The notes beneath the pieces are model-generated. The model saw nothing but the letters and a program-made list of their open reading frames with translations. It made no database searches and was not told where the DNA came from. A stretch of 64,000 nucleotides of DNA, from assembly GCA_964291285.2 (NCBI GenBank), contig OZ219786.1:1088001-1152000 (forward strand). Reading direction: 5' to 3'. The translations under genes and the position numbers were made by a program. Below are positions 1 to 64,000 of this stretch, one piece after another; within the stretch, counting starts at the first letter, position 1, and each line of letters starts with the position of its first letter. This stretch comes from Alphaproteobacteria bacterium. GTDB lineage: Bacteria; Pseudomonadota; Alphaproteobacteria; Bin95.

Positions 1-131
1 ACATAGGCTTCGGAAGGCGTGCCGTCCGCCGACTGGTGGTGTGCGGCGTGGCCGGTATTCATGATCCGGTTGCGGAGCGTGTAGCTGCCGACGGCGAGCG
101 GGCTGAACAGGTTGGGAAAGGTCTCGGTCAT
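1..131 (-). CDS. NADH:flavin oxidoreductase / Old Yellow Enzyme family, N-terminus (runs off window)
   Basis: Manual translation MTETFPNLFSPLAVGSYTLRNRIMNTGH..., typical FPxLFSPxxxGxxxLxNRI start; not in ORF track. Confidence 0.75.
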   Translation of the reverse strand, partial: MTETFPNLFSPLAVGSYTLRNRIMNTGHAAHHQSADGTPSEAY

Positions 132-250
132 CCTGCCGCCCCCGGGGAGTAATGCGATCGCAGCCGCCCGTTCGGGACCTTACGCCTTGACGCCGGCGGC
201 GAACAGGCGACTGTCATGGGCTCCGCCTTTCCGCTTCCGGGGACGGCCCC

Positions 251-922
251 ATGAACGAGCCTTCCTTCATACCGCTGCCCGGCTACCGGGAGTATCCAGA
301 GGACGAGATGATGAGGCGGGCGCGCGCCTTCCACGAGGAGTTGAAACGCCGCCGCACCGTGCGGGACTTCTCCAGCCGCCCCGTGTCGCGGGCCGTCATC
401 GACGACTGCCTGCGGGCCGCAACGACCGCGCCGAGCGGCGCGAACCTGCAACCCTGGCATTTCACCGTGGTGGGCGACCCGGAAACGAAGCGGCGCATAC
501 GGCTGGCCGCCGAGGAGGAGGAACGCGAGTTCTACCGCCACCGCGCGCCCAGGGAGTGGCTGGATGCGCTGGCTCCGCTCGGCACCGACGAGCACAAGCC
601 GTTCCTGGAGCGCGCGCCCTGGCTGATCGCGGTCTTCTCCCAGAGGTACGGCCGGCTGGCCGACGGCCACCGCGTCAAGCACTACTACCCGATGGAGTCG
701 GTCGGGATCGCAACGGGCATGCTGATCGCGGCCCTGCACATGGCGGGGCTGGCGACGCTGATCCACACGCCCAGCCCGATGAAGTTCCTGAACGAGATAC
801 TCGGCCGCCCGAAAGCCGCCGAACGCCCCTTCCTGCTGCTGGTCGCCGGCTACCCGGACGAGAACGCGACGGTGCCGGACATCGGCCGCAAGCCGCTCAC
901 GGAGGTCGTGACTTACGTTTGA
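251..922 (+). CDS. Nitroreductase superfamily, iodotyrosine deiodinase (IYD)-like
   Basis: [26 protein letters not shown] lid, [11 protein letters not shown] and HTPSP motifs. Confidence 0.8.
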
Positions 923-1005
923 GCGCGGGACGATCCGGGCCCGCAATCGTCGCCCCGGATCTCCGCCCCGCTCCGGCCGGGGCTGTCGGGCCGGGTATGG
1001 GGCGG

Positions 1006-2016
1006 TCAGTCGTATATACGGTAAACCACCTTGCCTTTGCGCTCTTCGCCGGTATTGACGGGCTTTAGCCCGCGGGCCTTTGGCGCCTTGTAGATCGCCT
1101 GTTGCGCCGTGCTCTGCTTGCCGTTGCCGAACTCGGCCTCGAACAGGGCCACAAGCTCGGTAACGGTAACGCCTTCCGGGCGGCGCATGGCGTCAATGGT
1201 CGTGTCAACGCGGCTGCGGGCCTGGCGGCGCGGCTGTGCTTTGTCGGAGCCAGCACCAACCGAGGGTTTAGCTGGCGTCTGCGCCTGCTTGCCCGCTGCC
1301 ATTTGCGCTGCCCGCACAGCAGATGGTCCGCCTTCTTTACCGATGCTTGCGAGCTTGTCTTGCAGAAAGCGAGCAATCGTTTCCCGGTCGGGTGGGTAGC
1401 ACGATATCTCCTTTACCGTGTCGGAAAGTTCTTCACGCAACAGGCTATCCGGATCACCGAGCACTCTCTCCCACGCATCTTGCAAGGCAGCCCTCACGCG
1501 CCGGTCGCGCTCCTGACTCTCGAATTCCCGCTTAGCTTCTTCCTGCGCCTCGCCGCTGACCACGCTACTACGGTTAAGGAAGCGATAAAGCGCTATGGCC
1601 GTATCAGAAGGCTGTTGCTCACGGAAATTCACGCGGAAGAAACGCCGCTGTTCCCAGCTTACCTCGGCCATCGGCAAATACAGCCACCAGATGAGGCCAT
1701 CCGTGAGCACCGCCAGCGGCACGCTCTCGCTGAAGGCATAACGCAGCAATTGTTCCTGATGCTCGGCAAGGTCCGCACCCGCGCGCTTCACCTCAACAAG
1801 AACGAAATCGCGAGCCTGCACCCGCAAGCAATAATCCACACGCCCGCCCCGGACCGAGTATTCGCGGGCGACCTCGTCGCGGTCGAGCGTGTCCCAGCCC
1901 AATTCCCCGATTACGGTATTCACCGCGATCTCGCGCGTGTCCTGCTCGCTGCTCTGGGAAAAGTCGATCCCGACCAATCGGGCGATCAGGGCCTCAAGTT
2001 TCGACAGGTCAGGCAT
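1006..2016 (-). CDS. HsdR_N-like PD-(D/E)xK nuclease domain protein with small basic C-terminal domain
   Basis: EQDTRE...LGWD...EY..GGRVDYCL...LVEVKR...QLLRYA...LTDG pattern; start moved to MPDLSK. Confidence 0.7.
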   Translation of the reverse strand: MPDLSKLEALIARLVGIDFSQSSEQDTREIAVNTVIGELGWDTLDRDEVAREYSVRGGRVDYCLRVQARDFVLVEVKRAGADLAEHQEQLLRYAFSESVPLAVLTDGLIWWLYLPMAEVSWEQRRFFRVNFREQQPSDTAIALYRFLNRSSVVSGEAQEEAKREFESQERDRRVRAALQDAWERVLGDPDSLLREELSDTVKEISCYPPDRETIARFLQDKLASIGKEGGPSAVRAAQMAAGKQAQTPAKPSVGAGSDKAQPRRQARSRVDTTIDAMRRPEGVTVTELVALFEAEFGNGKQSTAQQAIYKAPKARGLKPVNTGEERKGKVVYRIYD

Positions 2017-2026
2017 CGCTCGCAGC

Positions 2027-2458
2027 CTACACCACCTGCGCGAAAGGCAGCACCAAGCCATCCTGCACTTCGCGGAAGACAATCTCCACCGGCAGGTCGA
2101 GCCGGAGCGCGGCGGCCTCCGCGCCCAGCATCTGGCATTGCAGGCGCACGCCTTCCTCCAGTTCGACGGTCGCCATGACATAGGGGGTTTCGTCGCGGAG
2201 GGCGGGCACGAAGGGGTGGTGGACCTCCGTCCAGCTATGGAGCCGGCCCCGGCGGGCGGACTCGATCCAGCGGACCTCCAAGGAGTGGCAGGCGGCGCAC
2301 ATCGGGCGGGGATAGTGGCGGACCAGGCCGCAATTGCCGCATTGCTGGAGCAGCAGGCGGCGTTCCTTCAGCCCGTCCCAGTAGGGCTTCGAGTCGATGG
2401 TGGGCTCCGGGACCGGGCGGGAGATCATTGTTTCGCCCGTCGGCGGGCGGGCGCTCAC
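2027..2458 (-). CDS. DUF35 Zn-ribbon/OB-fold protein (thiolase partner)
   Basis: CxxC...YPRxxCxxC, VELEEG; overlaps thiolase stop. Confidence 0.85.
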   Translation of the reverse strand: MSARPPTGETMISRPVPEPTIDSKPYWDGLKERRLLLQQCGNCGLVRHYPRPMCAACHSLEVRWIESARRGRLHSWTEVHHPFVPALRDETPYVMATVELEEGVRLQCQMLGAEAAALRLDLPVEIVFREVQDGLVLPFAQVV

Positions 2459-3612
2459 GCCGCCGCTCCCATGATCGCGAGCGAACCGTCGCCGAGATCG
2501 CCGTAGCCGGTGACGAGGCCGATTCCGGCGTCCGCCACCTGCGTGCGGCCGGCCTCGCCGCGCATCTGCTTCACCAGTTCGCAGACATGGTTCATGCCGA
2601 CGATATGCGCCTGGCTGAGCAGGCCGCCATGCGTGTTGACGGGCAGTTCGCCGCCGAGCCCGATGCGCCCGCCCTCGACGAAGGCCCCGCCCTCGCCCTT
2701 GGCACAGAAGCCCAGGTCCTCCAGCTGGCAGATCACCGTCCAGGTGAAGCAGTCATAGACCTCTGCGACATCGACATCCTCGGGACGCACGCCCGCCATG
2801 CCGAAGGCGCGCGGCGCGGCCTTGGCGAGGCCGAGCCGGGTTATGTCCGGGCGCTGGGTGATGACGCTCGGCGAGTCCGGGTGGCCCTCGGCGACGCCCA
2901 GGATCGGCACCGGCCGGCGGGTGTCGGCCGCGCGCTCGGCGCTGGAGACCACCACCGCCGCGCCGCCGTCGCTCTCCAGGCAGCAGTCGAACAGGCGGTA
3001 GGGGTCGCAGATCATCCTGGACGCGTGATGGTCCTCGACCGTCATCGGCTTCTGCATGATGGCGTTGTCGTTCAGCATGGCGTGGCGGCGCATGGTGACC
3101 GCGACCTCGGCGAACTGGTCGGCCGTCGTGCCGTAAAGCTCCATGTGGCGGCGCGCCATCGGAGCGTAGAGCTGCGCCGGGGCGATGGTCCCGGACGGCG
3201 TCTCGAACTCGGAGACGACGTGGAATTGCGGCATGGCGGCCACCCTGGACGCGACGCGCGAGTCCGAATAGCCGCGCCGCCCGATGGGCAGCAGCACGTT
3301 TCGGCAAAGGCCCGTCGCCACGGCAACCGCGGCGGCCTGTATCGCGGCCACGCAACTGGCCCCGCCCATCGGCGTGGTGGCCGAGAAGGTCACGTCCTCC
3401 AGGCCGAAATTGGTGATGAAGTCCTCGGCGACGGCCGCACCCGAGGCATAGGGCAGGAGGCCGTCGATATCCTTCGGCTCCAGGCCCGCATCCTCTATCG
3501 CCCGCAGCGACGCCTCCAACTGCAGCGCCAGCGCGCTCCTGTCCGACCCGCGCTCATATGCCGTCTCGCCGACCCCGACGACCGCCGCCCTGCCGTTCAA
3601 GGATGCCGCCAT
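2455..3612 (-). CDS. Thiolase superfamily (SCP-x/lipid-transfer type)
   Basis: AVVGVGET, DCCLESDGG, EVYDCFT, NTHGGLLS. Confidence 0.85.
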   Translation of the reverse strand: MAASLNGRAAVVGVGETAYERGSDRSALALQLEASLRAIEDAGLEPKDIDGLLPYASGAAVAEDFITNFGLEDVTFSATTPMGGASCVAAIQAAAVAVATGLCRNVLLPIGRRGYSDSRVASRVAAMPQFHVVSEFETPSGTIAPAQLYAPMARRHMELYGTTADQFAEVAVTMRRHAMLNDNAIMQKPMTVEDHHASRMICDPYRLFDCCLESDGGAAVVVSSAERAADTRRPVPILGVAEGHPDSPSVITQRPDITRLGLAKAAPRAFGMAGVRPEDVDVAEVYDCFTWTVICQLEDLGFCAKGEGGAFVEGGRIGLGGELPVNTHGGLLSQAHIVGMNHVCELVKQMRGEAGRTQVADAGIGLVTGYGDLGDGSLAIMGAAA

Positions 3613-3753
3613 GGCCTTCCCTCCCCCGCTTTGTCCGTTCGCCGCGATGCTATCCCCGCCGCCTCGCCCGCGCCATAGCGGGGCGGCTCGCACCGGGGCG
3701 GCGATGGCCGTATCCTGTGCGCAAGCTCGCCTCCCGCAGGAGACCCCCTTCCC

Positions 3754-5142
3754 ATGTCGGACCCGTTCGCGCCCATCCACGAGCTTGCCCCGGAGATCGC
3801 CGCCGGGCGGCTCTCGCCCGTCGAGGTGACGGAGACCTGCCTCGACCGGATCGCAAGCCTCGACCCGAAGCTGCATGCCTTCGCCGCCGTCTACGCCGAC
3901 GAGGCGCGCGAGGCCGCCGAGGCCGCTCACAGGGCGATCCGCGCCGGGCACCGCATCGGGCCGCTCCACGGCATCCCGATCGGCGTCAAGGACCTCTGCG
4001 ACATGGAAGGCCGGGTCACGACCGGCGGGGCGGCAATCTGGAAGGAGCGCATCTCGCCCACCACTGCCACCCTCGTCGAGCGGCTGCGCGCCGCCGGCAT
4101 GATCGTGGTCGGCAAGACACACACGGTCGAGTTCGCCTATGGCGGCTGGGGCACGAACAACTCGCTCGGCACCCCCTGGAACCCCTGGGACCGCGAGACG
4201 CACCGCATTCCCGGCGGCTCGTCGAGCGGCACCGGCGCGGGCGTCGGCGCGGGGCTCATCCCCTGCGGCATCGGCACCGACACCGGCGGCTCGGTGCGGC
4301 TGCCGGCGGCCTTCTGCGGCACGGCCGGCCTCAAGACCTCGGTCGGGCGGATCAGCACCCACGGCGTGCTGCCGCTCTCGCACACGCTGGACACGCCGGG
4401 GCCGCTCGCCCGCGCCGTCGAGGACTGCGCCTGGCTGCTGGAGGCCATGCAGGGCCCGGACCCGCGCGACCCGAAGACCCGCCGGCTGGCGCCCGTTGAC
4501 GCGACTTCGGGCCTGCGCCGGGGCGTGCGCGACCTTCGCCTTGCGCGGATGCCGGACTCCGAGCGGCCGGGCGTCGACGCCGAAGTGCTGGCGGCCTACG
4601 ACGCCTCGCTCGCGGTTTTCGAGGGACTCGGCGCGCATATCGTCGATATCGACATGCCGCGCGCCATGGCGGACTTCGCAGAGCCGGTCGCCAACATCAT
4701 CGGCGCGGAAAGCTACACCCACCTCAAGGACGTGGTGGACAACGAGGAGCAGCAGCTCGACCCCGACGTGCGCCCGCGCGTGGCGGCCGGCGGACGGCTC
4801 CCGACCCGCGACTATGTCGCCACCCTGCTCGACCGCGAGGCGGTCATGGCGGCCTTCGACGACGCCATGGACGGGATCGACGCGCTGCTGACGCCGACGG
4901 CCCGCTTCGCCGCAATCCCGGTCGCGGAGGTGGACCAGAAGCAGACGCCGGCGACGGTGACCCGCATGGGCAACTATCTGGGCCTGACCGGGCTTGCGCT
5001 GCGCAACGGTTTCACCGGGGCCGGCATGCCGACCTCGCTGCTGGTCAACGCGCGCGACGGCGACGAGGCGCTGGCGCTCCGGATCGGCTGGGCCTACGAA
5101 CAGGCAACGGACTGGCATCGCCGCACCCCGGAGGGATACTGA
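3754..5142 (+). CDS. Amidase signature family enzyme
   Basis: GIPIGVKD, GGSSSG, GTDTGGSVRLPA. Confidence 0.9.
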   Translation: MSDPFAPIHELAPEIAAGRLSPVEVTETCLDRIASLDPKLHAFAAVYADEAREAAEAAHRAIRAGHRIGPLHGIPIGVKDLCDMEGRVTTGGAAIWKERISPTTATLVERLRAAGMIVVGKTHTVEFAYGGWGTNNSLGTPWNPWDRETHRIPGGSSSGTGAGVGAGLIPCGIGTDTGGSVRLPAAFCGTAGLKTSVGRISTHGVLPLSHTLDTPGPLARAVEDCAWLLEAMQGPDPRDPKTRRLAPVDATSGLRRGVRDLRLARMPDSERPGVDAEVLAAYDASLAVFEGLGAHIVDIDMPRAMADFAEPVANIIGAESYTHLKDVVDNEEQQLDPDVRPRVAAGGRLPTRDYVATLLDREAVMAAFDDAMDGIDALLTPTARFAAIPVAEVDQKQTPATVTRMGNYLGLTGLALRNGFTGAGMPTSLLVNARDGDEALALRIGWAYEQATDWHRRTPEGY

Positions 5143-5146
5143 CGAC

Positions 5147-5629
5147 ATGGCCCGACTGGAAGACATGGCCGCGGAGATCGGCGCGAAGCTGAAGGAACGC
5201 GGCGAGACGATCGCCGTTTTCGAGAGTTCGTCCGGCGGCCTGGTGTCGGCGGCGCTGCTGGCCGTGCCGGGCGCCAGCCGCTACTACCAGGGCGGCGGCG
5301 TGATCTACACGCAGGCGGCCCGTAGCGAGTTGGCCCGCATCGGCGAGGAAGACATGCGCGGTCTGCGCTCCTCCTCCGAGCCCTATGCGCAATTGCTGGC
5401 GGGCCGGGCGCGCACCATCTTCGGCACCGACTGGGGCCTGGCCGAGACAGGCGCCGCCGGCCCTGACGGCAACCGCTACGGCGACGCGCCGGGACACACC
5501 TGCCTCGCCGTGGCAGGCGCCATCGACTTCGCCGAGACGCTGGAGACGGGCGACGCCGACCGCGAGGCGAACATGTGGCGCTTCGCCGAAGCCGCGCTCG
5601 ACCTGATGCGCCGGGCGCTCGCCGTCTGA
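5147..5629 (+). CDS. CinA/PncC-like protein
   Basis: ESSSGGLVSAAL...GAS..Y, ETGAAGP. Confidence 0.8.
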   Translation: MARLEDMAAEIGAKLKERGETIAVFESSSGGLVSAALLAVPGASRYYQGGGVIYTQAARSELARIGEEDMRGLRSSSEPYAQLLAGRARTIFGTDWGLAETGAAGPDGNRYGDAPGHTCLAVAGAIDFAETLETGDADREANMWRFAEAALDLMRRALAV

Positions 5630-5633
5630 CCTC

Positions 5634-6545
5634 TCAGCTCGCGCGGCGCGCGTTCTCCAAGACTGCCCGGACGACTTGCGGGGCAGCGCCGTCCGGCACG
5701 TCGTGGCCCATGCCGTCGATCACGACCATGCGCGCGCCGGGGATCGAGTTCTTCACGTCCTCGCCCTGCCCGACCGGCACCAGCGGGTCGTCGGCGCCGT
5801 GGATGACGACCGTCGGGGCCGTAATGCCGCCGAGCGCGGCGCAGCGGCTGTCGCCGGAAGCGATGCTGGCCAGCAGGTGCCGGCCGTGGCCGGGGGGATA
5901 GTAGGCCCGGTCGTAGAGCGCGCCGGCCCGGGCGCGCACGCCCGCCTCGTCGCGCGGATAGCCGGGCGAGCCCATGATCCGGTTCTGCTCCCAGGCCAAT
6001 TCCATGAACGTCTCACGGTCGATATCCGACGGGCGCGGCGCATTCAGCCACTCGGAGGCGGCCTGGCTCGGCCGCGGCAGGCCGCGCCGGCCGGAGGTCG
6101 CCATGACGGAGGCGAGCGACTTCGTCTTCGCCGGATGGCGGATCGCCACAAGCTGCGCAATCGCCCCGCCATTGGAGCTGCCATAAATGTGTGCGGCCCC
6201 GATGCCGAGCGCATCCAGCAGGCCGGCGCCGTCGTCGGCCATGTCCTCGATTGTGTAGGGCGCATCGACCGGCTCGCCTGCCCGCGCCTGCTTGAAGGCA
6301 CGTCCGATATTCGCGAGGCCGGCCTCCTCGAAACGGGTGGAGAGCCCGCAATCGCGGTTGTCGAACAGGATCGGCCGGAAGCCCGCATCGCCGAGCCCGT
6401 CGATCAGCGCGTCCGGCCAGGAGACGAGCTGCATCCCGAGCCCGCCGATCATCAGGACCGGCTCGCCGCCGGCAGGGCCCCGCATTTCGTATTCGATCCC
6501 GATTCCGTTCGCTTCTACCCGCGCCACGACGCCATTCCTCCCCAA
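5634..6545 (-). CDS. Alpha/beta hydrolase
   Basis: FDNRDCGLS, GSSNGG nucleophile elbow, HGADDPL, GMGH; start approximate. Confidence 0.85.
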   Translation of the reverse strand: MGRNGVVARVEANGIGIEYEMRGPAGGEPVLMIGGLGMQLVSWPDALIDGLGDAGFRPILFDNRDCGLSTRFEEAGLANIGRAFKQARAGEPVDAPYTIEDMADDGAGLLDALGIGAAHIYGSSNGGAIAQLVAIRHPAKTKSLASVMATSGRRGLPRPSQAASEWLNAPRPSDIDRETFMELAWEQNRIMGSPGYPRDEAGVRARAGALYDRAYYPPGHGRHLLASIASGDSRCAALGGITAPTVVIHGADDPLVPVGQGEDVKNSIPGARMVVIDGMGHDVPDGAAPQVVRAVLENARRAS

Positions 6546-6633
6546 TTGCTTGACTCGTCCCCGGCGATACTATCCACTTTCCGCTCGTCAACACCTCGGC
6601 ATGCGGCAAATTGCGCCGCCATGTCTTGGCTAA

Positions 6634-8647
6634 CCCGACTTCCGCAACTCGGGGGTCATGAGGATGCTAACTCATTGAATAGCCTTGATCGTCTCCCCGA
6701 GGGTCGGCACTACAAGGCGGCGAACGGAGAGGCGGCGCCGTGTGCCGTCAGGCGGAGATCCGGGGTGCGGGTTGCTGCGGCCAGGTCATGCCGAGCTGTT
6801 GCAGCAGTAGCTCGTGCTCCTTGTTCGGCCGGGTGTGGCGCGGCAGGACGAGGTGCCGGCCGTCGGTGGTTGGCAGATGGACGTCCACCATCTGGATGGT
6901 GGCGAAGGCCTCAAGGATGGCGCGTGGGGTGAGGCCCGGGGCGCGCGGCCGGGCGAGGTTCTTCAGGGTCACCAGCAGGCAGTAGGCGATGAACGAGACG
7001 AAGATATGCGCCTCGATGCGCTCTTGGCGCTGATGGAAGATGGGGCGGATCGCGAGGTCGTGCTTGAGTTCCTTGAACGCCTGCTCGATCTCGACGAGCT
7101 GCATGTACAGATGCCACAGCGTGGCGGGGTCTTCGGCGACCATGTTGGATCGCAGCAGGTAACGGCCCTCGCGGCGGCGGACCTGGCGCAGCCGGTCGCG
7201 CTGCAGGCGGAATGAGAAGCCGTTGGCGGCGAGTTCGCTGTCGGTCCCGGGCACGGTGATGTCGACCAGGCTCCAGGCCCGGCCGGCCTCCTTCCTGGCG
7301 GCGCCGAGCTTGAGCAACAACTGATCCCGGCTGTTCGACTGCCCTTGCAACTCGGCCAATCGACGCCACAGCCTCTTCAGCCGGCGCCGGCGCATGCCGC
7401 GTTCCTTCACCTGCCGCCCCTCGCTGCGCACCAGGACGTAGAGCTCGCCATCCTCGACCAGAAGCTTGACAGTCACGGACTGGCGCACCTCCTGCCAGGG
7501 CAGGCCCAGGAACACCTTCTCGAGCCGCGTCAGCCGGCCCTTGGGCGTGCCCACCAGGTAGCGCACCGGCGCCTCGCCCTCGCGCATCGCGGCCAGCGTC
7601 TCCTCGGTGGGGATGCCGCGGTCCATGATCCACACCCGCTCGGAGCGGCCATACTGATCCTCGATCTTCTTGAGGAACGCCGCCAGCGTGGTGTCGTCGG
7701 AGGTGTTGCCCGGCATCACCTCATAGGCCAGCGGAAAGCCCTGCGGCGTAACGATCAGGGCGATCACCACCTGCACGCAGTCGGGCCGCTTGTCCCGGCT
7801 GTAGCCGAAGCGGCGCTTGTCATCGAACGGCGGATCGCTCTCGAAGTAGGTCGAGGTCAGGTCGTAGAGCAGCACGTCGAAGCGCGCCTCGAACAGCGTC
7901 GCCCAGCGGTCGCGCAGAAACGAGAAGAAGCCCTGCTTGTGCGCCAGCAGCTTGTCGAGACAGCGATAGAGTGTGTCGTCGGCGATCGCCCGCTCGCCAC
8001 CCAGAAGATCGCGAAGCGCGCTGTGCTCATACCAGTGACGGTGAAGGCGCCACTCGCTGCCCGGGTCGATCAGCCGGTAGCAGACCTGGATCTTCAGGAT
8101 GTCCAGCCACCGCGTGCCTTGCCGGCTCGCCGGCAGCCGCTCTTCCCAGAAGCGGTCCAGGTCCAGGCGGTCCCACAAGGACAGCGCCAGCCAGCACGCC
8201 CCCCACTGGCGCGGGTCGTGAAGCGCCACCTGCGAGAGGTCGATCTTCACCACTTCGCAAGTCAGCGCCGGCGCCTCCCGGTCCTCGGGAAACAGCGCCA
8301 TCTGCCGTGATCGCGACTTGCCCTCCACCACCTCGATCGAGCGGCACCACGCCGCTCGCTGGCTGTCGTTGATCTCCCCGAGATAGAGCACCTGACGCTG
8401 AACAACCCGACCGCCGTGGACCCGGACGTTCTCCACAACGCTCCAGTAGCGGTGCTCCTTGCCGTCCTTGAAGCGTCTCTTGCAGCGCACGAACATCAGC
8501 GCAGCGTCCGGATCTTCGCCAGCCCGATCAAGGGGGTAGGTCGGCACTACAAGCCGGTCCCGAGAGGTACTGCACCGAAATCCGACACTTCTCGCGCCGG
8601 AAAACCGTCAAATCAGTCGATTCTCAAGCCGAGTTGCGGAAGTCGGG
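6634..8647 (-). mobile_element. IS1634-like insertion sequence, copy 1 (2014 bp)
   Basis: Terminal IR CCCGACTTCCGCAACTCGG / CCGAGTTGCGGAAGTCGGG; 4-bp TSD CTAA (6630-6633, 8648-8651). Confidence 0.9.
6748..8547 (-). CDS. IS1634-family DDE transposase
   Basis: YDLTSTYFE, GYSRDKRPD, MDRG, IEQAFKELK; true start may be the later MFVR. Confidence 0.9.
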   Translation of the reverse strand: MPTYPLDRAGEDPDAALMFVRCKRRFKDGKEHRYWSVVENVRVHGGRVVQRQVLYLGEINDSQRAAWCRSIEVVEGKSRSRQMALFPEDREAPALTCEVVKIDLSQVALHDPRQWGACWLALSLWDRLDLDRFWEERLPASRQGTRWLDILKIQVCYRLIDPGSEWRLHRHWYEHSALRDLLGGERAIADDTLYRCLDKLLAHKQGFFSFLRDRWATLFEARFDVLLYDLTSTYFESDPPFDDKRRFGYSRDKRPDCVQVVIALIVTPQGFPLAYEVMPGNTSDDTTLAAFLKKIEDQYGRSERVWIMDRGIPTEETLAAMREGEAPVRYLVGTPKGRLTRLEKVFLGLPWQEVRQSVTVKLLVEDGELYVLVRSEGRQVKERGMRRRRLKRLWRRLAELQGQSNSRDQLLLKLGAARKEAGRAWSLVDITVPGTDSELAANGFSFRLQRDRLRQVRRREGRYLLRSNMVAEDPATLWHLYMQLVEIEQAFKELKHDLAIRPIFHQRQERIEAHIFVSFIAYCLLVTLKNLARPRAPGLTPRAILEAFATIQMVDVHLPTTDGRHLVLPRHTRPNKEHELLLQQLGMTWPQQPAPRISA

Positions 8648-8667
8648 CTAATACGGGAGGATCCGGA

Positions 8668-9765
8668 ATGAAACCTGTGTTGCGTCCAGTCGCCGCGCTC
8701 GCCTTCCTCGCAGGCGCCGCGACTACCGTCCAGGCTGCGGACTTCGAGTGGAAAATGCAGGCCAGCTGGCCTCCGGGCGGACCGGGGACCCAGTGGGAGA
8801 ACTTCGTGATGTTCGTCGAGGCCGTGGACAAGATGTCCGCCGGCCGCCTCAAGATCGAGCCGCTTCCCGCCGGCGCCATCGTGCCCGCATTCGAGGTGCT
8901 CGACGCCACCTCCCGGGAGGTCATCGACGGCGCGCATACCGCGATGGGCTACTGGGTGGGCCGCAGCAAGGCGGCGATTCCGCTCTCGCACGGGCCGTTG
9001 TTCGGCATGGACTACATCGACTTCTACGGCTGGCTCTATCACGGCGGCGGGCGGCAGCTTGCCGACCAGTGGTACGCCGAGAAGCTGAAGGCGAACGTGG
9101 TCTCCTTCCCGATCCAGCCGGCAGGCCCGCAGGCTCTCGGCTGGTACAAGGAAGAGATCAAGACCTGGGACGACTTCAAGGGCCTCAAGCTGCGCATCTA
9201 CGGCCTCGGCAACCTCGTGTTCAACGCCGCGGGCGTGAGCGCCGTGCAGCTGCCGGGCGCGGAAATCCTGCCGGCGGCGGAGCGCGGCGTCATCGACGCA
9301 GCCGAGTGGGTCGGCGGCATTGCCGACCTCGAGTTCGGCTTCCACACGGTCTGGAAATACACCATGGCGCCGGGCGTCCATGAACAGGTCACCGTCGGCG
9401 ACCTGCTCATCAACAAGGGCCTCTGGGACACCCTGCCCGCCGATCTCCAGGCCATCGTCGAGGCCGCCTGCATCCAGACCTTCTGGCTGTGGAAGACCAA
9501 GTGGCACATGCACAATGCGGACGCCTACGAGGAAATGGTCACCAAGCACGGCGTGAAGAAGATCAGGACGCCACAAGGGATCCTCGATGCCTTCATGGCC
9601 GCCTATGATGACCTCGCCGTACAGTGGGAAGAGGAAGACGAGTGGTACAAGAAGGTGCGCGATTCGCAGCGCGCCTATGCCGAGAAGATCGTGCCGTACC
9701 GCCGGTTTTCGCACCCGCCCTATGAATATCTGAGCGACTACTTCTGGAAGGACAAGATCGACTGA
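8668..9765 (+). CDS. dctP: TRAP transporter substrate-binding protein (DctP/TakP-like)
   Basis: Signal peptide, WKMQASW, DFKGLKLR, ERGVIDAAEW; SD GGAGG upstream. Confidence 0.85.
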   Translation: MKPVLRPVAALAFLAGAATTVQAADFEWKMQASWPPGGPGTQWENFVMFVEAVDKMSAGRLKIEPLPAGAIVPAFEVLDATSREVIDGAHTAMGYWVGRSKAAIPLSHGPLFGMDYIDFYGWLYHGGGRQLADQWYAEKLKANVVSFPIQPAGPQALGWYKEEIKTWDDFKGLKLRIYGLGNLVFNAAGVSAVQLPGAEILPAAERGVIDAAEWVGGIADLEFGFHTVWKYTMAPGVHEQVTVGDLLINKGLWDTLPADLQAIVEAACIQTFWLWKTKWHMHNADAYEEMVTKHGVKKIRTPQGILDAFMAAYDDLAVQWEEEDEWYKKVRDSQRAYAEKIVPYRRFSHPPYEYLSDYFWKDKID

Positions 9766-9847
9766 CCGGTCGCAGTCCCGACAGCAGGCGGCGTCCTGAC
9801 GGGCGCCGCCTGCTTCCCTTTTCCCGCACCCCCGGACTCAGGACCCC

Positions 9848-10435
9848 ATGACAACCGACGATCCTTCGCGCGAGGAAGACCCGCCTGTCTGGCTGCTGAA
9901 CACCGTTCAGGGCATCGACCACTATGTGGGTCGGGGTTCGGGCGTCCTGTTCTGCTGGCTCATCATTCCGATGGTCGGCGGGCTGACCTATGAGGTGCTC
10001 TCCCGCTACCTGTTCCATGCGCCGACCATCTGGGCCTATGACATCACCTACATGCTCTACGGCTCGCACTTCATGCTGGGCGCAGCCTACTGCCTGCTGA
10101 GAGGCGGGCATATCCGCACCGACATCTTCTACGGCAAGTGGTCCGAGCGCACGAAGGGCCGGGTCGATGCCACGCTCTACCTGCTGCTGTTCTTCCCCGG
10201 CATGTTCTTCTTCCTCGTCCGGGGCTGGAACGAGGCCTACCATGCTTGGGACATCGGCGAGCGTTCCGACCTCACGCCCTTCCAGCCGATCATGTGGCCG
10301 TTCAAGGCGGTCATTCCGATCACCGCCGCCCTGCTCCTGATCCAGGGCGTCTCCGAGTTCCTCAAGGCCTTCTGGGCCGCGCGCACGGGCAGGGAACTCT
10401 TCCCGAAAACCGATACACCGGCGGAAATGCTGTGA
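9848..10435 (+). CDS. dctQ: TRAP small permease
   Basis: YEVLSRYLF.APTIWA, GGHIRTD; four TM segments. Confidence 0.85.
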   Translation: MTTDDPSREEDPPVWLLNTVQGIDHYVGRGSGVLFCWLIIPMVGGLTYEVLSRYLFHAPTIWAYDITYMLYGSHFMLGAAYCLLRGGHIRTDIFYGKWSERTKGRVDATLYLLLFFPGMFFFLVRGWNEAYHAWDIGERSDLTPFQPIMWPFKAVIPITAALLLIQGVSEFLKAFWAARTGRELFPKTDTPAEML

Positions 10436-11802
10436 GCGGCGAAATCCTCGGACTCGTCCTGCTGTTCGCGCTGCTGACAGGCATCTTCGTCGGCTTCCCG
10501 ATCGCCTTCACCCTCATCATCCTCGGCATCGTCTTCGGCTGGATCGGGTTCGGCGAAACCGTCTTCTTCCAGATGGTCTTCCAGACCATCGGCATGATGA
10601 AGGAAGAAGTGCTCGCAGCGGTCCCGCTGTTCATCTTCATGGGCCACGTGCTGGAGCGCGCCGGCCTGATGGAGCGATTATTCACCTCCTTCCAGTCGAT
10701 CATGGGAGGGCTCAGGGGCTCGCTCTATCTGGGCGTGCTGTTCACGGCAACGATCTTCGCCACTGCCACCGGCATCATCGGCGCCTCGGTCACGGTCATG
10801 GGCCTGCTCGCCGCGCCGGCCATGACCCGGAGCGGCTATGACGAGCGCCTCTCCGCGGGCGTCATCACCGCTGGCGGCTGCCTCGGCATCCTGATCCCGC
10901 CGAGCGTGCTGCTGGTGGTGCTGGGGCCGGTGCTTGGCGTATCGGTCATCCACCTGTTCGCCGCGGCGATCATCCCCGGCATCATCCTGTCCGGCCTCTA
11001 CATCTCCTACACGATCGTGCGCTGCCTCATCAATCCGGAACTGGGGCCGCCGATCCCGCCGGAACAGCGGCTGTCCTCGGGCTGGGAAATCCTCAAGGAG
11101 TTCATCTCCGGCGTGGTGCCGATGGCGGTCATCATCTTCGCCGCGCTCGGCAGCATCATCATCGGCCTCGCCACGCCGACCGAAGCCGCGGCCATGGCGG
11201 CCGTGGGTTCGCTGGCGCTGGCGCTCGGCTACCGCCGGCTGAACTGGACGATGCTGAAGGAGGCCGCGCTCAACACGCTGGAGACATCCAGCCTGGTGCT
11301 GTTCCTCGCAGTCGCGTCGAACGTGTACGGCTCGGTCTTCACGCGGCTCGGCACCGGGACGATGCTCGCCAACTGGCTGCTCGAAATCCCGATGCCGCCG
11401 CTGGCGATGCTGGCCCTGCTGATGGTGGTGCTGTTCCTGCTCGGATGGCCTCTGGAATGGCCGGCGATCGTGTTCATCTTCGTGCCGATCTTCCTGCCGG
11501 TCATCATATCGCTTGGTTCCGACCTTCCAGCGCTCGGCATTGACGAGTCCTGGGCCGACAAGATGCGGGTGCCGCATCTGGTCTGGTTCGGAACACTCCT
11601 TGCAGTCAATTTACAGACGGCGTTCCTGTCGCCACCGGTGGCCATGGCCGCCTACTACCTGAAGTCGGTGGCGCCTCAATGGGACCTGTTGAAGATCTAT
11701 GGCGGCATGTTCGACTTCATGATGCTGCAATGCGTTGGCCTCGCCATCGTGTTCTTCATCCCCGAAGTCGCGCTCTGGCTGCCATCGGTGCTGTTCAAGT
11801 AG
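10432..11802 (+). CDS. dctM: TRAP large permease
   Basis: AVPLFIFMG, GILIPPS, ATPTEAAA; GTG start overlaps dctQ stop. Confidence 0.85.
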   Translation: MSGEILGLVLLFALLTGIFVGFPIAFTLIILGIVFGWIGFGETVFFQMVFQTIGMMKEEVLAAVPLFIFMGHVLERAGLMERLFTSFQSIMGGLRGSLYLGVLFTATIFATATGIIGASVTVMGLLAAPAMTRSGYDERLSAGVITAGGCLGILIPPSVLLVVLGPVLGVSVIHLFAAAIIPGIILSGLYISYTIVRCLINPELGPPIPPEQRLSSGWEILKEFISGVVPMAVIIFAALGSIIIGLATPTEAAAMAAVGSLALALGYRRLNWTMLKEAALNTLETSSLVLFLAVASNVYGSVFTRLGTGTMLANWLLEIPMPPLAMLALLMVVLFLLGWPLEWPAIVFIFVPIFLPVIISLGSDLPALGIDESWADKMRVPHLVWFGTLLAVNLQTAFLSPPVAMAAYYLKSVAPQWDLLKIYGGMFDFMMLQCVGLAIVFFIPEVALWLPSVLFK

Positions 11803-11890
11803 CGCCCTGAACTTCCATAACCGGCAATCGCGAAACGCCGGCGCCGTCCTCGCGGGCGGCGCCGGCGCCGTCTTTCGGAGGAGTGAACCC

Positions 11891-13018
11891 GTGCTGCTTG
11901 ACGGGATAAAGGTTATCGAAGCGGCGACGTTCATCGCCGGTCCGGCGGCCGCGATGATTCTGGGCGAGTTCGGCGCGGACGTGGTGAAGATCGAACCGCC
12001 CGACGGGGACCCGTTCCGCCATTCGGTGGGCGCGCCCGGCAATCCGCCGACCGCCTTCAACTACCCCTTCAACATGGACAACCGGCACAAGCGGAGCATT
12101 GTGCTGGACCTGAAGCAGAAGGATGACCGCGAGCGGCTTTATGCGATGGTGCGCGAGGCCGATGTCTTCATCACCAACGCGCCGCTCGGCACGCGCGCGC
12201 GGCTCGGCATCCGCGACGGAGACCTCATGTCGCTGAACGAGCGGCTGATCTACGCTTCCGTCACCGCCTATGGCGAAACCGGCCCCGAGGCGGCGCGGAC
12301 CGGCTTCGACTCGACGGCGCTCTGGGCGCGAAGCGGCCTGATGGACATGGTGCGCCCCGCACCGGACTCACCACCCGCCCGCTCGCTCCCCGGCATGGGC
12401 GACCATCCGACCGCGATGACGCTGTTCGCCGCCGTGATGATGGCGCTCTACCGCCGCGAGCGCACGGGCAGAGGCGGCGCCGTCTCCACCAACCTCATGG
12501 CGAACGGCCTCTGGTGGAACGCTTTCCAGACCAGCGCCATGCTCTGCGGCGCCGAGCACAAGCGCCGCCCGGCCCGCGAGGACGCCGCCAACGCGCTCCA
12601 CAACCTCTACCGGTGCCGCGACGGCCGCTGGTTCCATCTCGTACTGCTGCCGGAGGACCGCAACTGGCCTAAGCTGGTGGCGGCACTGGAGAGACCGGAA
12701 TGGCTGGACGACCCGCGCTACCGGGACCGGCCGGCGCGGGTCGCCAACCGGCATGCGCTCATTGCCGATCTCGATGCCGTCTTCGCCGCCCGCGACTGGC
12801 CGGAATGGCGCGAAATCCTCATCCGCCATGCCGTCAGCTTCGGCGAGATCGGCACGCTCGCGGACATTCCGAACGACGTGCAGATGCGCGAAAGCGGCGC
12901 CCTCATCCCCTGCGACGACCCGGAGGCGGGCGCTTCGCTGGCGCTGGCCGTGCCGCTGTTCCTGAAGGGCGAGGAACGGCGCAGGCCGAAGGCAGGTCCC
13001 GCACTCGGCAGCGGCTGA
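11891..13018 (+). CDS. CoA-transferase family III (CaiB/BaiF)
   Basis: IAGPAA..LGEFGADVVKIEPPDGD, NRHKRSIVLDLK. Confidence 0.9.
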   Translation: MLLDGIKVIEAATFIAGPAAAMILGEFGADVVKIEPPDGDPFRHSVGAPGNPPTAFNYPFNMDNRHKRSIVLDLKQKDDRERLYAMVREADVFITNAPLGTRARLGIRDGDLMSLNERLIYASVTAYGETGPEAARTGFDSTALWARSGLMDMVRPAPDSPPARSLPGMGDHPTAMTLFAAVMMALYRRERTGRGGAVSTNLMANGLWWNAFQTSAMLCGAEHKRRPAREDAANALHNLYRCRDGRWFHLVLLPEDRNWPKLVAALERPEWLDDPRYRDRPARVANRHALIADLDAVFAARDWPEWREILIRHAVSFGEIGTLADIPNDVQMRESGALIPCDDPEAGASLALAVPLFLKGEERRRPKAGPALGSG

Positions 13019-13039
13019 GAGCCCGCGCGACCGCCGCCT

Positions 13040-13483
13040 TCAGACGATAGTCCGGTCGCCGAGCCGGCGGACGGCCCCGGAGAACACGGCCACGGTCTCG
13101 CCATCCTTCTCGCGCACCTCGACCGCATACATGCCGGTGCGTCCCGCATCCGCCTGTTCCCGCGCCTCGGCCAGCAGGAGGCGGCCCGGCCGGCCCGGAC
13201 GCAGGAAGGTGATCGAGCAGAACTGCGCGACCGAGACCCGGTTGCGGCTGTTGCTCGCGAAGGCCATGGCGGAATCGGCGAGGGAGAAGATATAGCCCCC
13301 GTGACAGACCCGGTGGCCGTTCAGCATCTCCTCGGTCACCGGCATCGACATGCGCGCCCAGCCGGCGCCGACGGCCTCCAGGCGGATGCCGAGATTCCGC
13401 GACGCATCGTCCTCCGCATACATGGCGTCGGCGACGCGCCGGGCCAGTGCATCGGCAGCCCCCGTCGTCCGCCCCGCGTCCAT
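13040..13483 (-). CDS. paaI: Hotdog-fold thioesterase, PaaI-like
   Basis: MLNGHRVCHGGYIFSLADSAMAFASNS. Confidence 0.85.
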   Translation of the reverse strand: MDAGRTTGAADALARRVADAMYAEDDASRNLGIRLEAVGAGWARMSMPVTEEMLNGHRVCHGGYIFSLADSAMAFASNSRNRVSVAQFCSITFLRPGRPGRLLLAEAREQADAGRTGMYAVEVREKDGETVAVFSGAVRRLGDRTIV

Positions 13484-14685
13484 CAGTGCGCGGCCTCGAA
13501 TTCGTGGATGTAGTCCCGCGTTTCCGGCACCGCGTCCGGGTCCTTCGCAAGCTGGATCTGGAACACGGTCACGATGTTGTTGAGGAACCCGACCTCGCAT
13601 GAGGTGAGGTAGAACTCCCACATCCGGCAGAACCGTTCGTCATACATCTCCCGCGCCCGGTCCCAGTTCGAAACGAAACGGGTCCGCCACGCCCTCAGCG
13701 TCTTCGCATAGTGGCGCTTCAGAACCTCTATGTCCGTCACAAGCAGGTGCTGCTCCTCTATCGCCGGCGTCAGCTCCGAAAGCGTCGGCAGATAGCCCCC
13801 CGGGAAGATATAGCGGGTGATCCACGGGTTGACCGGACCAGGCGTGTCATAGCGGCCGATGGTGTGCACAACCGCAACGCCGTCATCCGTCAGCAGCTCC
13901 CGGAGCTTCCCGAAAAACTCCCGGTAGTGCGCCAGACCCACATGCTCCAGCATCCCCACCGAAACGATCCGCTCATAGCGGCCCGCCTCCTCCCGGTAGT
14001 CCTGGAGCCTGAAACGCACACGCTCCGACAGGCCCGCTTCCGCCGCGCGCGCATTCGACAACTCATGCTGCTCGTGGCTCAAGGTCACGCCCGTCACATC
14101 CACATCCGCCTGCTCCGCCAGGTAGAGCCCGAGCCCGCCCCAGCCCGAGCCGATGTCCAGAACACGGTCCCCCGAACGCAAAAGCAGCTTCGCCGCCAGA
14201 TGCGTCTTCTTCCGCCGCTGCGCCGTCTCGATATCGTCATTGTCCGACGCGAAATAGGCGCAGGAATACTGACGGTCGCTGTCCAGGAACAGGTCGAAAA
14301 GCTCCGGCTTCAGGTCGTAGTGGTGCGAGACCTTGCGCCGCGCCGACCCAACCGGATTGTGCGTACGAAGACGCCCCGCTGCCTTCCGCACGAAGTCCAG
14401 AAAACGCGAATCGCTCTTGAGCCTCGCGCGGCGCTGATTGACGAGGGCGATGGTGAGGAAGTCGAACAGCGTGCCGTCCTCGACCGTCAGCCGCCCGTCC
14501 ATATAGGCCTCGCCCACCGCAAGCGCCGGGTTGCGGAACATGGCGCGCGAAACCGAGGAGTCGTGCAGGCGGACAGCGGCCGACGGACCGCCCGCGCCTT
14601 CCAGCCTGTGTCTGCCCCCTTTCGGGTCGATAACGGTCAAAGTGCCGATTTCGACGAAACGGCGCAGAAACGGCAGATACAGCAT
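13483..14685 (-). CDS. cfa: Cyclopropane-fatty-acyl-phospholipid synthase family methyltransferase, copy 1
   Basis: HYDL, YSCAYF, LDIGSGWGG, IVSVGMLEHVG, YIFPGG. Confidence 0.85.
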   Translation of the reverse strand: MLYLPFLRRFVEIGTLTVIDPKGGRHRLEGAGGPSAAVRLHDSSVSRAMFRNPALAVGEAYMDGRLTVEDGTLFDFLTIALVNQRRARLKSDSRFLDFVRKAAGRLRTHNPVGSARRKVSHHYDLKPELFDLFLDSDRQYSCAYFASDNDDIETAQRRKKTHLAAKLLLRSGDRVLDIGSGWGGLGLYLAEQADVDVTGVTLSHEQHELSNARAAEAGLSERVRFRLQDYREEAGRYERIVSVGMLEHVGLAHYREFFGKLRELLTDDGVAVVHTIGRYDTPGPVNPWITRYIFPGGYLPTLSELTPAIEEQHLLVTDIEVLKRHYAKTLRAWRTRFVSNWDRAREMYDERFCRMWEFYLTSCEVGFLNNIVTVFQIQLAKDPDAVPETRDYIHEFEAAH

Positions 14686-14735
14686 GGCCGCGCCCTCCCC
14701 GGCTTTCCGGCCGCGTCACGCCTGCCGGGCGCCGG

Positions 14736-15938
14736 TCAATGCGCGGCCTCGAATTCGTGGATGTAGTCCCGCGTCTCCGGAACGGCGTCCGGGTCCTTCG
14801 CAAGCTGGATCTGGAACACGTTGAGCTCCTTCGACAGGAAGCCGACCTCGCAGGCGGTGAGGTAGAACTCCCACATCCGGCAGAACCGCTCGTCATACAT
14901 CTCCCGCGCCCGGTCCCAGTTCGAAACGAAACGGGTCCGCCACGCCCTCAGCGTCTTCGCATAGTGGCGCTTCAGAACCTCTATGTCCGTCACAAGCAGG
15001 TGTTGCTCCTCTATCGCCGGCGTCAGCTCCGAAAGCGTCGGCACATAGGTGCCGGGAAAGATGTAGCGCAATATCCACGGGTTGACCGGGCCGGGCGTGT
15101 CATAGCGGCCGATGGTGTGCACAACCGCAACGCCGTCATCCGTCAGCAGCTCCCGGAGCTTCCCGAAAAACTCCCGGTAGTGCCCCAGGCCCACATGCTC
15201 CAGCATCCCCACCGAAACGATCCGCTCATAGCGGCCCGCCTCCTCCCGGTAGTCCTGGAGCCTGAAACGCACACGCTCCGACAGGCCCGCTTCCGCCGCG
15301 CGCGCATTCGACAGCTCATGCTGCTCGTGGCTGAGCGTCACCCCCGTCACGTCCACATCCGCCTGCTCCGCCAGGTAGAGCCCGAGCCCGCCCCAGCCGG
15401 AGCCGATGTCCAGAACACGGTCCCCGGGGCGCAGCAGAAGCTTCGCCGCCAGATGCGCCTTCTTCCGCCGCTGCGCCGTCTCGATATCGTCATTGTCCGA
15501 CGCGAAATAGGCGCAACTGTATTGCCGGTCGCTGTCCAAGAACAGGTCGAACAGCTCCGGCTTCAGGTCGTAGTGGTGCGAGACCTTGCGCCGCGCCGCG
15601 CCCACCGGGTTGTGCGTGCGAAACCGGTTTACGGCCTTCCGGGCGAGGTCCGCAGGTCCCTTGGTGCGCCCGAGATGCGCCTCGCGCCGGTTCACCACCA
15701 GAATGGTCAGGAAATCGAACAGCGTGCCGTCCTCGACCGTCAGCCGCCCGTCCACATAGGCTTCGCCCACCGCAAGCGCCGGGTTGCGGACGAGTGCCCG
15801 GCTCACCGAGGAATCGTGCAGGCGGACGGTAGCCGAGGGCCCGCCCGCGCCCTCGACGCTATGCGTGCTTCCGCGCGGGTCGATTACGGTCAGCCGACCG
15901 AATTGGACGAGCCGGCGCAGAAACGGCACGAACAGCAT
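14736..15938 (-). CDS. cfa: Cyclopropane-fatty-acyl-phospholipid synthase family methyltransferase, copy 2
   Basis: Same motifs and same length (400 aa) as copy 1. Confidence 0.85.
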   Translation of the reverse strand: MLFVPFLRRLVQFGRLTVIDPRGSTHSVEGAGGPSATVRLHDSSVSRALVRNPALAVGEAYVDGRLTVEDGTLFDFLTILVVNRREAHLGRTKGPADLARKAVNRFRTHNPVGAARRKVSHHYDLKPELFDLFLDSDRQYSCAYFASDNDDIETAQRRKKAHLAAKLLLRPGDRVLDIGSGWGGLGLYLAEQADVDVTGVTLSHEQHELSNARAAEAGLSERVRFRLQDYREEAGRYERIVSVGMLEHVGLGHYREFFGKLRELLTDDGVAVVHTIGRYDTPGPVNPWILRYIFPGTYVPTLSELTPAIEEQHLLVTDIEVLKRHYAKTLRAWRTRFVSNWDRAREMYDERFCRMWEFYLTACEVGFLSKELNVFQIQLAKDPDAVPETRDYIHEFEAAH

Positions 15939-15989
15939 CGGTCCTGCTCTCTCCCTTCCCCACGCCTGCCGCCGGCGGGAAGCGGAAGG

Positions 15990-16604
15990 CTAGCTCTCCT
16001 CGGCCGGTTCCTCTTCCGGCGCGGCCTCGCCGCCTTCGGCGCCACCGCCCTCGGGAACGCCGTCGTCGAAGAACTCGGACAGCCCGCCCTCGAAACGATA
16101 GGCGTCCTCGTCGTCCACCGCCAGCACATCCTCGCCGCGCGCCTGCGCTTCCGCCTCGTCGAGCGTGCGGGCGACATTGGCGGTAATCGGCACCTGGACC
16201 TCGGGGTGCAGCTGCACCGTGATGTCGTGCAGGCCGAGCGACTTGATCGGCTGCGGCAGGCGGAGCTGCCGACGGTCGATCTCGACGCCAATCTCGCTTG
16301 CGGCCTCCGCGATGTCCCGCACCGTGACCGAGCCGTAGAGATGGCCCGTGTCGCCGGCGCGGCGGATCAGCGTGACGCTGAAGCCTTCCAGCTTCCCGGC
16401 GACCGCTTCGGCCTCGCCCTTGCGCTCCAGGTTGCGCGCTTCGAGCTCTGCGCGGCGCGCTTCGAAAACGGCCATGTTCTCCGGCGTTGCGCGCAGCGCC
16501 TTCTTCTGCGGCAGCAGGTAGTTACGCGCATAGCCCGGCTTGACCGTGACGATATCGCCCATCAGCCCCAGGCTCTCGACCCGTTCCAGAAGGACCAGCT
16601 CCAT
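15990..16604 (-). CDS. rplI: 50S ribosomal protein L9
   Basis: [29 protein letters not shown]. Confidence 0.97.
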
Positions 16605-16606
16605 TA

Positions 16607-17545
16607 CTAATTCTCCTTCGGACCGCCCCCGAGACGGGCGCGCAAACCGACATAAGGCTCCGCAAGGCCCAGCGCCGCGACCAGCACGAACGGCCAGGCC
16701 ATCAGGAGCCCCAGCAGATAGAAACCGACCAGCCAGACCGTCCGTCCCGGCAGCCGGGCGACCGCGGCATGGACGACGGCAAGCCCCTGCAGCAGGAACG
16801 GAACGGCGAAGACGATGGCCAGATTCCGGCCGATATACTCCAGCGCCCCGCCGGCGGCAATCCCGGCGAGGCAGGAAAGGCCGAGCGCATACAGCGGCCA
16901 TGCCGGAAGCGTCAGGCTTCGCCATACCGGCGACGGCCGCCGCGCGATGGAGAGACGGGCGGCGATGGCCTGGGCAAGCACGCCGTCGAGGGCAAGCGTC
17001 AGGAAGAGCAGCGCGGCGGCGATGCCCGGCAGGAAATTGGCGGCGCGTTCCGCAAGGCCCTGCTCCCTGGCGCGTTCGGCGACTTCCGGCGGCAGGCCGG
17101 CGTCCAGAACCGCCTCGATCGTCTGCTGGACCTCCAGGCGCGGATCGATGCCCTGCAGAAGGGCGACCGTGAACATGGCCGCAAGCGCGGCAGCCGCCAT
17201 GGCCGTCAGCACGGCGACGAGCTGGCCCGGCGGATACCATTCGACGCCTCCCTGCCCGTCGGCGCGGCTCAGCAGGGCCTGCCGGCAGAGCACCGCGACC
17301 GGAAGCCCGACTATGAGCGCGAAATAGCCCGCGGTGAAAAACCCGATGATTCCAGCGACCGTTGCCGCGCCGATGAGCGCCGCCGCAGCCGCCGGCAGCC
17401 AGCCGAGGGAAAGCCCGACCAGGAACAACGGCGCCGCGGCGAAATAGGCCAGCAGCGCCGCACCCAGAGAGCCTGTGACGATGGAGCCGAAGAGCGCGCC
17501 GGCGGCGAGCCCGCCAACGACCAAGAGGATGAGATCCTTCCCCAT
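16607..17545 (-). CDS. DUF2232/YybS-like membrane protein
   Basis: Multi-TM, EWYPPG motif, conserved position between rpsR and rplI. Confidence 0.75.
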
Positions 17546-17573
17546 CCCACCCGCGCGGGCAGCGGTCCTGGGC

Positions 17574-17810
17574 CTACTTCACGACGTAGGGCAACAGCGC
17601 CATGTAGCGCGCACGCTTGATCGCCTGCGCGAGTTCGCGCTGTTTTTTGGCCGAAACGGCGGTGATCCGGCTCGGCACGATCTTGCCGCGTTCCGACAGG
17701 AACCGCTGCATGAGCTTCACGTCCTTGTAGTCGATCTCGGGCGCGTTGGGCCCGGAGAAGGGACAGCTCTTGCGGCGGCGGAAAAACGGGCGGCGCGGCG
17801 CAGCGTTCAT
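17574..17810 (-). CDS. rpsR: 30S ribosomal protein S18
   Basis: [15 protein letters not shown]...[12 protein letters not shown]. Confidence 0.97.
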
Positions 17811-18274
17811 TGTGCGGCCTCCGGTGCGGCGGCGGCCTGCCGGTCGGCGCCCTCGTCTTTCGTCTCTGCGGCATTCCGCGTCTCTGCGCCGTCCCGCGCC
17901 TCGGCGGCATCCCGGCGCGGGCGCGCATCGCGCCGCCCGCGGTCGTCCCGCGGGCGCGCCTGCAGCATCACCGACGGCCGTTCGTCCACGGCCTCGATCC
18001 GCAGGGTGAGGTAGCGCAGCACGTCTTCCGACAGGCGCATCCGCCGTTCGAGTTCGGCAATCGCATCGCCGGACGCATCGAAATTGAAGAGGACATAATG
18101 GCCCTTGCGGTTCTTCTTGATGCGGTAGGCGAGGGTCTTGAGTCCCCAATGTTCGCGCTTCTCGACCTTGCCGCCGAGCGACTCCATCAGGGCCCCATAG
18201 TCATCCGCCAGGGTCTCGACCTGCGCGGGCGACATGTCCTGGCGCGCGATAAAGACATTCTCGTAAAGAGCCAT
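17807..18274 (-). CDS. rpsF: 30S ribosomal protein S6
   Basis: [13 protein letters not shown]...[20 protein letters not shown]. Confidence 0.97.
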
Positions 18275-18420
18275 TGCCTGTGCGTTTCGTCCTGCAAGTT
18301 GCACTGGGAGCGCGGTTATACACGAACCCGCAACGCGCGCAAGCTGCCGGAATGCGCCCTTGACAGCCCCCTCCGCCGCGCCTTGATTGCTCCCGCGCGA
18401 CGAGGCATCGGGAGGGGTCC

Positions 18421-19362
18421 GTGGCACGAGCTTTCGTCTTTCCGGGACAGGGATCGCAGGCGGTCGGAATGGGCAGCGCGCTGGCGGAAGCCTCGGCGGC
18501 CGCGCGCGAGGTCTTCGAGGAGGTGGACGACGCCCTCGGGCAGAGCCTCTCGCGGCTGATGTTCGAAGGCCCAGGCGACGAACTCACCCTGACCGAGAAC
18601 GCGCAGCCGGCGCTGATGGCGCACAGCATGGCGGTCATGCGCGTGCTGGAGCGCGAGGGCGGCGTTTCGCTGCCCTCCGCCTGCCTGTATCTGGCGGGGC
18701 ACTCGCTCGGCGAATACTCCGCCCTGACCGCGGCGGGCAGCTTCCGGCTCGCCGACACCGCCCGGCTTCTGAAGCTGCGCGGACAGGCGATGCAGGGCGC
18801 CGTGCCCGTAGGCGCCGGCGCGATGGCGGCGCTGCTCGGCCTCGATTTCGAGCAGGCGGCGGCGGTCGCGCGCGATGCGGCGGAAGGCGAGGTCTGCGAC
18901 CCGGCAAACGACAACGCCCACGGCCAGGTCGTGGTGAGCGGCGACCGCGCCGCTGTCGAACGCGCGGTGGAGCTGGCGAAGGCACGGGGCGCGCGCCGGG
19001 CGATCCTGCTCGATGTGAGCGCCCCCTTCCACTGCTCGCTGCTGCAGCCCGCCGCCGACGCCATGGCGGAAGCGTTCGATTCCGTCGATATGCAGGACCC
19101 CTCGGTGCCGCTGGTCGCCAATGTCACGGCGCAGCCGGTGGAAAGCGCCGCCGACCTGCCGGACCTGCTGGTGCGCCAGGTGACGGCGACGGTCCGCTGG
19201 CGGGAGAGCATGATGTTCATGCGCGACAACGACGTGGACCGCGTGGTCGAGCTCGGCACCGGCAAGGTGCTCTCGGGACTGGTCAGGCGGATCGACCGGG
19301 AGATGTCCGGTGTCGCGGTCGAAGGCCCGGACGATATCGAGGCGCTGTTGAAGGAGCTTTGA
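18421..19362 (+). CDS. fabD: Malonyl-CoA:ACP transacylase
   Basis: FPGQGSQ, GHSLGEY, VSAPFH. Confidence 0.95.
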   Translation: MARAFVFPGQGSQAVGMGSALAEASAAAREVFEEVDDALGQSLSRLMFEGPGDELTLTENAQPALMAHSMAVMRVLEREGGVSLPSACLYLAGHSLGEYSALTAAGSFRLADTARLLKLRGQAMQGAVPVGAGAMAALLGLDFEQAAAVARDAAEGEVCDPANDNAHGQVVVSGDRAAVERAVELAKARGARRAILLDVSAPFHCSLLQPAADAMAEAFDSVDMQDPSVPLVANVTAQPVESAADLPDLLVRQVTATVRWRESMMFMRDNDVDRVVELGTGKVLSGLVRRIDREMSGVAVEGPDDIEALLKEL

Positions 19363-19367
19363 CGGCC

Positions 19368-20234
19368 ATGCTGACACTCAGGCCCGCCGAAAACGGCTTC
19401 GCGAGGATCGTGGAAGGCGTTGCGCTGCATGAGCAGCCGGACGACGAAATGCGCGAGGCGCTCGATACGGCGCTTGCCGAGCACGGCGTGCTGGTGTTCC
19501 GCCGGCAGGCGCTCTCCGAGGCCGAGCTTGTGGAGGCTGCCTCCTGGTTCGGGGCACCGGAGCTGATCGTGCGGGAGGACTGGGCTTCGAAATACCAGCC
19601 GGAGATCACCTACATCTCCAACATGCGCAATCCGGACGGGGACACGATCGGCGGCATCGGCCAGGGCGAGCTCGCCTGGCATACGGACCAGTCCTACATG
19701 GCCAACCCGGCCACGGGGTCCCTGCTCTACTGCGTCGAGACGCCGGCCGGCGGGGCGCCCACGAGCTGGGCCAATCTGGAAGCCGCCTGGGATGCGCTGG
19801 ACGGTGAGACCAAGGCCGAAATCGACGGCAGGAGGGGCATTTTCAGCTATGCGGTCCGCGTGGCCGGCTACGGCGAGATCGACAAGATGGCCGAGGACGA
19901 AATCCGCCGGCGCACGCCGGACGTCACCCATCCGCTGGTGCATACCCACCCCGTCACGGGCCGCAAGGCGCTCTATCTCGACCCCGGCACCATGGCCGGC
20001 ATCGACGGCATGGAGCCGGGCGAAGGCCGCGCCCTGCTCGACCGGCTGATCGCGCATGCGACCGGGCCCCGCTTCGTCTACCGGCACGACTGGCAGGTCG
20101 GCGACACCGTGCTCTGGGACAACGGCTTCCTGCTCCACCGGCGCGACGATTTCGACCCGGCGGAGAACCGCTGGCTGAAGCGCGCCACCTTCCGGCCCTC
20201 GCCCGCCCGGCACATCGTGCCCGGACACGCCTGA
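19368..20234 (+). CDS. TauD/TfdA-family Fe(II)/2-oxoglutarate dioxygenase
   Basis: WHTD, HPLVHTHP, WDNGFLLHRR; not in ORF track as its own start. Confidence 0.85.
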   Translation: MLTLRPAENGFARIVEGVALHEQPDDEMREALDTALAEHGVLVFRRQALSEAELVEAASWFGAPELIVREDWASKYQPEITYISNMRNPDGDTIGGIGQGELAWHTDQSYMANPATGSLLYCVETPAGGAPTSWANLEAAWDALDGETKAEIDGRRGIFSYAVRVAGYGEIDKMAEDEIRRRTPDVTHPLVHTHPVTGRKALYLDPGTMAGIDGMEPGEGRALLDRLIAHATGPRFVYRHDWQVGDTVLWDNGFLLHRRDDFDPAENRWLKRATFRPSPARHIVPGHA

Positions 20235-20248
20235 GGCCCGGCGCCGCC

Positions 20249-20578
20249 ATGGCGCTGACGCCCCGCGTCTATATCCAGGCCTGCATCCGCGCGGCATCGG
20301 TCCGGGGCTGCGCCGCCCAGGTGACGCGGCGCGGCTTCGACGGGGCGGGCGCGGTGCTGCTGAAGCTCAACCGCCTCGACGGCACGGCGCAACTGCTGCG
20401 CCCGGCCTGGACCGACGGCGACCGCCGCCGCTGGCTCGCCCGCCCGCCGGGCCCCGAAGCCGAAGCCGACGAGGAAATCGCCCGCGAGGCCGCCCGCGAC
20501 CCGGACCTCTGGGTGCTCGAAATCGAGGACCGCGAAGGCCGCCACCCGCTCGACGAGCCGGTGGAGCTTCTGAGCTAG
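20249..20578 (+). CDS. DUF1491-family protein
   Basis: GAVLLKL...DPDLWVLEIEDREGR. Confidence 0.75.
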   Translation: MALTPRVYIQACIRAASVRGCAAQVTRRGFDGAGAVLLKLNRLDGTAQLLRPAWTDGDRRRWLARPPGPEAEADEEIAREAARDPDLWVLEIEDREGRHPLDEPVELLS

Positions 20579-20729
20579 GCGGGTTTCCCCGGCCACCTTC
20601 CGGATTCGCGGATCCGCCAGGGCCGGCTTCGTGTTGCGCGGCACCCTCCCGGTGGAGTGGGCCCCTGGTCTCGGACAGTTTTGTTGTAGGAAATTGACAG
20701 GTGCGCGGTCATTGGAAGGATCGACGCCG

Positions 20730-21080
20730 ATGAGGAAGCACCGCACGCACAGCATGGCCTTCAAGCGCCAGGTCGTTGAGGAGTATCTGGCAGGCGAGAC
20801 GTTTTACGGTCTGGCCCGCCGTCATGACCTGTCTCGCACCCTGATCCGGCTGTGGCTGGAGAAGTATGAGGCCGGGGCCTTCGATGAGGAGGCCGAGGCG
20901 GCCGACAGGCTCCGGGCATATGAGGCCCGGATCGCGACGCTCGAACGGCTGGTCGGCCGGCAGGCCGCGGAGCTGGAGTTCCTAAAGGGGGCTTTGCGGC
21001 AAGGACGGCGGTCGAGGCGCGCGCCCATGTCCGTGATCGCCGGCCCCGAGGCCTCTCCGTCGCCGAAGGATGCCGACTGA
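20730..21080 (+). CDS. IS3 OrfA (HTH + leucine zipper)
   Basis: MRKHRTHSMAFKRQVV..., LERLVGRQAAELEFLK; -1 frame is open from about 20981, suggesting a frameshift at CTA-AAG-GGG. Confidence 0.85.
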   Translation: MRKHRTHSMAFKRQVVEEYLAGETFYGLARRHDLSRTLIRLWLEKYEAGAFDEEAEAADRLRAYEARIATLERLVGRQAAELEFLKGALRQGRRSRRAPMSVIAGPEASPSPKDAD

Positions 21081-21874
21081 TGGGGATCGCGCGCTCCACC
21101 TGTTACCGCGAGCCGCAGAGCCCGGTCGACGACACCGCCCTGGTCGAGGCGATGCACGAGATCAAGGACGAGTTCGAGGCCTATGGCTGGCGGCGCATGC
21201 AGGCGGAACTTCGCCACCGGGGCCGGACCGTCAACCACAAGAAGGTCAGGCGGCTGATGCGCGAACACGCCCTGCAGCCGCCGCGCAAGCGCCGCTTTGT
21301 CGCCACCACGGACAGCGGCCACGACGGGCCGGTCTTCCCGGACCGGTCCCGGGACTGCGAGGTCGAGGGCCCGAACCGGCTCTGGGTCGCCGACCTGACC
21401 TACATCGCCATCCTGGACGGCTTCGTCTATCTGGCGGCGGTCATGGACGCCTGGTCGCGCCGCATTGTCGGCTACGCGCTCGGGCAACGCATCGACGCGC
21501 GCCTGACGCTCGCGGCGCTCGACAAGGCGATCGGGAACCGAAGCCCTCAGCCCGGCTGCATCCACCACTCCGACAGGGGCTCGCAATACGCCGCCCATGC
21601 CTACCGGACCCGGCTCGACAAACACGGGATGGTCGGCTCCATGGGACGACGAGCCAACCCCTACGACAACGCCATGATGGAGAGCTTCATGAAAACCCTG
21701 AAGGTCGAGGGCGTCTATCCCATGGCCTTCGAGACCGCCGAAGACGTCGCAAGGCAACTGCCGCGCTTCATCGACAGCTACAACCACAGACGCCTGCACT
21801 CCGCGCTCGGATATCTGAGCCCAAACCGCTTCGAGGAAAAACAACATCGCAACCCTGTCAAAAATGCCGCTTGA
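21080..21874 (+). CDS. IS3 OrfB DDE transposase
   Basis: WVADLTY, HSDRGSQY, DNAMMESF. Confidence 0.92.
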   Translation: MGIARSTCYREPQSPVDDTALVEAMHEIKDEFEAYGWRRMQAELRHRGRTVNHKKVRRLMREHALQPPRKRRFVATTDSGHDGPVFPDRSRDCEVEGPNRLWVADLTYIAILDGFVYLAAVMDAWSRRIVGYALGQRIDARLTLAALDKAIGNRSPQPGCIHHSDRGSQYAAHAYRTRLDKHGMVGSMGRRANPYDNAMMESFMKTLKVEGVYPMAFETAEDVARQLPRFIDSYNHRRLHSALGYLSPNRFEEKQHRNPVKNAA

Positions 21875-21905
21875 AACTGTCCGACCCAAGGGGCCCACTC
21901 CACGG

Positions 21906-23262
21906 AAGTGTCATGGAATGTCATGTTTTGTCATGGTCGGGGGCGGAACCGGCGTTCTCCGGGCCGGTCCTCCGCTTCTTCCCCTTCTTCTTTTTCTGCT
22001 TCTTCCCCCTCGCCGCCGGTCCGCTCCAATCGTCGTCTTCGTCGCCGCTCCGCTCTTCCCGTTCGAGGCGGTCCTGCCTGCGTTCCTCGACCTCCTCCGG
22101 GGCCCAGGGGTCGTAGATGTCGTCGTAGCCGTTGCGGCGCTGGTAGAGCCAGTCATGTTCGGCGCCGTCGGCCCGGTCGTCGTCGGTGCTGTCCTCGTGG
22201 CCGGGCGTGTCGGCAGCGGCCCAGGGGCAGTATTCGTAGGTTTCCTCGGGCGGGTCGTCGGCCGGCGGCAGGTCGTTTGCCGGCGCGGGCGGGGGGCCGA
22301 AGCCGAAGGGCAGGCGGGTGCGCTCCTCGACGGCCGCGGCGAGCCTGCGGGCGGCCTCCTCATGCGCGGCCCCGTCGAAGCCCTCCTGCGCCTCCATCTC
22401 CTCGCGCCGCTCGCAGTGGCGGGCGAGCGCTCGTTCGGCCCGGTCCCGCCCCCGGCGCACGGCGTCTGCGAGCGGTCCGGGCTCGGTGCCGGTCTCCTGC
22501 GCCTCGCCCGCTTCGATCTCGCCGAACTCGTCCTCGTGCGGCAGCGGCCAGAGGCGGGCCCGGTTCGCGCCGGCCGGACTGACAAGCCCGGCGATCTCGG
22601 CCTGGAAGCGCAGCACCCGCAGCATCATGTAGGCCGAGCCGCTGGCGACGGCGGCGTCCCAGGCCTGCTCCGAGCGGGCGAGCAGGATGCGGGCCTCGTT
22701 GCGTTCGGTGCGCCGCCACGACAGGCGGATGCGGCGCACGCGCTCGACGATCCAGGGCCGCTCCAGCAGGGCGCATCCGGTCTGGCGGGCGGAGCGCTCC
22801 GAATATCCGGCCTGCCTTGCGGCGTGTGCGGCATTGCCGGAGGCGGTGTAGTGGCGGCAGAAGGCTTCCTGGCGGGTGGAAAGCGCGACGGCGGGCTCGA
22901 TGACGGGCATGGGGTGCGGGTCCTTTCGTTCCGCTGGCGTTCGACAGGCAGGCCCGGCAGCGGTACGGGACCGCGCCGGGCCGGGAGGGCGGCGTTGACG
23001 GGCAGCGCCGCCCCGTCGGGGAGCGACCCTGTTTCGCGCGTATCGCGTGCGGGCGCGGGCGGGTGTCGGCGCCGGCGCGGTTCGCGCGCCTGATTGCGCG
23101 CGCGAGCCAGAGGGCGCACTTCGCCTGTGCGTCGAATCGGGGTCGTTCCGCGCCGGGACAGCGCGAAGGGAAGCGGTCCGCGCGGACTTCGCCTCCCTCG
23201 GACCTATTCTAGCACATTTTCCTAGAATGCAAGCTCTTTTCGGGAACTATTTCAAATTTATT
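21906..23262 (-). repeat. CATGACA-terminated element, copy A (long, protein-coding)
   Basis: TGTCATGGAATGTCATGTTTTGTCATG at 21910; GACCCTGTTTCGCGCGTATCGCG and GCCGGCGCGGTTCGCGCGCCTGATTGCGC leader motifs; AT-rich box 23206-23232. Confidence 0.8.
21921..22910 (-). CDS. Protein with N-terminal terminase-small-subunit-like HTH and acidic then Lys-rich tail
   Basis: LSTRQEAFCRHY..SGNAAHAARQAGYSERSARQTGCALL..P.I matches the TerS N-terminal pattern; SD-like AAGGA upstream. Confidence 0.65.
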   Translation of the reverse strand: MPVIEPAVALSTRQEAFCRHYTASGNAAHAARQAGYSERSARQTGCALLERPWIVERVRRIRLSWRRTERNEARILLARSEQAWDAAVASGSAYMMLRVLRFQAEIAGLVSPAGANRARLWPLPHEDEFGEIEAGEAQETGTEPGPLADAVRRGRDRAERALARHCERREEMEAQEGFDGAAHEEAARRLAAAVEERTRLPFGFGPPPAPANDLPPADDPPEETYEYCPWAAADTPGHEDSTDDDRADGAEHDWLYQRRNGYDDIYDPWAPEEVEERRQDRLEREERSGDEDDDWSGPAARGKKQKKKKGKKRRTGPENAGSAPDHDKT

Positions 23263-23280
23263 CCTGCTTATTCTCAAGGA

Positions 23281-24222
23281 TCATCCTGCAATGAGTAGTT
23301 GATATGGGATGGGTTGTGTTCTGACGGCGCTGTGAAGGAAGCGTGGGATCATGGAGTTGAGTTGGTATCGTCGGTTGTATCGCCATGCGAAGCTGGCGAG
23401 GTAGCGTTCGGCATGGTCGGGACCGAGCTTTCGGTAGGTTCCGGCGATGGCGCTCTTGATGTTGCCGAGGGTCGTGTTGACCCATTTGAAGGGGGCCATG
23501 CGGGCTGCCCGGCGGCCTGAGCCGGTACGGATGGCGCTGTGGCTTGCGGCGATGCCGTCGAGGGCGTTCCAGCAGTGCAGGGCATCGGTGACGACCTCCG
23601 TCCCCGGGGCCAGCCAGCGTTTGGCGCCGCGCGCGATCTCGCGCTTGCGGAAGCCCCTGACCGGGACGAGCTTGACCTTGCGCGGAGCCCCTTCGGCGCT
23701 GGTCGAGACCGCCGCCACGAAGGGCGTCTTGCCCGGCGCGCCCCGGCCGCGCTTGCCGCCGGAGCGCGACCCGCCGAGATAGGCGTCGTCCATCTCGACC
23801 CGTCCTTCGAGCCGCGTGTCGGCTTCGCGCCGGGCCATCACCGCCATGATCTTCTGCTTCATGCTCCAGGCGGTCGGCTGCCTGACCCCGAGGCGGCGAC
23901 CGAGTTCCACCGACGAAATGCCGTTCTTCGCCGTCACCACAAGGTGGATCGCCGCAAACCACAACGTCAGGGGCAGCTTGGTCGAGTGGAAGATCGTCCC
24001 CGACGTCACCGAAACCTGCTTCTTGCAGCGGTTGCACTGGTAAAGCCTGCGCCCGGCAAGAATGCAGTGCCCCCGATGCCCGCAGGAGCCGCACTCGAAA
24101 CCGTTCGGCCAGCGCAATCGGGCTAGCACCGCCCGGCACTGATCCTCCGTGCCGAACGACGCTCGGAACGCATCGTCGCTCAAGCCACGAACACGCGATG
24201 CAACCTTGAATGCCATATCCAT
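23281..24222 (-). CDS. IS1595-family transposase
   Basis: RWPNGFECxxC Zn ribbon, VEMDDAYLGG, VVTD, YLASFAWRYNRR. Confidence 0.9.
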   Translation of the reverse strand: MDMAFKVASRVRGLSDDAFRASFGTEDQCRAVLARLRWPNGFECGSCGHRGHCILAGRRLYQCNRCKKQVSVTSGTIFHSTKLPLTLWFAAIHLVVTAKNGISSVELGRRLGVRQPTAWSMKQKIMAVMARREADTRLEGRVEMDDAYLGGSRSGGKRGRGAPGKTPFVAAVSTSAEGAPRKVKLVPVRGFRKREIARGAKRWLAPGTEVVTDALHCWNALDGIAASHSAIRTGSGRRAARMAPFKWVNTTLGNIKSAIAGTYRKLGPDHAERYLASFAWRYNRRYQLNSMIPRFLHSAVRTQPIPYQLLIAG

Positions 24223-24365
24223 GACCTCCCGATAACAGAAACCCTTCCAAACCTACAATCTCACAAGATGACTCTCAAGAATAGGGGATTATAGGGCTAG
24301 CTAGCCAAAAGTGTTGACATTCGCCGGACCTTCTGTCAGATTGGCAGCGTCGATGGAGGCAGACA

Positions 24366-25315
24366 TGGCAAACTCTCCCGGAAAGTCATACCGCAAGGGC
24401 ATCAGCCTGATTGAACTGGCCGAGATGTTCCCGGATGAGGACGCGGCCAAGCGGTGGTTCGAGGAACAGCGCTGGCCGGATGGAGTGCGGTGCGCGCACT
24501 GCCAGTCCGACCGGGTTTCGGCCTGCAAGGACGCGAAGCCCATGCCCTACCGCTGCAAGGACTGCCGGAAGCATTTCAGCGTCCGCACCAAGTCGGTCAT
24601 GGCCGAGTCGCCCTTGCCGCTCCGCAAGTGGGCGTTCGCCATCTACCTTTGCGCCACGAACCTCAAGGGCGTGTCGAGCATGAAGCTCCACCGCGACCTG
24701 AAAATCGCGCAATCGTCGGCATGGTTCGTCGCGCATCGCATCCGCGAAGCACTGGACGGCGATTACGGCCTGCTTGCCGGGCCGGTGGAGGTCGATGAGA
24801 CCTACATGGGCGGCAAGCGCAAGAACATGCCGGCGCGCAAGCGCAAGGCGCTGCAAGAGGCCGGAGCGGGCCGGGGAACGGTCGGCAAGGCCATCGTCGC
24901 CGGGGCGAAGGATCGGGAGACGGGCAAGGTATCGGCCCGCGTCATTGAGGATACGACCAAGCCGACGCTGCAAGGCTTCGTCCGCGACACCGCCGCGCCG
25001 GGCGCAACGCTCTACACGGATGAGCATGGCAGCTACACCGGAATGCCGGAATACGCGCATGAAGCGGTCAATCATGGCGTCGGCGAGTATGTCCGGGAGA
25101 TGGCGCATGTGAACGGCATGGAATCTTTCTGGAGCATGTTGAAGCGGGGCTATCAGGGAACCTTCCACCACTTCTCCGCGAAGCACCTGCAACGCTATGT
25201 CAACGAGTTTGCGACCCGGCAGGGTCTCCGCCCGCACGACACGGAAGCGATGATGGGCGAGATTGCCGCCCGGATGATCGGCCGCCGCCTCACCTATGCG
25301 CGGTTGACCTCGTGA
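24366..25315 (+). CDS. IS1595-family transposase
   Basis: RWPDGVRCAHC, VEVDETYMGG, YTDE, VNH, NGMESFWS, YVNEF; probable start MANSPG near 24366. Confidence 0.9.
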
Positions 25316-26256
25316 GCGCCGTTGTCACGGTCCCTCCGACCGACAAGACACCGGAGGAAATCGCTCAAACGCTCTTCCACGGGCAGAACCGCGCCCGGAC
25401 GACCTTGTATCCCGGCGACTGCCGTGAAGTGCTGGCGGACATGGCGGATGAGAGCGTTCACCTTGTCCTCACGGACCCGCCCTATTTTCTCGACCGGCTG
25501 GATGACGGCTGGTGCCCGGATGACATCGAGCGGTCCAAGCGGAACGCCGACGTCGTGGGTGGCCTGCCTATCGGTATGCGCTTCGACCGGGAGCAAGCGA
25601 AGAACCTGCAAGCGTTTCTGGAGCCCGTCGCGGTCGAGCTTCTGCGCGTCCTGAAACCGGGCGGGTTCCTTCTGCTGTTCGCCGCGCCACGCCTCTACCA
25701 CCGCGCCGCCGTTGCAATAGAGGACGCGGGCTTTGAGGTCCGGGACGCCTTCGCATGGCACTTCACGAAAAAGGCGCAGTTCAAGGCGTTCACGATGGAC
25801 CATTTCGTCAAGCGTCGGGCCGACATGACGGCGGCACAGAAAGCCGACGCGCTTAAGTCGCTGGACGGGCGCCGGACCCCGCAGCTCCGCCCGCAGTTCG
25901 AGGCGATCCTATTCGCACAGAAGCCCCGAGAAGGGACTTTCGTCGATAACTGGCTGGCGCACGAGACCGGCCTTATCGACCCGCGCCACAGCCTGACGGC
26001 GCGCGTTCCTGAAACCGTCATGACGGTCGAGAAGGAAGCGAAGGGACGCTTCAACGGGCATCTGACGCCGAAGCCGGTCAAGCTCTGCGAGCATCTCATC
26101 CGGCTGTTCTCTGCCGAGGGCCAGACCGTGCTTGACCCGTTTGTTGGCTCTGGCACGACATGCCTTGCCGCGCGTCGGACCAAGCGCCGAAGCATCGGCA
26201 TCGACATCAACCCCGCCTACATCGACATCGCCCGCAAGCGGCTGGAGTCGCGGTGA
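25312..26256 (+). CDS. DNA amino-methyltransferase (m6A/m4C), beta-type motif order
   Basis: TDPPY (motif IV) precedes HLTPKP and VLDPFVGSGTT (motif I). Confidence 0.9.
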   Translation: MSAVVTVPPTDKTPEEIAQTLFHGQNRARTTLYPGDCREVLADMADESVHLVLTDPPYFLDRLDDGWCPDDIERSKRNADVVGGLPIGMRFDREQAKNLQAFLEPVAVELLRVLKPGGFLLLFAAPRLYHRAAVAIEDAGFEVRDAFAWHFTKKAQFKAFTMDHFVKRRADMTAAQKADALKSLDGRRTPQLRPQFEAILFAQKPREGTFVDNWLAHETGLIDPRHSLTARVPETVMTVEKEAKGRFNGHLTPKPVKLCEHLIRLFSAEGQTVLDPFVGSGTTCLAARRTKRRSIGIDINPAYIDIARKRLESR

Positions 26257-26840
26257 TGGCCGTCCCTCCGCTGGAGAAGCGCCACGGGCACCGGGGCGTT
26301 GCTCATCTGCGCGTCGCGGTCATGGAGGTCCTGTATGCCGCGAAGAAGGCCGGAGAGTGCCTTGGAGCGGCTGGCATAGGCCGTCGAGCGGGCATCTTCC
26401 GTGAACCCGGCTATGCGGTGAAGCAGGGCAACGACTACATCGTGACGGGCGTCCTCAACTCCCTGGTCAAGGACCGGCTGCTGACGAAATGCACCCAGGC
26501 CAACAGGCGGCCGGGTTGGGAGCTTACCGACGCAGCGTTTCAGCGTCGGGATCAGGAAGTCACGGAAATGCCGGATTGGGGCGGCGACAAGCGCATCATC
26601 GACGCCTACCGGCTGAAGCAATGGGGATTCTGCCCCGGCTGCCTTGCGGTGTTGCCGGAGCGCCCCGACGTCGACCATATCCGGGCGAAGGCGCGAGGCG
26701 GTTCAGACGAGGCGGAGAACAAGCAATTGCTCTGCCCGAACTGCAACCGCCGGCGCGGTGCTAAGCCGTTCGCGCAATTCCTCGCCGAGCGGCTGGAGGA
26801 CGGAAACGAGTGGACCGATTACGAGCCAGAGGATGGCTAG
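26256..26840 (+). CDS. HNH endonuclease with probable N-terminal winged-helix domain (194 aa)
   Basis: CPGC...VDHI.AKARGGSD..ENKQLLCPNCN; ATG overlaps MTase stop (TGATG). Confidence 0.8.
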   Translation: MAVPPLEKRHGHRGVAHLRVAVMEVLYAAKKAGECLGAAGIGRRAGIFREPGYAVKQGNDYIVTGVLNSLVKDRLLTKCTQANRRPGWELTDAAFQRRDQEVTEMPDWGGDKRIIDAYRLKQWGFCPGCLAVLPERPDVDHIRAKARGGSDEAENKQLLCPNCNRRRGAKPFAQFLAERLEDGNEWTDYEPEDG

Positions 26841-27014
26841 CCAACCCTATAATCCCCCAAGAATAAGCAGGAATTTATTTCAAACAAAGAGCTGTACCAA
26901 CGGCTGCAAGCAAAGACCGGCAATGCCGGAGGGGCCGGGTTGCGACTGTCGAGGACACCGCCCGCCGCCACCCGCTCGACGAACCGGTGGAGCTGCTCAG
27001 CCCGACACGCCGCC

Positions 27015-29435
27015 CTACTCCGCTGCGGTCAGGCCGGGGCGGTAGAGGGTACGGGGGGCGGCGCGCTCGTATTTGCGCGCGGGCGTTTCGACGATGTCGG
27101 CGAGCGGGGCGGCCTGGCGGGAGCGCAGGACCTGGATTTCCGGCGGGCGGCCATAGTCCGTGGTGCGCTGGACCGGCCGGCGCCCGGCCGCGCGGATGGT
27201 CTCCTCCATGCGGTGCGGGGCCATTTCCTGCCCGTGGACCGTGCCGGCAGCGCGGGTGATGCTCTCGTTCATCAGCGTGCCGCCGAGGTCGTTCGCGCCG
27301 GCCGCCAGCGCCGCCGAAACGCCTTCCGGCCCCATCTTGACCCAGGAGGTCTGGATGTTGGTGAAGTGCGGCGCCAGCGCGAGCCGCGCGACGGCGTGCA
27401 TCAGCACCGCCTCGCGGAATGTCGGCCCCTTGCGCGCCCGGCCCTTGAGGTAGATCGGCGCTTCCATGTGGACGAACGGCAGCGGCACGAACTCGGTGAA
27501 CCCGCCCGTGCGCGCCTGGAGACCGCGCAGCCGCAGCAGGTGCCGCGCCCAGTGGACCGGCCGCTCGACATGGCCGTACATGATCGTCGTCGTGGACCGG
27601 ATGCCAAGCCCGTGCGCGGTCTCCATGACATCCAGCCATTGCTGCGTGTCGATCTTGTCCGGGCAGATGATGCGCCGCACCTCGTCGTCCAGAACCTCCG
27701 CGGCCGTGCCCGGCAGCGTACCGAGGCCGGCGGCCTTCAGGTCGCGCAGGAACGACTCGACGGAAATGCCCAGCGTGTGCGCGCCCTGGAACACTTCCAG
27801 CGGCGTGAAGGCGTGGACGTGGATGCCGGGCGCGGCCTCCTTCACCGCGTCCAGAATGTCGAGATAGGTGCGGCCCGTATAGTCGGGATGGATGCCGCCC
27901 TGCATGCAGACCTCGGTCGCCCCCCGGTCCCAGGCCTCGGCCACGCGGCGTCGGATTTCGTCGAGGTCGAGGTCGTAGGGACGCCCGCGCAGGTTCTCGG
28001 AGAGCTTGCCCTTCGAGAAGGCGCAGAACTGGCACTTGAAGTAGCAGACATTGGTGTAGTTGATGTTGCGGTTCACCACATAGGTGACGGTATCGCCCGC
28101 GAGCCGCGCGCGGGCCCGGTCGGCCGCCTCGGCAACGGCGTGGAAGTCGTCGTCGCGGGCCTGGAACAGCTGCACGATCCCGGCCTCGTCGAGCGGTGCG
28201 CCCGCTTCGGCATCCGCCAGGACCGCCGCGACCTCCGCGCTTACCGCCCCCCGCCTCAGGATCGGTTCGGGCGTCGTCAGCTCGCCCGGCGACCAGTCGT
28301 CCGGTCGCGCCAGGCCCTCGGAATCGGAGAGCTGCAGGGCGCGGGTCAGCAGGGGCGGCGCCAGCCATTCACCGTTGAGATAGCGCGGATAGGCGGTCAG
28401 CCGCTCGACCAGCTGCTTGCCGGCCGCGGCCGTCTCCCGCGCGAGCACCTCCAGATGCGGCCAGGGGGCTTCCGGGTTGACGAAGTCCGGCGTCACCGGC
28501 GACACGCCGCCCCAGTCGTCGATGCCCGCCGCCACGATCGGCCCGAGCGCGCCCGGCGAAAGGTTGGGCGGCGCCTGGATCGAGGCGGCCGGGCCGAAGA
28601 CCAGCCGGGCGGCGGCGATGGTCCACAGCAGTTCTTCCGGGCCGGGTTCCGGCGCGGCGGCCATTTTCGTGTCGGGCTTGGCGCGGAAGTTCTGGACGAT
28701 GATCTCCTGCACCGCGCCCGTCGCGTCGTCGATTTCGCGCAGCGCCAGCAGCGCCTCGACGCGCTCGCGCCGCGTCTCGCCGATGCCGATCAGGATGCCG
28801 GAGGTGAACGGCACCTTCGCCTCGCCCGCGAGCCGGATGGTCTCAAGCCGGCGGGCCGGCGCTTTGTCGGGCGAGCCGTAGTGCGGCATGCCCTTTTCGC
28901 AGAGCCGGTCCGAGGCGCTCTCCAGCATGATGCCCATCGAGGCCGAAACGCCGCGAAGTTCCGCAAGCTCCTCCGCCGTCATCAGGCCGGGATTGAGGTG
29001 CGGCAGCAGGCCGGTCTCCTCGAAGACCAGCTTCGCCATGGCCTTCAGGTAGTCGAGCGTCGTTTCGTAGCCGAGTTCGGCCAGCGCCTCCCGCGCCGCG
29101 CGGTAGCGCCGCTCCGGCTTGTCGCCGAGCGTGAACAGCGCCTCCTTGCAGCCGGCCGCCGCGCCCGCCCTTGCGATCTCCAGCACCTGCTCCGGCGTCA
29201 TGTAGGCGGCCTCGCCCCGGCGCGGCGGCCTGGCGAAGGTGCAGTAGTGGCAGACGTCGCGGCAGAGATGCGTGAGCGGGATGAACACCTTGCGCGAATA
29301 GCTGATCCGCGGCCCGTGCAGCCGGTCGCGCAGCCGGGCGGCGGCATCCATCAGGCCCTCAAGGTCGCCGCAATCGGCAAGCGCCAGCACCTCTGCGGGC
29401 TCCGGGCGTCGGTCGATAAACTGCACAAGTTCCAT
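27015..29435 (-). CDS. fbiC: Bifunctional FO synthase (CofG-CofH fusion), F420 pathway
   Basis: Two radical-SAM motifs CRDVCHYC and CYFKCQFC; NRNINYTN, NDLGGTLMNESI. Confidence 0.92.
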   Translation of the reverse strand: MELVQFIDRRPEPAEVLALADCGDLEGLMDAAARLRDRLHGPRISYSRKVFIPLTHLCRDVCHYCTFARPPRRGEAAYMTPEQVLEIARAGAAAGCKEALFTLGDKPERRYRAAREALAELGYETTLDYLKAMAKLVFEETGLLPHLNPGLMTAEELAELRGVSASMGIMLESASDRLCEKGMPHYGSPDKAPARRLETIRLAGEAKVPFTSGILIGIGETRRERVEALLALREIDDATGAVQEIIVQNFRAKPDTKMAAAPEPGPEELLWTIAAARLVFGPAASIQAPPNLSPGALGPIVAAGIDDWGGVSPVTPDFVNPEAPWPHLEVLARETAAAGKQLVERLTAYPRYLNGEWLAPPLLTRALQLSDSEGLARPDDWSPGELTTPEPILRRGAVSAEVAAVLADAEAGAPLDEAGIVQLFQARDDDFHAVAEAADRARARLAGDTVTYVVNRNINYTNVCYFKCQFCAFSKGKLSENLRGRPYDLDLDEIRRRVAEAWDRGATEVCMQGGIHPDYTGRTYLDILDAVKEAAPGIHVHAFTPLEVFQGAHTLGISVESFLRDLKAAGLGTLPGTAAEVLDDEVRRIICPDKIDTQQWLDVMETAHGLGIRSTTTIMYGHVERPVHWARHLLRLRGLQARTGGFTEFVPLPFVHMEAPIYLKGRARKGPTFREAVLMHAVARLALAPHFTNIQTSWVKMGPEGVSAALAAGANDLGGTLMNESITRAAGTVHGQEMAPHRMEETIRAAGRRPVQRTTDYGRPPEIQVLRSRQAAPLADIVETPARKYERAAPRTLYRPGLTAAE

Positions 29436-29515
29436 ACTGGGCGACCTTAGCGGCGGACTGCCGAATGGGGCAAACATATGGCGCAGGCGAACCCTCAGGT
29501 CCATGGGGCGGCGGG

Positions 29516-30268
29516 CTAATATTCGGGCCGGCGCTTCTCCAGGAAGGCGGCGACGCCCTCCCGGAAGTCGGGAGAGGCGCGCACCCGGTCGCCGAGCGCC
29601 TGCTCGCGCGGCTCCTGGGAAAGCGTCCATTCCTCCAGCCCGGCGGTGATCTGTTCCTTGACCGCCTGCACCGCCGCCGGGCTGTTGGCGGCAATCAGCC
29701 GCGCCTTCTCCACCGCCCAGTCCAGAAGCTCCCCGGCCGGCACCACCGCGTTCACCAGCCCGATGGCGCGGGCTTCCTCCGCGTCCAGCAGCCGTCCGGT
29801 CAGGATCATGTCCATGAGATGCACATAGCCGATCTGGCGCACCAGCTTGGTCGCCGCGCCGCCGAAGGGATAGATGCCCCATTTGACCTCGGGCAGGCCG
29901 AAACGGGCATGCGGAGCAGAGGCGCGCAGCTCGGTCGAGATCAGCAATTCGATTCCACCCGCAACGCAGTCTCCGTTGACCGCCGCCACGATGGGCTTGC
30001 GGTAGCGCTTCGTCTTGAGGAGCGCGCGCGCCACCGCCGCCGACGTTTCCGGAGACGCCGAGAGGTCCCCCGACACGTCCGCGCCGCTGCAGAACCCCCT
30101 GTCCCCGGCCCCGGTGAGCACGATGGCGCGCGCCGGCCCGGCCTCCAGTTCGTCCCAGAGGCCGGCGAGATCGACCATCATGGGCCGCGTCATGGCGTTG
30201 CGGCGCGCCTCGTTCTCGATCCGCACGAGCGCCACATGCCCGCCAAGGTCCTCCGTGTGGATACGCAT
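29516..30268 (-). CDS. Enoyl-CoA hydratase/isomerase
   Basis: FCSGAD, AVNGDCVAGGIE, FGLPE. Confidence 0.9.
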   Translation of the reverse strand: MRIHTEDLGGHVALVRIENEARRNAMTRPMMVDLAGLWDELEAGPARAIVLTGAGDRGFCSGADVSGDLSASPETSAAVARALLKTKRYRKPIVAAVNGDCVAGGIELLISTELRASAPHARFGLPEVKWGIYPFGGAATKLVRQIGYVHLMDMILTGRLLDAEEARAIGLVNAVVPAGELLDWAVEKARLIAANSPAAVQAVKEQITAGLEEWTLSQEPREQALGDRVRASPDFREGVAAFLEKRRPEY

Positions 30269-30345
30269 CCCGCGGCTTCCTCATCGTCCGCCGCCAAGTC
30301 TATGCTGCACACCGGGCTCCGGAAACACCTGGGGGAAGTCCGAAC

Positions 30346-31356
30346 ATGCCTGCCGTTATTTCTCTCGACGAATGCCGCGCGCTTGCCTTCGACGCCTTTT
30401 CCAATGCGGGCGTCTCCCGCGCCCAGGCGGAGGCGACCGCCGACCACATCACCCGCGCGGAGGCCGACGGCTGCAAGAGCCACGGCCTTTTCCGCCTGCC
30501 GGGCTTCATCGCCTCGGTGCAGAGCGGCAGCCTGGACCCGCAGGCGGAACCTGACATCACCGATGCCGCGCCCGGCCTCGTGGCCATAGACGGCCGGCGC
30601 TGTCTCGCGCCGCTGTCGGTCGCGCGCGGGCGCGTGCTGCTGGCGGAGAAGGCCCGCGCCCAGGGCGTCGCCTGCATGACGCTTCGGAACTCGCTCAACT
30701 TTTCGGCCTTGTGGCCGGATATCGAGCCTCTCGCCGAGGAAGGGTTCGTGGCGTTCACCTTCATCAATTCGCAGAGCTTCGTGGCGCCTGCGGGCGGCAC
30801 CAAAGCCCTGTTCGGCACCAATCCGATGGCGTTTGCCTGTCCGCGCGCCGGCGGCCGGCCGCCGATGGTCTTCGACCAGGCGTCTTCGGCAACCGCGCGG
30901 GGGGAACTCCAGATTGCGGCGCGGGACGGCCATGAGGCGCCGCCCGGCGCCGGCCTCGGCCCGGACGGGCAGCCCACCACCGATCCCTCGGAGATCCTGA
31001 AAGGCGTGCAGCTGCCGTTCGGCGGCTACAAGGGCTCGGCCATCGCACTCATGGTGGAGCTTATGACCGGAGGCCTCTCCGGCGGCTTCTTCGGCTATGA
31101 AAGCAGGACCGCCTACAAGGATGACGGCGGACCCGCCAACACCTGCCAGTCCTTCATCGCCATCGATCCGGTCCGGCTCGCAGGCCCCGGATTCACCGCG
31201 CATGTCGAGGCGCTGTTCGAACGGCTGCTTGCCGACGGCGATGCGCGGCTGCCGGGTGACCGGCGCCTTGCAAACCGCGCCCGCACGGCCGAAGAGGGCA
31301 TTACGGTCGAAGAGAAGCTTTACGCCACCGTGCGCGAGCTCGCCGGCAGAGGGTAG
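30346..31356 (+). CDS. Ldh2/Mdh2-family oxidoreductase (DpkA/ComC-like)
   Basis: SHGLFRL, FGTNPMAFA, PFGGYKGS, LPGDRR. Confidence 0.85.
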   Translation: MPAVISLDECRALAFDAFSNAGVSRAQAEATADHITRAEADGCKSHGLFRLPGFIASVQSGSLDPQAEPDITDAAPGLVAIDGRRCLAPLSVARGRVLLAEKARAQGVACMTLRNSLNFSALWPDIEPLAEEGFVAFTFINSQSFVAPAGGTKALFGTNPMAFACPRAGGRPPMVFDQASSATARGELQIAARDGHEAPPGAGLGPDGQPTTDPSEILKGVQLPFGGYKGSAIALMVELMTGGLSGGFFGYESRTAYKDDGGPANTCQSFIAIDPVRLAGPGFTAHVEALFERLLADGDARLPGDRRLANRARTAEEGITVEEKLYATVRELAGRG

Positions 31357-31432
31357 CGCGGCTTCCGGGACCCGCTGTCTTGCGCTAGGGTCCGGCTAAT
31401 CGACCGTGAACGCCGGAGAGGGAACCCGCCCG

Positions 31433-32671
31433 ATGGACTTCGAATACAACGACCGGACGAAGGAGCTGGTCGGCCGCGTCCAGGACTTCATGGACCGCTA
31501 CGTCTATCCGAACGAAGAGGTCTATTACGAACAGCTGGACGAGGGCGACAACCGCTGGAAGGTCATCCCGATCCTGGAGGAGCTGAAGGAGAAGGCGCGC
31601 GAGGAGGGGCTCTGGAACCTGTTCCTGCCCGAAAGCGAACTCGGCGGCGGCCTCACCAATCTCGAATACGCCCCGGTCTGCGAGGTCATGGGCCGGATCA
31701 ACTGGGCCCCGGAAGTCTTCAACTGCTCGGCTCCCGACACCGGCAACATGGAGGTGCTGGAGCGCTACGGCACGCCGGAGCAGAAGAAGCAGTGGCTGGA
31801 ACCGCTGCTGGCGGGCGAAATCCGCTCCGCCTTCGCCATGACGGAGCCGCGCGTCGCCTCCTCCGACGCCACCAATATCGAGAGCCGGATCGAGCGCGAC
31901 GGCGACGAATATGTCATCAACGGGCGCAAATGGTGGACCTCCGGCATCGGCGACCCGCGCTGCAAGATCCTGATCTTCATGGGCAAGAACGACCCGGACG
32001 GCCCGCGCTACAACCAGCAGTCCATGATCCTGGTGCCGACCGACACGCCCGGCATCGAGGTCGTGCGGATGCTGAACGTGATGGGCTTCGACGACGCGCC
32101 GCACGGCCACGGCGAGGTCGATTTCAAGGACGTGCGGGTGCCGGCCTCGAACATGCTGCTCGGCGAGGGGCGCGGTTTCGAGATCGCGCAGGGCCGCCTC
32201 GGCCCCGGCCGCATCCACCACTGCATGCGGATCATCGGCGTGGCCGAGCGCGCGCTGGAGATGATGTGCCGGCGCGGCACCGAGCGGGTGACCTGGGGCA
32301 CGCCGGTCGGCGACCGCGACAATTTCCGCGAGCGGGTGGCCGATGCGCGCATCAATATCGAGATGTGCCGCCTGCTGACGCTCAAGGCCGCCCACATGAT
32401 GGACACGGTCGGCAACAAGGCCGCGCGCCAGGAAATCGCGATGATCAAGGTGGCGGCGCCGAACATGGCGCTGCAGGTCATCGACGACGCCATGCAGGCC
32501 CATGGCGGCGGGGCGATGAGCCAGGCGTTCAAGCTGTCCTTCATGTGGTCGCGGATGCGGGCGCTGCGCTTCGCCGACGGCCCCGACGAGGTCCATCGCC
32601 AGCAGATCGCGCGCCTTGAGATGCGCCGCCAGGTCGACTGGCCGCCCCGCGCCGCCCAGGCCGCGGAGTAG
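31433..32671 (+). CDS. Acyl-CoA dehydrogenase
   Basis: [38 protein letters not shown]. Confidence 0.92.
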
Positions 32672-32687
32672 GGACCGGGGGCGGCGC

Positions 32688-33497
32688 ATGAGCATCCCGG
32701 CGCCCCGGCCGCTGCATCCCTCGCTCGGCGCGGAAATCTGCGGCCTCGACCTCCGGGAGACATTGTCTCCGGAGGACCGGGCCGCGGTGGCCGCCACGCT
32801 CGCCGAGCATATCGTGCTCGTGTTCCGCGACCAGACTTTCACGCCTGCCGAGTATCTGGCGGCCTGCTCGCAGCTCGGCGAACCGATGGCGCAGCATTAC
32901 AGCCAGCACAACATGCCGGACCAGCCGATGATCGGGCGCATCTGGCACCGCAACGGCCAGCTCCCCGCCGAGCACTGGCACACGGACCACACCAACCGCG
33001 AGCGCCCGCCCAAGGCGACGATCCTATACGGCGTGGAAATCCCGCCCGAGGGCGGCGACACCAGCTTCGCCAACATGCGCGCGGCCTGGGCGGGGCTGGA
33101 CGCGGAAGAACAGGAGAGTCTCGCCGGGCTGAAGACGGTCAACGGCCTCGACCGGCACCTGACCGACACACGCAGCGAGGACCGGGAGAAATACGATATC
33201 CCGGCCGTCCACCCGGTGGTCCGCACCCATCCCGAGCACGGCTCCAGGGCACTCTATTTCCACATCACCAAGGCCCGCCGCATCGAGGGCATGACGCCGG
33301 AGGACACGCAGGCGCTGCTGCAGGACCTGCTGGACCGCACGATCCGGGACAGCAACGTCTATCGCCACAGCTGGCGGCAGGGCGACATGGTGGTCTGCGA
33401 CAACCGGGCCGCGATGCACCGCGCCCACGGCGACTACGACCGCCGGCACCCCCGGACGCTATGGCGCATCATCCTGGAGGGCGACCGTCCCGTGTGA
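32688..33497 (+). CDS. TauD/TfdA-family dioxygenase
   Basis: WHTD, GGDTSFAN, HPVVRTHP, DNRAAMH. Confidence 0.88.
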   Translation: MSIPAPRPLHPSLGAEICGLDLRETLSPEDRAAVAATLAEHIVLVFRDQTFTPAEYLAACSQLGEPMAQHYSQHNMPDQPMIGRIWHRNGQLPAEHWHTDHTNRERPPKATILYGVEIPPEGGDTSFANMRAAWAGLDAEEQESLAGLKTVNGLDRHLTDTRSEDREKYDIPAVHPVVRTHPEHGSRALYFHITKARRIEGMTPEDTQALLQDLLDRTIRDSNVYRHSWRQGDMVVCDNRAAMHRAHGDYDRRHPRTLWRIILEGDRPV

Positions 33498-33514
33498 CGC
33501 CGACGGGCTCTGCT

Positions 33515-34228
33515 CTATCGCGCCGCCGCCATGAAGTTCTCGTAGAGGGTGGCCGAGGCGCTCAGGAAGCCGGGCATTTCCCGCTCGGCCTCCGCGCGCA
33601 ACTCAGCGACGCCGTTTTCACCCATGACGGCGATCAGGTCCTCCAGATAGTCGGGGATCGTGGCCCAGTTCTCGACCGTGTCCGGCTCGACCTCGACATG
33701 GTACTGCATCGACCAGGCGTTCCCGTTCACCCGCATGGCCTGGATCGCGCATAGCGGGGACCGCGCGAGGACGGCGGCGCCCTCGGGGGCCTGGGCAACC
33801 CTGACGCCGTGCCATTGCAGACATTTCTGCCTGACCGGCAATCCCCTCATCAGCGGGTCGTTTCGCCCGTCCTCCGTCAGTTCGATGTCCAGAATGCCGA
33901 TCTCCGGCGGCGCCTGGGGACCGCAGGTGCCGCCAAGGGCGTCCGCCAGCAACTGGTGGCCGAGGCAGATGCCGAGAAAGGGTTTCCCCATCCCGCGCAC
34001 CCATTGGCGGATGGCCGTTTTCTCGGCCACCAGCCAGGGGTTGTCCTCGATATCCCAGACGTCCATCGGGCCGCCCATGACCCAAAGCGCATCATAGCCG
34101 TCAAGGTCGGGAATGGCGTCGCCCCGGTCGAGTTCGACCGCGTCCCAGCGGACGCCGTCCCGGGCCAGAAGCCGGCGCAGCGACCCGGGGTGTTCGCATT
34201 CCACATGCTGGAAAACAAGCAGCTTCAT
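33515..34228 (-). CDS. Class I glutamine amidotransferase-like protein
   Basis: MGGPMD, GICLGHQ, QYHVE. Confidence 0.85.
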   Translation of the reverse strand: MKLLVFQHVECEHPGSLRRLLARDGVRWDAVELDRGDAIPDLDGYDALWVMGGPMDVWDIEDNPWLVAEKTAIRQWVRGMGKPFLGICLGHQLLADALGGTCGPQAPPEIGILDIELTEDGRNDPLMRGLPVRQKCLQWHGVRVAQAPEGAAVLARSPLCAIQAMRVNGNAWSMQYHVEVEPDTVENWATIPDYLEDLIAVMGENGVAELRAEAEREMPGFLSASATLYENFMAAAR

Positions 34229-35118
34229 ACCTTGCCCTTCCAGGGGACAAGGGACCGTTCGATCCGGCGCATGATGAGGTCGAAGACGAACGCCACAGCG
34301 CCAATGACGATGATGCCGAGAAAGACGATGTCGGTGGCGAGGAACCGGGCGGCATTCAGCACCATCACGCCGATCCCGGCCTTGGCGGCCACCATCTCGG
34401 CAGCGACCAGCGTCGTCCATCCGAACGCAATCGCGACACGCATGCCCGTCAGGATTTCCGGAAGCGCGCCCTTCAGCACGACCTGGCGCAGCACCTGCCG
34501 GTGGCTCGCCCCCATCGAGTAGGCGGCGTGGATCTGCTCGATGGACACCGAGCGCACGCCCGCGCGGGCGTTTATGGCGATCGGCGCGAAACAGGCGAGG
34601 TAAATCAGGAACAGCTTGCCGGCCTCGCCGATCCCGAACCAGATAATCGTGAGCGGCAGGTAGGCGAGCGGCGGGATCGGACGATAGAACTCGATGGGCG
34701 GATCGAAAATGCCGCGCGCATGGCGGTTCATCCCCATCGCGATGCCGATCGGGACCGCGGTTACGGTCGCAAGCGCAAAGGCGCCGAACACGCGGTAGAG
34801 GCTCCAGAGAATGTGCTCGTGCAGCGCGTGGTCGCTGAAGCCGAAGCACTTCGCCTCGACCTTCTCCATGCCGCCGACCGTAACCAGCAGCCGCTCGAAA
34901 TAATGGTCGGTGCAGGCGATCTTGGCGAACTTCGAGATCACCATTTCGGGCGCAGGCAGGAATAGGGGCCTGATCAGCCCGAGCTGGGTGATCGCCCACC
35001 AGCCCCCGAGCAGCAGGACGATGGTGACCGCGCTGATGACGGTGGCGGAGCCTCGCCCCGGCGCGCCGTACTGCTCCACCGCCTGCGCCGCGCGCCGTCT
35101 GAAAATTCCGACCTTCAT
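34225..35118 (-). CDS. tauC: Taurine/sulfonate ABC permease
   Basis: RPIPPLAYLPL..IWFGIGE, WTTLVAAEM. Confidence 0.82.
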   Translation of the reverse strand: MKVGIFRRRAAQAVEQYGAPGRGSATVISAVTIVLLLGGWWAITQLGLIRPLFLPAPEMVISKFAKIACTDHYFERLLVTVGGMEKVEAKCFGFSDHALHEHILWSLYRVFGAFALATVTAVPIGIAMGMNRHARGIFDPPIEFYRPIPPLAYLPLTIIWFGIGEAGKLFLIYLACFAPIAINARAGVRSVSIEQIHAAYSMGASHRQVLRQVVLKGALPEILTGMRVAIAFGWTTLVAAEMVAAKAGIGVMVLNAARFLATDIVFLGIIVIGAVAFVFDLIMRRIERSLVPWKGKV

Positions 35119-35915
35119 GGCGGCCCGTTGCCGGTCTCTTCGCCGTAGATGATCGACAGCACTTCCTCGCGAAGCGCGATGAAGTCGGACGACGACTTGA
35201 CCGCCCTCGCATTGCCGGTCTCGAAGAAACGGTTGCAGAAGTCGATATCGTAGGTGTGCGTAATCCGGCCCGGCCTGGGCGACATCACGATCAGCCGCGT
35301 CGCCATGAACAGGGCTTCCTCGACACTGTGGGTGATGAAGAACACCACCTTCCCGGTCTTGCTCCAAGCGTCCAGCACGAGCTCCTGCATGTTCTCCCGC
35401 GTGAAGGCGTCGAGCGCTCCCAGCGGTTCGTCCATGAGCAGCATGTCCGGATTGCAGGTCAGTGCCCGGGCAAGGCCGACGCGCTGCTGCATGCCCCCGG
35501 AGAGCTGGTAGATCGGATAGCGTTCGAAGTCCGAGAGGCCCACCAGGGCCAGATATTCGCGCGCCCGGGAAAGGCGTTCCTCCTTCTGGACGCCCTGGAG
35601 CTTCAGCCCGAATTCGGTGTTCTCCAGCACGTTGAGCCAGGGCAGCAGGGCGTGTTTCTGGAAGACCACGCCGCGGTCCGGTCCGGGGCCGCGGATCGGC
35701 GTGTCCTTGTGAAGGACCTCGCCCGAGGTCGGCTGCAGGAAGCCCGCTATGACATTGAGCAATGTCGTCTTGCCGCAGCCCGACGCGCCGAGAGCCACGA
35801 CGAACTCGTTGTCGCGGAAGTCCAGGCTCACATTGTCGAGCGCCCGGACGACGCCCTCGCCCTCCACCGCCGGAAACTCGACGGTCACGCGATCGAGACT
35901 GACGACTGCGGTCAT
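35115..35915 (-). CDS. tauB: Taurine/sulfonate ABC ATPase
   Basis: GASGCGKT, LSGGMQQR, DEPLGALD. Confidence 0.85.
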   Translation of the reverse strand: MTAVVSLDRVTVEFPAVEGEGVVRALDNVSLDFRDNEFVVALGASGCGKTTLLNVIAGFLQPTSGEVLHKDTPIRGPGPDRGVVFQKHALLPWLNVLENTEFGLKLQGVQKEERLSRAREYLALVGLSDFERYPIYQLSGGMQQRVGLARALTCNPDMLLMDEPLGALDAFTRENMQELVLDAWSKTGKVVFFITHSVEEALFMATRLIVMSPRPGRITHTYDIDFCNRFFETGNARAVKSSSDFIALREEVLSIIYGEETGNGPP

Positions 35916-36009
35916 CGGTAAGCGGGCTTCATGCGAGGCGGGAGGCCCTGGCCCCGGCGGCCGGGGCCTCCCTGCGCAGCGTCCGGCGCTATCGTCCGCC
36001 GGCAGCCGT

Positions 36010-37008
36010 TCAGCAGCCGCCGTCCATCACCATCTGGGCGAATTTGGGCGTGGCGGAAGCAGAGTAGTCGTCGAGGACGCTGTCCAGCTTGCCCTGCGAC
36101 ACCAGGAACTCCGAGGCCGCCATCAATGCGCTCTGCACGCCGCCGCCGAGCCAGGTGGCCGACACCTGTTCCTCAAGCGTCGGATAGTCGTAGAGCGCGA
36201 GCACGCCGCCGACCTGGTCCGCATTGCCGGAAACCGCGTTGGCGATGCCCATCGCATTGTCCGTGCCCGGTCCGTAGGCGCCAGGGTTCATGCGGTAGTC
36301 CGCGTCCGCCGACGAGACCATCTTGACCCACTGGCAGGCGAACTCCGGGTTCTCGTCGGTGAAGCCCTTGCGCGCCACCATGGCGTCGAAGGTGGCCTTG
36401 CCCCAATTGCTCAGGTCGCCCGAGGTCAGCAGCACCCGGCCCTTTTCCTTCATGCGGCCGAGGGCCGGGTCCCAGACGAACCCGCCATTGATGTCGCCGC
36501 GTTCCCAGGCCGCCACCATGTCCGGCGGCGACATGTCGAGAACTTCGAGGTCCCCGGTCGGGATGTTGAACTGCTCCAGCGCAAACATCATGTGGAAATG
36601 GGTCGTGGAGCCGAAGGGAACCGCGATGGTCTTCCCCTTGAGGTCCTGCGGGGCGGTGACGGAGTCGTCCACGACCAGCGCTTCGGCATTGTTGATGTTG
36701 TCGTAGATGTAGATGACCTGGAGATCGACGCCCCGGCTGTAGCCCGCCGCCGTCGGCGACGAACCGTTGAGCGAGATGTCCACAGAGCCCGACGCCATGG
36801 CGTTGATGACCTCGGTACCGGAGGTGAATTTCACGAACTCGATGCTCTTGCCGCCGAGGCCGTTCGCCTTGAGTTCCTCCATCTCGGCCTTCCACGGCCC
36901 ATAGACGAGCTGGTAGCCGACCGTGACATCGGCCGCATGCGCATTCGCAGCCATGCCGGCCAGCGCGCAAACGGCTATGGCCGCGACCGAACGCAGATAT
37001 CTTTTCAT
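36010..37008 (-). CDS. tauA: Taurine ABC substrate-binding protein
   Basis: Signal peptide, VGYQ, GSSP, PFGSTTHF, WDPAL. Confidence 0.8.
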   Translation of the reverse strand: MKRYLRSVAAIAVCALAGMAANAHAADVTVGYQLVYGPWKAEMEELKANGLGGKSIEFVKFTSGTEVINAMASGSVDISLNGSSPTAAGYSRGVDLQVIYIYDNINNAEALVVDDSVTAPQDLKGKTIAVPFGSTTHFHMMFALEQFNIPTGDLEVLDMSPPDMVAAWERGDINGGFVWDPALGRMKEKGRVLLTSGDLSNWGKATFDAMVARKGFTDENPEFACQWVKMVSSADADYRMNPGAYGPGTDNAMGIANAVSGNADQVGGVLALYDYPTLEEQVSATWLGGGVQSALMAASEFLVSQGKLDSVLDDYSASATPKFAQMVMDGGC

Positions 37009-37289
37009 GGTTTGTCCTCCCGCGTCGATTGCTCCGTCACACTCCAATCGGACGGTGCTCCTGAACCCGATTCCACCGGGCCCCATCGGTCGAATTATCG
37101 TAGTCCAGTCATGGGACGATTGCAAAGTCCGCATCGGGCCGGAGACAAAGAAATTCCGCTTTCCTTCCGGACATCCACCCTTGGCCGACGCCCCGATTCA
37201 GTCCGGCTCCAATGTCGGCACCGGCATTGAGGTCCCGGCAGTGGAGCCCTGGCGCTTCGCAACGGCATGATTGGACCCGAGACGGAAGC

Positions 37290-37731
37290 AGCATGTTGTT
37301 AATTGAATCTTGGTAACAAATCCGTAAATGATTTGATTCCTGAAAATCAGATGCTACATTAGGCTGGACGGGGCGGCGTCCGGGGACCGCTTCGTGCTCC
37401 GCGGCGGCGATGCGAAAAAACCTGAGGAGCTGACAGGGCATATGCGCCCTGCGTTCGGGGTTTCGCGCACGCAGGCACAATCGGGCGCGCGATGCACGCG
37501 CCGCCGCGAAACGCGGGCGGGCACGCCCGCTCGCCCGCGCACATTACACGCAAAGTAGGGTCCCGCTGCTCGGACAAGCCGGCGGCGGAGATGGACGGAT
37601 CGAAACCGGGGCGACAGGAAGAACCTATGCCGAAGATAGAGGACCGCCGAAACCGGATGGAATACCCGCACCCCATGCCCAAACGGGCGACGGGATATGC
37701 GCCGCGCACACGCAGATCATGACATTTCCGG
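37290..37731 (+). repeat. CATGACA-terminated element, copy B (short, opposite orientation)
   Basis: TTGATT-N16-TACATT-AGG at 37333-37363; leader motifs; CCCGCACCCCATGCCC identical to copy A start; mini-ORF 37675-37722 MPKRATGYAPRTRRS; left boundary approximate. Confidence 0.7.
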
Positions 37732-37826
37732 TGGAGTAGGTCCCTTGGGCCGGACAGTCCGATCGAGAAGACCTGTCAACTCGACAGGGATTGGAAGGAT
37801 CGCACCCATGAGGAAACACCGGGCGC
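37732..37826 (+). mobile_element. Truncated IS3-family left end (relative of the IS at 20653)
   Basis: TGGAGTAGGTCCCTTGGGCCGGACAGT ... ATTGGAAGGATCG..ATGAGGAAACACCG matches the IRL and OrfA start. Confidence 0.8.
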
Positions 37827-37835
37827 CTCCTTCTC

Positions 37836-39116
37836 TCAGCCTTGCTGAACCTGCCTCGGGTTCGTCGATGCCGAACCCCGGTCCCCGAACTCCCGGCTCG
37901 CGGCGGCGAGCGCCGCCTCCCTGCCGGGGCCGGCGACCGCCTGCAGCGCGAAGGGCATGCCGTTCGCCATGCGTCCGCAGGGGAAGGCGAGCGCCGGCAG
38001 GCCGGTGAGATTGGCGAAGGCCAGCAATTCGGCCTGGTTGGCGGGCGCCTTGCGCGAGCGCGGGAACGGGCCGCAGGGGGCGACCGGCGCAATGATGACG
38101 GCGTCGCCGATGCGTTCGGCAGCATCCTCCCGGATACGCCGGAGCGTCTCCCGCGCCGCCGCCAGGCGCTCGGGCGCCAGCTTCGCGCCGTAGTGGAGGA
38201 AGCCGCGCAATTCGTCGGATGCGCCATCGGGCATGCCGAGCGCCGCGTAGGCTTCCGCCTCTATGACCAGCAGGCCCGCCTTGCGCGCCGCCGAAGGTTC
38301 GTAACCCGGCCAGTCCAGCGCCGGCAGGTCGAGCGCGGGCATGGCGTCCTCGACATCCGCTTCGAGCGGATATCCGTCGAAGGCGGAGAGCCTGACCGGA
38401 TGCCAGCTTCCCTCCGGCGCCGCCGGTTGCGCCGCCATGACCTCAAGCAGCGCCAGCGCGTCGTCGGCCGTGCGTGCAAGCGGCCCCGCATGGTCGAGGC
38501 TCGGCGCGAGCGGCGCCACGCCGTCCAGCGGCACCGCGCCCTGCGTCGGCTTCAGCCCGAAGCAGCCGCAATAGGCCGCCGGCAGGCGTATCGAGCCCAT
38601 GGTGTCGGAGCCGAGCGCGGCAGCCGCAAGTCCGGCCGCCACGGCCGCGCCCGAGCCGCCGCTCGACCCGCCCGCCGTCCAGCCCTCGCGGTGCGGATTG
38701 TGCGTCATGCCCCAATGCGGATTGAAGGTCGTCGTGCCGAAGGCCGCCTCATGCAGGTTAGTCTTGCCGAGCAGCACCGCGCCCGCGTCCCGGAGCCGCG
38801 CGATGACGGGCGCGTCCGCCTCTGCGCGCCTCCCGCCCGGCAGGCCGTTCGCGGTCACGGCGCCGACCATGTCGATATTGTCCTTGACCGCGACGGGCGC
38901 GCCGTCGATGGCGGAAGCCGGCCTGCCCGCCCGCCAGCGCGCCGCGGATGCCGCCGCCGCCTCGCGCGCGGCTTCGGCGGTGACGGCAACATAGGCGTTG
39001 AGCCGGGGGTTCTCGCGCGCGAGCCGGTCGAGATAGGCCTCGGTGACCGCGACGGGATCGAGACGTCCGGCGGCGTAGCCCTCTCGCAGTTCGGACAGTG
39101 AAAGCTCGGTGCTCAT
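37836..39116 (-). CDS. Amidase signature family enzyme
   Basis: VAVKDN, GGSSGGSG, GSDTMGSIRLPA. Confidence 0.88.
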   Translation of the reverse strand: MSTELSLSELREGYAAGRLDPVAVTEAYLDRLARENPRLNAYVAVTAEAAREAAAASAARWRAGRPASAIDGAPVAVKDNIDMVGAVTANGLPGGRRAEADAPVIARLRDAGAVLLGKTNLHEAAFGTTTFNPHWGMTHNPHREGWTAGGSSGGSGAAVAAGLAAAALGSDTMGSIRLPAAYCGCFGLKPTQGAVPLDGVAPLAPSLDHAGPLARTADDALALLEVMAAQPAAPEGSWHPVRLSAFDGYPLEADVEDAMPALDLPALDWPGYEPSAARKAGLLVIEAEAYAALGMPDGASDELRGFLHYGAKLAPERLAAARETLRRIREDAAERIGDAVIIAPVAPCGPFPRSRKAPANQAELLAFANLTGLPALAFPCGRMANGMPFALQAVAGPGREAALAAASREFGDRGSASTNPRQVQQG

Positions 39117-40375
39117 GGCGCAGCCTCGCGGCTTCGTTGGCGGCGACCGTGCCACAGGACCAGGAGGCCAGCCAGCAGGTGCAGCCCGGCGAGGCCCAGC
39201 AGCGGCCGGAAATAGGCGCCGGTTGCGTCGAAGAGCCACCCGGTCACGGCGGTCGCGAGGCTTGCCATGACGAACATGCCGGCCGCCGTGAGGCCGTAGG
39301 CCGTGCCATAGCCGTCCTGGCCGAAGCCGTCCACCAGCAGCAGCGGCGGCAGCATCACGATGCAGCCGATGACGAAGCCGGCGATGGCAGAGGCGATGAA
39401 CAGCAATGCAGGCGGCTCCCCGGCCAGCAGCAACAGCAACCCCAACGCCTGGACCAGGTAGCAGCCGGCGGCCAGAACCGGGAGCGGGAAGCGGGCGACC
39501 AGCGCTCCCAGCACGAACCGGCCCAGAGCCGCGCTCACCGACGCAATGCTGACCGCGAAGGCCGCGCCGGAAAGTCCGAGAGGGCCTTGCAGCAGGGGTA
39601 TCTGGTGCATCAGGAACCCCACCTGGGCGCCGAGCGAAAGGCTGCAGGCCGATGCAATGACCCAGAACCGCAGGTCGCCCAGGAACCGCGCCGGCGACGG
39701 CCGGCCCCGTGTGTCCGGCGCGGTCGCCGCGCCCGTTTCCCTCGCGGCCTCCTGTCCTTCGGGCGGCCGGACGAGCAAGAGCGCGACCGGCAGCACCGAG
39801 AGGATGAGCGCCGCGCCGATGCCCGTCATGGCGGCGTCGAAACCGTATCGGGCGGAAAGCCACGCCATCAGTGGCGGCATGACCGCGCCGCCGGCGCTCG
39901 CCCCGGTCAGCGCAATGCCGAGAGCAAGGCCGAGCCGGCGCCTGAACCACGGCACCAGCGCGGCGCTGACCGCCATGGCCGCCAGGCCCGGATAGGCGCT
40001 GCCCATGAGCGCGAAGATCACGAAAAGCTGCCAGCGAGCCTCGAAGAAGCCTGCTTCGAACGCCGCCAGCGCGAAGCAGCCCGCCGCCATGGCCAGCGTG
40101 CCGTACACCACCGTCGGCCGCGCGCCGAAACGGTCGGCAATCCGGCCCATTGCAAGGCTGGCAGCCACGTTCACGAGCCAGAACCCCGCCACGACGCTGG
40201 AAAGGAGAGAGGCCGGCCAGCCGGTCGAGCGGCCCAGCACGGCCATGTAGAACCCGTGGCCGTAAAACCCGACGCCCCAGGCGTAGAACGCCATGACGAA
40301 GCCGCCGGCCGCCACCCACCAGCCGCGGTAGATGCCGCAGGCCGCGCCGTCGTCCGAGTGCAGACCGGATGTCAC
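39113..40375 (-). CDS. MFS transporter
   Basis: GRIADRFGAR motif A; about 12 TM segments. Confidence 0.85.
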   Translation of the reverse strand: MTSGLHSDDGAACGIYRGWWVAAGGFVMAFYAWGVGFYGHGFYMAVLGRSTGWPASLLSSVVAGFWLVNVAASLAMGRIADRFGARPTVVYGTLAMAAGCFALAAFEAGFFEARWQLFVIFALMGSAYPGLAAMAVSAALVPWFRRRLGLALGIALTGASAGGAVMPPLMAWLSARYGFDAAMTGIGAALILSVLPVALLLVRPPEGQEAARETGAATAPDTRGRPSPARFLGDLRFWVIASACSLSLGAQVGFLMHQIPLLQGPLGLSGAAFAVSIASVSAALGRFVLGALVARFPLPVLAAGCYLVQALGLLLLLAGEPPALLFIASAIAGFVIGCIVMLPPLLLVDGFGQDGYGTAYGLTAAGMFVMASLATAVTGWLFDATGAYFRPLLGLAGLHLLAGLLVLWHGRRQRSREAAP

Positions 40376-41724
40376 CGCTCGTCGATCAGTCTCAGCGGTT
40401 TCTGCCGTTCGCGGATTTGCGTGAGGGCGGCCGTTCCGCCAGGCCCGGCGAGCTCGACTGCGACCTGCACGCCGAGGCCCCGCTTCAGACGTTCGGCCAC
40501 CTCCTCCGCCAGCCTCTCGTCAGGCTTTCGCGTCTCTACCATGACCGCCATTTCCTCGCGCCCGGCGGCCCGGAACACGCGGCAGACATATTCCCCGGTC
40601 AGTGCCGCATGATCTGCGAGAAGCGCCCCGATGGCCGTCGGGTAAACATTGATGCCGCGCAGCTTCACCATATTGTCCGACCGGCCCTCGAAGCCCGACA
40701 TGCGGCGGAAGTTGATGCCGGAGGCCGTGTCCGGCGCGGAGAGCGTCGTCAGATCCTTGGTGTCGAAGCGGACGATGGGATAGATGCCGGTCTTGAAAAG
40801 CACGGTCGCGCAAAGATTGCCGGCATGGCCGTCCTCGACCGGCGCGCCGCTCTCCGGGTCGAGCGCTTCCACGAGGTGCGCATCCTCGAAGATGTGCAGG
40901 CCGCTCCGGCTCGGGCTTTCGGCGGCGATGACGCCGGTATCGCCGACCCCGTACCAGTCGTACACCGCCGCGCCGCCCCAGGCATCGGAAACCGCCTGCC
41001 GGTCGTCGCGGCCGAAATGGCCGAGGACCAGGCGGAGCGGAATCGTCAGGCCCTTCTTCTCAGCGGTTTCGGCGAGGTGGCGGACATAGTCGGCGAACCC
41101 GACCAGCACAGTCGCGCCGAGCCGCGCCATGGTCTCCACCTGCTGCTCGGACGGCATGTCGCGCCCGGTGCCGGCGGGAACCAGCAGCGCGTCCGTGAAA
41201 TGCGTCACCGCCTCGCGGACATAATGGCCGCCATTGACCGTGCCGAAGCCGTAAACGGAGTGAACGACATCGTCGTCCCTGAGCCCCATCAGGCGGTAGG
41301 CGCGGGCCAGCAGCAGGTTCTGGATTTCGCGGTCTTCGGCCCCGTAGAACAAAGGTTGCGGCACGCCCGTAGTGCCCGAAGTCGTATGGAAGACGGCGAA
41401 GGCGTTGGCGGCGTTGCGCCCAGCGAAGGTTCCGAAAGGCGGAGCTTCGGCCACGCTCGCCATCAGGTCGTCCTTGGAGAAGGACGGGACCCGCGGCAGG
41501 TCGTCGAGGCCGGCAATGTCGCCCGGCTCCAGCCCCGCCGCGGTCCACCGGTCGCGATAGAACGGCACCTGCCAGGCGCGTTCCATTACGCGGGCGAAGC
41601 GCCGCTCCTGCAGCGCCCGCAGCGCATCGCGCGAAAGCGCCGCCGGCCCGTCCAGGAACGCCCGGCCCATCGGGTAGTCGCCGAGCATGGCCGCGACATC
41701 GAGCCGGCTGAACAGGCCGCTCAC
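40372..41724 (-). CDS. Phenylacetate-CoA ligase-like adenylating enzyme
   Basis: TTSGTTG, YGVGD, GRSDNMVKLRGINVYP. Confidence 0.85.
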   Translation of the reverse strand: MSGLFSRLDVAAMLGDYPMGRAFLDGPAALSRDALRALQERRFARVMERAWQVPFYRDRWTAAGLEPGDIAGLDDLPRVPSFSKDDLMASVAEAPPFGTFAGRNAANAFAVFHTTSGTTGVPQPLFYGAEDREIQNLLLARAYRLMGLRDDDVVHSVYGFGTVNGGHYVREAVTHFTDALLVPAGTGRDMPSEQQVETMARLGATVLVGFADYVRHLAETAEKKGLTIPLRLVLGHFGRDDRQAVSDAWGGAAVYDWYGVGDTGVIAAESPSRSGLHIFEDAHLVEALDPESGAPVEDGHAGNLCATVLFKTGIYPIVRFDTKDLTTLSAPDTASGINFRRMSGFEGRSDNMVKLRGINVYPTAIGALLADHAALTGEYVCRVFRAAGREEMAVMVETRKPDERLAEEVAERLKRGLGVQVAVELAGPGGTAALTQIRERQKPLRLIDER

Positions 41725-42581
41725 GGCAGGCAGTCCGCTATGTCCCGCCTGAGCGCCACCCAGACGCCTTCGTGCCCCTCGGCATGGTCGAGGAAGCGCT
41801 CCAGCCAGCCGATGCGGCCGGGGCGCCCGATGATCCGCAGATGCACGCCGAGGCTCATCATTTTCGGCGCCCCCTCGACGCCCTCCCGGTAAAGCCGGTC
41901 GAAGCTCTCCCGCGAATAGTCGAACCATTGCGCCGGCGTATAGGCGGGGTCGGTCCACATCTTCATGTCGTTGGTATCGAGCGCATAGGGCACGACCGCA
42001 ATCCGGCCCGCGGGTTCTTCGTGCCAGAAAGGCAGGTCGTCCGAATAGTCGTCCATGTGGTAGGCGAAGCCTTCCTCGATCAGCAGCCGCCTCGTGTTGT
42101 CGGTGAGCAGATAGCGCGAGAGCCAGCCGCTCGGGCGCGCGCCGGTCGTCCGCTCGATCGAGGCGGCGGCGTCCCTTATGAAGGCGCGCTCCTGCTCCTC
42201 CTCCATGCGGAACTGGTGAACCCAGCGATGCCCGTGCGCGCAGACCTCATGCCCGCCCGCCGTAATCCGCGCGGCGAGATCCGGCGCACGCTCCAGCGCC
42301 ACCGCCGCTGCGGTGAAGGTCGCCTTCAGCCCGCGCTCTTCCAGCAGCCGCATAACCCTGGGCGCACCTGCCCTGATGCCGTAGGCGTAGTTGCTTTCGT
42401 TGCCGTAATTGCGGACCGCGCGCCTCGGGCTGGCGCCCAGCTCGTCTACGGGCTCCGGGAAGGGGTCGCCATCGTCGATGCGGGCCTCCGCGCCCTCCTC
42501 GACATTCACCACCAGGGAGAGCGCGATCCGTGCCCCGCCGGGCCAGGGCGCCCGGCGCCACTCGCTGTCGTTCATTCCCAT
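41721..42581 (-). CDS. Polysaccharide deacetylase family (PuuE-like)
   Basis: VVNVEEG, HEVCAHGHRW, DDLPFW, GVHLRIIGRPGR. Confidence 0.82.
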   Translation of the reverse strand: MGMNDSEWRRAPWPGGARIALSLVVNVEEGAEARIDDGDPFPEPVDELGASPRRAVRNYGNESNYAYGIRAGAPRVMRLLEERGLKATFTAAAVALERAPDLAARITAGGHEVCAHGHRWVHQFRMEEEQERAFIRDAAASIERTTGARPSGWLSRYLLTDNTRRLLIEEGFAYHMDDYSDDLPFWHEEPAGRIAVVPYALDTNDMKMWTDPAYTPAQWFDYSRESFDRLYREGVEGAPKMMSLGVHLRIIGRPGRIGWLERFLDHAEGHEGVWVALRRDIADCLP

Positions 42582-42669
42582 TGCCTCTCCGCCGCCCTCG
42601 CTTCCCGCGCCGGCCGTGCTAGGTTTCCGCTGGCGCGATGCCCGCGCAGCATAGAATAAATCGTCCCCG

Positions 42670-43737
42670 ATGGCCGAAGTTCCCCTCAAGAAGCGCCGCA
42701 GGCCTTACACCTACCTGCTGTTGGCCCTGCCGGTGGCGGTGATCGCCGTCGGCGTCAACGAGGCGATCCACTGGTGGCACAATGTCTATGAGCCGGACGC
42801 CCGGGTTGCGGCGGACTTCACCCTGCTCTCCTCCAGCGTCAATGCCCGCGTCGCGGCGATCCGCGTCCGGAAGGGTGACGTCGTCGAGAAGGGCGCGCCG
42901 CTCGCCGACATGGACGATGTCGTCGCCGGGCTCGACCTCCGCGCGCTTGAAGCGGAGCTGGAAAAGCAGAAGGCCCAGCGCGGCCAGGTGGAAGCGGAAC
43001 TCACGCTCTTCAAGGCGGAGCTGGCCGACAAGATCGCCACCGTCGAGGAGACCGTCCGGCTTCTGCGCCTTGAGCTGGCAACGCTGGAGCGCCGCAAGCA
43101 GATCGCGGAGGACAATCTCAAGCGGAACAGGAGACTCGGCCGCGATGTCGTGCCGCAAAGGCGGATCGACGAGGCGCGCGACGAGCTGCTGGAAATGGAG
43201 AGCAAGCTGCGGGATATCCAGACCCGAATCGCCATGAACCTGCGGGAAGCCGCAGAACTCGCCGGCACCGCCGGGCGGGAACGCCTCTTCCAGACCCGGC
43301 TTGCCGTCATCGACCGGGACATCGACAGGACCGCCGTCGAAGTCGAACAGGCGCGCCGCCGGCTGGAGGACATGCATATCCGCGCCCCGGTCCGCGCCGT
43401 CATCGACGAAGTCCATGTCAATCCGGGAGCCTATGTCGAGGACGGCGACCCGGTATTCCTTATCCACGCGCCCGACCGGGTCTGGATCGAGGCCGATATA
43501 GACGAGTCCGACATCCGCCATATAGAGCCCGGCCAGCCGGTCGCCATCGACTTCGACGCCTGGCCCGACGAGACGCTTGAGGGCCGCGTGCGGGCGATCG
43601 GGCGCACGACCGTCAATGGAAACGAGGCGAACGGCCGCAGCGGCGCGCGCAAGATCCCGGTATTCATCGACATTCCGCCGGTGGAGAAGACCGTCTGGCC
43701 GGGAATGCGCGCCACGGTCAACATCCGCATACGCTGA
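42670..43737 (+). CDS. HlyD/EmrA-family membrane fusion protein
   Basis: N-terminal TM, GDVVEKG lipoyl half, coiled coil, IRAPV, PGM. Confidence 0.85.
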   Translation: MAEVPLKKRRRPYTYLLLALPVAVIAVGVNEAIHWWHNVYEPDARVAADFTLLSSSVNARVAAIRVRKGDVVEKGAPLADMDDVVAGLDLRALEAELEKQKAQRGQVEAELTLFKAELADKIATVEETVRLLRLELATLERRKQIAEDNLKRNRRLGRDVVPQRRIDEARDELLEMESKLRDIQTRIAMNLREAAELAGTAGRERLFQTRLAVIDRDIDRTAVEVEQARRRLEDMHIRAPVRAVIDEVHVNPGAYVEDGDPVFLIHAPDRVWIEADIDESDIRHIEPGQPVAIDFDAWPDETLEGRVRAIGRTTVNGNEANGRSGARKIPVFIDIPPVEKTVWPGMRATVNIRIR

Positions 43738-45098
43738 TGGACCTCGCGCGCTTCAGTCCGCGCACGATCATGGCGGCGGCGACCGTGGCCATGCTGGTCC
43801 AGCAGGCCTTCTCCTATGTCTGCCAGATCGCGCTGCCGATCCTGGCCGACCGGATCGCCGAGGACTTCGGCATCTCGAGGGCCTGGCTCGGCTTCTACCT
43901 CTTCCTCCAGAATGTGGCCGCGATCATTGCGGCGGTCGGTTGCGGCGGCTTCATCCTGCGCTACGGGCCGCTCCGGGTAAGCCAGGTGGCCCTGCTGCTG
44001 ATGGGGTCGAGCCTTCTGGTGACGGCGTCGGCGCAACTGTGGCTGTTTCCGCTGGGCGCGCTGCTGCTGGGAGCCGCCTCCGTCTCGACGCCCGCAAGTT
44101 CGCACATCCTGGCGCGGGTGACGCCGCTGCGCCTCGCACCGCTGATCTTCTCGATCAAGCAGACGGGGGTGCCCGTCGGCGCGCTTATCGGCGGCCTGCT
44201 GGTGCCTTTCCTGCTGGCGCTGACCTTCTACTCGGACACGCTCGGCATATCGGTCCGGCTCGGACCTTACGGCGCCTCCTTCGTCACCTGCCTGGTCGTC
44301 TTCGCCGTTATGGTCTCGCTGGAGCCGGTGCGGAGCTTCTTCGACGCCGACCGGCGGCCCGACATGAAGATCGCGTTCGGCGACCTGCCGGCAACGCTCA
44401 GGACGGTGCTGGCGATCCGCCCGCTGCGCGACCTGTCATTCGCGGCCTTCGCCTTCGGCGGCCTGCAATCGCTCTTCTCCGGCTTCTTCATCCTCTTCCT
44501 CATCGACGGGCTGGATTACTCCGAGGCCCAGGCCGGCTCCGCCTTCGCCATCGCGTCCTTCTCCGCCGTCTGGGCGCGCATCCTCTGGGGCGCTCTCGGG
44601 GGCGCCGCCGTGTCGCCGCGCATTATCATGGCCGGCATCGGGCTCGTGGCCGGCCTCTCGGCAGTGGCGATCGCGCTCTACGACGTCAACTGGACCTTCT
44701 GGGAAATCACCGCCGTCGCCGTCGTCTTCAACATGACGGCGCTAAGCTGGCACGGCATCCTGCTGGCGGAGACCGCGCGGCTCGCGCCGGAAGGCCAGGT
44801 CGGCGGCGTCACCGGCGGCGTGCTGGCGTTCACCTCCATCGCCATGATGATCTATCCGGCGCTTTACGGCGGCCTGCTCGCCTGGACAGGCTCCTATGGC
44901 ATCGGCTTCATCCTGGGCGCGGTCCCCTCCTTCGCCGCCTTCGTCATCTTCGTCAATCCGCCGGTGGACGGCGCGTGGACCGGCCTTGCCGCACGGTTCG
45001 GCCGCCAGCTCCTCTCAAGGCGCGCGCTCGCCCGCGCCGGGGCCGTGACCGCGCTCGGCTCCGCACTTGGCGTCGCGCTCAACGCGGCGGGCTGGTAA
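43737..45098 (+). CDS. MFS transporter
   Basis: Multi-TM, FSIKQTGVP motif; TGATG coupling to the HlyD gene. Confidence 0.8.
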   Translation: MDLARFSPRTIMAAATVAMLVQQAFSYVCQIALPILADRIAEDFGISRAWLGFYLFLQNVAAIIAAVGCGGFILRYGPLRVSQVALLLMGSSLLVTASAQLWLFPLGALLLGAASVSTPASSHILARVTPLRLAPLIFSIKQTGVPVGALIGGLLVPFLLALTFYSDTLGISVRLGPYGASFVTCLVVFAVMVSLEPVRSFFDADRRPDMKIAFGDLPATLRTVLAIRPLRDLSFAAFAFGGLQSLFSGFFILFLIDGLDYSEAQAGSAFAIASFSAVWARILWGALGGAAVSPRIIMAGIGLVAGLSAVAIALYDVNWTFWEITAVAVVFNMTALSWHGILLAETARLAPEGQVGGVTGGVLAFTSIAMMIYPALYGGLLAWTGSYGIGFILGAVPSFAAFVIFVNPPVDGAWTGLAARFGRQLLSRRALARAGAVTALGSALGVALNAAGW

Positions 45099-45891
45099 CG
45101 CGGTCGAGGAAGGACAGCAGCGGCGCGTTGAAAGCCTCCGGCGCCTCGACATTCGAGAAATGGCGCAGCCCCGGCAGCATGACCAGCTCGGCCCCGGAAA
45201 TACCGTCGCGGAGCTCCTCCGCGCGCGCGGGCGGCGTCACCGGGTCGTCGCCCGCGCCCAGCACCAGGACCGGGCAGGAGATCCGGTCCAGCCGGTCCAG
45301 ATAGTCGAGCTCGGCGACGGCCGAGGTGCCCGCCAGATAGCCGGTAATGTCCGTCGCGTTGAAGACATCGCGAATGGCCGCGTAGTCCGGCCCGGCGGCG
45401 TCCGCATAGTCGTCGGAGAACCAGAGTTTGTGGGTCATGTCCCACACCGGCGCCATGCCCGACGCGCGCACGACCGCCTGGCGCTCGACCACCCACCGGC
45501 GGTACCAGGGCGTCGCGCGCGCCATCGTGTTGCAGAGCGCGGCGGCGCGCACGCGGTCGGGATGCCCGATGGCGACGCCCTGAGCGATCATGCCGCCGGT
45601 GGAAATGCCGACGAATGTCACCTGCCCGATCCCGAGCGCGTCCATGACGCCCACGGCATCGGCGACGAAGCCGTCCAGCGAATAGGGCCCTTCCGGGGCA
45701 GCGCTGGCGCCGTGGCCGCGCCAGTCGTAGAGCAGCAGCCGGTAGCGGCCGGAAAGCGCCGGCGCCTGCCGGTCCCATATGCGGTGGCTGGTGCCCATGG
45801 CGTGCGCCATCATCACGACGGGGCCGTCCACCGGTCCTTCCCAGCGATAGAAGAAGCGGTTCCCGCCGGTCTCGACATACCCCTCCGTCAC
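45079..45891 (-). CDS. Alpha/beta hydrolase (PcaD-like)
   Basis: YDWRGHG, GISTGG, GDDP, H.SNVE. Confidence 0.82.
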   Translation of the reverse strand: MTEGYVETGGNRFFYRWEGPVDGPVVMMAHAMGTSHRIWDRQAPALSGRYRLLLYDWRGHGASAAPEGPYSLDGFVADAVGVMDALGIGQVTFVGISTGGMIAQGVAIGHPDRVRAAALCNTMARATPWYRRWVVERQAVVRASGMAPVWDMTHKLWFSDDYADAAGPDYAAIRDVFNATDITGYLAGTSAVAELDYLDRLDRISCPVLVLGAGDDPVTPPARAEELRDGISGAELVMLPGLRHFSNVEAPEAFNAPLLSFLDRVTSPPR

Positions 45892-47003
45892 CGGTCGATC
45901 CTGTAGGCTTCGACTCTGTCCGGGTCGAGGCGGATGCCGAAGCCTGGCCGGTCCGGCACATGCAGGCGGCCGTCCCTGAGTTCGGGCGGGTCGAGCCACA
46001 TGCCGGGCCAGATCGGGTCGCGCTCCGGATCCGCAAAGCACTCGACAGCAAAGCTGTTGGAGGCGCCGGCCAGCAGGTGGAGCGCGATCTGCGGCTCCTC
46101 ATGGTGGGTCATCCGCACATCGTGCAGCCGGCAGACCGCAGCCGCATCCAGCCACGCCGTCGGCCCGCCCGCTTCCGAAGCGTCGATATTGACCATATCG
46201 ACGGCCCCCGCCTCCACCAGCCGGCGCGCGCCGTGCGCGGTGATTTCGCTCTGGCCGGCATTGACGGGAATGGACGTCTTGTTGCGCAGGGCCGCCATTG
46301 CCGACACGTCGTCGAACCAGTGGCACGGTTCCTCGAACCAGGCGATGTCGAGCGGCTCCACCAGCCGCGCAAAGCGTTCGGCATCGCGCAGGTCCCAGCC
46401 CCGGTTCGCGTCCACTGCCAGCATGAAGTCCGGTCCGGCGCCCTCCCGGCAGACCGTCACGCGCTCCGCGTCCTCCTCGGGCGAAAGGCCGCCCACCTTC
46501 ACCTTGCAGCCCGCCATGCCCCATTCCTGCAACTGGCGCATTTCCCGGCCCAGATCGTCCAGCGTCTTGCCCTCCTCGTAGTAGCCTCCGATGGAGAAGA
46601 TCGGGAGCGAGTCGCGCGCGCCGCCCATCAGGCGCGCGACGCTGACGCCGTAGATGCGCCCAAGGCCGTCCCAGACCGCGCTGTCCACGCAGGCAATCGC
46701 CTCCAGCAGCAGCTTGGGAGCCATGGCCGCGCCGGGCACGCGGGCGAACATCCCGTCATAGTGCCGGCGCCAGTCGCGCAGGTCCCTGCCCACCACCAGC
46801 GGCGCCAGGACGTCTTCCACCAGCCGCGCGACCTCGCGGCCTTCGGAGCGGTTGTCGCCGTTATAGACTTCCGCAGTCGGTCCGTCCCTGACCGTCAGCC
46901 GGGTGACGACCGTGCAGCGGGTCGGCACTGCATAGGTGCTGCCGCCGAAGACCCGCGACAGCGGAATTTCTATCGGTATCGCTTCGATTCGCTCGACGAT
47001 CAT
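45888..47003 (-). CDS. Mandelate racemase/muconate lactonizing enzyme family
   Basis: KVKVG, VDANRGW, WFEEP, GQSE. Confidence 0.88.
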   Translation of the reverse strand: MIVERIEAIPIEIPLSRVFGGSTYAVPTRCTVVTRLTVRDGPTAEVYNGDNRSEGREVARLVEDVLAPLVVGRDLRDWRRHYDGMFARVPGAAMAPKLLLEAIACVDSAVWDGLGRIYGVSVARLMGGARDSLPIFSIGGYYEEGKTLDDLGREMRQLQEWGMAGCKVKVGGLSPEEDAERVTVCREGAGPDFMLAVDANRGWDLRDAERFARLVEPLDIAWFEEPCHWFDDVSAMAALRNKTSIPVNAGQSEITAHGARRLVEAGAVDMVNIDASEAGGPTAWLDAAAVCRLHDVRMTHHEEPQIALHLLAGASNSFAVECFADPERDPIWPGMWLDPPELRDGRLHVPDRPGFGIRLDPDRVEAYRIDR

Positions 47004-47074
47004 GCAGGCCGCCTCCGGCAGACAGGGAACGGAGCGGAGTTTGCAAGCTTGCATCCCCCCTGTCTAATGGCCGC

Positions 47075-48370
47075 ATGAGCGGGGCGGCCAAAGCGGGGAT
47101 CGATCTGGGGACCTGCTACCGGTTTTTCATTCCGCTCATCTTCATGACCGAACTCAACATGATCTCGAAATCGGTCATCAATGCGTTCCTCGCGCGAATG
47201 GACGACAGCAGCATCGTGCTGGCGGCCTTCCACAGCGCCTTCACGCTCTACTACTCGATCGCCAGCGGCACCGAGGTCTGCTCCCTCCTGACGCTCTCCT
47301 ACATGCGCACCCGCCGGGCCCTCGGCCACCTGCTGCGGTTCATGGTCGTCATTGTCGCGATTCCCTGGGCCGTGGCACAATTGCTGGCTTTCACGCCGCT
47401 CGGCGACCTCGCATTCCGGATATTGTTCGGCATCAGCGACGCCGCGGTCGCCGAGGCGAAGACGGCAACCTTCCTGCTGTCGTTGAGCGCGCCGATCCTG
47501 ATTTGCCGGTCGATCGCCTTCGGCCTGCTGATGATCGGCCAGAAAACGATCTTCATCACCTGGGCGACGGTCGCGCGGCTGGGTTCGCTCGCCGGCTCGC
47601 TCGTCGTGCTGCCGCTCGTGCTGGAAGGCGCCGCGGTCGGCGCCGGAGCGCTGGTCTTCGCCATGTTCAGCGAGACAGTCGTCGCCGTCTTCTTCGCCCG
47701 GCGCATCTATGCCGGCCTGCCCGAGCACGGCGAACGGCCGCCGAGCGTCAGGGCGCAATGGCGGTTTTCCTGGCCGCTCATGCTGAACTCCTCGGCCGAG
47801 ATGGGCATGGTCTTCGCCATCAGCGTGTTTCTCGGCCGCCTTCCCGATCCCGACCTGGCGCTCGCCGCATTCGCAATCGTGTACGGTCTGGCGGGTCTGA
47901 TGCTGAGCCCGCTGCGCAACCTTGTGCAGAGCGCCCAGACGCTTGTGCGCCACGCGGACGACCGGCGGGTGATCCTGAAATTCGCCGGGCAGCAGATGCT
48001 GTTCTTCGGGGCCGTGGCCGTGGTCCTGTTTCACACGCCGCTGGACCGCCTGGTGCTTTCCGAAGCCATGGGCCTCGAACCGGTGCTCGAGGCTTATTGC
48101 GCGCCAGCCATGCATATCGCCTTCGTCATGGCCGCCTTCTGGGGCCTGTCTGCTGTCTTCCGCGGCCTTCTGGCGGGTGCGAGGGTCACGCGCGCACTCG
48201 CTGTATCGGGCGTCGCCCGCGTGGCCGCCGCGGCACTCGTCGCAGCAGCGGGGCTTCTGATGCCCGGTGGCAACGGCGCCGTCATCGGCCTTGCCGCCTG
48301 GATGGCTGGCTATGGCGCGGAGGCCGCCATTCTGGCGCTCCGGGTGCGCCGGCTCGGACCGCCGGGCTAG
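47075..48370 (+). CDS. MATE/MOP-like membrane protein
   Basis: Two-repeat multi-TM architecture (FFIPL / FSWPL). Confidence 0.55.
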   Translation: MSGAAKAGIDLGTCYRFFIPLIFMTELNMISKSVINAFLARMDDSSIVLAAFHSAFTLYYSIASGTEVCSLLTLSYMRTRRALGHLLRFMVVIVAIPWAVAQLLAFTPLGDLAFRILFGISDAAVAEAKTATFLLSLSAPILICRSIAFGLLMIGQKTIFITWATVARLGSLAGSLVVLPLVLEGAAVGAGALVFAMFSETVVAVFFARRIYAGLPEHGERPPSVRAQWRFSWPLMLNSSAEMGMVFAISVFLGRLPDPDLALAAFAIVYGLAGLMLSPLRNLVQSAQTLVRHADDRRVILKFAGQQMLFFGAVAVVLFHTPLDRLVLSEAMGLEPVLEAYCAPAMHIAFVMAAFWGLSAVFRGLLAGARVTRALAVSGVARVAAAALVAAAGLLMPGGNGAVIGLAAWMAGYGAEAAILALRVRRLGPPG

Positions 48371-48494
48371 ATGTGGAGCGTAGTCGGCACCGATGGTGCC
48401 GCCTTCCGGTGCGGGCCGGAAACCGCCGCCCCGGCAGGCGGCCGCTATCCGCATCCCGGCCTCGCACCCGCCGCCGGAACGGGAACACCCATCG

Positions 48495-49050
48495 AACATG
48501 TCATCAGATGTCATGTTTTGTCATGCGGGCCCGGCAGGACACCCTGCAATGTGTCATGAGATGTCATGATCTGCATGCGCACGGTGCATATCCCGTAGCC
48601 TGTTCGGGCATGAGCTCCGGCCCTCCTTCACTCTCCTTCACTTGTGAGGGAGACCCTCTCTCGATCCGGCAAGGTCTTTTCGAGCCGCACGGCCGCTGGC
48701 CCTCTCCCGGCCTCTCCTGGAGGCGGGAGAGGCGAGTTCGAGCGTCCTGCCGACTTTCTCGAAGCCGCATCCGTCAGCGCCCCGCATATTGTTCCCTCAT
48801 TCCGTTTCGTTCCACTCCGTTCCGTTCTTCCCGCCGTCCGGTTGCCGAAGCGGCAGGACCCTGATTCGCGCATATCCTGCGCGGGCGCGCCCGCGTGGCC
48901 GCCGGCGTGCGTTTCTCAGGGGTTTTTTCACGCCGGCGCGACAGGCGAAACGAAACGGCTTCGCGAATGCCGCTTCCTTCCTCCTGCTACCTATAATAAT
49001 ACAATTTTCCTTAGATCAATTCATTATGAGAAATATTACCAAAAAATCAG
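48495..49050 (-). repeat. CATGACA-terminated element, copy C
   Basis: TGTCATCAGATGTCATGTTTTGTCATG near 48500; mini-ORF 48564-48611 MPEQATGYAPCACRS with AAGGAGG; GACCCTGATTCGCGCATATC at 48857; TTGATC-N15-TATTAT-AGG at 48990-49019. Confidence 0.72.
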
Positions 49051-49227
49051 GAATTGAGATCCGGCTTCATTGCGCGATTCAATCTGCAAGGCTCGAATGC
49101 AGGGCCCAGCCTCCGTTCCAGCGGCAGCTTCAGCGGTTGAGCCTGCTCTCCACCGGCTGCGGCAGTGGCGCGAGTCAGGGCCGGACCCCGATCAAGTCCG
49201 GGGCGACGAGCGCTTGCGCCGGCCGCC

Positions 49228-51108
49228 CTATCCCTCCGGGTGGAAGTGGTCGTAGAGGCGTTTTGCGACCGTCTTCGAGATGCCCGGCACGGCCAGCAGG
49301 TCCTCGAAGCCCGCGCCCTCGACGCCGCGCGCGGAGCCGAAATGGTGCAGGAGGGCCCGTTTCCGCGCCGCGCCGATGCCGGCCACCTCGTCCAGCGGCG
49401 ACTGCCGGACGGCCTTCGCGCGCCGGGCGCGGTGGGTGCCGATGGCAAAACGGTGCGCCTCGTCGCGCAGGCGCTGCAGGAAATGCAGCGCGGGGTCGTG
49501 CTCCGGCAGCGAGAAGGGCGGCTTCTCCGCGGTGAAGAAGCGCTCGCGCCCGGCATTGCGGTCCGGCCCCTTGGCGATGGCGGCGAGCGGCAGGTCCTCG
49601 ATGCCGAGCTCGGCGAGCACGCTCTGCGCGGAGGAAAGCTGGCCCGCGCCGCCGTCGATCAGCACGAGGTCCGGCCATGAGCCGCCGGCGCGCTCCGGGT
49701 CCTCCTTCAGCGCGCGCGAGAAGCGCCGGCGGAGCACCTCGCGCATCATGGCGAAATCGTCGCCGGGCGCGGCGTCGCCCTTGATGTTGAACTTGCGGTA
49801 GGCGTTGCGGACGAGGCCTTCCGGTCCGGCGACGATCATGCCGCCGACCGCGTTCCGGCCCTGGATATGGCTGTTGTCATAGACCTCGATCCGCTCCGGC
49901 GGGCCTTCGAGGTCGAAGAGCCCGGCCACGCGCCCGAGCAGGTCGCGCTGGGTCGCGTTCTCGGCCGAGCGGCGGGTGAGCGCGTCGCGGGCGTTGGCGA
50001 GCGCATGGTCGACCAGCTTGCGCTTGGCCCCGCGCATCGGCCAGCGCAGATCGATGCGGCGGCCCGCCTTGAGGCTCAGCGCCTCGGCGAGCAGCGCGTC
50101 TTCTGCCGGGCGCGCGCTCAGCAGGATGCGGCGCGGCGGCGGCTTGTTGGAGTAGAACTGCCCGACGAACGCCGCGAGGAACTGGGGCGGGTCGTAGTGG
50201 CGGCTGCCGGTCGGGAAGTAGGCGCGGTTGCCGAAATTCTGCCCGGCGCGGAAGAAGAACACCTGGATGCAGGCCTGCCCGCCGTCGAAATGGGCCGCGA
50301 TCACGTCCGCGTCTCCGACCCCCTCCACATTGATGTCCTGGTGCGCCTGCACGCGGGTCAGCGCCCGGATGCGGTCCCGGTAGAGCGCCGCCGTCTCGAA
50401 CTCCAGCGCGTCGCTCGCCGCCTGCATCCGCTCCGAGAACGCCTGCTGGACGGACTGGCTCCGGCCGGAGAGGAAAGCGCGCGCCTCGGCGATGGCCGCC
50501 TCGTAGTCCTCCGGCGACACGCGCCCGACGCAGGGCGCCGAGCAGCGCTTGATCTGGTAGAGCAGGCAGGGCCGGGTGCGGCTGCGGAACACGGCGTCGG
50601 AACAGGACCTGAGCAGGAAGGCGCGCTGGAGCGCTGTCAGGGTCCGGTTCACCGCGCCCGCCGAGGCGAACGGGCCGAAATACTCCCCCGGCCGCGAGCG
50701 CGCGCCCCGGTGCTTGAGGATGCGCGGCCATTCGTGGTCCCGCGCGATCAGGATATGCGGGAAGCTCTTGTCGTCCCGCAGCAGCACATTGTAGCGGGGG
50801 CGCAACTCCTTGATGAGATTGATCTCCAGGAGCAGCGCCTCGACCTCCGTGTGCGTGGTCACCACCTCCATGGAGGCGGTCTCGGAGATCATGCGGCGGA
50901 TGCGGTAGGGCTGGTTGTCGGGCCGGACATAGGCCGTGACGCGCCGGCGCAGCGACCGCGCCTTGCCGACATAGAGCACCTGCCCGCGCCGGTCGATCAT
51001 GCGGTAGACGCCGGGCGTGAGCGGCATGACGCGCAGATGCCGGCGGATGGCCTCTACGCCTCCGGCCAGCCGCTGCGGAGCCTCCGGTTCGCTCTGTTCT
51101 TCCGCCAT
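49228..51108 (-). CDS. uvrC: Excinuclease ABC subunit C
   Basis: [38 protein letters not shown], HhH. Confidence 0.97.
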
Positions 51109-51112
51109 GCGC

Positions 51113-52057
51113 CTATCCCGCGCCGGCCGACGGTCCATACTCGACGAGAACATAGGCGGCATAGACCGCCAGGAACAGGAGGCCCGCCGGACGCCCGAAC
51201 CGGCCCCGGAACATCAGCCAGGAGACGAGCGCAACCGTCGCGGCCAGCATCACCCACACGGCGATGTCGAGCAGATGCCCCGGAATGTCGAGCGGGTGGA
51301 CGGTCGCGACCACGCCGCCAATGGCCAGCAGGTTGAAGATATTGGCGCCCAGCACGTTGCCCACCGCAACCTCGGGATGGCGGCGATAGGCGGAGACGAC
51401 CGCCGTGGCGAGCTCCGGCAGCGAGGTGCCGACGGCAACCACGGTGACGCCGATCACGGCTTCCGAAACGCCGATCACGCGGGCGAGGCCGATGGCGCCC
51501 TCGACCAGCAGGTTCGAGCCCGCAATGACGCAGCCGAGGCCGATGGCGAGCGTGCCGAGCACCATCCAGAGCGGCTTGTCCGTCGCCGTCTCCTCCACCT
51601 CGGGCGCGCCGTGGCCGCTCCGGGCGCGCCGGTAGGAGACCACGGTGAACGCTGCGAGGCACACCAGCAGCAGCACCCCGTCGAACAGGCTCAGGCTGCC
51701 GGTCAATGCGAGCCCAAGAAACAGGAGCGTCACACCCATGACCACGCAGCCCTCGAAGCGGACTTCGCGCGGCTCCACCGCCAGCGGATAGACGCAGGCC
51801 GCCGCGCCCAGGATCAGGAGCAGGTTGCAGATATTGCTGCCGACGATGTTGCCGATGGCGATGCCCGGCGCGCCACGGAACGCCGCCTCGAGGCTCACGA
51901 ACAGCTCCGGCATGGTCGTGCAATAGGCGACCACGGTAAGCCCGACGATCAGCGGCGAGACCCCCAGCCGGGCCGCAAGCTGCACCGCGCCCCGCACCAG
52001 GAATTCCGCCCCGCCGAGGAGAAGCACGAAGCCGCCGAGCAGTTGAAGGTAGATCAT
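51113..52057 (-). CDS. Ca2+/Na+ antiporter (YrbG-like)
   Basis: TTMPE / GTSLPE repeats, GNIVGSNI. Confidence 0.9.
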
Positions 52058-52185
52058 GAAGGGGTCTGCTTGGCCTGAAACGGGGAAGGAAGAAGCGCGG
52101 ACACAGCGGCCGGCCACTACGCCGCGTCGCGGACAGGGTTTATCATGGCGTCGGGCGTCACGCGAATGACGCGGACGAGGAGGGA

Positions 52186-53130
52186 ATGACGACGATGAGC
52201 CTGCCGCTGGACGACCGGACGCGCTTCGGGCTGATGACGCGCCTGCCGACGCCGGAGCTTGCCCGCAAGACGGTCGGGCTGCTGGACCGGCTGGAATTCG
52301 ACTCGATCTGGGTCGGCGATCATCTGGCCTTCACCTCGCCGATCCTGGACCCGTTCGTGCAGCTTTCCTATGCGGCCGCCCTGTCTTCGCGGCTCACCGT
52401 CGGAAGCGCCGTCTATCTGTTGCCGATGCGCCATCCGGCGGGGGTGGCGAAACAGGCGGCCTCGCTCGACCATCTGGCAGAAGGCCGGTTCGTCTTCGGC
52501 ATCGGCGTCGGGGGTGAGTTTCCGCCCGAATGGGAGCTTGCCGGCGTGCCGCACGGCGAGCGCGGCGCGCGCATGACCGAGTCCATCGAGGTGCTGCGCA
52601 AGCTCTGGACGGGCGAGCCGGTTGCCCATGAAGGCCGGTTCTTCCCCTTTTCGGAAGTCCACATGCAGCCGGCGGCGTTCACGCCCGGCGGGCCGCCAAT
52701 CTGGTGCGGCGGGCGCCAGCCGGCGGCGCTCAGGCGCGCCGGCCGGATGGCCGACGGCTACATGTCCTACGTCATCACGCCGGAGATGTTCTCGGACGCG
52801 CTCGACACCATCGCCACGGCGGCCGAAGAGGCTGGCCGCCAGGTCGGGACCTTCGGCACGTCCCACCTGCTCTTCTGCTGCATCGACGAGACCTATGAGA
52901 AGGCGCTCGACCGGGCGGCGGACCTGCTCTCGAAGCGCTATGCGATGGACTTCCGCAGGCCGGCCCGGCGCTATGCGGCGCTCGGCACGCCCGCCGACAT
53001 CGCGGAGAAGATCGCCGCCTTCCACAAGGCGGGCGTGCGCCACTTCAACCTCGACTTCATCGGCGACCAGCCCATGCGCATCGAGGGCCTGCACCGCTTC
53101 GCCGAAGAGGTCCGCCCGCTCATCGCCTGA
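52186..53130 (+). CDS. Luciferase-like (LLM) flavin- or F420-dependent oxidoreductase
   Basis: WVGDH, AKQAASLDHL..GRF.FGIGVGG, PPIW.GG. Confidence 0.85.
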   Translation: MTTMSLPLDDRTRFGLMTRLPTPELARKTVGLLDRLEFDSIWVGDHLAFTSPILDPFVQLSYAAALSSRLTVGSAVYLLPMRHPAGVAKQAASLDHLAEGRFVFGIGVGGEFPPEWELAGVPHGERGARMTESIEVLRKLWTGEPVAHEGRFFPFSEVHMQPAAFTPGGPPIWCGGRQPAALRRAGRMADGYMSYVITPEMFSDALDTIATAAEEAGRQVGTFGTSHLLFCCIDETYEKALDRAADLLSKRYAMDFRRPARRYAALGTPADIAEKIAAFHKAGVRHFNLDFIGDQPMRIEGLHRFAEEVRPLIA

Positions 53131-53944
53131 GCGAAGCGGCGGCTTCCCGCGCGGCCCGTTGCCCGTCCGCCGCGGCCTCGGCAAGCGAACCGGCGCGGCG
53201 GACGGCGCCGGCGGCGAACACGCCCTCGCCCGCCAGCGCCGTTACGGGCTCGAGGCCGATGAAGACGAACACGCCCGAGACCTCCAGCCGCCGCCCGCCT
53301 GCGAGCGTGACGCCCTCGACGCCGTTCCCGCCGTCTATGGAAGCGACCTCGCTGTTCCAGTGGAAGCTGAACTTCGGGTCGGCCGCCGCCCGCGCCCCGT
53401 AGCCAGGCCTGGCCCGGAGCCGCCCGCCGCGCACGATCATCGCAATCGAGCGCGCATAGCCGGCCAGGTGCAGCGCCTCCTGCAGGGCCGCGTCGCCGCC
53501 GCCCACCACGGCCACGTCGGCATCCCTGAAGAAGCCGGCGTCGCAGAAGGCGCATTGCGACACGCCGCGCCCGGTCAGCGCCTCCTCGCCCGGCACGCCC
53601 AGCCGGCGGAGCCGCGCGCCAGTCGCCGCCACGACCGCCTTCGCCCGGTACCGCCCGCCGCCGGCCGTCTCGACGATCCGGCGGCGGCCCTGCGCGTGGA
53701 CGGCCTCCACATGCTCCTCGTGGAAGCGCACGCCCGCCGCCGCCAGCCGGTCCTTCCAGCCATGGGCCAGCTCGGAGCCGCCAACGGCAGCCGGCCAGCC
53801 GTCGAGCGCGCCCACATTGGAAACGAGGCCGCCATAGAGCCCCGACTCGAACAGCGCCACCGCGAGCCCCTGCGAAACCGCCTCGTCCGCCGCCGCGAGC
53901 CCCGCAACGCCGCCGCCGACCACGACAAGGTCAAGCGGCCTCAC
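53120..53944 (-). CDS. Thioredoxin reductase-like FAD/NAD(P)H oxidoreductase
   Basis: GGGVAG, ATGA, GVSQCAFCD, VVGGGDAA; C-terminus shorter than canonical TrxB. Confidence 0.8.
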   Translation of the reverse strand: MRPLDLVVVGGGVAGLAAADEAVSQGLAVALFESGLYGGLVSNVGALDGWPAAVGGSELAHGWKDRLAAAGVRFHEEHVEAVHAQGRRRIVETAGGGRYRAKAVVAATGARLRRLGVPGEEALTGRGVSQCAFCDAGFFRDADVAVVGGGDAALQEALHLAGYARSIAMIVRGGRLRARPGYGARAAADPKFSFHWNSEVASIDGGNGVEGVTLAGGRRLEVSGVFVFIGLEPVTALAGEGVFAAGAVRRAGSLAEAAADGQRAAREAAASLRR

Positions 53945-55083
53945 GCGGCGATCTCCTTCACGATGCAGCAGGGCGGGAAGCCCCAGGACGGGAACCAGGC
54001 GCATTGCGGGATCGGGATGTCGCCGCCCGCAACGATCAGCACGATGTCCTCCGGCCGCGCGACGGCCGGCACGGCGTCTCCGCCCTCGGTCCATTCCGGC
54101 CAGCGCTCGCCGCCGATGAGGCGGGTGCGCAGCCAGAGCCTGTCGAAATCGGCGCGCGGCATCCGGCCCCGTCGCCAGAGCGCCTCCTTTGCGTCCACCT
54201 TCGACCAGCCCTGCCCCGCCAGCTCCTGCGCAACGAAGGGCGCCATCACCACCGCCGCCTTGCCCTCCCAAGCCATGTTGAAGGCCGAGGCGGCGGAGCC
54301 CATGACGCTTGCGAGGTCGTCCAGCCCGCCGGTGACATTGACCGCGGTCTCCGCCCGCATCAGCACCAGCACGTTCCCGCCGCCCAGCTCCTCATGCAGC
54401 GGCTCCCAGGGGTTGGCGGCTGCGTTCTCGGCCAGCACCATGGTGTAGCGCCCCGGCTGGCCGAGCCCGGCGAAGGAGACGGCCTCCGGCCAGCCGCCGC
54501 CGATATTGTTCATCACGAACCGGACCGCGCGCCCGATGGCGGCATTGGCCTGCCAGCCCGGCCCCAGCATGCCGAAGCCGGCATTCACCTCCAGCCTCTC
54601 GACGACCGGTCCGCTCAGCAGGATGAGCGGCGCCACGTTCTCGTCCGTCGTCTGCACGCCGCGCAGGTTGAAAACGGGGTCCGCGAGCGCCTCCACGGCA
54701 GCCACGACGACCGGGAAATGCTCCGGCGCACAGCCCGCCATGACGGCGTTGGCGGCCACGCGCTCCACCACCGCCACCCCCTTCAGCGGGTCGAGCTCGC
54801 CCAGGCTTTCGTTCCGCCCGCGCGCGCATCCGCGCAGCATGGCGTCCACCCGGTCCAAGGTCGGCGGCACGATGGGCAGGCCGTCTGTCCAGCCCCGCCG
54901 GTAGTAGAGCGCGCCCGCGTCCCCGCCGCGCAGCACCTCCACCCGCTGCCGGGGGAAGCGCCCGGCCTCTGTCAGCCGGGCGGTCATGCCCTTCTCGCGC
55001 GCCCGGCGGACGAGCGTGTCGTCGATCCACGCCCCGTTCGCCCGCTGCCCCGCCGGAATCAGCAGCCAGAGCGCCTCACCCAC
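53941..55083 (-). CDS. Uncharacterised protein, paralog of the selenoprotein C-terminal domain
   Basis: WTDGLPIVPPT and ANAVMAGC shared with 55091-56812. Confidence 0.75.
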   Translation of the reverse strand: MGEALWLLIPAGQRANGAWIDDTLVRRAREKGMTARLTEAGRFPRQRVEVLRGGDAGALYYRRGWTDGLPIVPPTLDRVDAMLRGCARGRNESLGELDPLKGVAVVERVAANAVMAGCAPEHFPVVVAAVEALADPVFNLRGVQTTDENVAPLILLSGPVVERLEVNAGFGMLGPGWQANAAIGRAVRFVMNNIGGGWPEAVSFAGLGQPGRYTMVLAENAAANPWEPLHEELGGGNVLVLMRAETAVNVTGGLDDLASVMGSAASAFNMAWEGKAAVVMAPFVAQELAGQGWSKVDAKEALWRRGRMPRADFDRLWLRTRLIGGERWPEWTEGGDAVPAVARPEDIVLIVAGGDIPIPQCAWFPSWGFPPCCIVKEIAA

Positions 55084-55090
55084 GCCGCGT

Positions 55091-56812
55091 TCAGCCGGCG
55101 GCCAGCCGGGCTTCCCAGTCCGCCGGGAGTTCGATCTCGCGGGTCACCGGGAAGCCGAGAATGCCGTTATGCGCGAACACATAGGCGTTGGTGCACAGCG
55201 GGTCGCCCGCGACCGCAATCCCGAAATCGTCGGGCTCGCAGACGATGGGCACCATCCGGTCCGGGTCGTCGGACTCGGCGAAGACCTCCGGCGCCCTGCC
55301 GAGCGCCACCAGCTCCGTCAGCGAGCGGTGGCCCGGCACCAGGTTGGTCCAGCCCGAGATATACCGCTCGAACTTCCGGGCCGGCATCCGCGCATGCTCG
55401 TAGAGCCAGTCGCGCATGTCGTCCTTGGAGAGCCCCGAACCGGCGATGGTCTCGGCCAGGATCGGCGAGTGCACCAGCAGCGGCCGGTAGGTGCCGGTCG
55501 CCATGCCGACGGTGAAGACCAGCTCCCAGCCCGACTGCTTGACCAGCGCGTCGGCCAGATAGGGCAGCATCTCCTCCGCCCGGCGGCCGAAGACGGACGT
55601 CACCACATCGCCGCCGGTATAGCGGGAGACGGTGACGGCGTTGGCGCCTTCCGGCAGGCCCATGTCGGTCGCCGTGTTCGGCCAGCCGATGCGCTTCAGC
55701 ACGTCCTCGTTCTCGGCGAGCGCCACCCGCCAGGTGTTGCCGAAGGTGCCCTTGTCGGTCTCGTGCGGGATGAAGCCCGCGACATTGCGCAGATAGAGCC
55801 GCCAGAAGCGCCCGACCGAGGTGTTGGCCTGGAACCCGTCCCTGAGCGCGCCCTGCTCGTAGTTGAAGCCGAGCGCCTTCGCGATCGGGCCGTTGACGGT
55901 AATCAGCGTCTCCGCCCCCGGCGTGTTGCCGGAATGCTCGACGCCGTATTCCGGGTCCGCCATCGCCTCGGCCAGCGCCACCAGCACCGGCATGTATTCC
56001 GGCCGGCAGCCGGCCATGACGCCGTTTGCGGCCACATTCCAGACCGTCGCCGCGCGGTTGTCCGGCGGCAGCTTGCCGAGCACGGTGTCCGCAGGCCGGT
56101 CCGAGAAGGCCAGGAAACGCTCGATCTTCTCCACCGAGGGCGGCACCACCGGCAGCCCGTCCGACCAGCGGTTCTCGTAGAAGAGGCGGTTCACCTCCTC
56201 GAAACTGCCCTCGAACACGATGTCGCGCGCCTCGGGCTCGACGGTCTCCACGGCCTCGTCCGGCGGCTCGGTCAGGTTCGCGATCACCGCGTCCAGGGTC
56301 TCGCCCAGCACGTTGGAGCGGAGCTCGTTGTCGGTCTGCGTATCGACATGGCCGGCCACCGGCGCGAGCGGCAGGTTCGGCATGCCGAGCCCGACGGCCG
56401 TGGTGCCCGCCTGGCCGACAAAGCCCTCGCAGACCAGCGATGAGGACGGCACGCCCGCCGCTTCGGCCACTGCGCTCACCCGCAACACGGCGGGAGTGCA
56501 GGAGCCTCAGCAGCCCATCCCGGAGATGACGGCGTCGGCCTTGAGTTCCTTCAGCCGGTCCGGCAGCGAGGCGATGATCTCGCGCTCCTCGTCGCCGTGC
56601 GTGGAGCCGAAGACGTCGTAGCCGATGAAATCGACGCCCGGATAGCGTTCCGCCAGCCCGTCGGCCAGCATCGGGAAGATTTCGTCGCCCCGGAACAGGT
56701 AGTCCCAGAGGAAGGCGACGCGCTTGCCCTCCAGATTGTCGAGGCGCGGCGCCAGCGCCTGCAGTTCCTGCGCCTTTTCGCCCCGGGGCCAGACGACCGC
56801 ATAGTCGGCCAT
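55091..56812 (-). CDS. UGSC-family selenoprotein fusion (573 aa, Sec at TGA 56509-56507)
   Basis: ORFs 56507-56812 and 55091-56488 are in frame; read-through gives SGMGC-U-GSCTPAVLR. Confidence 0.82.
56475..56496 (-). promoter_or_regulatory. Putative bacterial SECIS hairpin
   Basis: CUCCCGC-CGUGUU-GCGGGUGAG begins 10 nt 3' of the UGA. Confidence 0.6.
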
Positions 56813-56914
56813 GGGTTCGTTCTCCCGCTTGAATTGCCGTCGCCGCGAGGCTGCGACCGGAGGCCTCCCGCGTCAAGGCTGCCGCAGGCGCACATCTCCG
56901 GAAGCCCCCTGCGA

Positions 56915-57192
56915 CGTGTCATGGAATGTCATGTTTTGTCATGTTCCGGGGGCGGAATGTCATGTTCTGTCACGGTCCGGTCTGCGCTCCGGTCGCCTGG
57001 GTTGCTTCGGATCGTTCGTTCCCGGGGCATCTCGGCCTCCTTTCCGTTGCCGGTTTCCACCGCCGGTTCGTCCCTTGCGGCGGGACCCTAGTTTCGCGCG
57101 TATCGCGCCCGCCTGTCCGCGCGCGTCGCCGCCGGCGCGGTTCGCGCGCCTGATTGCGCCCGTGCGCGCGACGCGGGCGCACAGGCGCACCT
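56915..57192 (-). repeat. CATGACA-terminated element, copy D (left part; continues at 60470)
   Basis: Same 27-nt TGTCATG triple as copy A; mini-ORF 56929-57030 (33 aa, ends HDKT) with AGGAGG; leader motifs. Confidence 0.8.
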
Positions 57193-57357
57193 TGTATCTC
57201 TCCGGATCGTTGTTGCAGCTATAGTCGCAACAGCGGGAGCGGACGGGAGACCGCTAGCCCGACTTCCGCAACTCGGCTTGAGAATCGACTGATTTGACGG
57301 TTTTCCGGCGCGAGAAGTGTCGGATTTCGGTGCAGTACCTCTCGGGACCGGCTTGTA

Positions 57358-59157
57358 GTGCCGACCTACCCCCTTGATCGGGCTGGCGAAGATCCGGACG
57401 CTGCGCTGATGTTCGTGCGCTGCAAGAGACGCTTCAAGGACGGCAAGGAGCACCGCTACTGGAGCGTTGTGGAGAACGTCCGGGTCCACGGCGGTCGGGT
57501 TGTTCAGCGTCAGGTGCTCTATCTCGGGGAGATCAACGACAGCCAGCGAGCGGCGTGGTGCCGCTCGATCGAGGTGGTGGAGGGCAAGTCGCGATCACGG
57601 CAGATGGCGCTGTTTCCCGAGGACCGGGAGGCGCCGGCGCTGACTTGCGAAGTGGTGAAGATCGACCTCTCGCAGGTGGCGCTTCACGACCCGCGCCAGT
57701 GGGGGGCGTGCTGGCTGGCGCTGTCCTTGTGGGACCGCCTGGACCTGGACCGCTTCTGGGAAGAGCGGCTGCCGGCGAGCCGGCAAGGCACGCGGTGGCT
57801 GGACATCCTGAAGATCCAGGTCTGCTACCGGCTGATCGACCCGGGCAGCGAGTGGCGCCTTCACCGTCACTGGTATGAGCACAGCGCGCTTCGCGATCTT
57901 CTGGGTGGCGAGCGGGCGATCGCCGACGACACACTCTATCGCTGTCTCGACAAGCTGCTGGCGCACAAGCAGGGCTTCTTCTCGTTTCTGCGCGACCGCT
58001 GGGCGACGCTGTTCGAGGCGCGCTTCGACGTGCTGCTCTACGACCTGACCTCGACCTACTTCGAGAGCGATCCGCCGTTCGATGACAAGCGCCGCTTCGG
58101 CTACAGCCGGGACAAGCGGCCCGACTGCGTGCAGGTGGTGATCGCCCTGATCGTTACGCCGCAGGGCTTTCCGCTGGCCTATGAGGTGATGCCGGGCAAC
58201 ACCTCCGACGACACCACGCTGGCGGCGTTCCTCAAGAAGATCGAGGATCAGTATGGCCGCTCCGAGCGGGTGTGGATCATGGACCGCGGCATCCCCACCG
58301 AGGAGACGCTGGCCGCGATGCGCGAGGGCGAGGCGCCGGTGCGCTACCTGGTGGGCACGCCCAAGGGCCGGCTGACGCGGCTCGAGAAGGTGTTCCTGGG
58401 CCTGCCCTGGCAGGAGGTGCGCCAGTCCGTGACTGTCAAGCTTCTGGTCGAGGATGGCGAGCTCTACGTCCTGGTGCGCAGCGAGGGGCGGCAGGTGAAG
58501 GAACGCGGCATGCGCCGGCGCCGGCTGAAGAGGCTGTGGCGTCGATTGGCCGAGTTGCAAGGGCAGTCGAACAGCCGGGATCAGTTGTTGCTCAAGCTCG
58601 GCGCCGCCAGGAAGGAGGCCGGCCGGGCCTGGAGCCTGGTCGACATCACCGTGCCCGGGACCGACAGCGAACTCGCCGCCAACGGCTTCTCATTCCGCCT
58701 GCAGCGCGACCGGCTGCGCCAGGTCCGCCGCCGCGAGGGCCGTTACCTGCTGCGATCCAACATGGTCGCCGAAGACCCCGCCACGCTGTGGCATCTGTAC
58801 ATGCAGCTCGTCGAGATCGAGCAGGCGTTCAAGGAACTCAAGCACGACCTCGCGATCCGCCCCATCTTCCATCAGCGCCAAGAGCGCATCGAGGCGCATA
58901 TCTTCGTCTCGTTCATCGCCTACTGCCTGCTGGTGACCCTGAAGAACCTCGCCCGGCCGCGCGCCCCGGGCCTCACCCCACGCGCCATCCTTGAGGCCTT
59001 CGCCACCATCCAGATGGTGGACGTCCATCTGCCAACCACCGACGGCCGGCACCTCGTCCTGCCGCGCCACACCCGGCCGAACAAGGAGCACGAGCTACTG
59101 CTGCAACAGCTCGGCATGACCTGGCCGCAGCAACCCGCACCCCGGATCTCCGCCTGA
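57358..59157 (+). CDS. IS1634-family DDE transposase
   Basis: Protein identical to 6748-8547. Confidence 0.9.
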   Translation: MPTYPLDRAGEDPDAALMFVRCKRRFKDGKEHRYWSVVENVRVHGGRVVQRQVLYLGEINDSQRAAWCRSIEVVEGKSRSRQMALFPEDREAPALTCEVVKIDLSQVALHDPRQWGACWLALSLWDRLDLDRFWEERLPASRQGTRWLDILKIQVCYRLIDPGSEWRLHRHWYEHSALRDLLGGERAIADDTLYRCLDKLLAHKQGFFSFLRDRWATLFEARFDVLLYDLTSTYFESDPPFDDKRRFGYSRDKRPDCVQVVIALIVTPQGFPLAYEVMPGNTSDDTTLAAFLKKIEDQYGRSERVWIMDRGIPTEETLAAMREGEAPVRYLVGTPKGRLTRLEKVFLGLPWQEVRQSVTVKLLVEDGELYVLVRSEGRQVKERGMRRRRLKRLWRRLAELQGQSNSRDQLLLKLGAARKEAGRAWSLVDITVPGTDSELAANGFSFRLQRDRLRQVRRREGRYLLRSNMVAEDPATLWHLYMQLVEIEQAFKELKHDLAIRPIFHQRQERIEAHIFVSFIAYCLLVTLKNLARPRAPGLTPRAILEAFATIQMVDVHLPTTDGRHLVLPRHTRPNKEHELLLQQLGMTWPQQPAPRISA

Positions 59158-59237
59158 CGGCACACGGCGCCGCCTCTCCGTTCGCCGCCTTGTAGTGCCG
59201 ACCCTCGGGGAGACGATCAAGGCTATTCAATGAGTTA

Positions 59238-59369
59238 TACCAACGGTCGTTGATTGGAACCTATAGCAGAGCCTCCCTCCGCAGCTCGCCCCCTGAGCCG
59301 AGGCCTCCTACTGCAAGAGGTAATCTCCGCCGAGAGAGGCTAATCGGTTCTTATCTGTGGCCGGTGGTA
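59238..59369. mobile_element. 132-bp MITE inside IS1634-like copy 2
   Basis: Absent from copy 1; imperfect 24-bp IR TACCA.CGG.C...GAT..GAACC; TTA duplicated (59235-59237, 59370-59372). Confidence 0.85.
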
Positions 59370-59384
59370 TTAGCATCCTCATGA

Positions 59385-60452
<1,068 letters not shown>

Positions 60453-60469
60453 CCGACAACACAGTCGCT

Positions 60470-60645
60470 CTCCTGTCCGCTCTCGCCGGGGGTTTTGCGG
60501 CCCCCCAGCCATGCTTCCCTGCGCAGAAAAGCGGAAAGGCGGCCCCGGGAGCCGCCTTTCTCTCATGCCTATTCTACACCATTTCGCTGAAAGTCAAGCT
60601 CATGAGGGAACAAAAGATGGAAATATCGGGTGATTTTCTTACAAC
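60470..60645 (-). repeat. CATGACA-terminated element, copy D (right part with promoter-like box)
   Basis: TTGACT-N15-TAGAAT-AGG on minus strand (60568-60597); right boundary approximate. Confidence 0.7.
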
Positions 60646-60707
60646 CCGTTGAACCGGCGGGACAATCTCATGCCGGCGGCCCCGATTTGGGCTCATGTCC
60701 TATTCTC

Positions 60708-60756
60708 GTCATGCCCGGCCCCGGAACAGGTCCGACGATATGGGGACGGGCATGAC
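60708..60756. repeat. REP-like palindrome
   Basis: CGTCATGCCCG ... CGGGCATGACG inverted repeat downstream of the UbiD-like gene. Confidence 0.55.
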
Positions 60757-60789
60757 GGACGACGCCCGCGCCACCCTCCCCGGAACGGC

Positions 60790-62172
60790 TCAGGCGGCGT
60801 ATTTCCGGACCAGCTCGCGCGCTCGCGCGGCCGCGTCTTCGGGAATCGTATGGCGGGGCGGGAAGTCGCCGGCGGGCCTGGTCGCGTCGATCATCATCTT
60901 GGCTGTCAGCCCGTCATGGTTGGACGGGTCGAGGATCGCGCCCATGCAGTTCTTCAGGATGTCCACATCCCGGTCCGCCTGCATGCGGGTGCAGACGGCC
61001 CACATCACGTCCCGGTCGCTCGCGATATCGACATCGTCATCGACGACGATGGCCAGTTTCAGGCTGAGGTCTTCGCCGAGCGCAGCCGCGGCCGCGTTCT
61101 TCGCCTGGCCGGGGGCGGGATTCTTCATGGCGATATAGACATGCATCCGGCAGGTGCCGGATTTCGGCATCGCGACGCCGGTGACATTGGGATAGTTCTG
61201 GCGCAGCACCTTGAGCAGCCGCGCCTCCATCGGCACCGCCAGAAGGCCGGTATGCTCGTCGGAAATGCCCGGCACGATATCCTGGTAGATCGCGTCCTCG
61301 CGGTGCAGGATCGCCGAGACCTCGATGACATGGCGGGTCGAGCGCGCCGAGGCATAGCCGGTGAACTCGGCGAACGGCCCCTCGTCCGCCTCCTCGCCGG
61401 GGACGATACGGCCCTCGATGACGAACTCGGCGAAGGCCGGCGCCTCGACCGGCACTGTCACGCCCCGGACCAACTCAAGAGGCCGCCCCATGAAGCCGCC
61501 GGCGACGGCGTATTCGTCGGCGTCCATGGGCCCCTTCCAGAGGCCGCTGCCAAAGGCGAACAGCGGATGGTGCCCGATGACGATGGACACCGGGATCGAC
61601 TCGCCCCGTTCGGCGGCGCGCTGCGCATAGTTCCAGAGATGCCGGCGGCTGTGCAGGCTGGTGCCGAAACGGGTCCGGCCCATGACCTGCAGCCGGTGGT
61701 AGCTGGCATTGCGCACCCCGCTGTCGGGGTCTCGCGCAACGACGATGCCGTTGGTGACATAGCGGCCGCCGTCCTCCGCGAAATGGTTCATGATCGGCAG
61801 CGCGCCGAGATCGACATCGCCTCCCGTTACCACCCTGTCCAGAACGGGGCCCGTTTCCAGGACCACCGGCTCGATGGTCCCGTCGCCGAGCCCGCTCCAG
61901 GTCCCGATCAGCTCCGTCTCGCCGACGCCGAGCGCCCGGGCGTAGCGGCGGCGGTCGCCGAAAAGGTTGGCGACGACGGGGAAGGGCGAGTCCCCGACCC
62001 TGTCGAAGCGGATCACCGGCGCGCGGCCCTGCCTCTCCAGTTCCATCGCCACTGCCGTTGCGTCGAAGTCGAGGGCGACCGGCTCCGGAATGCGCAGGAT
62101 GCTTGCCGGGTCCGCCGCTTCCAGGTCTTCCAGGAAGGATCTGAGGTCGAGCGTTCTTTCGTTCGGTCGCAT
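60790..62172 (-). CDS. UbiD-family prFMN decarboxylase
   Basis: DGGRYV, N.SYHR, EGPFAEFTGY, VVDDDVD. Confidence 0.9.
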   Translation of the reverse strand: MRPNERTLDLRSFLEDLEAADPASILRIPEPVALDFDATAVAMELERQGRAPVIRFDRVGDSPFPVVANLFGDRRRYARALGVGETELIGTWSGLGDGTIEPVVLETGPVLDRVVTGGDVDLGALPIMNHFAEDGGRYVTNGIVVARDPDSGVRNASYHRLQVMGRTRFGTSLHSRRHLWNYAQRAAERGESIPVSIVIGHHPLFAFGSGLWKGPMDADEYAVAGGFMGRPLELVRGVTVPVEAPAFAEFVIEGRIVPGEEADEGPFAEFTGYASARSTRHVIEVSAILHREDAIYQDIVPGISDEHTGLLAVPMEARLLKVLRQNYPNVTGVAMPKSGTCRMHVYIAMKNPAPGQAKNAAAAALGEDLSLKLAIVVDDDVDIASDRDVMWAVCTRMQADRDVDILKNCMGAILDPSNHDGLTAKMMIDATRPAGDFPPRHTIPEDAAARARELVRKYAA

Positions 62173-62283
62173 GGGCTGGCTCCCCTGCCGGCTTCCCGTC
62201 CGTTCTTCCGACGGCGAAGGCGGTTGCTATACACTATGCGCGCCCGGCAGGGGCGTTGAACCTTAGCGATCCGGAGACCTCTC

Positions 62284-62679
62284 ATGCCGCTCACCCTTCA
62301 GGAAGCCAACCGTGTCGCCGCGGCCGCCATCGCGCATGCGGAGAGTCTCGGCATCCTCATTTGCGTTTCGGTCTCGGATGCCGGTGGGCGTCTCGTCGCC
62401 TTCCAGCGCATGGACGGCGCGATCTGGGCCGCCGTCTATGGCTCGCAGGGCAAGGCCGCCGCATCAGCCGCCTTCGGCCGGCCGAGCGGCGACCTGACCG
62501 AACGCGCGGACCACCCGACCTTCCGGGGGATCGCTGCGGCCGACGGCGGGCGCATGATTTTCGGACAGGGCGGCGTGCCGATCCTCCGCGACGGACAGGT
62601 CATCGGCGCCTGCGGCGTCGGCGGCGGCACCGGGGAGGAGGACGAGGACTGCGCGCGCGCCGGCGCGGCCTGCCTCTGA
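62284..62679 (+). CDS. GlcG/HbpS-family heme-binding protein
   Basis: RMDGA, GGVPI, GACGVGG...D. Confidence 0.85.
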   Translation: MPLTLQEANRVAAAAIAHAESLGILICVSVSDAGGRLVAFQRMDGAIWAAVYGSQGKAAASAAFGRPSGDLTERADHPTFRGIAAADGGRMIFGQGGVPILRDGQVIGACGVGGGTGEEDEDCARAGAACL

Positions 62680-62740
62680 ACGCCGGTCCGCATCCGGGGG
62701 GCCGGCGAAGCGTTCGGGCGGGACATGCCGGAACGAAAGA

Positions 62741-62828
62741 TGGTGCCCAGGAGAAGACTCGAACTTCCACGGCCTTGCGGCCACAGGTACCTGAAACCTG
62801 CGCGTCTACCAAATTCCGCCACCTGGGC
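62741..62828 (-). tRNA. tRNA-Leu(CAG)
   Basis: GCCCAGG acceptor stem, anticodon arm CAGGT-TTCAGGT-ACCTG, long variable arm, GTTCGAG, encoded CCA. Confidence 0.97.
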
Positions 62829-62849
62829 ATGGGGCCGGCGGGAGACGGC

Positions 62850-62878
62850 GTGATAAGAGGAAGGCGCACATCTGTCAA
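62850..62878 (-). promoter_or_regulatory. Sigma70-type promoter of tRNA-Leu
   Basis: TTGACA-N17-TATCAC upstream of the tRNA. Confidence 0.6.
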
Positions 62879-62901
62879 CGACCGGACAGGACAATCATCC
62901 C

Positions 62902-64000
62902 GTGACCGATCGTTCCCTTCGGGACTTCGTCGCCCGGCTGGAAAATGCGGGCCGGCTCCGGCGCATATCCGCTCCCGTGTCGCCCGAACTGGAGGTGACC
63001 GAAATTCACCGCCGCGTGCTGCAGGCGGGCGGGCCGGCACTCCTTTTCGAGAACCTGCGCCGCCCCGACGGCAGCCCCTGGGGCATGCCCGCGCTCGCCA
63101 ACCTGTTCGGCACGGTGGAGCGCGTCGCCTGGGGCATGGGGCGCGAGCCGGAGGGGCTGCGCGAAATCGGTGAAACCCTGGCCTTCCTCCGCCAGCCGGA
63201 GCCCCCGGGCGGCTGGCGCGAGGCGGTGGGCATGCTGCCGCTGCTCAGGACCATGCTGTCCATGGCGCCGCGCACCGTCCGGCGCGGGCCCGTGCAGGAA
63301 ACCGTGCTGGAGGGGGGCGACATCGACCTCGGGCGCTTCCCGGTCCAGACCTGCTGGCCGGACGAGCCCGCGCCTCTCATCACATGGCCGCTGGTGGTCA
63401 CAAAGGGGCCGGGGCGCACGGCCGAGGACGATTTCAACCTCGGCATCTACCGGATGCAGGTGACGGGCCGGAACACGACGCTGATGCGCTGGCTGAAGCA
63501 TCGCGGCGGCGCCGGCCACCATGCGCGCTGGGCGGCAGAGAAGCGCGAGCCGCTGCCGGCCGCCGCCGTGATCGGCGCCGACCCGGCCACCATTCTGGCG
63601 GCCGTCACGCCCTTGCCCGAAACGCTCTCGGAATACCGCTTCTCCGGCCTCCTGGCGGGCCGGCGCCTCGACCTCGTCGATTGCCGCACCGTGCCCCTCA
63701 AGGTGCCGGCCGAGGCCGAGATCGTGCTGGAGGGCCATGTCTCGCTCGACGACTATGGCGACGAGGGGCCTTACGGGGACCACACCGGCTACTACAACGC
63801 GGTCGAGCGCTTCCCCGTCTTCACCGTCTCGGCGGTCACCATGCGCCGCGAGCCGATCTACCTCACCACCTATACCGGCCGGCCGCCGGACGAGCCGTCC
63901 GTGCTGGGCGAGGCGCTGAACGAGGTCTTCATCCCGCTGCTGCAGGCGCAGTTCCCGGAAATCCGCGACTTCTGGCTGCCGCCGGAGGGCTGCTCCTACC
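62902..64000 (+). CDS. ubiD: UbiD decarboxylase (ubiquinone type), runs off window
   Basis: [48 protein letters not shown]; not in ORF track. Confidence 0.9.

Follow-up and report, generated by a model that had tools for sequence, protein, structure and literature searches.

The gene at 21921..22910 (minus strand) of the window, the 64,000-nt stretch of DNA analysed here, raises the question of what a small-terminase-like gene does away from a large terminase gene (terL), and whether its protein reads the CATGACA repeats in which the gene ends. The original prediction saw an orphan small terminase (TerS) with a helix-turn-helix (HTH) domain that might recognise these repeats as iteron- or pac-like sites and so give its family a way to spread. 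The gene, called cargo 1 below, encodes 329 aa and is uninterrupted over 329 codons. Pfam Terminase_2 (PF03592) matches residues 11-70 (E 1.8e-11; 45.3 bits, with the curated cut-off at 26.1), PHROG families of the terminase small subunit match as well (best E 1.7e-12), and SF6/SPP1-like small terminases are the only solved structures with significant sequence similarity. For residues 1-130, a model from 89 sequences (pLDDT 85) has three short helices followed by a helical hairpin. Structurally it comes closest to the DNA-binding domain of SF6 G1P (2cmp; Z 9.9, rmsd 1.0, 55 residues), with the runner-up well below at 6.7; Foldseek with the same model gave nothing at E<=0.001, the four top-ranked entries being SF6 small terminases. 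Pfam, PHROGs and the model agree on the proposed N-terminal TerS HTH, and the fold check against Terminase_2 bore it out.

The SF6 G1P-like three-helix HTH domain spans residues 9-63 (22722..22886, minus strand; Pfam, structure matches and model) and the predicted hairpin residues 64-106 (22593..22721, minus strand; model). The hairpin stands where TerS proteins have their oligomerisation domain and probably has that role, going by the TerS domain order described in the part of PMC6854486 available to us. Across 10 copies from the same genome and 12 from congeners, dN/dS by segment ranges from 0.13 to 0.44 and is lowest in the HTH (0.13-0.15, against 0.19-0.44 elsewhere), so the protein is under purifying selection. 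As in SF6/SPP1-type small terminases, the N-terminal three-helix HTH (PF03592) is present in cargo 1; no terL lies downstream of it, and the sole terL found is on another contig.

The gene sits in a compact cassette. Three CATGACA units with a 10-bp period lie at its 3' end (21909..21935, minus strand; units at 21909, 21919 and 21929), and the TGA in the middle one serves as stop codon, so that the gene does end inside the repeats as first described. The spacing given originally, 9-10 bp, needs correction: it is exactly 10 bp here, and genome-wide successive CATGAC units are 10 bp apart 275 times, 9 bp apart twice and 11 bp apart six times. Upstream of the gene are a conserved GC-rich leader, detected by a leader HMM (22911..23200, minus strand; core 23070-23096), and a predicted sigma70-like promoter read from the sequence (TTGCAT, 15 nt, TAGAAT; 23206..23232, minus strand). 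Just upstream of the -35, an inverted repeat resembling the sites of the repressor RogA, GGAA-N4-TTCA (23243..23254), is a likely repressor site. The cassette's 5' end is abutted by an IS1595-family transposase gene that lies outside it (23281..24222, minus strand). This belongs to a segment (23281-25315) that has a divergent, back-to-back pair of IS1595-family transposases and, after them, a DNA methyltransferase-like and an HNH-like gene. Elsewhere in the window, two tandem, near-identical 400-aa genes (13483-15938) presumably resemble cyclopropane fatty acid synthases.

Four cassette copies lie in the window, which has 16 CATGACA matches against 4.1 expected; Tandem Repeats Finder did not report the arrays. 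One sister copy (37290..37724, plus strand) has promoter, leader, a short remnant ORF and one CATGACA, and a decayed IS3 left end of ~100 nt starts 7 nt after it. Another (48509..49050, minus strand) is without a full cargo and carries two pairs of CATGACA units. The 5' part of the last (56917..57250, minus strand) is cut by a DDE_Tnp_1 insertion sequence. This insertion sequence (57260-59000 in the window) also interrupts several cassettes, and some genes of the second dispersed family described below, in their promoter or leader, with further cases in the same genome at C1:860272, C1:641569, C2:876180, C2:344138 and C3:1278858.

The multi-copy family that the original prediction assumed is real, at about 100 cassettes in the genome under study (G000; 6.13 Mb, 100% complete, 4.8% contamination). 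The unit consists, in order, of AT-rich promoter, GC-rich leader, variable cargo and CATGACA array, and a cassette carrying cargo 1 is ~1.3 kb long with a single ORF. We counted 103 arrays, a few of which may be chance, and 108 leader HMM matches; 90 of the 103 arrays are paired with a leader and 10 leader matches have no array. An Rfam search of the leader gave no match. Cargo 1 has 8 full, 2 near-full and 8 truncated matches. Among the 85 arrays with a leader core, 18 have cargo 1 or a remnant of it, 23 have an unrelated second cargo (cargo 2) or its remnant, and 44 have neither. Most copies are decayed, and copies are mosaics in which promoter and leader are the constant part. A phased-repeat peptide, MT.[HNDYP]D, is found in 5 of 81 long representatives, more than in shuffles but not often enough to count as a general feature. 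Of the 16 congeners, 13 have triplet arrays (7 to 152 matches; 0 in the remaining ones); the 24 non-congener genomes searched have none. Public sequence sets that match the region are contigs of the organism or its close relatives, and one sponge metagenome matches at ~95% identity. Three identical loci in G000 (C2:12076, C3:1914958 and C5:11365) carry GGTGACGGTCATGACAC repeats at 24 and 45 bp spacing; these differ from the cassette arrays and are possibly iteron-like sites of another element.

The description of the gene as an orphan holds within the window, which has neither terL nor portal gene, and fails for the genome, which has one of each, both on contig C1. They belong to a podovirus-type head cluster (C1:991700-1003900) that comprises a portal (PF12236), a probable scaffold, a capsid (PF19821), two tail proteins and a large terminase (TerL) that is open over 499 codons (phrog_38, E 1.9e-69). 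We had considered that the genome has no TerL; this was rejected when the intact TerL was found through a sub-threshold match in G011, PF17289, PF03237, PF04466, PF03354 and a P22-like TerL query having all missed it. The cluster is divergent from a gene for an S24-domain repressor (220 aa), which is rogA-like by architecture. A LexA-type GAAC-N7-GAAC box lies within the divergent promoter between the two, and inside the portal gene (L003:1261-2820) a short peptide is duplicated near residues 220-250. An insertion sequence lies between the scaffold and capsid genes of the G000 cluster.

The portal is present in all 16 congeners (partial in one) and the start of terL was detected in 13 of them; among 401 Alphaproteobacteria genomes the cluster TerL occurs in 55, almost always once per genome. 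Skermanella and Magnetospirillum are among the named database matches. Conserved, vertically inherited head and packaging genes are what the cluster has in common with gene transfer agents (GTAs). This conservation is the pattern of a domesticated, GTA-like unit, and the cluster, which probably makes GTA-like particles, is a candidate undescribed GTA. Homologues of RcGTA in Rhodospirillales are discussed by George et al. (PMC9254644, seen in part).

Cassettes and head cluster have a promoter motif in common. RogA of Caulobacter binds GGAA-N4-TTCC repeats, according to the part of PMC9632790 available. Exact GAA-N4-TTC occurs in 34 of the 85 cassette promoters against 1.4 in shuffles, and other spacings are rare (N3 twice, N5 once). 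When a weight matrix trained on these 34 promoters was run over 12.25 million positions, the portal promoter ranked ninth among non-cassette sites; the eight sites above it include five cassette remnants and two members of the second HTH family (by eye). The TTGCAT/TAGAAT-type layout recurs in other cassettes and before the portal gene, and box plus TTGACA precede the portal in most congeners with sequence. The canonical LexA box is absent as an exact match from all 85 cassette promoters, and one-mismatch forms number 12 against 1.3. The S24 gene and the spacing-specific boxes mark a putative RogA-type regulon. We infer from the motif common to portal and cassette promoters that cassettes and cluster are co-regulated, and the RogA-like repressor probably controls both.

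The second cargo points to the same cluster. Cargo 2 is 49% identical (E 3e-13) to a 93-aa gene that overlaps terL in the array-free genome G013. This pre-terL gene lies directly before terL in G013, G017, G019, G021, G023 and G026 (20 terL loci examined), and a similar ORF is visible at the terL locus of G033. It is missing at 13 of the 14 terL loci of genus g1; one of these 13 (G016) is interrupted. G000 and 12 congeners carry cargo 2 elsewhere in the genome (1-19 matches each), and it was not found in G001, G003 and G011; in G000 the pre-terL gene survives only inside cassettes. Judged by similarity and position, the pre-terL gene has been relocated from the cluster into the cassettes. Each of the 16 cargo-2 copies examined is preceded by the promoter and leader of the family (a pattern match in 13, seen by eye in the others); 8 copies end in an array, 6 lack one, 1 has it only at a distance and 1 is cut off. 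The only PHROG match of cargo 2 is phrog_31793, a family of unknown function, and the ESM Atlas returned only leads under 0.9. GTA-type small terminases without an HTH are described by Sherlock et al. (PMC6854486, in the part available). Because of its position before terL and its lack of an HTH, cargo 2 fits this type and is probably an HTH-less GTA-type TerS, to which cargo 1 could therefore add specificity. The two cargos have no homology to each other; both have long acidic, proline-rich tails, whereas single-copy relatives have no such additions. The suggested link to packaging is thus strengthened by the resident TerL, the shared promoter motif and a second cargo derived from the head cluster.

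Does cargo 1 read CATGACA? A profile search of the 401 genomes found relatives in 22. Nine of these have no terL adjoining the HTH-TerS (loci read by eye), and six of the nine carry the cluster TerL, versus none of the 13 in which TerS stands beside its own terL; among the nine, G338 has a partial match and G191 and G238 have none. Orphan HTH-TerS was not detected in 49 of the 55 genomes bearing the cluster TerL, and in G003 TerL is kept with neither cargo detected. Repeats beside homologs, as would suit the original idea, were seen in multi-copy families (CATGAC-type in G338, other motifs in G033 and G255) and not in single-copy relatives, where no array was seen. Thus G033 has nine copies, seven with a GGAA/GGGAA run of 10-bp period inside the gene (three pass a strict script); G255 has four, and the three examined have an AAAAGCC-type unit with an 11-bp period right after the stop codon; G338 has the same SARQTG helix as cargo 1, with CATGAC/CCTGAC units in one of two loci examined. 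Where the recognition helix is a different one (G033, G255), so is the phased motif, and where the helix is shared (G338) the motif is too, a covariation that comes from four families and could be shared descent. These independent sets of multi-copy orphan TerS genes in other bacterial families (G033: L017, L102-L111; G255: L128, L148, L153; G338: L127, L149) each have their own promoter and a phased repeat in most copies examined, and their flanks are rich in REP-like palindromes.

A second line of evidence comes from an IS3-family element that uses the arrays as targets. The copy next to cargo 1, a passenger on the array (20653..21902, plus strand), is inserted 6 nt beyond the last CATGACA and is bounded by a 3-bp target duplication (20650-20652 and 21903-21905). 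All nine copies in G000, eight full and a split ninth, are at arrays, and all eight full ones have 3-bp target duplications. Seven full copies lie 6 nt after a last CATGACA, in either orientation; the other full copy and the split ninth lie just before a first unit. Both target positions are symmetric, 7 bp from the centre of ATG-A-CAT. The halves of the split copy are at two C4 sites, each joined to other DNA. In congeners an array is at the displayed end of 9 of 17 IS3 loci, and two full G016 copies are not at arrays. The 14-mer of the IS end is found at +6 after 22 of the 103 arrays, a whole IS at only 7 of these, and elsewhere within 30 nt of arrays only once. Every solo IS end listed is the proximal one, which fits copies that take along a small amount of donor flank. 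Insertion at fixed array positions means that some protein reads the array. Together with the covariation of motif and helix, it indirectly favours binding of cargo 1 to the CATGACA array. Specific binding is weakened by the closest solved domain, that of SF6, which binds DNA without sequence preference according to the part of PMC4737164 available.

How cassettes reach new sites was read from a comparison of G000 with the congener G010 that covered 2.0 of the 5.5 Mb of G010. At 237 syntenic junctions an array is present in G010 only (9), in G000 only (11) or in both (7), and arrays of G010 lie in 26 of 156 gaps at synteny breaks versus 16 of 237 syntenic gaps. We read 15 filled/empty pairs by eye: cassettes occupy short gaps between genes, flanked on both sides by ~20-150 nt of foreign sequence, their ends are ragged, and none of the 15 has a target duplication. 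Nor was there an excess of shared or inverted words, as terminal inverted repeats would give, in a small sample of 12 promoter-anchored copies. IS insertions aside, flank common to copies reaches at most ~60 nt downstream of the array and ~100 nt upstream of the promoter block. The cassette has no integrase or transposase and, set against SaPI/PICI satellites, no att sites or replication module; no Ku was found in G000. The operator and -35 are copied along with the cassette, which argues against an RNA intermediate; G000 has 4 RT genes.

A second family is dispersed in the same genome. It consists of ~43 orphan IS630-OrfA-like genes (44 matches; for example C3:2197711-2198127 and C2:990549-990971), which have a double HTH, ~135 aa and 40-68% identity. 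Many have LexA-type promoters, eleven with an exact LexA box; none has an array and none stands beside a cognate DDE gene. Their leader motif resembles the cassette leader, and their sites are insertion-polymorphic (10 unshared vs 4 shared). Dispersal of promoter-gene cassettes here therefore needs no pac-like arrays, and the dispersal of array-less cassettes likewise argues against arrays as the signal for spread. The idea that the repeats are a way to spread is weakened on these two grounds, cargo-2 cassettes without arrays and an unrelated HTH family that also disperses; an iteron role is rejected, as we saw no Rep gene or origin features and cassettes are chromosomal insertions.

We prefer, tentatively and at somewhat less than even confidence, the reading that co-induced, sequence-specific small-terminase cassettes bias packaging towards themselves. 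The cassette would be switched on together with the phage-like head cluster, the HTH of cargo 1 would bind its own CATGACA array, and cargo 1 would recruit the resident TerL. Packaging would then likely start at cassettes, which would be over-transmitted, and new sites would come from illegitimate integration of delivered fragments with 10-130 nt of donor flank. This is favoured by the resident TerL cluster, the portal-like promoter and the captured pre-terL gene, by the cluster TerL in six of nine orphan-TerS genomes versus none of 13, and by the low dN/dS of the HTH, the limited 3' flank sharing and the IS ends at +6. It is weakened by the six of 16 cargo-2 copies without an array and the one with only a distant array, by the 49 of 55 TerL genomes without orphan HTH-TerS and G003 without either cargo, by the lack of integrase, transposase and Ku, and by the insertion sequence in the scaffold-capsid interval. 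A bolder form, which we hold to be possible and doubtful, is a minimal GTA satellite: a 1.3-kb integrase-free cassette with a copy of the GTA promoter, a specific TerS, a phased pac array and a captured GTA TerS would turn a random-packaging particle into a drive with ~100 start points, with similar families using different motifs in several alphaproteobacterial lineages.

The main rival, which we consider rather unlikely, is amplification independent of packaging: the lineage would scatter small, stress-regulated cassettes for DNA-binding genes that need only promoter and leader, with the TerS-like protein an autoregulator or chromosome-binding protein and the arrays its sites or hitchhikers. 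Cargo-2 cassettes without arrays, the parallel IS630-OrfA-like family, whose genes have no DDE gene next to them, and mosaic copies in which promoter and leader are the constant part all suit it, but it does not account for the origin of both cargos in packaging modules, the departure of the pre-terL gene or the match to the portal promoter. Conservation of the cluster across the genus, a pre-terL gene confined to cassettes in G000 and purifying selection on cargo 1 would be expected of a domesticated system in which ~100 packaging starts and a relocated terS benefit the host through genome-wide transfer by the GTA-like particle. This is unlikely, however: among the 16 congeners array-triplet counts run from 0 to 152, the two species compared have mostly different sites, and the majority of copies have decayed, all of which is typical of a selfish family. 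Distinctly unlikely is a decoy or brake, in which the proteins sequester the TerL of the cluster or of incoming podoviruses, limit lysis or infection and have a dose-selected copy number. The long acidic, proline-rich tails that single-copy relatives lack, co-induction, which would suit a brake, and the inhibition of TerL nuclease by TerS in phages (PMC6854486, part available) speak for it, yet it requires neither arrays in cis nor the gene-less copies (hundreds). Very improbable is that the IS3 transposase itself reads the arrays and moves cassettes as one-ended passengers, although nine of nine IS copies are at arrays, solo ends lie at +6 and IS3-family transposases can set target choice themselves (IS1397/ISKpn1; PMC1525189, part available), as an IS end at +6 is lacking from 81 of the 103 arrays, cassettes have ragged ends and no target duplication, and both full G016 copies examined lie away from arrays.

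If the reading of cassettes that bias packaging is true, the family would represent a previously unseen type of selfish element. Random packaging of DNA is the usual explanation for the persistence of GTAs, and theory expects cheaters that bias packaging. Our literature search, which covered few subscription journals, found no GTA packaging cheater or such element described. The family would be a natural candidate whose parts are open to experiment: the HTH of 55 residues, the 7-bp site, the TerL resident in the genome and the repressor box that cassettes and cluster share. The podovirus-type head cluster, present in 55 of 401 sampled Alphaproteobacteria, emerges as a candidate GTA whose small-terminase gene can be identified, and the question of how rings of TerS HTH domains recognise DNA can draw on the motif/helix pairs found in different families.

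Among known systems, SF6/SPP1 G1P and its pac site have the HTH fold, a hairpin after it and direct repeats overlapping the gene in common with the cassette, whereas the cassette gene has no adjacent terL, has ~200 extra acidic/proline-rich residues, has its repeats at the 3' end and exists in ~100 chromosomal copies; the SF6 HTH itself binds non-specifically. Small terminases of SaPI/PICI redirect helper-phage packaging. Like the proposed cassette, these parasites combine a TerS and a site of their own and borrow TerL in trans; in contrast, the cassette (~1.3 kb) has no integrase, origin, att sites or excision, and its helper would be a resident GTA-like cluster and not a phage. The Caulobacter RogA-GafYZ regulon and RcGTA g1 resemble the present case in the HTH/S24 repressor gene beside the cluster and GGAA-N4-TTCC-like boxes, and RcGTA g1 in an HTH-less small gene before terL, but here the cluster is podovirus-type (PF12236 portal, PF19821 capsid, phrog_38 TerL), and the boxes are at structural-gene and cassette promoters. 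MITEs and REPINs also reach ~100 intergenic copies with internally deleted derivatives and nearby synteny breaks; unlike them, the cassettes have ragged ends, no terminal inverted repeats, no target duplication and no transposase cargo, and they have their own promoter. Finally, IS1397 and ISKpn1, which insert at REP/PU sequences, are IS3-family elements specific for a host repeat, as here, whereas the target in this genome is a phased direct-repeat array with two positions symmetric about ATG-A-CAT.

Follow-up and report, generated by a model that had tools for sequence, protein, structure and literature searches.

The four related sites in the window, which here means the whole 64,000-nt stretch of DNA analysed, are best explained, at a probability of about one half, as members of a phage-derived cassette family that multiplied and recombines, the cassette consisting of a small-terminase (terS) gene and a pac-like site. 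Copy A would be an intact member, and copies B, C and D gene-less or remnant ones. It is likely, judging from sequence, that the small-terminase-like protein recognizes the phased CATGACA array with which its own gene ends, in the manner of a phage TerS at pac. The family itself, its copy numbers, its range within one genus, the helical phasing of the heptamers and the association, in diverged lineages, of the gene with an array on its own strand were demonstrated by genome comparison.

Architecture of the four copies

An ordered architecture of promoter-like box, GC-rich leader, reading frame and CATGACA repeats had been described for four sites in the first-pass annotation; all four were found in place and could be aligned. 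The doubled heptamer has eight matches in the window, compared with 0.01 expected from shuffles. The sequence noted earlier as identical in A and D is the 27-mer CATGACAAAACATGACATTCCATGACA, which indeed has the same letters in both.

Copy A lies on the minus strand. Its 5' end is an AT-rich tract (23233-23262) from which the usual TTGTTC boundary motif is missing, because an IS1595-family element abuts it. The promoter-like box TTGCAT-N15-TAGAAT-AGG (23206-23232), with the TGn of an extended -10 element, is followed by the leader (22911-23205). The latter contains the 5' hairpin of the predicted leader structure (23168-23196; compensatory changes across 35 copies) and the conserved core (23021-23128), the most repeated part with about 85 BLAST copies. 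The gene (21921-22910) encodes a small-terminase-like protein of 329 amino acids, with a helix-turn-helix (HTH) at aa 11-60, helices to about aa 107-160 and then an acidic C-terminal extension. Three CATGACA heptamers in 10-bp phase (21909-21935) overlap the stop codon. The protein ends in HDKT, as does the 33-aa frame of copy D, and both frames are as first reported. Copy A had been regarded as the full form, and it proved to be one of ten intact copies in the source genome.

Copy B, on the plus strand, comprises a box (37333-37360), a leader core (37432-37567), a 31-codon frame (37627-37722) and a single heptamer (37718-37724). Copy C, on the minus strand, has a box (48993-49019), a partial leader core (48853-48907), an unrelated insert (about 48620-48790), a 15-codon frame remnant (48564-48611) and heptamers at 48552-48568 and 48509-48525. 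The places given earlier for the copies were right; cover by repeats extends B to 37285-37728 and C, with a conserved 3' extension, to 48422-49050, the 48422 end being set by that cover. Likewise, 15-aa frames had been reported for both copies; the one in C stands, while in B the 15 residues are the 3' half of the 31-aa frame. The start ATG CCC, once thought invariable, is no family rule, since the frame of B opens ATG CCG AAG and other subfamilies begin with ATGACC and other variants. In the BLAST cover against the rest of the genome, the stretch 48422-49209 unites copy C with a neighbouring repeat, and 56897-60718 unites copy D with its insertions. The neighbour of C is a separate repeat of about 110 nt (49102-49209), with 13 other copies in the source genome and many in two relatives (G004 and G009).

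Copy D, also on the minus strand, is divided into a 5' part (60470-60645) and a 3' part (56897-57192), as had been recognized. The gap between them (57193-60469) is accounted for by an IS110-family element on the plus strand (transposase 59421-60452) that carries a nested IS4-like element; its insertion divides the leader core between GGAGAG and GTGCGCC. The 5' part contains the box (60571-60597) and a terminator-like hairpin (60534-60560) with a 12-bp stem followed by a T-run, and the 3' part the remainder of the leader core (57081-57182), the 33-aa frame (56929-57030) and heptamers at 56958-56964 and 56917-56943. A head hairpin of the D type, lying directly behind the promoter-like box, is a possible attenuator.

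The chassis carries more than one kind of cargo. An acidic ORF of 192-234 aa is the alternative to the terminase-like gene; it gave no Pfam or PHROG match and no informative relatives. Further frame types are of 31-41 aa ('MPK..EYP', the B/C type) and of 23-33 aa (the D type). In 12 copies of the 'MPK' frame, variable sites are spread equally over the three codon positions (30/34/31), and hence this frame was not taken as coding. The proposal that B, C and D arose from A by internal deletion had to be abandoned: B and C fall in the subfamily with the short 'MPK..EYP' frame, and D is a derivative of the acidic-ORF form, not of A. The 5' part of D is 98.9% identical to the head of a unit with a 234-aa acidic ORF, and in the relative G006 the orthologous site (L027) holds the longer acidic-ORF form. 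Two family members in the source genome (C3:1311889-1314864 and C3:662357-665237) contain a module, oppositely oriented in the two, that pairs a 400-aa N6/N4 DNA methylase with an ORF of 339 aa.

Size and range of the family

The motifs are far from restricted to the four sites. The source genome contains 252 overlapping doubled heptamers, 121 clusters of at least two heptamers (a few of them unrelated to the family), 95 leader cores and 78 promoter-type 5' ends, and for 80 of the 121 clusters a partner 5' end lies at most 6 kb away. Most units measure 0.4-0.9 kb, while ten are about 1.33 kb long. Of 16 further genomes of the genus, 12 contain the 27-mer, against none of 24 genomes from outside it, and copy number varies from 0 to about 115 among species of this one genus. 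Eleven of the 12 array-bearing relatives have 1-12 Terminase_2 genes each, and the four array-free genomes have none. The description of a dispersed, multi-copy and unnamed family was therefore correct; it is roughly a hundred copies strong in this genome and confined to a clade of uncultured alphaproteobacteria. The DNA of copy A matched nothing in collections of phages and plasmids, and the listings and abstracts of the literature contained no such element. Among the contigs of public sequencing runs, fragments resembling the terS-like ORF (about 88-90% alike) turned up in one RNA library and in one viral-fraction metagenome, which is evidence of neither transcription nor packaging.

The small-terminase-like protein

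Terminase_2 (E 1.8e-11, aa 11-70) is the only Pfam match of the 329-aa protein; the full form thus lacks a transposase domain, in agreement with the first reading. A PHROG small terminase also matched copy A's protein, and a profile search of PDB sequences found the DNA-binding domain of SF6 G1P (4zc3) with an E-value of 1.6e-4. An AlphaFold model built on a 37-homologue alignment reached pLDDT values above 90 at aa 11-60 and of 64-77 for the helices at 52-90 and 93-107, and was low elsewhere. When this model was submitted to Foldseek, the top matches were small terminases throughout, none of them reaching E 0.001; 4zc3 was matched with a target TM-score of 0.85 and an rmsd of 1.5 Å over 56 columns at 41% identity, and 3zqq with an E-value of 3.9e-3. 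Distant relatives of ordinary TerS length align to about aa 5-165. From these results, the first third of the protein is taken as a TerS core and the remainder as a clade-specific acidic extension. The HTH is of the TerS type, and the helices behind it may correspond to the central oligomerization domain with which small terminases form a ring.

By tblastn, the source genome was found to have eight copies that span the 329 aa without gaps, two that are shorter and eight remnants of the N-terminus, and all 12 of its Terminase_2 matches fall in family units. In the eight ungapped paralogues, variable sites are distributed 25/14/59 over the codon positions. The ORF varies at 98 of 987 sites (10%), whereas the promoter and leader of the same copies vary at 227 of 412 columns (55%), and it was therefore concluded that the protein is under selection and has been joined to different heads. 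Among 37 homologues, many columns are invariant up to about aa 290. Purifying selection on the protein of the intact copies is shown by these substitution patterns. On either side, the intact copies border on unrelated stretches of host DNA or on IS elements. No large terminase was found beside any family copy, and the single TerL of the source genome (C1:1001315-1003195) lies away from all 12 Terminase_2 matches.

The heptamer array and its linkage to the gene

Successive heptamers in the source genome are spaced by 10 nt in 252 cases, by 21 nt in 22 and by 32-33 nt in 20. Since 313 of 328 spacings are within 1.5 nt of a multiple of 10.5, all heptamers lie on one side of the helix. About 12 nt past the last heptamer are weakly conserved. 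Linkage was examined in 80 loci, which were retrieved through an alignment of relatives that have diverged to about 45-55% identity with A's protein. In 56 of these loci the 3' end of the gene coincides with a doubled heptamer or is closely followed by one, all matches being on the gene's strand. At locus L050 of a sister lineage, the gene-array pair is kept behind a different promoter and a short leader, with a canonical GAAC-N7-GAAC box like that of the host lexA. As the pair persists with other promoters and leaders, gene and array form the stable unit, and head and leader are lineage-specific. A direct repeat between the 3' block of the leader (CAGGGTCCCGCC) and a block behind the array (CGCAGGGGGTCCCGCC) was seen by eye in several copies and also in tandem mini-units, and it was considered as an integron-like cassette boundary.

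In the phages SPP1 and SF6, pac has short repeated boxes overlapping gene 1. The cassette resembles the G1P system of these phages (Terminase_2; 4zc3, 2cmp, 3zqp/3zqq) in the N-terminal HTH, the helical segment behind it and the short repeated boxes in or beside the gene. It differs in its protein, which has twice the length owing to no counterpart of G1P alone and ends in a conserved acidic extension, in the absence of an adjoining large terminase and in its position outside any phage genome. Moreover, it is present as 10 intact and about 100 gene-less copies per chromosome set, and the 3' end of its gene carries 7-nt repeats that keep exact helical phase. The small terminases of SaPI/PICI satellites redirect packaging, and with these the cassette would share a stand-alone terS with its own recognition site and a reliance on the large terminase and capsid of another element. 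Unlike the satellites, it has no integrase, replication or capsid-remodelling genes, measures 0.4-1.4 kb and occurs about 100 times per genome.

According to the terS/pac-like reading, the protein made by the ten intact copies would bind arrays in cis and in trans and so mark about 100 sites. The complexes might then recruit a nuclease or motor of the terminase type, for which the only large terminase found is that of a T7-like cluster (see below). DNA ends or pairing at the arrays could drive recombination between copies and thereby produce chimeric copies and synteny breakpoints. Expression may be controlled by the extended -10 promoter and the structured leader, in whose place the sister lineage has the canonical SOS box. 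The absence of an adjoining TerL, the alternative acidic cargo and a model that is confident for the HTH alone, with the rest below 80 pLDDT, were counted against this reading. A pure pac-site role would also leave unexplained why promoter and leader are retained in the majority of copies, which are gene-less.

Should the arrays indeed be bound by the protein, a DNA-recognition module of phages (terS and a pac-like site) would have left the phage and reached about 100 chromosomal copies, an arrangement that was not found in the libraries searched. It would offer a handle on the evolution of packaging specificity, on whether gene transfer agents can be aimed at chosen sites and, given the copies at synteny breakpoints, on repeat-driven genome remodelling in symbionts.

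Spread and probable recombination of the copies

A transposable element family of a new type is a rather unlikely alternative. The TTGTTC motif, promoter and leader at one side and the array with its 12 or so following nucleotides at the other would be cis-acting ends, B, C and D would be non-autonomous, and the units would be moved either by some further enzyme or by the TerS-like protein together with a nuclease of the host. The wide range of copy number within one genus fits this well, as do conserved ends around a variable or deleted interior and the ORF-skipping joints seen in several metagenome assemblies. The TTGTTC motif marks the 5' limit of similarity, and GTTC is present at most 5' boundaries. 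Copies also tend to lie behind the 3' ends of genes, the upstream gene being co-oriented in 42 of 63 cases, a preference that speaks for the same reading.

The hallmarks of transposition are missing, however. The earlier statement that terminal inverted repeats and target-site duplications are absent was upheld: the window contains only three inverted pairs, none at the ends of an element, and in 54 elements the longest word shared by an element's own flanks averages 5.04 nt as against 5.08 in controls. The cargo has no transposase domain. Y1 HUH transposases (PF01797), the kind behind IS200/IS605-derived and REPIN-type elements, gave no match in the source genome and hits in just one of 17 genomes of the genus, leaving 15 of the 16 relatives without any, while controls gave hits in six; the Y2 transposase (PF04986) of IS91/ISCR rolling-circle elements, which have GTTC/CTTG next to one end, was not matched in the source genome, though the control genomes were equally silent. 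The cassette is comparable with promoter-bearing MITEs and REP/BIME repeats in being small, intergenic, multi-copy, often located behind gene ends and a landing site for IS elements, but it has neither inverted repeats, target-site duplication nor a RAYT/Y1 transposase, and its full form is protein-coding.

The search for empty sites in relatives likewise counts against transposition. No clean one was recovered at eight loci of the source genome (L001, L003, L004, L009, L010, L019, L020 and the locus of L030) or at 20 loci from the relatives G005 and G006, so that neither mobility nor the label 'selfish' given to the family earlier is established. Either the flanks were placed on different contigs or at a distance from each other, or other genes linked them. 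At L004, L009, L010, L019 and L030, where a complete or near-complete relative contained both flanks, they are far apart in at least one relative, and adjacent flanks were seen only at L009 in G003, with a different gene in the gap. What was observed instead is that copies are located at synteny breakpoints and are chimeric. In G006, the copy at L028 combines the left flank of one copy of the source genome with the right flank of another, the flanks at L029 are 94% identical while the element is 77% identical, and the site L030 corresponds to a locus at which the source genome retains just a decayed head.

Promoter-like box and leader

The sequence TTGNNN-N15/16-TANNNT occurs at 48 of the 78 5' ends in the source genome. 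Among these 48, the spacer is 15 nt in 41, the upstream hexamer is TTGACA in 24, the downstream one is TATGAT in 33, and TGn precedes the -10 box in 45. The box is accordingly described as promoter-like, of the extended -10 type. A plain sigma-70 scan, which demanded a spacer of 16-18 nt, found no promoter in any of A-D because the spacer of the box is 15-16 nt. The SOS (LexA) motif of alphaproteobacteria is GTTC-N7-GTTC; the host lexA carries GAAC-N7-GAAC and the host recA GTTC-N7-ATTC. A LexA box as a general feature of the family was rejected, as GTTC-N7-G[AT]TC is found at merely nine of 78 5' ends, where it abuts the -35 box, and at none of A-D as read.

No part of the family is better conserved or more often repeated than the leader core. 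For 35 leaders, RNAalifold gave a weak consensus (-13.96 kcal/mol, covariation term -0.61). In a structure chosen by the authors, made up of the 5' hairpin and one core helix, 92.4% of the cells in the same 35 leaders are paired and 21 show double changes; shuffles gave 7.3, and none of 500 reached the observed value. The four pairs with double changes are all located in the 5' hairpin; the core helix varies only by G-U-compatible transitions. The core is nearly invariant and allows many alternative GC pairings, and a scan of column pairs found no double changes in it. Rfam gave no match at the gathering score in the whole window and none at E<=1 in 21880-23280, in line with the first reading, in which no named family was recognized. 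The earlier suggestion of an ncRNA-bearing element has limited support: compensatory changes are confined to the 5' hairpin, and the core is too invariant to be informative.

It has to be considered whether the family is a regulatory or RNA unit, that is, a strong promoter that is portable and whose structured leader or small RNA acts on neighbouring genes, with the TerS-like gene as passenger and the heptamers as a protein roadblock or a source of start codons. The frequency of the box and of TGn, the conservation and repetition of the core, the excess of compensatory changes in the hairpin and the short frames without codon signature (30/34/31) are all in its favour, and at one site in G006 the array lies 35 nt ahead of the start codon of the next gene. 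It is nevertheless judged unlikely: the downstream gene is co-oriented in just 32 of 63 cases, no Rfam family was matched even at E<=1, the consensus structure is weak, the core with its alternative GC pairings has zero double changes, and the gene-array pair survives in a lineage without this leader.

The T7-like particle cluster

The source genome has one T7-like cluster (L016, C1:989000-1006000) with portal, head, tail, TerL and a GTA-type holin, in which a transposase gene lies between a scaffold-like ORF and the major head gene; a CI/LexA-like repressor adjoins. No small terminase is recognizable inside this cluster. A family member, with its array at L016:790-826, is situated about 3 kb before the portal gene, and a 130-aa ORF before the portal had no informative relatives. 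No HK97-type capsid cluster was found in the genus, which gave two weak matches only.

The known gene transfer agents have been described as packaging without sequence-specific sites, as far as the accounts of the RcGTA small terminase (PMC6854486) and of CcGTA control (PMC11150451) go. The host of the cassette resembles GTA producers in having a domesticated head-tail-TerL-holin cluster (Pfam GTA_holin_3TM) with no recognizable small terminase inside; it is unlike them in that the cluster is present also in cassette-free species. A T7-like TerL occurs in 15 of 17 genomes of the genus, including three of the four without the cassette family. Co-occurrence of cassette and T7-like TerL was thus tried and rejected, and the particle does not need the cassette.

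The arrays could be about 100 pac sites for which the ten terS-like genes supply the recognition subunit missing from the domesticated T7-like particle; such a role is considered improbable. If it were true, the genome would mark itself for capsid-mediated transfer, or a selfish cassette would drive its own neighbourhood into particles, and recombination at cut ends would give rise to the chimeric copies and synteny breakpoints. That the copies are decaying remnants of many prophage or satellite integrations, functionless today, is very improbable: the protein is of the phage type and many copies are truncated and riddled with IS elements, but the units measure only 0.4-1.4 kb with unrelated flanks and no accompanying phage gene, purifying selection maintains ten paralogues, and the architecture is kept in about 100 copies and across lineages.

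Insertion sequences around the family

Family copies serve as landing sites for three IS families. An IS3-family element (20653-21902, plus strand; orfA 20631-21080, orfB 21080-21874) is inserted 6 nt behind the last heptamer of copy A and is accompanied by a 3-bp duplication, CCG. Sequences like the tip of its inverted repeat, TGGAGTGGGCCCC (at most one mismatch), number 34 in the source genome, and 17 of them lie directly behind a heptamer array; some of these tips are solo, for example the IS3-IR-like tip at 37732-37744 behind copy B.

The IS110-family element that splits copy D has two segments (57193-57254 and 59412-60469) on either side of the nested element. All of its 12-13 copies in the source genome are flanked ..CACCT|IS|CTCC.., which is the reverse complement of the start of the leader core, GACGGGAG|AGGTGCGC, and about half of them sit inside leader cores. 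Hence, the element is apparently sequence-targeted and uses the family as its landing site. With IS110 at one fixed position of the leader core and IS3 6 nt behind the array, the family is a natural test bed for targeted insertion.

The nested IS4-like element (57255-59411) encodes a 599-aa DDE_Tnp_1 transposase (57358-59157), and 1983 nt of the element recur, inverted and with 100% identity, at 6668-8650. In the source genome, at least five further members of the family have their head or leader interrupted by the same IS. The IS1595-family transposase beside copy A, with zinc ribbon and DDE domain, is encoded on the minus strand (23281-24222) and abuts the 5' end of the copy. Elsewhere in the window, a tandem duplication with a period of 1253 nt was observed at 13466-15938, its two units being 79-94% identical.
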